DNA from: a virus
Lineage: Duplodnaviria > Heunggongvirae > Uroviricota > Caudoviricetes
DNA: 14,881 nt
Virus record (IMG/VR): IMGVR_UViG_2706794687_000017
Strand: one strand, 5' to 3'
In this document: positions 1 through 14,881 of the stretch, piece by piece
How positions within the stretch are numbered: the stretch's first letter is position 1
How the letters are laid out: the number at the start of each line of letters is the position of its first letter
Position numbers and translations under genes: made by a program
Notes under the pieces: model-generated
Told to the model about the DNA's origin: nothing
The model's database searches: none
Seen by the model: only the letters and a program-made list of their open reading frames with translations

Positions 1-1236
1 CTACGATAACCGCGCATTCAACATGGCTACCTGTTCGTCGTTCATGTCATCAATCCACATACCGTAAATTTCATACACCATCTGCGCAGTTTCATGCCCC
101 ATCTGGCTGGCTATAAACGCCGGGTTCGCTCCTGCCGTCAACAGCCAGCAGGCAAAAGTATGCCGCGTATGGTACGGATTACGGCGGCGAATACCAGCAC
201 GTTTTACTGCTGCATTCCATCTCGCACCCAAACTGCTTACCGAGTAATAAGGTTTCTGTTTTCCGTTACACACTCTGGGCATGAAAACAAAATGCAGTTT
301 TTGCTTTTCGGTTCTGCCGTACTCCCGATGATAAAAAGTGATTTCGCTTTTGCGATGATGCCCGGTCAGTTTGTATTGCTCCTTCAGTGCTTCAAGAGCA
401 GGCTGCAGTAGTGTTACCGTCCGGATCCCCGCATTTGTTTTTGGGGGACCGAACATATCCAGTATCGTCAGGTTTCTTCTGACATTCACAACTCCCTTCT
501 CGAAATCCACATCCTCCCACGCCAGAGCAGCCAGTTCCCCGTGACGAAGCCCGGAGTATACGGCAAATTTCCACAAGTTCTGGCTCTGTCCTTTTTCACT
601 TTCCATTAATGCATTGAATTCTGTTTTAGATAACGGGTCAGGCTTTATTCTGTTTCTCTGTAATTTCTTTACTCCTTCAAATGGTTTGGTTGATATAAAT
701 CCCGACTGATACGCAAAACGTAACAACGAACAGAGCAGGGCGATATAGTTATCAACTGTGCGCACGGTTCTTCCTTTTTTGTTGGATCTTGGATTATCCA
801 GGTAAAGCGTTTCTCCATGCAGCAGTTCATTCCGGTAGTTTAAGATATCGCTATAACGAATATGCGATATCGGAGTACTCTCACAAATTATTATCCTGAG
901 TGTTTTTAATTGTGATTTCGTTTTCTTCATTGTGTTTGTTGTTAACTCTGTTTCTTTAATTTTTGTCCAGATATCACAAAGCTCCCCGAACGTTTTTATG
1001 ACCCTCGTTGTCACCATTTTTGCCCCAGTGCTGGACTGGGGAAAACGTCTTAAATACTCAAACTCACCGGAATTGATTTCATGAACTATCAACGCTCTTA
1101 AATTCCCGGCTTTTTTAATGTTACTGTTAGTAACCTCCCAGCCTTTCAATGTTTCCCGACATCGTTTTCCTCGAAACATGAACCAGATGCGAATGTATTT
1201 ACCTCGAATCTCGACACCTGTTGGTAATTTAGACAT
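1..1236 (-). CDS. intR: Tyrosine-type phage integrase (Rac prophage IntR-like), 411 aa
   Basis: ATG at 1236 (rc of cat 1234-1236), TAG stop at rc of 1-3. Protein begins MSKLPTGVEIRGKYIRIWFMFRGKRCRETLKGW, which I recall as IntR. C-terminal region contains the R...H..R...Y-type recombinase residues (HTRHTFACWLL). Confidence 0.93.
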   Translation of the reverse strand: MSKLPTGVEIRGKYIRIWFMFRGKRCRETLKGWEVTNSNIKKAGNLRALIVHEINSGEFEYLRRFPQSSTGAKMVTTRVIKTFGELCDIWTKIKETELTTNTMKKTKSQLKTLRIIICESTPISHIRYSDILNYRNELLHGETLYLDNPRSNKKGRTVRTVDNYIALLCSLLRFAYQSGFISTKPFEGVKKLQRNRIKPDPLSKTEFNALMESEKGQSQNLWKFAVYSGLRHGELAALAWEDVDFEKGVVNVRRNLTILDMFGPPKTNAGIRTVTLLQPALEALKEQYKLTGHHRKSEITFYHREYGRTEKQKLHFVFMPRVCNGKQKPYYSVSSLGARWNAAVKRAGIRRRNPYHTRHTFACWLLTAGANPAFIASQMGHETAQMVYEIYGMWIDDMNDEQVAMLNARLS

Positions 1237-1237
1237 A

Positions 1238-1423
1238 TCATGAGTCTTTGATAAACTGATTTATCTTTGGATAGTTATACCAGATAATCCCTCGCTTACT
1301 GTCTGGCTTCCCTAAAGGAGATACTCGTTTGAAGTGGAAGCCTTCCACCCAACAGTTCTGGCGGTATGCTTCAATTTGTCTGGCCCCCAGACCAGTGCGA
1401 AGCATCAGGCCGTATTCAACCAT
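1238..1423 (-). CDS. ydaQ: Excisionase-like small protein at the Rac ydaQ position; 5' end may lie in the masked block
   Basis: Sits immediately upstream of int on the same strand; its TGA stop is 1 nt from the int ATG. The reading frame stays open upstream of the ATG at 1423 into the N run, so the true start is uncertain. Assignment rests on position and size, not on a recognised motif. Confidence 0.55.
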
Positions 1424-1740
1424 CCACTCTTCATTAAAGNNNNNNNNNNNNNNNNNNNNNNNNNNNNNNNNNNNNNNNNNNNNNNNNNNNNNNNNNNNNN
1501 NNNNNNNNNNNNNNNNNNNNNNNNNNNNNNNNNNNNNNNNNNNNNNNNNNNNNNNNNNNNNNNNNNNNNNNNNNNNNNNNNNNNNNNNNNNNNNNNNNNN
1601 NNNNNNNNNNNNNNNNNNNNNNNNNNNNNNNNNNNNNNNNNNNNNNNNNNNNNNNNNNNNNNNNNNNNNNNNNNNNNNNNNNNNNNNNNNNNNNNNNNNN
1701 NNNNNNNNNNNNNNNNNNNNNNNNNNNNNNNNNNNNNNNN

Positions 1741-1797
1741 TGTCCAGTTAGTAGGAGTGCCACCTTCCTTTTCAATAGTGGCGGTAATTTTATACAT
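1741..1797 (-). CDS. ydaC: YdaC-like protein, N-terminal part only (MYKITATIEKEGGTPTNWT...); the rest lies in masked block 1440-1740
   Basis: ATG at 1797 overlaps the ralR stop (minus-strand ATGTATAA junction). The ORF-track extension upstream to 1869 (MVEVKK...) overlaps ralR and is unlikely to be real. The 3' end cannot be seen. Confidence 0.5.
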
Positions 1798-1984
1798 GAA
1801 CACCTCCATTATTATTTCCAGTGGTTCGTTTATTTCATCGTTCGAGTGCTTCTTTTTCACTTCCACCATAACCGGTTCGGGATTCGCATCCGTTACACTT
1901 CGCTCGGTAATATCCTGAAATGGCTTTCACCGTTACTGATGGACAACCACAAAATGGACATGGTTTAACATTGTCATATCTCAT
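1790..1984 (-). CDS. ralR: Restriction alleviation protein RalR/Lar, 64 aa
   Basis: Hand translation of the minus strand from ATG at 1984: MRYDNVKPCPFCGCPSVTVKAISGYYRAKCNGCESRTGYGGSEKEALERWNKRTTGNNNGGVHV, then TAA. Matches my recollection of Rac Lar. Too short (under 60 aa cutoff) to appear in the ORF track. Confidence 0.85.
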
Positions 1985-2012
1985 AATTTTTCTCATAAAA
2001 ATATTTCAAGTT

Positions 2013-2031
2013 GGCGGTGCATTACACCGCC
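2013..2031. repeat. Perfect 7-bp inverted repeat with 5-nt loop (GGCGGTG-CATTA-CACCGCC) between recT and ralR
   Basis: Read directly from the sequence. On the minus strand it is followed by an A/T-rich stretch. Possible intra-operon attenuator or RNA-processing hairpin. Confidence 0.5.
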
Positions 2032-2039
2032 AGGCTGAA

Positions 2040-2849
2040 TTATTCCTCTGAATTATCGATTACACTGTATTCCCCGGTTAATACAGAGGAATCTGCAGGA
2101 TCGATTGTCAGTGGTTCCTTTTCATCCATTGATACTGCACGCTGGATCTCAATTGATACGGGCAGATATTTGAACAGGCGACGAATAGCCGTTTTCTTTG
2201 CCATTTCTTCCCAGTGAGTTACCCACGGCCCGTTATTACCAGCTTTACTCTGGCTGCGCACCAGCTCAATCTGTTTGCGCGTCATAACTTCAAACTGAGT
2301 ACCTCCGTCTTTCAGTCTTGCGACAGCATAGACGTGGGTAACAGGGGCATCTTCGTTTTCTCCTGGGCGGTGTATTAACTTTTCATCAAGGCCAAATTCG
2401 AAATTAAACTCGTCACCTTCACGGACAACACGGGCTGACAGGCTGGCGATTTGACCTGAACGGCGAGCCAGATCAATCATGCCGCGATAGCCAATGATTA
2501 GCTGAACGTTTTTTTTACCGCTCTTTTCGTTTTTATTACCAAAAGGCAGTAAATATGCATGACCGAGGGCGCTACCGGGCTCAAGTCCGAGCTGTGAACA
2601 CTGTACGATTGCACTGACAAAACTCATAGTGTCACAGTTTCCTAACGCCGGAACTTTACGAATTTCTGTGGTGGCGATACGGATCATACGTTCAGCCGTC
2701 ATATGGCGTGGAAGAGCTGCTGCCAGTTGCTCTTTCATTGATGGCTGGTTAATAAAACTAATCACGTCGTTATTTTTAATTGCTGCTGGTGCACGGTTTC
2801 CCTGAGTTTTTTGCAGATCGGCTTTTGCGATTGGTGGTTGCTTAGTCAT
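2040..2849 (-). CDS. recT: RecT single-strand annealing recombinase, 269 aa
   Basis: Protein from ATG at 2849 begins [35 protein letters not shown], recognised as RecT. The ORF-track start at 2906 is an upstream extension. The start overlaps the recE stop by 8 nt. Confidence 0.93.
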
Positions 2850-5463
2850 TTGCATATTCCTTAGCCCAGCGGGGCAGTGATAACGTCTTAATAGCTGGCC
2901 ATTCATCGGTATTGAGGCAGTCAGCCAGGGTTCGCAGATTGCGGTGATATTCCAGCTGACCTGCCAGTTTTGCTTCTTCGCCCATCATGAAAATTTCAAC
3001 CGGATAACGTCCGCATTCAATAGTTGTGCTGGCAACCAGAAAAACGAAAGTTGGCTGCACTCCAAACTGTGCTTCATAACCGTCACTGTAGAATGCATCC
3101 TGAACGTGATAGCGGTAGTCGTAATAAGCGGTTTTGAATCGTTGAATATCCGCCGTAGTTTTCACGTCCATGATCCAGTGAAATTCAGGGATAATTTTGT
3201 CCGGACGGCACCGACACAAAATTGCTGTTTCAGGATCTTCCCAGTAAATTGATGATTCAGCGTGTCCGGCGCTTTCAACAAGCCATTGCCCCAGCGGCAA
3301 AGCCATAACGCTCTGATACATGAGTTCAATTTTCCGGCCTTCTTCGGCAGTGATAACCGTTTTTCCTGTGCTTGCGCATTCCCTCAGAAACGCTTTCTCT
3401 TCTTCTTTTCCGGAGTTTGTCCGGCGGTTAAATTCAGGTGCTACGATAAAGCGGTTACTGAATTCTTCCGGCTCAAGTACCCGGCAGTGGAAAGCGGTTC
3501 CTAAATCGAGCGTTTTTGTCTTTGTGGTGTCCACGGGGGCATTTTTACGCCACAAATACAGTGCCGGAGTATCAGCAATGTCATCGAGCTGAGACTTACT
3601 GACACCGGGACCCGCGTGGTAATTCTCATTCGAAATTCCGTAATAAATACCTGGCTCTATGTCTTCTACGATTACGGGATCTGCGACTTCGCCAGTTTCA
3701 TCACTGCAATCGCGATGCGGATCGCTGCCAGCATTCTCATTGTGCNNNNNNNNNNNNNNNNNNNNNNNNNNNNNNNNNNNNNNNNNNNNNNNNNNNNNNN
3801 NNNNNNNNNNNNNNNNNNNNNNNNNNNNNNNNNNNNNNNNNNNNNNNNNNNNNNNNNNNNNNNNNNNNNNNNNNNNNNNNNNNNNNNNNNNNNNNNNNNN
3901 NNNNNNNNNNNNNNNNNNNNNNNNNNNNNNNNNNNNNNNNNNNNNNNNNNNNNNNNNNNNNNNNNNNNNNNNNNNNNNNNNNNNNNNNNNNNNNNNNNNN
4001 NNNNNNNNNNNNNNNNNNNNNCCCTTTACCCATTTCGGATCGTTCGGGTCGCTAATTCCGTCAACAAATTCACCACGTGATGCAGCAAGCAATTTATCGG
4101 CATCGACAGGATTTTTTGATGGAATGTTTTTCCGGGCTTCATGGAGTTCTGCCCGCAGTTCCTGATATTTCGCATCAACAGAATTTACCTGTGACTGAGC
4201 ATCCAGCGGCTGCGTGTCCTGATGATGTTCAGTTGCGTCCGGTTCCATTGTTTCAGCCTCTCCCTGTTCAACTGCCGTTGTTCCAGATGGTTGCGGTTTT
4301 TCTTCATCATCCTGTTTTCCTTCTTCTGTTACTCGCTGCGGCATCGGGGCAGAGGAGCGACCGCAGGCAATATCCACGATTTCCGGATCAGGGTTGGCAT
4401 GATCGGTTTCAGTCAGTACTTTGTTCAGATATTCAGTGACGTGCGCGGGGATGACCTCGATCCCAATTGGTGCTTCTTTTACGGACGCAACCACGATGGC
4501 GCGGGAATAATCCAGCCCGCCAGGCATGGTGATGAATTTGTCGCGGAAAACAGAAAAGGGCGGTTTATTTTCAGCGATAATTTCCTCAATGCGTTTAGCG
4601 TGTGCCGGATGAAGGTTATAGATGTCCAGATCCATTGAACGGGCCAGTACGCCAGTGGCTACGTCCCGCGCCAGTGACGTCAGATCGTGTACGAAACCTT
4701 CGCCGCGATCGGTGAGGTTTCCGCCGCCAGCATTAGCACCGGAAGCCGTGCGAGTGATGTGTGAAACACGATTACCCTTCATCCACTCTTTTGTCAGCAG
4801 TCCTCGATCGGTGTAGTCAGCGTTCAGGTATGCTTCGAAAAAAGCAGTTATCAGTCCCAGGTTTGAATTACCAGGATTAGGGAAAACTTTGTCAGTGTCA
4901 CGAACCAGTTTGTGGAGTTCGCGAATTTCCAGCGGGTCGAGCAGGCTGGTTTTGTGGGAAACAGCCAGGGCAGTAACAGCCGGTAGTTCTTCAGCCCGAG
5001 CAATGTGTAATGCCTGGAGTCCGTCGCGTGAAACGTGCGTTACCGGTTTTTCGCTGCCGTGTTGAGCAAGCCAACGAATGGGCAGTTCCTGGCCAGAAAT
5101 TGGGAGTAGCATATTCTCCTCAATCTCAGTCATGTCTTCGCCGTTGACGTTGGTATTGCCTTGATAGTGAGCGTTGTCTGGTGCTGCTCCCGGTTTTAGT
5201 TCCCATGTCATGGAGTCTTTGCTGAGTTGATAGCGTTCACTCCAGGTAAAATCGATCTCACCTTCAGCGGGCAGGTCATTAACGACAGGAAAATTCGTGG
5301 CAACAGCTTTAAAATAGCTGCTCAGTTTTTTACCTGACTTAACGATCAGGTAGTCCAGAGTGGCACAGGTCGATTCAAAATCGTTGCTTGCCCACAGGAC
5401 GACGTCAGGTTCACCGGATGATTTTTTCGCTTTCCGTAACAGGAAGAGTGGTTTTGTGCTCAT
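2842..5463 (-). CDS. recE: RecE exonuclease VIII, 873 aa; internal bases 3746-4021 are masked
   Basis: ATG at 5463. N-terminus [41 protein letters not shown] and C-terminus ...[13 protein letters not shown] are recognised as RecE. The frame is continuous across the 276-nt mask (a multiple of 3). Confidence 0.93.
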
Positions 5464-5534
5464 TGTTTTTTAACCTCAACTCAGATTAAAATTCGTTTTG
5501 TTCAGTGAATGATCTTGCCGGATACACACTGTTC

Positions 5535-5559
5535 ATAGCCTGCGCCATACGCAGGCTAT
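5535..5559. repeat. Perfect 10-bp inverted repeat with 5-nt loop (ATAGCCTGCG-CCATA-CGCAGGCTAT) between racC and recE
   Basis: Read directly from the sequence. Followed on the plus strand by TTCTTTC. Lies in the racC-recE intergenic region. Confidence 0.6.
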
Positions 5560-5564
5560 TTCTT

Positions 5565-5840
5565 TCAGATTTCACCTTTTAATTTCATTGCAATTAGAGT
5601 TGCCAGAAATTCGGCTTTTTTTTCTGCGGGCAGATTCTTTCCGATATGCACCAGGCACATTTTTTTGACACCTTCATCAAGTGTTTTTACGTTGCCTGAT
5701 GGACCATCGATATCAACCACAGTGAATGGGGTTTCTTTATTTTCTGTTTTAATTACGTAGCCAATGCGCTTTCCTTCCAGATTCACCTCGTGAACAATGT
5801 CATCGGTAGTTACAACAGTGGCTTCATAATTGGTAATCAT
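5565..5840 (-). CDS. racC: RacC, small Rac prophage protein, 91 aa
   Basis: ATG at 5840 preceded by AGGAG (rc of 5845-5849). Protein MITNYEATVVTTDDIVHEVNLEGKRIGYVIKTENKETPFTVVDIDGPSGNV recognised as RacC. The ORF-track start at 5888 is an upstream extension. Confidence 0.88.
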   Translation of the reverse strand: MITNYEATVVTTDDIVHEVNLEGKRIGYVIKTENKETPFTVVDIDGPSGNVKTLDEGVKKMCLVHIGKNLPAEKKAEFLATLIAMKLKGEI

Positions 5841-5914
5841 GTTTTTCTCCTTAATTAAGGTTGAGCGAATACCTGCCATTTCTGGCATAAATTCAGTTTC
5901 GAATAGTCAATTAA

Positions 5915-6085
5915 TTAAAGTTCATGTGCCATCTGGTCTTTTTCGGCACAAGCTTCACTGCAATATTTTCTCGGTTCGTCTTTTGATAAAATCCCGTGCA
6001 TGAAGTGAAGCATTCTTTCAATAGCTTTGCTTTCTTCAACGTCTTTTTTGCAAAGGTGGTAAGCACATTTTATTTTCTTAGTCAT
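5915..6085 (-). CDS. ydaE: YdaE, small protein with paired Cys motifs, 56 aa
   Basis: Hand translation: [56 protein letters not shown], with C-x4-C and C-x3-C pairs. Its ATG overlaps the kilR TGA stop (minus-strand TGATG). An alternative in-frame ATG lies 2 codons upstream at 6091. Below the ORF-track size cutoff. Confidence 0.82.
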   Translation of the reverse strand: MTKKIKCAYHLCKKDVEESKAIERMLHFMHGILSKDEPRKYCSEACAEKDQMAHEL

Positions 6086-6306
6086 CACCATGACTCCGCC
6101 TTTACAGGTAAACCATCACGACCGAGGAAGACTTTAATCATGCGGTCAGTAATGCATGTTTTTGTGGTCAGGTTACGAATATATAGTTTTCGCTTTTTAA
6201 TATTGTTTGCCGAGGCAATATATGTCCGGCCTTCATGAAGAACATAATCGCCAGGAGTCACACACTGACGTGGTATTTCATCAGTTCCGAAGTGATGTGC
6301 AATCAT
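6085..6306 (-). CDS. kilR: KilR, prophage killing protein (cell-division/FtsZ inhibitor), 73 aa
   Basis: ATG at 6306 with GGAG 7 nt upstream. Protein [49 protein letters not shown] recognised as KilR. Confidence 0.9.
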
Positions 6307-6747
6307 AATTATCTCCATTTTTACAAATGAACTTTGTTGATGCGGTGCCTGGTGCCTCCAGGTGACTGCAACCAGTTAACAATTACAGTCGGCTTTCCCA
6401 CCCAAACCAATAAGGACTAACATGACTTTTAACTGTGCCACGTGCGCTTAGCCGCATTCACCGCATCACAAAATTCACTTTAAAAAGGGCGGACATCAGC
6501 CGAACTTCAAGAAAAAAACTGATGCCGCCAGGACTACACACAGCAATGTCGTTATTTACAACCGGAGGCGCACTCCCACCATTTAAATTTAACAGACAAG
6601 ACCGACTCTTTATGGATATCGGAAATGCGCCTTCGTGTTGTGCCCGGTTTTATTTCACCACCTCCGGGCTTCGGTGGTCTCGGCTATACCCCTACAGCGA
6701 GAGCTTGTGTTAACATTTCAATACCCTTACAGTTGAGAGTTATTGAT
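6307..6747. promoter_or_regulatory. Divergent kilR / sieB intergenic control region (about 440 bp, no credible ORF)
   Basis: Lies between the 5' ends of oppositely oriented kilR and sieB. Contains an imperfect inverted repeat (6489-6499 gcggacatcag / 6519-6529 ctgatgccgcc) and a TTAACA hexamer upstream of sieB. Individual promoter elements are not confidently assigned. Confidence 0.45.
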
Positions 6748-7236
6748 ATGTTGGATGTATTTACTCCATTGTTGAAACTTTTTGCTAACGAGCCACTCGA
6801 AATACTTATGTATACGATTATCATTTTTGGTCTCACTCTCTGGCTGATACCGAAAGAGTTTACTGTCGCATTCAATGCTTATACTGAAATACCTTGGCTC
6901 TTTCAGATTATCGTTTTTGCCTTTTCTTTCGTGGTCGCCATTTCCTTCTCAAGATTGCGAGCACATATTCAAAAGCATTATTCATTACTACCAGAGCAAC
7001 GAGTATTGCTTCGTTTATCTGAGAAAGAAATCGCTGTATTTAAAGATTTCCTTAAAACAGGAAATCTTATTATCACTTCTCCTTGCCGTAACCCGGTTAT
7101 GAAAAAATTAGAACGGAAGGGCATCATTCAACATCAGAGTGATAGCGCAAACTGTTCTTATTATCTCGTCACCGAAAAATACTCCCATTTTATGAAGTTA
7201 TTCTGGAACAGCAGGAGTAGACGTTTTAATCGTTAG
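6748..7236 (+). CDS. sieB: SieB superinfection exclusion protein, 162 aa, membrane protein
   Basis: ATG at 6748. Protein MLDVFTPLLKLFANEPLEILMYTIIIFGLTLWLIPKEF recognised as Rac SieB. Hydrophobic segments are visible. The ORF-track start at 6625 is an upstream extension. Confidence 0.9.
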   Translation: MLDVFTPLLKLFANEPLEILMYTIIIFGLTLWLIPKEFTVAFNAYTEIPWLFQIIVFAFSFVVAISFSRLRAHIQKHYSLLPEQRVLLRLSEKEIAVFKDFLKTGNLIITSPCRNPVMKKLERKGIIQHQSDSANCSYYLVTEKYSHFMKLFWNSRSRRFNR

Positions 7237-7534
7237 CTNNNNNNNNNNNNNNNNNNNNNNNNNNNNNNNNNNNNNNNNNNNNNNNNNNNNNNNNNNNNNN
7301 NNNNNNNNNNNNNNNNNNNNNNNNNNNNNNNNNNNNNNNNNNNNNNNNNNNNNNNNNNNNNNNNNNNNNNNNNNNNNNNNNNNNNNNNNNNNNNNNNNNN
7401 NNNNNNNNNNNNNNNNNNNNNNNNNNNNNNNNNNNNNNNNNNNNNNNNNNNNNNNNNNNNNNNNNNNNNNNNNNNNNNNNNNNNNNNNNNNNNNNNNNNN
7501 NNNNNNNNNNNNNNNNNNNNNNNNNNNNNNNNNN

Positions 7535-7580
7535 TACCGCAACAATCCATCAAATACTGAACTACTTCGTAATGCACCAT
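7535..7580 (-). CDS. 5' end of an unidentified small prophage gene (MVHYEVVQYLMDCCG...) running into masked block 7239-7534; ydaF/ydaG neighbourhood
   Basis: ATG at 7580 (rc of cat 7578-7580) preceded by a strong SD, AAGGGGAG (rc of 7588-7595), at 7-nt spacing. The rest is masked. Confidence 0.4.
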
Positions 7581-7783
7581 CTTATCTCTCCCCTTAACGC
7601 CGGGTGGCGGAACTGAAACCTGCTGCACTGCAAAATCTGAACCCTGCCGTCATGTTCATACGCCTCGGGCTGGCTACTTAACCCCTGACCACTGCCTGGT
7701 AACTCGAAGTATTGCCCTGCGTTCTGTGGGGCGGGGTGGGTTGGTAGGTATATAATGTACTTTGTGTTCATTGATGTAAAGTA

Positions 7784-8284
7784 CTATAAGTACATTTTGT
7801 GTGTAAAAAAATGAGATGGGATAAAGTGAAGCACAAACCCGGAGGGGGACGCTANNNNNNNNNNNNNNNNNNNNNNNNNNNNNNNNNNNNNNNNNNNNNN
7901 NNNNNNNNNNNNNNNNNNNNNNNNNNNNNNNNNNNNNNNNNNNNNNNNNNNNNNNNNNNNNNNNNNNNNNNNNNNNNNNNNNNNNNNNNNNNNNNNNNNN
8001 NNNNNNNNNNNNNNNNNNNNNNNNNNNNNNNNNNNNNNNNNNNNNNNNNNNNNNNNNNNNNNNNNNNNNNNNNNNNNNNNNNNNNNNNNNNNNNNNNNNN
8101 NNNNNNNNNNNNNNTCTCGGCGAGGAATTGTTTCGCCATTAAACCATTTGCTAACCGCTTTTGGTGTTAATTTCATTCGACGGGCAATTTCTGCCTGCCT
8201 TCCATGTTGTTCATAACCAGCGTTTTCACAGGCTAGCGCAAGCCTACTGGCGAACTCTTTACGCGCTTTATCTTCATGAACCAT
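7784..8284 (-). CDS. racR: RacR-like prophage repressor (XRE-family HTH); bases 7855-8114 masked, 3' end uncertain
   Basis: N-terminus MVHEDKARKEFASRLALACENAGYEQHGRQAEIARRMKLTPKAVSKWFNGETIP has a helix-turn-helix signature and is divergent from the cro-like ydaS. No SD precedes the ATG at 8284, so the transcript may be leaderless. The end coordinate assumes frame continuity across the mask. Confidence 0.6.
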   Translation of the reverse strand: MVHEDKARKEFASRLALACENAGYEQHGRQAEIARRMKLTPKAVSKWFNGETIPRRXXXXXXXXXXXXXXXXXXXXXXXXXXXXXXXXXXXXXXXXXXXXXXXXXXXXXXXXXXXXXXXXXXXXXXXXXXXXXXXXXXXXXXXXASPSGFVLHFIPSHFFTHKMYL

Positions 8285-8363
8285 AAGTTCAATGATATTC
8301 ACTCTTGAATGTACTGTCAGTTCTGTTATAGCATGTACTCAAAGTTCACATTGTGAGGGTGAT
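8285..8363. promoter_or_regulatory. racR / ydaS divergent immunity-switch region with repeated ATGTACT heptamers (candidate operator half-sites)
   Basis: Short intergenic region between divergent repressor-like and cro-like genes. ATGTACT occurs at 8309-8315 and 8333-8339. Confidence 0.5.
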
Positions 8364-8618
8364 ATGAACCAGAAAACACTTGAAGATGTAATCAAAACTG
8401 TTCGCGTTTCTGTTGTGGCCGACGTTTGTGGTGTCAGCCAAAGAGCAATCTACAAATGGATGGATAACGGAAAATTGCCTCGCACAGAATATACCGGCGA
8501 AACAAATTACGCTGAAAAAATCGCTCATGCATCAAACGGATTATTTTCTGCTGATGTAATTTTAACTATTGGCAGAAATAAAACTACTACGAAAAAGCTG
8601 ATGGGAGTTGATTCATGA
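8364..8618 (+). CDS. ydaS: YdaS, Cro-like HTH protein, 84 aa
   Basis: ATG at 8364 with GAGGGTGA upstream. Protein MNQKTLEDVIKTVRVSVVADVCGVSQRAIYKWMDNGKLPRTEY recognised as YdaS. Its stop overlaps the ydaT start (ATGA). Confidence 0.88.
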   Translation: MNQKTLEDVIKTVRVSVVADVCGVSQRAIYKWMDNGKLPRTEYTGETNYAEKIAHASNGLFSADVILTIGRNKTTTKKLMGVDS

Positions 8619-9037
8619 AAATCAAGCATGAGCACATCGAGTCAGTGTTGTTAGCCCTGGCAGCCGAAAAAGGGCAGGCATGGGTAGCCAATGCCATTAC
8701 TGAAGAATATCTGCGCCAGGGGGGCGGCGAATTGCCCCTGGTACCAGGCAAGGACTGGAATAATCAGCAGAATATCTATCACCGTTGGTTGAAAGGTGAA
8801 ACGAAAACGCAAAGAGAAAAAATTCAGAAGCTGATCCCAGCAATTCTGGCAATCCTTCCGCGCGAGCTGCGTCACCGACTCTGCATCTTCGATACCCTGG
8901 AACGCCGTGCATTACTGGCGGCGCAGGAAGCGTTAAGTACGGCAATTGATGCGCATGATGATGCAGTCCAAGCCGTTTACCGGAAAGCGCATTTCAGCGG
9001 CGGCGGGTCTTCCGACGATTCTGTCATTGTTCATTAA
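8615..9037 (+). CDS. ydaT: YdaT, CII-like early regulator, 140 aa
   Basis: ATG at 8615. Protein MKIKHEHIESVLLALAAEKGQAWVANAITEEYLRQ recognised as YdaT. Confidence 0.88.
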   Translation: MKIKHEHIESVLLALAAEKGQAWVANAITEEYLRQGGGELPLVPGKDWNNQQNIYHRWLKGETKTQREKIQKLIPAILAILPRELRHRLCIFDTLERRALLAAQEALSTAIDAHDDAVQAVYRKAHFSGGGSSDDSVIVH

Positions 9038-9049
9038 GCAAAAGTTTCC

Positions 9050-9907
9050 ATGCTGTTTGTGCTTATTCTAAGCCACCGGGCAGCATCATACGGGGCAATT
9101 ATGGCCGCATTACCATACATGCAACTGTACATAGCTGATTACCTGGCTGACACCATGCATTTGTCAGCAGAGGAGCATGGTGCGTATTTGTTGCTGATGT
9201 TCAATTACTGGCAAACAGGAAAGCCAATACCTAAAAACAGGCTGGCAAAAATTGCCCGTCTGACTAACGAGCGATGGGCTGATGTTGAACCATCCTTGCA
9301 GGAGTTTTTTTGCGATAACGGCGAGGAATGGGTGCATCTTCGGATTGAGGAAGATCTGGCATCAGTCAGGGAAAAATTAACCAAAAAATCAGCCGCAGGA
9401 AAAGCATCTGTTCAGGCCAGAAGAAGCAGAAAGGAAGCAGATGTTCAAACAAAACAAGAGAGAAATTTAACAGGTGTTCAAACAGATGTTGAAGTGGTGT
9501 TTGAACATGATGTCAACACAAAGGCAACTAATAAAGATACAGATAAAGATCTAAAAACAGATCCCCCCCTAAATCCCCCCCGGGGGAATCGAGGTGTCAA
9601 AAAGTTTGACCCTCTGGATATTGCTTTGCCGAACTGGATTTCTGTCTCGCTTTGGCGTGAGTGGGTTGAATTTCGCCAGGCATTGCGAAAACCGATTCGA
9701 ACGGAGCAGGGCGCTAACGGGGCGATACGGGAGCTGGAAAAATTCCGCCAGCAGGGTTTTTCACCTGAGCAGGTGATTCGACACAGCATCGCCAATGAAT
9801 ACCAGGGCTTGTTCGCGCCGAAAGGTGTTCGACCTGAGACGTTACTCCGACAGGTTAACACCGTCTCGTTACCGGATAGTGCGATCCCGCCAGGCTTCAG
9901 GGGGTAA
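9050..9907 (+). CDS. ydaU: YdaU, replication-initiation (lambda O-like, DUF1376-type N-terminus) protein, 285 aa
   Basis: Recognised YdaU sequence (...MAALPYMQLYIADYLADTMHLSAEEHGAYLLLMFNYW...). The ATG at 9050 gives the longest form. An alternative ATG at 9101 has a better SD (GGGG at 9092-9095). Confidence 0.85.
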   Translation: MLFVLILSHRAASYGAIMAALPYMQLYIADYLADTMHLSAEEHGAYLLLMFNYWQTGKPIPKNRLAKIARLTNERWADVEPSLQEFFCDNGEEWVHLRIEEDLASVREKLTKKSAAGKASVQARRSRKEADVQTKQERNLTGVQTDVEVVFEHDVNTKATNKDTDKDLKTDPPLNPPRGNRGVKKFDPLDIALPNWISVSLWREWVEFRQALRKPIRTEQGANGAIRELEKFRQQGFSPEQVIRHSIANEYQGLFAPKGVRPETLLRQVNTVSLPDSAIPPGFRG

Positions 9908-9913
9908 CTGACC

Positions 9914-10660
9914 ATGAAAAATATTGCGACAGGCGACGTTCTTGAACGTATCCGCAGACTGGCCCCGTCACATGTAACCGCGCCATTCAAGACGGTAGCG
10001 GAGTGGCGCGAGTGGCAACTTTCCGAAGGCCAGAAACGTTGTGAGGAGATCAACCGTCAGAATCGTCAGTTGCGGGTGGAAAAAATTCTGAATCGCTCTG
10101 GCATCCAGCCATTGCACCGCAAATGCTCGTTTTCGAATTACCAGGTGCAGAACGAAGCGCAGCGATACGCGTTGAGTCAGGCGAAATCCATCGCTGATGA
10201 ACTGATGACCGGGTGTACAAATTTTGCGTTCAGCGGAAAACCTGGTACCGGGAAGAACCACTTAGCGGCAGCTATCGGGAATCGCCTGCTGAAAGACGGT
10301 CAGACAGTGATTGTGGTTACCGTGGCTGATGTTATGAGCGCCCTGCACGCCAGCTATGACGACGGGCAGTCAGGCGAAAAATTTTTGCGGGAGCTGTGCG
10401 AAGTGGATCTGCTGGTTCTTGATGAAATTGGCATTCAGCGCGAGACGAAAAACGAGCAGGTGGTGCTGCACCAGATTGTTGATCGCCGGACAGCGTCGAT
10501 GCGCAGCGTGGGGATGCTGACAAACCTGAACTATGAGGCCATGAAAACATTGCTCGGCGAGCGGATTATGGATCGCATGACCATGAACGGCGGGCGATGG
10601 GTGAATTTTAACTGGGAGAGCTGGCGTCCGAATGTCGTCCAGCCAGGAATTGAGAAGTAA
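9914..10660 (+). CDS. ydaV: YdaV, DnaC/IstB-like AAA+ helicase loader, 248 aa
   Basis: ATG at 9914. Walker [16 protein letters not shown] and Walker B LLVLDEIG are visible. Recognised as Rac YdaV. Confidence 0.9.
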
Positions 10661-10682
10661 TTTTTACCGGGAGGAAATTTTT

Positions 10683-11444
10683 ATGGAGACTGTTTTTGAC
10701 GCACTGAAAGCAATGGGAAAAGCCACATCCATAGAACTTGCTGCGCGACTTGATATCAGTCGTGAAGAAGTGCTGAACGAACTATGGGAACTGAAAAAAG
10801 CTGGTTTCGTTGATAAAAGCGCGTACACCTGGCGTGTGGCTGATAACAACGTTCAGCAGGAACAGCCAATGCAGGCAGAACTGCCGGAAGAAACCACCAC
10901 GGCAACTGTAGTGAAAATCTCAGAGTGCGATTTAACCGCGACGATTGAACAACGCGGACCACAAACGGCGGATGAACTGGCTACGCTGTTCGGTACAACA
11001 TCCCGCAAAGTTGCTTCAACGCTGGCAATGGCAATCAGCAAAGGACGCCTGATTCGCGTAAACCAGAACAGTAAATTTCGTTACTGCATGCCGGGCGATA
11101 ATTTACCAGCAGAGCCGAAAGCTGCATCGGTAGCGGAAACTGATGGTAAAGCCTTTCCTCAGCCAGCCGGTGTTGCGTTACCAGTACAGGAAGCGGCAAC
11201 ACAGGAAGATATTAAAACAGAAACTGTGGCGGACATTGTGCAGTCGCTGCCATCGTTTACTGAAACGCAAGCGGATGACCTAGTTTTACCATCGCTGCAT
11301 ATGGCAAACCGCGAACTGCGTCGGGCGAAAAATCATGTCCAGAAGTGGGAGCGAGTCTGCGCCGCGCTGCGGGAGCTGAACAAGCACCGGGATATTGTCC
11401 GACAGATTGTCGATTCCTCCAGTCGTATTGTGTCGGAAAAGTGA
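10683..11444 (+). CDS. ydaW: YdaW-like putative winged-helix DNA-binding protein, 253 aa
   Basis: ATG at 10683 with GGGAGG SD at 9-nt spacing. N-terminus [43 protein letters not shown] looks winged-helix-like. The symbol is assigned from position after ydaV and is uncertain. The ORF-track start at 10632 overlaps ydaV and lacks an SD. Confidence 0.75.
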
Positions 11445-11459
11445 TTGCCGGAGGCGCTT

Positions 11460-11876
11460 ATGGCAAAAGTTTTTACACAGGAAGAGCGTGAAAAAATTAA
11501 GGAGCAGGTTGTTGAGTTGGTACGCCAGAGTGGGCGCGAGACGTTAAGGCAACTGGAGGCCAAGACAGGTGCGACAAGATATCTGATGAGCATTCTTGCC
11601 AGAGAGTTGGTTGCCAGTGGCGATGTATACAACTCTGGCTATGGGTTATTCCCGTCTGAACAGGCTCGTAAGGATTGGAAAAACGCCCGCAAAAAACTAT
11701 CCAGGGCAAAGGTGAAAAAAACGGTTGTGGTTGATCCTGACCTTATCTGGTCATTACCAGACGGAGAAATACGCCGCTATGACAGGCGTCAGAACATAAT
11801 CTGTCGCGAGTGCCGGAAGAGTGAAGTTATGAAACGTGTACTGGCATTTTATCAAGGAAATCTTCGGTATTTATAG
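11460..11876 (+). CDS. Hypothetical prophage protein, 138 aa, last conventional gene before the AT-rich cargo
   Basis: First ATG at 11460 preceded by GGAGG (11451-11455). The ORF-track start at 11445 is a TTG. Protein MAKVFTQEEREKIKEQVVELVRQSGRETLRQLEAKTGATRYLMSILAREL is not recognised. Confidence 0.72.
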   Translation: MAKVFTQEEREKIKEQVVELVRQSGRETLRQLEAKTGATRYLMSILARELVASGDVYNSGYGLFPSEQARKDWKNARKKLSRAKVKKTVVVDPDLIWSLPDGEIRRYDRRQNIICRECRKSEVMKRVLAFYQGNLRYL

Positions 11877-12014
11877 ACGTTACTAGATCAAAGAGCATTA
11901 GTTCATATGTAAATTGACATTTTTCTGGCACAGGGGAGAGCTAGCGTGGTTGTCCGCTTTGTGCCAATAGCGGACATTGCTGGCTCATGGTATGTTAGTT
12001 TAAGGAGGCAGGTT

Positions 12015-13037
12015 ATGCCCTGTATTTCGCTGTGGTATAATAGTTGCGCAATTGATACAAGGGAGCGTTACATCGTGAAAATTGTTTTCGAGGTTAATGG
12101 AAAGAAAGTTCCACTAAAATCTTTAAAATACATAAGCAAAAAAGATCAACTCGAAGTAATGAAAAACTGGTTCTTTGAAAACTTTGAAGATCCGGCAAAT
12201 GCTTGTCCGTATGAAAGTAGAGAAGGTGGCTATGCTTACATATATGGCGGGCCGTATGATGCGAGCGAAGAACTACAATCCATCTTCGGTCAATATGTTA
12301 AATCTGAGTATATTGAGGAATTAGTAGATGAATTACAAACACAATGTTTTGACTGGTCTGGAAACTCAAATAATATAGATGATTGGTACGATGATGATAT
12401 CTACGACGCTGTAACGTCTTCCGGTAATCCGTATTTAAAATTCATTGATAATATCGATAAAATAAAAAAACTTGCAAAAGATAAAACTGAACAACAGCAA
12501 AAAAACCACTTGCTTAGTTTGCTCTACACGAATGTTATTACAGCTTTGGAAACGCTTTATGTTGAGCTATTCATTAATTCTATAGAGAAAGATGATGTCT
12601 ACATAGCCAATTGTATAGAAAAAGGTAAGACTGAATTTAAAGTAAGCAAAGATATTGCTGCGTTGCCTTTCAAGGGTGAACCCATCGAGAAAATTAGGGG
12701 AGAGCTAATCAGGTCAATCAAGGAACACTTGATCAGTGCAAGCTGGCATAGCACTAAAAAGGTAATCGACCGCTATGAAGCTACATTCGATATAAAAGTA
12801 CAAAAAGACTGTCCGATAGAAGCTATTGAATTGGCAACCCTCAATCGAAATCACTTAGTGCATCGTGGTGGAAAGGATAAAGAAGGGAACCTCGTAGTGA
12901 TTACAGACCAGGATCTTGAAACGCTGATTGAAAATGCATCGAACCTGGCAATTATGCTCTACAACAGTTTAAATGTAGCAACGAATAAAACCACCATTTT
13001 GCAACCAGATGACAAACCGTTCATTCATGAATTTTAA
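12015..13037 (+). CDS. Cargo gene A: uncharacterised AT-rich protein (about 340 aa; 320 aa if started at GTG 12075) with a C-terminal R-x4-H HEPN-like motif
   Basis: Long ORF. ATG at 12015 is preceded by AAGGAGG (12002-12008) at 6-nt spacing. Codon usage is strongly AT-biased, unlike the flanking prophage genes. Motif NRNHLVHRGG is encoded at about 12843-12872. No family recognised. Confidence 0.8.
   Translation: MPCISLWYNSCAIDTRERYIVKIVFEVNGKKVPLKSLKYISKKDQLEVMKNWFFENFEDPANACPYESREGGYAYIYGGPYDASEELQSIFGQYVKSEYIEELVDELQTQCFDWSGNSNNIDDWYDDDIYDAVTSSGNPYLKFIDNIDKIKKLAKDKTEQQQKNHLLSLLYTNVITALETLYVELFINSIEKDDVYIANCIEKGKTEFKVSKDIAALPFKGEPIEKIRGELIRSIKEHLISASWHSTKKVIDRYEATFDIKVQKDCPIEAIELATLNRNHLVHRGGKDKEGNLVVITDQDLETLIENASNLAIMLYNSLNVATNKTTILQPDDKPFIHEF
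12033..12041 (+). promoter_or_regulatory. Extended -10 element TGgTATAAT (possible promoter for the cargo operon if translation starts at GTG 12075)
   Basis: TG at 12033-12034 and TATAAT at 12036-12041, followed by GGGAG (12061-12065) and an in-frame GTG at 12075. The -35 region is weak (TTATGC). Conflicts with the ATG 12015 start, which has a textbook SD. Confidence 0.3.
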
Positions 13038-13052
13038 TAGCGCAGGTCATAC

Positions 13053-14054
13053 ATGGATATTCGCACACGAAAGACAAAATTTTTAGAGTCGTTAGATTCA
13101 ACTGAAGTGATACGCAAAGCAGTAAGTCTCGCTATAGATTGCATTATTGATAATCATAATAGTAATGAAGATACCCCCTTAGTTATTACCAGCTATGATG
13201 ATCTCTGTAGAATCCAGGTGCTAAATTATGTACAGGAGTTTTGCGAAGCTGCATTCCCTGATATGGATGAATATTACTTTAGTCCTAACATACTTCGCAT
13301 CAACGGCAAGACTAGTGAAGAAGCTTGTATTAACTTAATTAAACTCTTAAGAAGTACAAAAGGCATGCTATTCTGGTCCGATGCCCCATCGTGGTTCGCT
13401 AGCCTCCCCGACGGATTATTCCATGTTGTTAACATTGATCAAAAAATCGTTACTCGCGGCCTTAATAAGAAAAACTCTAAGCCGACAATAATCAATAAAG
13501 ATTACAGTGTAGATACACTACTATCAGAGCTATTTTTGAATGGCGCACACATGGAGCAACCCAACGTACACAACGTTTCTGAGGGAAACATGAAGTTCTA
13601 TGATGAATGCCATGCTGGATTAATCAGACCAATACCCGCTCCAATAGGCGCGTCATACGATGAAGAGATCACAATTAATTCTCCAGATTGGCAAAAGCTC
13701 GCGTGTGTAGCTTTACGCCGCTATCAGTCGAAGGAATGTCATGACGGAATGCAATGGGATACAACCGATCATGGTTGGACTGATGTAATCGCGTATCCAT
13801 TCGTCGAAGAAATACAATCAATGGATAATAGTGGTTATCGACAATGTTTAGTTGGGCTGGTCACAATAAACAATTCAAATGCAAATTCTCCGTACCTATC
13901 TACCGTTTGGATACATCCATTTTATCGCAGGAGAGGGTTATTAAGTAAGTTATGGCCAAAATTACAAGAGTTATATGGAAGTAACTTCGAAATTGAGCGA
14001 CCTAATGAAAATATGAAAGCATTTCTGAAAAGTGCGAAACACGCAGATTACTAA
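13053..14054 (+). CDS. Cargo gene B: uncharacterised AT-rich protein, 333 aa, with a C-terminal GNAT-like (acetyltransferase motif A-like) segment
   Basis: ATG at 13053, 15 bp after the gene A stop (operon arrangement), TAA at 14052-14054. C-terminal CLVGLVTINN...VWIHPFYRRRGLLSKLWPKLQELYG resembles GNAT beta4/motif A (compare the VHPEYRGRGIG pattern). The N-terminal 190 aa or so are unrecognised. Confidence 0.85.
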   Translation: MDIRTRKTKFLESLDSTEVIRKAVSLAIDCIIDNHNSNEDTPLVITSYDDLCRIQVLNYVQEFCEAAFPDMDEYYFSPNILRINGKTSEEACINLIKLLRSTKGMLFWSDAPSWFASLPDGLFHVVNIDQKIVTRGLNKKNSKPTIINKDYSVDTLLSELFLNGAHMEQPNVHNVSEGNMKFYDECHAGLIRPIPAPIGASYDEEITINSPDWQKLACVALRRYQSKECHDGMQWDTTDHGWTDVIAYPFVEEIQSMDNSGYRQCLVGLVTINNSNANSPYLSTVWIHPFYRRRGLLSKLWPKLQELYGSNFEIERPNENMKAFLKSAKHADY

Positions 14055-14615
14055 TTTATGAATCAGTCTGTGGAGTTAGGGTTGGTGTGAACAAGTAGGG
14101 TAAGAGCCTCAACGTGATGCTATGCCGACCTGCTCCCTGAGAATTCACACAGAAGGCTGCTAGCAATGTCTGCAGATCGCTCAAAGCGGACTAAAATGTT
14201 GGCTTGTTTCTGACTTAGAGCATTTAAGGAAGTGCTGGTGGTGACTGGTTGTTGTGTTCCATTTCTACAGAATAAAATCACAGAAACTATACCCAATAGT
14301 TGTATTGAATCACTGACGAGACAGCCTCATATTTATCAGGACTGGTGTGCGTCTAATACAGGGGGTTGTCGTGCTGGTTCTCAAATGTGCGCTGGCTATT
14401 GCGGCTGTAATGGCAATTTATTGTCTTGCTGTTGTTCTTATGGAGCGGCTTTCTGATTGATTACATACTGGCTAGAAAAAAGGTGTTACCTTGGTTTATC
14501 TTTGTCCGGCAAGGTGCGCTCATTAATCTTAAGTAAATTTATTGCTCAAGTATTCAGATTACTTCTTATGGTTGAAGTCTCCTGTCAATGTAGAACCAAT
14601 ATATTTACAAAAATG

Positions 14616-14645
14616 AGACCCGTCGGGGATAGCCCTGCCGGGTCT
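14616..14645 (-). terminator. Imperfect GC-rich hairpin followed on the minus strand by a U-run; likely intrinsic terminator for the convergent gene at 14675-14881
   Basis: agacccg (14616-14622) pairs with cgggtct (14639-14645), with an inner ggg/ccc pair. On the minus strand the stem is followed by ATTTTTG (rc of 14607-14613). Confidence 0.45.
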
Positions 14646-14674
14646 GACTGTTAAAGCATTTTTAATATGATCAT

Positions 14675-14881
14675 CTATTTTTTGGTGCTATAGACTTTTT
14701 CGCCCGAAAAGTCTGGAGCGACCCAAAAGTTAATATTAAACTGAGCATCATCGCTTAGTTCAACACGGTGCCAGTATTGTGGTGGGCTTGTTGCAAAAGC
14801 GCCAGCATTAATGACTACTTTTATCTCCGGTTCAGTAGCATTCTCATCAGTAAAACCATAATATGTTACAGTGCCTTCCAT
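14675..14881 (-). CDS. Unidentified protein, C-terminal 68 aa visible; the ORF probably continues beyond the window end
   Basis: Open minus-strand frame reaching the window edge, convergent with the cargo operon, with a hairpin downstream of its stop. Protein not recognised. Confidence 0.45.
   Translation of the reverse strand: MEGTVTYYGFTDENATEPEIKVVINAGAFATSPPQYWHRVELSDDAQFNINFWVAPDFSGEKVYSTKK

Follow-up and report, generated by a model that had tools for sequence, protein, structure and literature searches.

A Rac Prophage Carries an AT-Rich Two-Gene Insert

What are the two AT-rich genes that stand behind the replication block of this prophage, and do they act as one system? The window, meaning the whole 14,881-nt stretch of viral DNA that was analyzed (IMG/VR record IMGVR_UViG_2706794687_000017), holds a prophage of the Rac type adjoining ttcA. 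The genes read in it, whose names were taken from an annotated Escherichia coli chromosome with 100% identity across this region, are intR, xisR, recT, recE, racC, kilR, sieB, immunity genes, ydaT, ydaU/V-like genes, replication genes, and a DUF977 gene. The two genes in question, here called A and B, come next after DUF977 on the same strand:

12075..13037, plus strand: gene A (DS-33A), a predicted 320-aa HEPN RNase with a HEPN/RES-NTD1 domain and a RiboL-PSP-type HEPN domain
13038..13052, plus strand: A–B spacer TAG CGC AGG TCA TAC, 15 nt, kept in all paired and A-deleted copies
13053..14054, plus strand: gene B (DS-33B, P289 allele), 333 aa, with an N-terminal orphan domain and a C-terminal GNAT domain

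The original prediction, made from the sequence alone, had described an AT-rich pair of same-strand genes inserted after the replication block, separated by 15 nt and followed by noncoding DNA and a convergent terminator, and each of these points holds. Gene A has a GC content of 0.361 (GC3 0.346) and gene B one of 0.391 (GC3 0.356), against 0.47–0.53 for the four replication-block genes 5′ of A. The remaining very low-GC troughs in the window profile are four masked N runs and represent a false signal. The region 3′ of B consists of ∼620 nt of unannotated DNA with a hairpin at ∼14617–14646, and because ATTTTTGT comes after this hairpin on the minus strand, the hairpin is what terminates the convergent DUF1971 gene. 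No Rfam family was found anywhere in the window.

The Operon Is the Anti-Phage System DS-33

A search of full texts and supplements with the accession of A identified the operon as DS-33, an anti-phage system already published in the DefensePredictor study (DeWeirdt et al., Science 2026, PMC13092281). The protein encoded by A is identical to DS-33A (WP_014639476.1) at 320 of 320 residues, with the GTG read as Met, and B is identical to DS-33B at 332 of 333 residues, the exception being position 289, where the window has the common allele, P289, and the tested DS-33B has L289 (PMC13092281); gene order and the 15-nt spacer are the same in both. In that study the system has the working name GNAT, is listed among the predicted novel defence genes and counted as defensive, with DefensePredictor log-odds of 9.45 for A and 1.08 for B, and it gives 2–6 logs of protection against T7, T3, Bas67, and Bas26 (PMC13092281). 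The phenotypes come from Tables S6–S8 of PMC13092281; the values below are log10 protection (Table S7, two replicates), obtained with an operon carrying the L289 allele of B:

Wild type: T7 3.8/2.6; T3 3.3/2.4; Bas67 4.0/2.0; Bas26 5.0/5.9; T5 0.8 or less
HEPN deletion: T7, T3, Bas67, Bas26, and T5 all ∼0
R258A: T7, T3, Bas67, Bas26, and T5 all 0.8 or less
GNAT deletion: T7 4.8/4.3; T3 3.3/3.3; Bas67 4.0/3.3; Bas26 5.0/4.9

These phenotypes indicate that the HEPN protein is necessary for defence, that it needs its catalytic arginine, and that it is sufficient against T7, T3, Bas67, and Bas26. The dispensability of B against the same four phages applies to the tested L289 allele. PMC13092281 gives phenotypes only for DS-33, without discussion of the system in the main text, and contains no mechanism, trigger, target, abortive phenotype, or evolutionary analysis for it. 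The earlier view of the pair as horizontally acquired, defence-type prophage cargo was thus right, and the plaquing assay proposed for it has in effect been published, while the statement that the pair belongs to no named system is superseded. As a discovery the operon itself has little novelty, having been predicted, cloned, and shown to be defensive in the 2026 paper. It matters nonetheless, being present with both A and B in 209 of 5426 complete E. coli genomes (∼4%), among them UTI89 and the type strain ATCC 11775.

Gene A Encodes a HEPN Protein

Two hallmarks of the HEPN superfamily are present in A: a four-helix up-and-down bundle fold and, where the last core helix begins, an R-x4-6-H motif. 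The motif reads RNHLVH, and its R258 and H263 (320-aa numbering; R278 and H283 in the 340-aa numbering) are invariant in 29 homologues. The R-x4-H motif of the HEPN type noticed from the sequence is therefore confirmed by this conservation and by the loss of protection in R258A (PMC13092281). The metal-independent RNase activity typical of the superfamily is suggested for A by this genetic need for R258 (PMC13092281). Domain profiles recognize the family better than they do the window protein. Specifically, PF18870 (HEPN/RES-NTD1) is matched by 29 of 29 aligned homologues at an E value of 0.01 or better and gives window A 21.8 bits, below the 27.4 cut-off; PF18735 (RiboL-PSP-HEPN) is matched by 10 of the 29 (best E 6.6e-9) and not by window A itself. 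The HEPN/RES-NTD1 domain has been found joined to HEPN, RES, and ABC domains (PMC3710099) and is joined to a PIN_8 nuclease in the protein P0116; judged from these architectures, it is a portable domain. Sequence searches of PADLOC 2.0, NCBIfam, and the PDB with A returned nothing significant, A has no detectable sequence similarity to solved chains, and PHROGs searches with A and B returned unnamed families only.

Gene A Starts at GTG 12075, Behind a Conserved Leader

The original prediction had begun A at ATG 12015, behind a strong ribosome-binding site. The 5′ ends of 13 operon copies from unrelated genomic contexts were aligned, and the alignment delimits a leader with the following features:

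11976..12074, plus strand: conserved noncoding leader (alignment of 13 cassette copies)
11988–11996, plus strand: TGgTATGTT, a second candidate extended −10 in the leader, seen by eye in all copies
12004–12016, plus strand: AGGAGGCAGGTTA motif of the leader, misread as a ribosome-binding site plus ATG
12033–12041, plus strand: candidate extended −10 TGgTATAAT (consensus TGgTA(T/C)AAT) in the leader, seen by eye in all copies
12060–12065, plus strand: Shine-Dalgarno sequence AGGGAG of A, in the leader

Neither ATG 12015 nor its AAGGAGG is conserved as a start among the cassette copies: the codon at that position is ATA in three of them (L098, L101, L102) and TTG in two (L103, L104), and in a further copy (L003) a 1-nt indel disrupts the frame that would run from it. 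GTG 12075 and the AGGGAG/AAGGAGG that precedes it are invariant across the aligned copies, the 320-aa protein that begins there is the RefSeq call WP_014639476.1, and distant A homologues begin at the equivalent residue. Conservation thus refutes the upstream start in favor of GTG 12075, and the supposed strong ribosome-binding site is a piece of the conserved noncoding leader. The original prediction had also named a candidate extended −10. A conserved site of this kind is apparent by eye at 12033–12041, inside what had been read as coding sequence, and we regard it as a candidate promoter; the consensus promoter scan, however, detected none immediately 5′ of A, and its hits did not outnumber those in shuffled sequence. 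A consensus terminator scan likewise did no better than shuffles. Of 116 other cassettes, 14 have a GGGAGCAGGTCA-like motif at the constant offset of +50 to +52, where the background is 3 in 1398.

Gene B Encodes a Two-Domain GNAT Protein

The structure model of B is confident (pLDDT 90) and divides the protein into an orphan domain (residues ∼1–190) and a GNAT acyltransferase fold (∼190–333) with the β4–α3 cofactor loop of that superfamily. The RRRG segment sits in this loop, so the GNAT-like motif read from the sequence is upheld, and B is predicted from the model to act as an acyltransferase. The N-terminal 190 residues match nothing, and a profile of this domain finds 24 proteins among 1.84 billion representatives, all of them with B-like architecture or fragments thereof. 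The family has many invariant polar residues. Searches with B in PADLOC 2.0, NCBIfam, and PDB sequences gave nothing significant. Position 289, the one residue at which the window and the tested allele differ, lies in an H-P-F-Y-R loop between β4 and α3, that is, in the GNAT cofactor loop, and its proline is invariant in the family alignment, in 63 of 63 homologues, and in 84 of 84 loci.

A and B Are Paired Only in a Shallow Clade

Within the paired clade the two genes look like a unit, their spacer and gene order being strictly conserved across genera. This pairing is confined to A of at least 78% identity with B of at least 73% identity. In 78 of 80 species-level loci A homologues have no B within 8 kb, and the two exceptions are nearly identical to A. 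The homologues at 76% (Aeromonas) and 72% (Yersinia) stand alone beside core genes, each closed by an intrinsic terminator of its own, and the Aeromonas gene adjoins sucD. A is also free-standing in over 70 distant lineages. No B homologue with an identity of 68% or below is accompanied by A; such homologues occur in an ICE, where ParE/PaaA2 is adjacent, in a Mu-like prophage, behind polA, and next to a P4-like satellite primase, with AAA_13, RelA_SpoT, Abi_2 (a weak match), and an integrase among their other neighbors, and the genes 3′ of these solitary copies are mutually unrelated. A conserved partner beside distant A or B homologues was looked for and none was found, and an obligate A–B partnership was rejected on this ground. 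Co-occurrence of the pair in other genomes, which the original prediction had put up for testing, is borne out in the shallow clade, where the genes are neighbors, but not in the outgroups, where each is solitary.

Decay within the paired clade is asymmetric. In three copies (L099, L149, L150) an internal deletion of A joins the leader to the last ∼70 nt of A and leaves B intact, and A is truncated in 4 of the 209 E. coli carriers. IS elements interrupt B in two genomes. The paired clade thus showed losses of A beside a retained B, but no clean loss of B beside a retained A.

The best reading of this distribution is that A and B are self-sufficient modules recently joined under one promoter, in agreement with the published genetics of DS-33. 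The mutual need that characterizes type II and type VII toxin–antitoxin pairs is absent here, A and B being solitary in outgroups and the GNAT-deletion construct (of the L289 allele) being viable. An effector-plus-partner or toxin–antitoxin-like arrangement, as first envisaged for the pair, is accordingly unsupported: deletion of the L289 GNAT leaves defence intact or slightly higher.

DS-33 Occupies a Motif-Bounded Slot

Homology among copies of the operon extends beyond the genes and ends sharply on both sides, which defines a cassette with the following boundaries and flanks:

11445..11876, plus strand: left flank, DUF977 (ydaW-like), the last replication-block gene, in 3900 E. coli genomes
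11952..11975, plus strand: 5′ boundary motif GTCCGCTTTGTGCCAATAGCGGAC, a 7-bp inverted repeat around TTGTGCCAAT, where homology of the cassette copies starts
14055..14191, plus strand: conserved 3′ untranslated tail; copies are alignable to its end and then diverge
14178–14191, plus strand: 3′ boundary motif CGCTCAAAGCGGAC, the end of the cassette tail
14192..14472, plus strand: right flank, conserved backbone, which in other prophages lies ∼200 nt 5′ of hokD

The DS-33 cassette is thus 2.2 kb long (11952–14191), its copies being alignable only between the conserved, palindromic 5′ and 3′ motifs. The backbone at 14192–14472 precedes hokD in 1745 genomes, and hokD itself is absent from the window. 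A Cys-rich 74-aa ORF at 14232–14456 lies inside this conserved hokD-upstream backbone and is probably spurious.

The 5′ motif is far more widespread than DS-33. It occurs in at least 120 viral contigs, is followed by 54 downstream sequence clusters, and has A and B next to it in only 8 of 123 instances. The end of a DUF977 gene lies 79–102 nt upstream of it in 67 of 118 instances. A 34-nt consensus of the motif matches 3874 of 5426 E. coli genomes and in K-12 falls inside "ydfV," just 5′ of relBE–hokD in the Qin prophage. The slot after DUF977 is highly variable, and the motif marks it in most E. coli genomes; elsewhere it holds QueH, an α/β hydrolase, a deaminase, a large hypothetical protein, two minus-strand hypothetical genes, small nin-like genes, relBE (in K-12 Qin), or a DUF4209 protein, the last of these being a member of the HEPN superfamily (PMC3710099). 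Some loci have two or three copies of the 5′ motif, and in 10 of 111 other instances a 3′ motif stands 32–34 nt upstream of the next 5′ motif, a spacing that looks like a junction between tandem cassettes. Two explanations of the 5′ motif were tried and found no support: as a conserved RNA or DNA hairpin, its stem is broken without compensation in two diverged copies (L091, L115) and corresponds to no Rfam family, and as coding sequence (R-F-V-P-x-A-D), it has no consistent ORF start. A literature search with the sequence of the motif gave unrelated primers only and no paper on the motif itself.

A broader reading, which we put forward tentatively and hold to be doubtful as a whole, combines these observations with the question of allele 289. 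In this reading DS-33 would be one cassette of an undescribed, motif-delimited cargo-exchange site in lambdoid prophages, starting with GTCCGCT-N10-AGCGGAC (loop TYGTGCCANN), ending with CGCTCAYAGCGGAC, capable of stacking into arrays, and used by dozens of unrelated cargos that include defence genes; separately, the P289 GNAT may tune the HEPN nuclease, an effect that a test with P289L may have missed. The boundary motifs also make it simple to find, by sequence, what a very common prophage hotspot carries, and more defence genes are likely to lie in the slot they mark.

A Model for DS-33 and the Role of B

Taken together, the evidence makes it likely that DS-33 is a 2.2-kb cassette in a slot between DUF977 and the hokD/late-regulator region of Rac, in which A is the whole effector for the tested phages and B is a separately evolved mobile GNAT that was joined to it recently, shares its promoter, and is not needed against T7, T3, Bas67, and Bas26. 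HepS of Gifsy-1 (PMC13043305) and HEPN abortive-infection proteins at large (PMC3710099) suggest, by analogy, that A would be latent in uninfected cells. A phage-derived cue may activate it through its N-terminal HEPN/RES-NTD1 domain, upon which A would cleave RNA at a composite R-x4-H site formed by a HEPN dimer. Such cleavage would keep new phage from being made, and the infected cell would probably be sacrificed in the process, the outcome then being abortive infection.

The main competing explanation, which we consider improbable, is that A and B are a functional pair after all, with B braking or regulating the HEPN nuclease in an antitoxin-like part that has been underestimated. In type VII toxin–antitoxin systems the MNT protein AMPylates the HEPN protein, and by analogy B might acetylate A or the RNA or tRNA substrate of A. 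The GNAT deletion is if anything more protective than the wild type, which would fit some coupling of B to A (differences in logs: T7 +1.0/+1.7; T5 +1.0/+0.5; T3 0/+0.9; Bas67 0/+1.3); these values come from two replicates only, however, and higher protection could also be an expression artefact of the construct. Furthermore, the only genetic test of the GNAT (PMC13092281) used an allele mutated at a residue invariant in all 63 homologues and 84 loci, and because P289L hits such a residue, the deletion was compared with an allele that may be impaired. The conserved 15-nt spacing, the movement of the pair as a unit into many contexts, and the retention of B where A is deleted or truncated, which is the pattern expected if a toxin is lost before its antidote, also speak for a brake. 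Against it, A stands alone with its own terminator in the closest outgroups and alone in the more than 70 distant lineages, B is likewise free-standing in outgroups, the GNAT-deletion construct is viable and functional in MG1655, and the GNAT domain of B is not close to GNAT toxins or to known HEPN partners.

Less probable still is that B, placed behind A in a shared transcript, works independently as a further defence or counter-counter-defence gene with a specificity of its own, directed at phages outside the tested panel or at phage inhibitors of A. Solitary B homologues do lie in mobile-element and defence-island contexts, B is kept, still driven by the candidate cassette promoter, after deletion of A, and its many invariant polar residues fit an active enzyme. 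However, B alone (the HEPN deletion, with the P289L allele) gave no protection against the five retested phages (PMC13092281), its DefensePredictor log-odds are low (1.08 vs. 9.45 for A; PMC13092281), and it has no PADLOC match. The reading of A as the effector and of B as a recently joined module is thus preferred; the comparative data present the two genes as separate modules, and the role of the GNAT is easy to test experimentally.

Relation to Known Systems

Several known systems resemble DS-33 in part. HEPN-MNT (type VII) and GNAT-RHH (TacAT/AtaRT) modules are also two-gene operons on mobile DNA that encode a HEPN RNase or a GNAT enzyme. DS-33, however, has neither an MNT nucleotidyltransferase nor an RHH antitoxin. 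In addition, B, at twice the size of the GNAT toxins, is not structurally close to them, and A tolerates loss of the tested B allele (PMC13092281). Subunit B of PD-T4-2 belongs to the same RiboL-PSP-HEPN subfamily as A (Vassallo et al. 2022, PMC9519451), to which it is matched by HHblits with a probability of 96.1 over 55% of A (PMC13092281). The two systems differ in their partner gene and N-terminal domain; in addition, the PADLOC HMM PD-T4-2_B matched neither A nor any of the 29 family members, and the partner PD-T4-2_A is absent.

A close parallel is HepS of Gifsy-1 in Salmonella, a solo HEPN abortive-infection protein whose default state is inactive and which a phage protein switches on (PMC13043305). 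HepS has fewer than 250 residues, lacks a HEPN/RES-NTD1 domain, and carries its motif near residue 100; it is known to be triggered by the tail-tip protein J and to target tRNAs (PMC13043305), whereas for A a phage-derived trigger and an RNA target are proposed by analogy. In both cases, nevertheless, a single HEPN protein suffices, no inhibitory partner is involved, and the R-x4-H motif is required, and HepS, like A, is encoded in a lambdoid prophage, in the accessory slot that follows the replication genes (PMC13043305).

Boundaries and alternative cargo of the DS-33 slot

The DS-33 cassette is flanked on both sides by conserved palindromic motifs:
11952-11975, 5′ boundary motif, CCGCTTYGTGCCANNAGCGGA
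14178-14191, 3′ boundary motif, CGCTCAYAGCGGAC

In viral contigs, these same motifs also head at least 54 unrelated cargo sequences and at some loci occur in arrays; further occurrences among the compared loci are in L098 (at 271, 1535, and 3837), L202, L212, and L171-L290. A 34-nt consensus of the motif has matches, all without annotation, in 3874 of 5426 Escherichia coli genomes.

Other strains carry different cargo in the same prophage slot (loci L156-L162 and L291-L293, and the Qin prophage of K-12), including QueH, an alpha/beta hydrolase, a DUF4209 protein of the HEPN superfamily, a “deaminase” together with a hypothetical protein, a large protein (≥777 aa) that is likewise hypothetical, and, in K-12 Qin, relBE. 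With the DUF977 gene and hokD as its limits, the slot behaves as a defence/accessory hotspot. On its right lies a flank that carries no annotation:
14192-14472, right flank, 281 nt

This flank is conserved, at ~90% identity, among 1745 E. coli genomes, and its counterpart in other prophages lies ~200 nt upstream of hokD; the window lacks hokD, and the flank is followed by a DUF1971 gene on the opposite strand. The Cys-rich 74-aa ORF within the flank (14232-14456) is probably spurious.

Elsewhere in the window, four runs of N mask the sequence:
1440-1740, N run
3746-4021, N run
7239-7534, N run
7855-8114, N run

These runs break up recE and the sieB/immunity-gene region, and because of them the troughs in the GC profile (0.17-0.24) are artificial.

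Gene B without gene A, and its allele at residue 289

Natural internal deletions of gene A, upstream of gene B, were found in three compared loci (L099, L149, and L150), where the junction joins the cassette leader to approximately the last 70 nt of A and leaves B intact; a truncated A beside an intact B is also present in four complete E. coli genomes. Two marine gammaproteobacteria of different genera (L082 and L165) have a solitary B homologue inserted immediately 3′ of polA. In one, B adjoins a protein with a weak match to Abi_2 (HEPN-type); in the other, the gene after B encodes a membrane protein of 273 aa. The site downstream of polA in these two loci may be a second hotspot.

One residue of gene B bears on the published work:
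13917-13919 (+), codon 289 of gene B

Residue 289 is located within the GNAT cofactor loop, and the proline at this position is invariant across all homologues and loci examined. The sole experimentally tested DS-33B allele, WP_000354965.1, carries P289L. Thus, the published result that the GNAT is dispensable (PMC13092281), obtained with the P289L allele, may not hold for the common allele.

What the first reader, a model, noticed from the sequence alone, without database searches (positions are those of the whole stretch)
12843..12872. R-x4-H (HEPN-like) motif in the predicted helical C-terminal region of cargo protein A
The segment NRNHLVHRGG contains R-N-x-x-x-H, the spacing and the polar residue after Arg typical of HEPN RNase active-site motifs (R-x4-6-H). 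HEPN domains are common in abortive-infection and toxin proteins. A six-residue motif can arise by chance, so this is a lead, not an assignment.
Basis: partly seen in the sequence, partly recalled or inferred. Interest (0 to 1): 0.6.

Follow-up and report, generated by a model that had tools for sequence, protein, structure and literature searches.

The report
Prophage HEPN RNase defence-like gene
The short R-x4-H motif is the conserved active-site signature of a genuine HEPN ribonuclease domain in a two-domain prophage cargo protein whose N-terminal domain also heads a recently described anti-phage protein (aRES), so it is most likely an untested, stand-alone, RNA-cutting phage-defence gene of an already catalogued type.

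The parts
12075..13037 (+). Cargo A coding sequence (320 aa plus stop): N-terminal HEPN/RES-NTD1 domain plus C-terminal HEPN domain
   Evidence: ORF. Start GTG 12075 is conserved in homologues with an SD-like element. PGAP aa, WP_014639476.1. PHROG 17908, E 6e-243.
12075..12374 (+). N-terminal domain (about residues 1-100), HEPN/RES-NTD1 (PF18870). Invariant W32 F33 .. E38 D39 P40 .. P45 Y46 .. E50 G51 G52 Y53 .. G58 G59 P60 .. F71 .. W94
12420..13004 (+). HEPN domain (about residues 116-310). Core helices are 119-134, 140-170, 248-263 and 278-308, with a helical insert at 174-238 between core helices 2 and 3
12846..12866 (+). R258-N-H-L-V-H263-R264: the Rx4H catalytic-type motif (the finding itself, 12843-12872, spans N257-G266)
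   Evidence: for coordinates. Invariant.
12549..12551 (+). Invariant Glu159 ('ALET') in the long core helix 140-170. Candidate for the conserved acidic residue of HEPN core helix 2
   Evidence: Invariant column. Helix assignment. The role is inferred from PMC3710099; 3D proximity to the motif was not measured.
12744..12749 (+). Invariant Trp224-His225 in the insert between core helices 2 and 3. Role unknown
   Evidence: Invariant columns. A WH pair is present in 119/135 independent representatives.
13032..13034 (+). C-terminal Phe320, the last residue, unusually conserved as the terminal residue across the family
   Evidence: 87/120 and 63/135 homologues end in F against a 4.5% background.
12033..12065 (+). 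Putative own expression signals inside the cassette: extended -10-like TGGTATAAT (12033-12041) and Shine-Dalgarno AAGGGAG (12059-12065)
   Evidence: Read from the sequence. The -10-like element is kept as TGGTACAAT and TGATACAAT in the Serratia and Aeromonas cassettes. The consensus scan did not flag it and it is untested.
13053..14054 (+). Cargo B (333 aa): unknown N-terminal region plus a GNAT-like C-terminal domain. It travels with A in one lineage only
   Evidence: PF00583 at residues 264-311, E 9e-4; 13/34 homologues hit GNAT. Distribution is independent of A.
11952..11975 (.). Left border site of the cargo slot: palindrome GTCCGC-N12-GCGGAC
   Evidence: The plasmid and Serratia copies of the cassette start exactly here.
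14168..14191 (.). Right border site of the cargo slot: GTCTGC-N12-GCGGAC
   Evidence: The plasmid copy ends exactly here. Backbone homology with phages Tritos and Evi resumes at 14165-14177.

Best explanation
Cargo A (12075-13037) is a stand-alone, two-domain conflict protein. Residues 116-310 form a HEPN-fold, metal-independent endoribonuclease domain of the RiboL-PSP-HEPN type. Its active site is built from R258 and H263 of the RNHLVHR motif, and probably E159. Residues 1-100 form the HEPN/RES-NTD1 domain, a module found fused to alternative toxic effectors (HEPN here, a RES NADase in aRES, and PIN). The most likely mode of action is abortive-infection-type defence. The protein would be made from its own promoter in the lysogen and held inactive. 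An infection-associated cue, acting through the N-terminal domain or oligomeric state, would switch on the RNase. Cleavage of cellular RNA (tRNA or mRNA) would then stop translation and block the incoming phage. Shown here: the motif, its invariance, the HEPN fold and family, the shared N-terminal domain, the lack of a conserved partner gene, and the mobile-element or hotspot location. Inferred: RNase activity, the RNA target, the trigger, the role of the N-terminal domain, and the defence phenotype.
Confidence: 0.62

Rival explanations
1. A and B form a two-gene toxin-antitoxin or addiction module. Either the GNAT-like B neutralises the HEPN toxin A (as MntA neutralises HepT by modification), or A restrains a GNAT toxin. 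The main role would be stabilising the prophage or plasmid.
For: There is a 15-nt gap between A's stop and B's start. The 2,240-bp A+B unit is 99.9% identical on an IncF plasmid next to relB, and 97% identical in Serratia. It is the commonest filling of the slot in viral contigs (14/30). The A+B pair is also found in Aeromonas. HEPN toxins regulated by covalent modification are known (HepT/MntA; cited).
Against: A occurs without B in Dickeya, Yersinia, Aeromonas taiwanensis and all distant phyla. B occurs without an intact A in Marinomonas and Shewanella. In Citrobacter B is preceded only by a remnant of A codons 257-320. Neither gene is therefore lethal without the other. There is no MNT-type nucleotidyltransferase. 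aRES, which has the same N-terminal domain, works alone.
Confidence: 0.12
2. A is a HEPN RNase, but its natural role is not defence against other phages. It could serve the prophage or mobile element itself through RNA processing, host shut-off during induction, or competition between mobile elements.
For: The gene sits in the early-right region of a lambdoid prophage, downstream of replication genes, where read-through from the early operon is possible. No intrinsic terminator-like site was found around it. HEPN domains also act in RNA processing (PMC3710099).
Against: The same gene family occurs on conjugative plasmids, integrative elements and chromosomal islands in many phyla, outside any phage. 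It carries its own promoter-like and SD signals inside the portable cassette. The slot's alternative cargos match candidate defence systems.
Confidence: 0.17
3. The HEPN-like domain is catalytically inert (a binding or scaffold domain, as in some nucleotidyltransferase-associated HEPNs), or the motif is a chance match with no catalytic meaning.
For: 29% of shuffled sequences contain an Rx4-6H. Some HEPN families have lost activity (PMC3710099). The window protein itself is below the Pfam thresholds. Foldseek found no significant match.
Against: R and H are invariant in every full-length family member examined. The conserved polar residue follows R, and the motif sits where active HEPNs have it. 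Inactive HEPN lineages characteristically lose these residues.
Confidence: 0.05

Closest known systems
HEPN/RES-NTD1 + HEPN architecture (Anantharaman et al. 2013, Biol Direct 8:15; Pfam PF18870 + PF18735 RiboL-PSP-HEPN)
   Same: It has the same two domains in the same order. The about 100-aa N-terminal domain was defined by its fusion to HEPN, RES and other effectors (prototype KPK_1764 of Klebsiella). The Rx4-6H motif is conserved in the RiboL-PSP-HEPN family. PGAP already names some close homologues 'HEPN-associated N-terminal domain-containing protein'.
   Different: The description is purely computational; no member has been tested. The 2013 paper assigns the NTD1-fused HEPNs to the MAE_28990/MAE_18760 group, whereas the Pfam profile that matches this family is RiboL-PSP. 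The window protein is annotated 'hypothetical protein' in RefSeq.
aRES (antiphage RES-domain protein; bioRxiv 10.64898/2026.01.28.702374)
   Same: Both have the same N-terminal domain: aRES is defined as PF18870 plus a RES domain. Both are stand-alone genes with no operon partner, are found in E. coli and relatives on mobile or defence loci, and have a toxic C-terminal enzymatic effector.
   Different: The effector here is a HEPN RNase domain rather than a RES NAD+ phosphorylase, so the predicted target is RNA rather than NAD+. No RES domain was detected. The preprint's text does not mention HEPN versions (0 occurrences).
HepS (HEPN Solo defence element of Salmonella prophage Gifsy-1; Nature 2026, PMC13043305)
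   Same: Both are prophage-encoded, self-sufficient HEPN proteins located after the replication genes of a lambdoid prophage. HepS is constitutively expressed, inactive until triggered, and acts as an anticodon nuclease causing abortive infection. This is the functional template for the mechanism proposed here.
   Different: HepS is under 250 aa with its motif at R100-H105 and no extra domain. Cargo A is 320 aa with NTD1 and its motif at R258-H263. Sequence relatedness could not be tested because HepS is not in the LT2 Gifsy-1 record. The HepS trigger, the J tail-tip protein, cannot be assumed here.
HepT/MntA (HEPN-MNT, type VII toxin-antitoxin)
   Different: They are minimal HEPNs of about 130 aa neutralised by an adjacent MNT nucleotidyltransferase. 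Cargo A has no MNT neighbour, has a large insert between core helices 2 and 3, and has an extra N-terminal domain.
Other single-protein HEPN defences: DARNA/PD-T7-3, ApeA, PD-T4-2, PD-T4-5, AbiD/AbiF (Abi_2)
   Same: All are HEPN RNase effectors fused to a non-catalytic sensing domain, with abortive-infection logic. The 2013 survey calls RiboL-PSP-HEPN distantly related to AbiD/AbiF.
   Different: There is no HMM match to any of these in PADLOC or to Abi_2 in Pfam. In DARNA the HEPN is N-terminal and the sensor C-terminal.

Membership tests
HEPN superfamily | Four-helix up-and-down bundle, often with an insert between core helices 2 and 3 | tested here: met
HEPN superfamily | Conserved Rx4-6H motif at the end of core helix 3, with a polar residue (N/D/H) after R | tested here: met
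   R258-N-H-L-V-H263 lies at the end of helix 248-263. It is invariant. The residue after R is N or H in all members. Criterion from PMC3710099.
HEPN superfamily | Metal-independent endoribonuclease activity; composite active site at a HEPN dimer interface | not testable with these tools
   No biochemical or multimer modelling tool was available.
Pfam PF18735 HEPN_RiboL-PSP | Score at or above the gathering threshold (28.4 bits) to the family profile | tested here: inconclusive
   The window protein has no hit at E<=1. Homologues do: P0103 39.1, P0101 36.1, P0112 29.0 and P0060 28.5 bits. 30/53 members hit at E<0.01, best 7e-11. Membership therefore holds for the family through its more typical members, not for this sequence on its own.
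Pfam PF18870 HEPN_RES_NTD1 | Score at or above the gathering threshold (27.4 bits) to the family profile | tested here: inconclusive
   The window protein scores 22.2 bits, E 1.9e-4, below the cut-off. 50/53 homologues hit at E<0.01. P0112 (29.6), P0116 (28.7) and an alphaproteobacterial NTD protein (29.4) pass the cut-off. All conserved NTD motifs are present in the window protein.
aRES defence system | PF18870 N-terminal domain together with a RES domain (the preprint's detection rule) | tested here: not met
   No RES domain was found in the window protein or in any of 53 homologues; the C-terminal domain is HEPN. It shares the N-terminal domain only, so it is not an aRES member.
aRES defence system | Stand-alone gene, not in an operon with a partner | tested here: met
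   No conserved neighbour was found in about 57 full-length loci. B is lineage-specific.
HEPN-MNT (HepT/MntA) toxin-antitoxin | Adjacent minimal nucleotidyltransferase (MNT) antitoxin gene | tested here: not met
   No conserved neighbour was found. B has a GNAT-like domain, not an MNT domain.
HepS | Solo HEPN protein under 250 aa with no additional domain; motif at about residue 100 | tested here: not met
   Cargo A is 320 aa with an extra N-terminal domain and its motif at 258-263. Criteria are from PMC13043305. Sequence similarity was not tested because HepS is absent from the available Gifsy-1 record.
Known or candidate defence systems in PADLOC-DB 2.0 (including PD-T7-3/DARNA, PD-T4-2, PD-T4-5, ApeA, Abi families) | Significant match to a system HMM | tested here: not met
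   The best PADLOC hits have E 0.011-0.031 to unrelated models.

The most novel reading that the evidence does not exclude
HEPN/RES-NTD1 may be a portable infection-sensing or auto-inhibitory module that can drive interchangeable toxic effectors: a RES NADase in aRES, the HEPN RNase here, PIN, and a GHNNPP-motif module with a hydrophobic tail. On that reading cargo A would be the founding, experimentally untested member of a widespread single-gene RNA-targeting defence family, with at least 842 clusters at 50% identity. A conserved C-terminal Phe could take part in regulation. The two 24-bp palindromes that bracket the cassette could be the exchange sites of a previously undescribed cargo-swapping slot in lambdoid prophages.
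Probability: 0.4. Interest if true: 0.6.

Novelty: new member of a known kind. Interest (0 to 1): 0.45.

Why it matters
About 4% of complete E. coli genomes (205 of 5,426) carry this exact cassette annotated only as two hypothetical proteins. The analysis gives the first gene a specific, testable function, with two point mutants (R258A, H263A) as immediate controls. If it defends against phage, it would show that the N-terminal domain of aRES works with a completely different effector chemistry, RNA cleavage instead of NAD+ depletion. That would make the domain, whose fold has no solved relative, the key to how this whole group of single-gene systems senses infection. Phage counter-measures described for aRES that rebuild NAD+ or plug the RES active site would not be expected to work against an RNase version. 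The palindrome-bounded slot also offers a simple way to harvest further candidate defence genes from lambdoid prophages.

Tried and rejected
1. Direct Pfam, NCBIfam, PADLOC and PDB-sequence searches with the window protein alone gave nothing for the C-terminal domain. A profile search against PDB sequences gave only noise. The HEPN link needed homologues and structure.

2. Foldseek against all PDB chains gave no significant hit (best E 0.36; a HEPN, 1wwp, only at rank 45). The AFDB50 library was unavailable.

3. A search with an NTD-only alignment, meant to list fusion partners such as RES, returned only short fragments of similar length and cost one capped search. RES fusions were therefore not seen directly; the link to RES rests on the Pfam family definition, PMC3710099 and the aRES preprint's detection rule.

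4. A direct comparison with HepS failed because the LT2 Gifsy-1 record has no ORF with R100/H105.

5. I looked for an RNA antitoxin or repeat array, as in AbiF-type or type III systems. There was no Rfam match above noise and no tandem or direct repeat family of note. Upstream DNA is not conserved beyond about 20 nt in 75%-identity homologues.

6. B as an obligatory partner was rejected on distribution.

7. The 340-aa (ATG 12015) and 363-aa (GTG 11946) starts were rejected in favour of GTG 12075, despite a good AAGGAGG before 12015, because only 12075 is conserved.

9. No intrinsic terminator-like site was found around the cassette.

Full report
**Observation.** The + strand at 12843-12872 encodes N-R-N-H-L-V-H-R-G-G, as stated. 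It lies in the ORF listed as 11946-13037.
- The real start is most likely GTG 12075, giving 320 aa. That codon is kept as GTG or ATG, with an AAGGAG-type Shine-Dalgarno about 9 nt upstream, in the Serratia, Aeromonas, Yersinia, Dickeya and Pantoea homologues.
- The DNA further upstream, including the ATG at 12015 with its AAGGAGG, is not conserved.
- PGAP also calls a 320-aa protein, WP_014639476.1, 'hypothetical protein'.
- In this numbering the motif is R258-N-H-L-V-H263-R264.

**Is it more than chance?** Not on its own. With 6 Arg and 6 His, 29% of shuffles of the protein contain some R-x4-6-H and 1.8% contain R-[NDH]-x3-H. The protein has a second, non-conserved RxxxxH at R213. The evidence comes from conservation.
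- In an alignment of 53 homologues down to 26% identity, R258, H263 and R264 are invariant. The only other invariant columns are nine positions: six in the N-terminal domain, plus E159, W224 and H225.
- Of the 111 database hits of at least 270 aa, 108 carry R-x4-H-R. The three exceptions share only the N-terminal domain and carry other effectors.
- An exhaustive profile search found 3,607 cluster representatives at 50% identity (842 at E<=1e-30). All 135 full-length proteins among the best 150 keep both R and H, and the residue after R is H or N.

**What the protein is.** It has two domains.
- *C-terminal half.* This matches Pfam PF18735 (RiboL-PSP-HEPN) in 30 of 53 homologues (best E 7e-11), several above the gathering score. 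The window protein itself does not reach this profile.
- *Model.* An AlphaFold2 model built on the alignment is confident (mean pLDDT 88.6, pTM 0.66). It has helices 119-134 and 140-170, a helical insert at 174-238, helix 248-263, a small hairpin, and a long helix at 278-308.
- *Position of the motif.* The 2013 survey of the superfamily states that Rx4-6H lies at the end of core helix 3 and the start of the loop to helix 4. It adds that the residue after R is typically N, D or H, that inserts between helices 2 and 3 are frequent, and that a conserved acidic residue sits in helix 2 (PMC3710099). The model agrees on each point. E159 in helix 140-170 is the candidate acidic residue, but its 3D proximity to the motif was not measured.

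**Surroundings.** The window is the early region of a Rac-type lambdoid prophage integrated at ttcA: intR, xisR, ralR, recT, recE, kilR, sieB, repressor, ydaT/U/V, DUF1627 and DUF977.
- Cargo A and the next gene B (13053-14054, 15-nt gap) form a low-GC block (0.39 against about 0.5).
- The pair is present in 205 of 5,426 complete E. coli genomes.
- B has a weak GNAT-like C-terminal domain: 19.9 bits for the window protein, and 13 of 34 homologues hit PF00583.

**Is B a partner?** The distribution says it is not an obligatory one.
- Among 57 full-length A loci from Gammaproteobacteria, Acidobacteriota, Chloroflexota, Cyanobacteria and others, no neighbouring protein family recurs beyond same-species duplicates.
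- B is found only next to A copies of 98% identity or more in that set, and next to an 86%-identical A in Aeromonas caviae.
- A stands alone in Dickeya (beside a ParE/HTH pair and an integrase), on a conjugative element, and beside integrases elsewhere.
- B stands alone in Marinomonas and Shewanella. In Citrobacter it is preceded only by a remnant of A codons 257-320.
- Neither gene therefore needs the other to be tolerated.

**How it most likely works.** The closest experimentally studied relative by domain content is aRES (bioRxiv 10.64898/2026.01.28.702374).
- The authors detect aRES as PF18870 plus a RES domain and describe it as a stand-alone gene in defence islands.
- They show that three versions, including one from E. 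coli, protect against diverse phages with growth arrest, through NAD+ depletion that depends on RES active-site residues.
- Cargo A has the same N-terminal domain and the same stand-alone habit, but a HEPN domain in place of RES.
- The N-terminal domain is also fused to a PIN_8 domain (P0116). In many Alphaproteobacteria it is fused to a third module with a GIGHNNPP motif and a hydrophobic tail. One shared module with swappable toxic effectors is the usual signature of a sensor or regulator coupled to an effector.
- HepS (Nature 2026, PMC13043305) shows that a prophage-encoded, self-sufficient HEPN protein can be made constitutively in an inactive oligomer. [quoted passage not shown] DARNA and ApeA are further single-protein HEPN defences that cleave tRNA.
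- By analogy, I propose that cargo A is an abortive-infection-type RNase held in check until infection, with R258 and H263 as the catalytic pair.
- The fold, motif, family, architecture and context are shown. The RNase activity, the substrate, the trigger, the role of NTD1 and the phenotype are inferred.

**Independent support from location.** The A+B cassette is bracketed by two 24-bp palindromic sites.
- The left site is GTCCGCTTTGTGCCAATAGCGGAC (11952-11975) and the right site is GTCTGCAGATCGCTCAAAGCGGAC (14168-14191). They lie within a 46-nt imperfect inverted repeat.
- Phages Tritos and Evi share the backbone up to 11979 and from 14165-14177 onward, but hold different cargo between the same two sites.
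- On an IncF plasmid the A+B cassette begins at the first base of the left site and ends at the last base of the right site. In Serratia grimesii it begins at the first base of the left site, and homology to the window extends to 14191.
- Among 44 viral contigs with the left site, 30 have both sites. The slot comes in six sizes: 1,228; 1,442; 2,104; 2,240 (the A+B cassette, 14 contigs); 3,440; and 4,063 bp.
- The 2,104-bp cargo is a 595-aa DUF7380 + DUF4209 protein. DUF4209 overlaps a HEPN family in the 2013 survey. The protein matches PADLOC candidate system PDC-S39 at E 3e-102.
- Tritos' cargo is an FRG-domain protein matching PDC-S15 at E 1e-98.
- Evi's cargo is an HTH-cupin regulator plus a GNAT.
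- The 1,228-bp cargo is a 310-aa protein with no Pfam match but a C-terminal YRSKAVHGG.
- The slot is thus a hotspot for defence-type morons, two of which besides A carry RxxxxH motifs.

**Comparison with what is known, and novelty.** The architecture HEPN/RES-NTD1 + HEPN was described computationally in 2013 (prototype KPK_1764). Both domains are Pfam families. PGAP already labels some homologues 'HEPN-associated N-terminal domain-containing protein'.
- The protein is not an aRES (no RES domain), not a HepT/MntA module (no MNT), and not HepS-like in architecture.
- It matches no PADLOC model, including PD-T7-3/DARNA, PD-T4-2, PD-T4-5 and ApeA.
- No paper in the searched library reports an experiment on this family.
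- I therefore classify it as a new member of a known kind. The HEPN assignment is correct but not new in principle. The function as a defence gene, and the idea that it is the RNase counterpart of aRES, are untested.

**Verdict.** Observation confirmed; interpretation supported. Confidence that the motif marks a genuine HEPN active site is about 0.9. Confidence in the full stand-alone abortive-defence mechanism is about 0.6. Interest is moderate (0.45). A HEPN moron in a prophage would not surprise a specialist. The aRES link, the size of the untested family and the palindrome-bounded cargo slot make it a good experimental target.

Noticed in passing
window 11952-11975 and 14168-14191 (inverted repeat 11939-11984 / 14159-14204); L100 3052 and 4853; L101 3052 and 4470; L091 5839-8078; L010 5878: Two 24-bp palindromic sites (GTCYGC-N12-GCGGAC) bracket the A+B cassette. 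The same two sites bracket different cargo in phages Tritos and Evi and in 30 viral contigs, with six slot sizes. On an IncF plasmid the cassette starts and ends exactly at the outer bases of these sites, and in Serratia it starts exactly at the left site. This suggests a defined cargo-exchange slot, or a hairpin-ended non-autonomous element, in lambdoid prophages.
   Followed up: partly
slot cargo in viral contigs L104 (2,104-bp class), L117 (1,228-bp class), L137 (1,442-bp class); L100:3221-4552 (-): Alternative cargos of the same slot were identified. One is a 595-aa DUF7380 + DUF4209 (HEPN-type, 'LRNQLAHGY') protein matching PADLOC PDC-S39. Another is a 443-aa FRG-domain protein matching PDC-S15. 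A third is an HTH_3-cupin regulator plus a GNAT. The fourth is a 310-aa protein with no family match but a C-terminal 'YRSKAVHGG' R-x4-H motif.
   Followed up: partly
window 13032-13034 (Phe320, last codon of cargo A): The very last residue is Phe in 87/120 homologues and 63/135 independent representatives (background F 4.5%). It is also Phe in 12/19 alphaproteobacterial proteins that share only the N-terminal domain. The terminal Phe therefore tracks NTD1 rather than the effector. It could be a docking, auto-inhibition or degron signal. The tail is low-confidence in the model.
   Followed up: partly
L061-L088 (e.g. L061:5902-6744, L067:5941-6798): About 19 alphaproteobacterial proteins carry HEPN/RES-NTD1 fused to an uncharacterised C-terminal module. 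This module has a conserved G-I-G-H-N-N-P-P motif and an amphipathic or hydrophobic tail ending in ..LPF. The two examples scanned against Pfam matched no family for this part. This may be a third effector type for the domain. L077/P0116 is a PIN_8 + NTD1 fusion with the NTD at the C-terminus.
   Followed up: partly
window 13053-14054 (cargo B): B is a 333-aa protein with a GNAT-like C-terminal domain (HPFYRRRG region) and a well-conserved N-terminal 250 residues with many invariant Cys, Trp and Arg and no family match. It is confined to Gammaproteobacteria and occurs with or without A. In Citrobacter (L092/L093) it is preceded by a remnant of A codons 257-320.
   Followed up: partly
L094/L095 (Aeromonas caviae) 3023-4993 and neighbours: The A-like + B pair sits on an element encoding a relaxase, close to a SIR2-domain gene and a cREC_REC gene. 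This is a defence-island-like neighbourhood.
   Followed up: no
L009 (JAIHTM010000277.1, labelled Collinsella sp. MAG): A 3.3-kb contig of an actinobacterial MAG carries the E. coli A and B proteins at 100% amino-acid identity (97% DNA identity). This is most likely a binning or contamination artefact.
   Followed up: no
window ~1440-1740, ~3745-4020, ~7240-7535, ~7855-8115: Four stretches of the window are masked (N runs). They interrupt recE, the repressor gene and other ORFs in translation. The matching JP538 chromosome (L001) is intact there.
   Followed up: no
window 12002-12026: A strong AAGGAGG lies 6 nt before the ATG at 12015, in frame with cargo A. This could give a 340-aa isoform on read-through transcripts; many database entries use this start. 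The extension is not conserved in homologues.
   Followed up: yes

Follow-up and report, generated by a model that had tools for sequence, protein, structure and literature searches.

GNAT toxins of type II toxin-antitoxin modules (TacAT, AtaRT, KacAT, ItaRT) are basic, dimeric proteins of about 160-180 aa, and a small DUF1778/RHH antitoxin is encoded upstream. The TmcA/NAT10 RNA cytidine acetyltransferases combine a P-loop helicase domain with a GNAT domain. AcrVA5, a phage protein whose anti-defence gene is carried by mobile elements, is a minimal single-domain GNAT that acetylates Cas12a. HEPN nucleases, in turn, occur as single-protein defence effectors with N-terminal sensor domains, following the ApeA-type logic. 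In HepT-MntA (HEPN-MNT) type VII toxin-antitoxin systems, the partner of the HEPN toxin is a nucleotidyltransferase that AMPylates it (PMC13000451).

The window analyzed here (the whole stretch of 14,881 nucleotides, IMG/VR record IMGVR_UViG_2706794687_000017) is a Rac-like lambdoid prophage of E. coli, inserted beside ttcA. It carried intR, xisR, recT, recE, kilR, sieB, repressor-like genes, ydaT, ydaU, a DnaC-like gene, DUF1627 and DUF977, and then two genes, A and B, whose products were both annotated merely as "hypothetical". The GC content of these two cargo genes was 35-41%, compared to 47-53% in the prophage backbone. Runs of N at about 1440-1750, 3740-4030, 7240-7540 and 7860-8110 interrupted recE and several early-region ORFs (translated as X); they lowered the apparent GC in the composition profile, which there reflects masked sequence and not biology. 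The A-B region was present, identical or near-identical, in 205 of 5426 complete E. coli genomes (~4%), including the type strain, and the pair was also found on elements of Serratia, Aeromonas, Citrobacter, Klebsiella and Providencia.

Gene B encodes a divergent GNAT-fold protein

The ORF of gene B (13053-14054, + strand) encodes 333 aa, and its translation contains ...QCLVGLVTINNSNANSPYLSTVWIHPFYRRRGLLSKLWPKLQELYG... The following features were assigned within it.

13053..13622, + strand: N-terminal domain of B, residues 1-190; family-specific α/β, distantly P-loop-NTPase-like, no Walker A
13623..14054, + strand: GNAT-fold domain of B, residues about 191-333, and the stop codon; by DSSP it ends after α4, with no β6/β7
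13896..13955, + strand: motif A region of B, β4 (LSTVWIH) followed by PFYRRRGLLSKLW at the start of α3

Gene B is real, as follows from its 66 clusters of homologues, all gammaproteobacterial, and from a dN/dS of 0.25-0.42 overall; the value between two copies lacking A was 0.04, with few substitutions. The sources of a few homologues name them "GNAT family N-acetyltransferase", and precomputed PF00583 matches exist for two. The Pfam Acetyltransf_1 profile (PF00583) aligned through its positions 42-91 with residues 264-311 of B (E=9e-4). The score of the window protein, 19.9 bits, was below the gathering cut-off of 20.7, yet the search for an Acetyltransf family was positive across the B family, as 15 of its 39 members matched at E≤0.01 (best 6e-6). 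The GNAT match of B is more than chance.

The earlier note had recognized a GNAT motif A in B, and its core, H288-P-F-Y-R292-R-R-G295, is indeed encoded at 13914-13937 (R292 by 13926-13928, G295 by 13935-13937). The range given there, 13866-13976, corresponds to codons 272-308 and encloses this core, but the peptide quoted with it, C265-G309, really spans 13845-13979, and the start was thus set 21 nt late. Similarly, the GNAT domain, placed in the C-terminal third, is present but larger, with about 130-140 aa or roughly the C-terminal 40% of the protein. Aligned by eye, IHPFYRRRGLL of B resembles the common GNAT motif-A form VHPxYRGKGIG. In the alignment of 39 B sequences, C265, G268, L282, T284, W286, H288, P289, R292, Y308, G309, P317, M321 and F324 were invariant, and N318 of motif B was conserved in at least 90% of the members. 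Conservation of the motif residues therefore held for L282, T284, W286, H288, P289 and R292, but only partly for the glycines of Q/RxxGxG/A. In the window protein, the pyrophosphate loop Q/R-x-x-G-x-G/A reads R292-R-R-G295-L-L297; G295 is kept in about three quarters of the 39 members and is R, K or Q in the others, and the last G/A position is always L or M. The α4 position that is usually Tyr in GNATs is occupied by L, M, I or V in the B family.

The GNAT half is the better conserved part of B, with a mean column identity of 65% vs 50% for the N-terminal domain, and its dN was the lower of the two in most pairs. Helix α1 is basic and highly conserved (WQKxACVALRRYQxKEC). The GNAT domain is near-neutral (pI about 6), which provides no positive hint on the substrate; pI and charge of whole A and B, both acidic, were equally uninformative.

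The AlphaFold2 model of B, calculated from the 39-sequence alignment (pLDDT 90.1, pTM 0.82), contained the GNAT fold that the earlier note had anticipated. DSSP assigned α1 to residues 212-229, α2 to 239-242, β2 to 245-255, β3 to 262-273, β4 to 281-287, α3 to 289-308, β5 to 313-314 and α4 to 319-327, with the chain ending at 333. The model has the mixed α/β core of GNATs (order β1-α1-α2-β2-β3-β4-α3-β5-α4-β6[-β7]) without the usual β6/β7, and IHPFYRRRGLL sits exactly at the β4-α3 junction. The best structural matches were AAC(3)-XIa (9mgt), thialysine/diamine and polyamine acetyltransferases; Foldseek against viral predicted structures returned GNATs and no full-length match. B is a genuine, divergent member of the GNAT (acyl-CoA N-acyltransferase) fold superfamily and retains most of the CoA-binding signature along with the fold. 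Residues C265, H288, R292, Y308 and N318 cluster on the β3-β4-α3-β5 core, as would be fitting for either an active site or a binding site. Since β6/β7 are missing, catalytic competence is only plausible, and B could be a non-catalytic GNAT.

The N-terminal region of about 190 aa, which the earlier note could not recognize, likewise matched nothing in Pfam, NCBIfam or PADLOC. Its profile found only 23 matches among 1.84e9 proteins; each of them shares the architecture of B or is a fragment, and none was a fusion to another effector. At the level of the whole protein, no component model of PADLOC-DB v2.0.0 matched B, and the matches to A were at chance level (E≥0.011). NCBIfam gave chance-level matches to B only, with no resistance or metabolic family; PHROGs placed it in PHROG 16994, labelled "unknown function"; and tblastn against 50,697 deposited phage genomes found no match. 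PDB sequence searches with the full-length and GNAT-only profiles of B returned nothing meaningful, and the same was true for A. P0028 proved to be a DnaC-B deletion fusion from a decayed prophage and was set aside as uninformative.

We also observed a stand-alone relative of the GNAT domain, a 165-aa protein (WLHPFFRHRGHLAKVWPFLRQRYGDF...) encoded at 4935-5432 of L072, the Cupriavidus plasmid p352-2. It apparently ends directly after α4, is surrounded by HNH, P-loop and DUF4145 genes, and belongs to a very rare family of 5 clusters.

Gene A and its linkage to B

The following features define gene A and its junction with B.

12075..13037, + strand: gene A, 320 aa, HEPN_RES_NTD1 + RiboL-PSP-HEPN RNase; GTG start, with AGGGAG at 12060-12065, nine bases upstream
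12846-12863, + strand: Rx4H motif of A, R258-H263 (RNHLVH)
13038..13052, + strand: 15-bp A-B spacer (TAGCGCAGGTCATAC) with an AGG ribosome-binding-like triplet, near-constant in 25 loci

The same 320-aa protein was called by PGAP (WP_014639476). The HEPN-motif neighbor proposed for B proved to be just that: RNHLVH was invariant in 100 homologues, as were R, H, R and G of the longer R-x4-H-R-x-G motif. Of the aligned homologues, PF18870 (HEPN_RES_NTD1) matched 23/23 and PF18735 (RiboL-PSP-HEPN) 14/23; A of the window itself scored 22.2 bits for PF18870, below the cut-off of 27.4.

On sequence grounds, A and B are an operon with B distal. A was followed by B after a 14-15-bp spacer of near-constant sequence in 25 loci, over which identity fell from 100 to 86% for A and from 100 to 78% for B; even an A copy at 78% identity had a 331-aa gene 15 bp downstream. 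These loci included the Rac-like prophage, a Serratia locus beside a McrB-like gene, an Aeromonas relaxase island beside SIR2+cREC genes, and plasmids. Linkage this tight over 25 loci could reflect a real functional dependence.

Nevertheless, each gene was also found intact without the other. A was cleanly deleted (window ~12052-12973) in Rahnella (L005) and in a metagenome contig (L036), with the upstream region and B intact, and it was fragmented beside an intact B on a Providencia plasmid (L073). A has thus disappeared or decayed on at least two occasions, with purifying selection keeping B intact. In the opposite direction, A-like genes with 71-77% identity stood alone in satellite-like islands and chromosomal sites, without B or a recognized antitoxin. 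In E. coli MB56 (L075), an IS3-family element lies between A and B, and A is still intact; IS3-family elements (ISSen4, IS2) also lie upstream of A in this strain and in E. coli O78 strain 3 (L074). The sole case of a disrupted B with intact A was a metagenome contig (L043) with a single 1-nt indel. As B persists intact under purifying selection without A, it is not a toxin restrained by A, and we ruled out that model. The independence of the two genes leaves two live readings, namely self-sufficient modules in one operon, or a toxin A with B as its enzymatic neutralizer.

None of the B homologues at ≤62% identity had an A-like neighbor, and both domains were kept in them. Their neighbors were heterogeneous, and our search for a conserved partner found none; they were often conflict-related, including ThsA-like SIR2, PDC-S06/AAA_13, Mrr_cat, HerA-like and SUKH genes. 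In some cases, a ThsA-like SIR2, Mrr_cat nuclease or PDC-S06/AAA_13 (PrrC-like) gene followed 3' of B at 15-43 bp (L013 969-2483; the P0044 context; L054 6049-8313). Two unrelated contigs encoded a 273-aa Cys-rich protein with no family match 44-45 bp downstream of the B homologue (L012 7051-7872, L055 3199-4020). The two proteins are 77% identical to each other and may represent a second, different type of partner for the B GNAT family.

A palindrome-bounded cargo slot

The ends of nucleotide homology and a hairpin scan delimited the A-B operon as a discrete 2240-bp unit between two 24-bp palindromes.

11952..11975, strand not applicable: left palindrome L (GTCCGCTTTGTGCCAATAGCGGAC), where A-B homology starts; folds at -9.3 kcal/mol, z -2.8
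12033..12041, + strand: extended -10-like element TGGTATAAT, a candidate cassette-internal promoter (inferred); matched once in the window against a chance expectation of 0.09
14168..14191, strand not applicable: right boundary R (GTCTGCAGATCGCTCAAAGCGGAC), 24 bp; the window copy is a weak hairpin, z -0.24

Nucleotide homology of the window to other A-B loci started at 11951-11956, or at 12016 or 12052 in the most diverged loci, and stopped at 14128-14192 in most, slightly earlier in the two most diverged. L reads GTCCGCTTTGTGCCAANAGCGGAC, with the consensus GTCCGCTTTGTGCCANNAGCGGAC, and the R consensus is GTCCGCTNCTCGCTCAAAGCGGAC; over 34 cargo types, the R boundary consensus is gTCcGCTncTCGCTCAaAGCGGAC. 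Both palindromes share 7-bp arms, GTCCGCT...AGCGGAC. The element at 12033-12041 was conserved in A-B units and was kept in both loci with the clean deletion of A. A generic promoter/terminator scan returned no more sites than expected by chance.

The boundaries were not particular to A and B. The L palindrome was present in at least 120 viral contigs (loci L076-L195), only 13 of which had A-B. A closed L...R unit was found in 86 of these contigs. The units formed 34 length classes, from 472-5827 bp, and contained between one and six genes, oriented either way. Prophages and chromosomal arrays alike had these boundaries around other cargo, of at least 34 types. Both window flanks (11445-11951 on the left, 14192-14475 on the right) abutted the palindromes exactly in 58 IMG/VR contigs, which identifies a single prophage slot with swappable cargo. 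The slot, a cargo hot spot of Rac-like prophages, lies between the DUF977 gene and the downstream region. It is rich in defence genes, as its alternative cargo included PD-T7-1 (E=4e-157), AbiH with a 463-aa partner, PDC-S39 and a caspase-like protein. We also noted, by eye, GIY-YIG-like, NUDIX+HAD, MFS, GGDEF and α/β-hydrolase genes. Several alleles of the slot had no PADLOC match and are candidates for new systems.

Copies of the L palindrome also headed other cargo units, with boundary copies at 134-157, 3183-3206 and 6650-6673 of L039 and at 1532, 3834 and 5603 of L035. In L039, a Gabija-like pair (321-3126) headed by an L palindrome lies directly upstream of the A-B unit; its GajA-like protein has AAA_15/AAA_21 and an OLD-like TOPRIM, and its GajB-like protein is a UvrD helicase. 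In the vicinity are an IS110-family transposase and ychF, which suggests that L039 is a chromosomal array of such palindrome-bounded units.

Integron attC sites have the polarity 5'-RYYYAAC ... GTTRRRY-3', stand at the 3' end only, and belong to co-oriented cassettes. We rejected an attC identity of the boundary palindromes by eye only, as a palindrome stands at both ends, the flanking boxes read GTT...AAC and cargo occurs in either orientation. Rfam gave nothing significant in the cassette or the neighboring arrays, and the palindromes matched none of its families.

Just beyond the right boundary, we observed a cysteine-rich ORF of 74 codons (14232-14456, + strand) with 14 Cys (...CAGYCGCNGNLLSCCCSYGAAF). 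PGAP does not call it; other copies in E. coli retain it with a length of 74 or 96 codons, and two terminator-like hairpins overlap its 3' end.

Possible roles of the pair and its relation to known systems

We tentatively favor, at somewhat less than even confidence, that B transfers acyl groups as a self-sufficient module alongside A, within a probable anti-phage cassette. A would be the effector that cleaves RNA, under the control of its own N-terminal domain, and B a functionally self-sufficient, acetyl-CoA-dependent modifier. The conserved GNAT core of B would acylate a macromolecule, with a protein a likelier target than tRNA, and the more variable N-terminal domain would provide recognition of the target or trigger. 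B would work beside A and not be held in check by it. In favor of this proposal are the fold and the invariant motif core, the private N-terminal domain, the conserved operon, the persistence of each gene without the other, the low GC of the cargo, and the defence genes in the slot, in L039 and near distant B homologues. Several observations weigh against it: no named defence family matches A or B; the poorly kept motif-A glycines, the replaced α4 Tyr and the absent β6/β7 mean that B could be a non-catalytic GNAT; some cargo of the hot spot looks unrelated to defence (NUDIX+HAD, MFS, GGDEF and hydrolase genes, judged by eye); and the tight A-B linkage could point to a functional dependence.

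The operon, its conserved 15-bp spacer and the co-divergence of A and B would also fit a type VII-like toxin-antitoxin or abortive-infection pair, which we consider rather unlikely, though worth keeping in view. Here, A would be a constitutively dangerous HEPN RNase, consistent with its invariant catalytic residues, and B an enzymatic neutralizer acetylating A or its RNA target. By analogy with MntA AMPylating HepT, B might hold A inactive until acetyl-CoA or the activity of B drops during infection. The observed losses are those expected of a toxin and an antitoxin that is dispensable once orphaned: A is gone or broken in Rahnella, the metagenome contig and the Providencia plasmid while B is intact, and B was disrupted beside an intact A just once, by the 1-nt indel. 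Such a dependence of A on B is hard to reconcile with the A-like genes of 71-77% identity that live without B or a recognized antitoxin, with the B homologues below about 62% identity that keep both domains without A, and with A remaining intact in E. coli MB56 although an IS element parts it from B. The reverse assignment, in which B is a TacT/AtaT-like GNAT toxin acetylating aminoacyl-tRNA and A its antidote, draws on the GNAT fold and the mobile-element location, and we regard it as very improbable: purifying selection maintains an intact B in loci that have lost A or carry it in pieces, the locus has no DUF1778/RHH partner, B is twice the size of such toxins with a near-neutral rather than basic GNAT domain, and A is itself a conserved nuclease.

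Two further explanations concern the chemistry of B. It might be a pseudo-enzyme with a GNAT fold and no transfer, serving as a CoA/acetyl-CoA sensor or scaffold, in the manner of PanZ with PanD, and the main function would then lie in the N-terminal domain. The degenerate pyrophosphate-loop Gly, the L or M at the final G/A position, the missing canonical Tyr and β6/β7, and the score of the window protein below the Pfam gathering cut-off are all compatible with this. We nonetheless judge it distinctly unlikely, given that the GNAT half is the more conserved one (65% vs 50%), with lower dN in most pairs, and that C265, H288, R292, Y308 and N318 cluster on the core in a manner suiting an active or binding site. 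That B is instead an ordinary small-molecule N-acetyltransferase (for an antibiotic, polyamine or metabolite), a lysogenic-conversion moron with an accidental HEPN neighbor, appears quite improbable. Its best structural matches are to enzymes of this kind, the hot spot holds metabolic-looking cargo, and copies of B occur on clinical plasmids; yet a strict 15-bp operon with a HEPN RNase over 25 loci, distant homologues in defence islands, a private 190-aa domain and a highly conserved basic α1, both unusual for such GNATs, and the lack of any NCBIfam resistance or metabolic match all argue otherwise.

A bolder proposal, which we hold to be unlikely, sees in A-B a two-gene anti-phage system of a new kind: a GNAT carrying a private, sensor-like domain would regulate the HEPN RNase through acetylation or, as a second effector, would acetylate a protein of the phage or the host. 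The system would spread as a discrete unit, by an undescribed exchange of cargo between the 24-bp palindromes that bound it, both in Rac-like prophages and on other mobile elements. Either mechanism would make A-B the first of the enzyme-regulated HEPN systems to rely on acetylation. If active, the pair would extend the few chemistries used by prophage-borne defence or toxin modules to acetylation, and the GNAT would be a new type of partner for HEPN RNases. The palindrome-bounded Rac-like slot, with at least 34 alternative cargo units of which several are validated or candidate defence systems, is a ready list of candidates. The boundary palindromes and the slot raise a testable question of cargo exchange and may merit a study of their own.

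The earlier note had not recognized the arrangement, and PADLOC, NCBIfam and the literature gave nothing either; neither RefSeq accession was mentioned in the literature, which also contained no HEPN+GNAT defence pair. Compared with the GNAT superfamily (9mgt, 8yv7/2bei, α-tubulin acetyltransferase 8y9f), B has 9-19% identity, L or M as the last motif-A G/A, no β6/β7 and a private 190-aa N-terminal domain. With the GNAT-RHH type II modules it shares the GNAT fold, the mobile element and the two-gene operon. B is nevertheless, as the earlier note had held, no small GNAT toxin with a small antitoxin: it has 333 aa, is near-neutral, follows a 320-aa HEPN RNase with no RHH/DUF1778 protein, and is viable without its partner. 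The order of a P-loop-like α/β domain and a GNAT domain recalls TmcA/NAT10. Like AcrVA5, which acts on a protein in the phage-host conflict, B is a GNAT of a mobile element; unlike it, B has two domains and lies among defence genes, and we found no similarity beyond the fold.

On the side of A, its architecture is exactly the HEPN_RES_NTD1 + RiboL-PSP-HEPN of the single-protein HEPN nucleases, and its relatives also occur as lone cargo; the A clade differs in its co-transcribed B, and no PADLOC model, ApeA included, matches A. HepT-MntA differs in that its partner is an AMPylating nucleotidyltransferase (PMC13000451) and B has a GNAT fold, and in that A has the extra HEPN_RES_NTD1 domain and close relatives that stand alone. 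It nevertheless offers a HEPN RNase gene next to the gene of a group-transfer enzyme, a template for a B that might modify A, and the Rx4-6H motif of its toxin is matched by RNHLVH of A.
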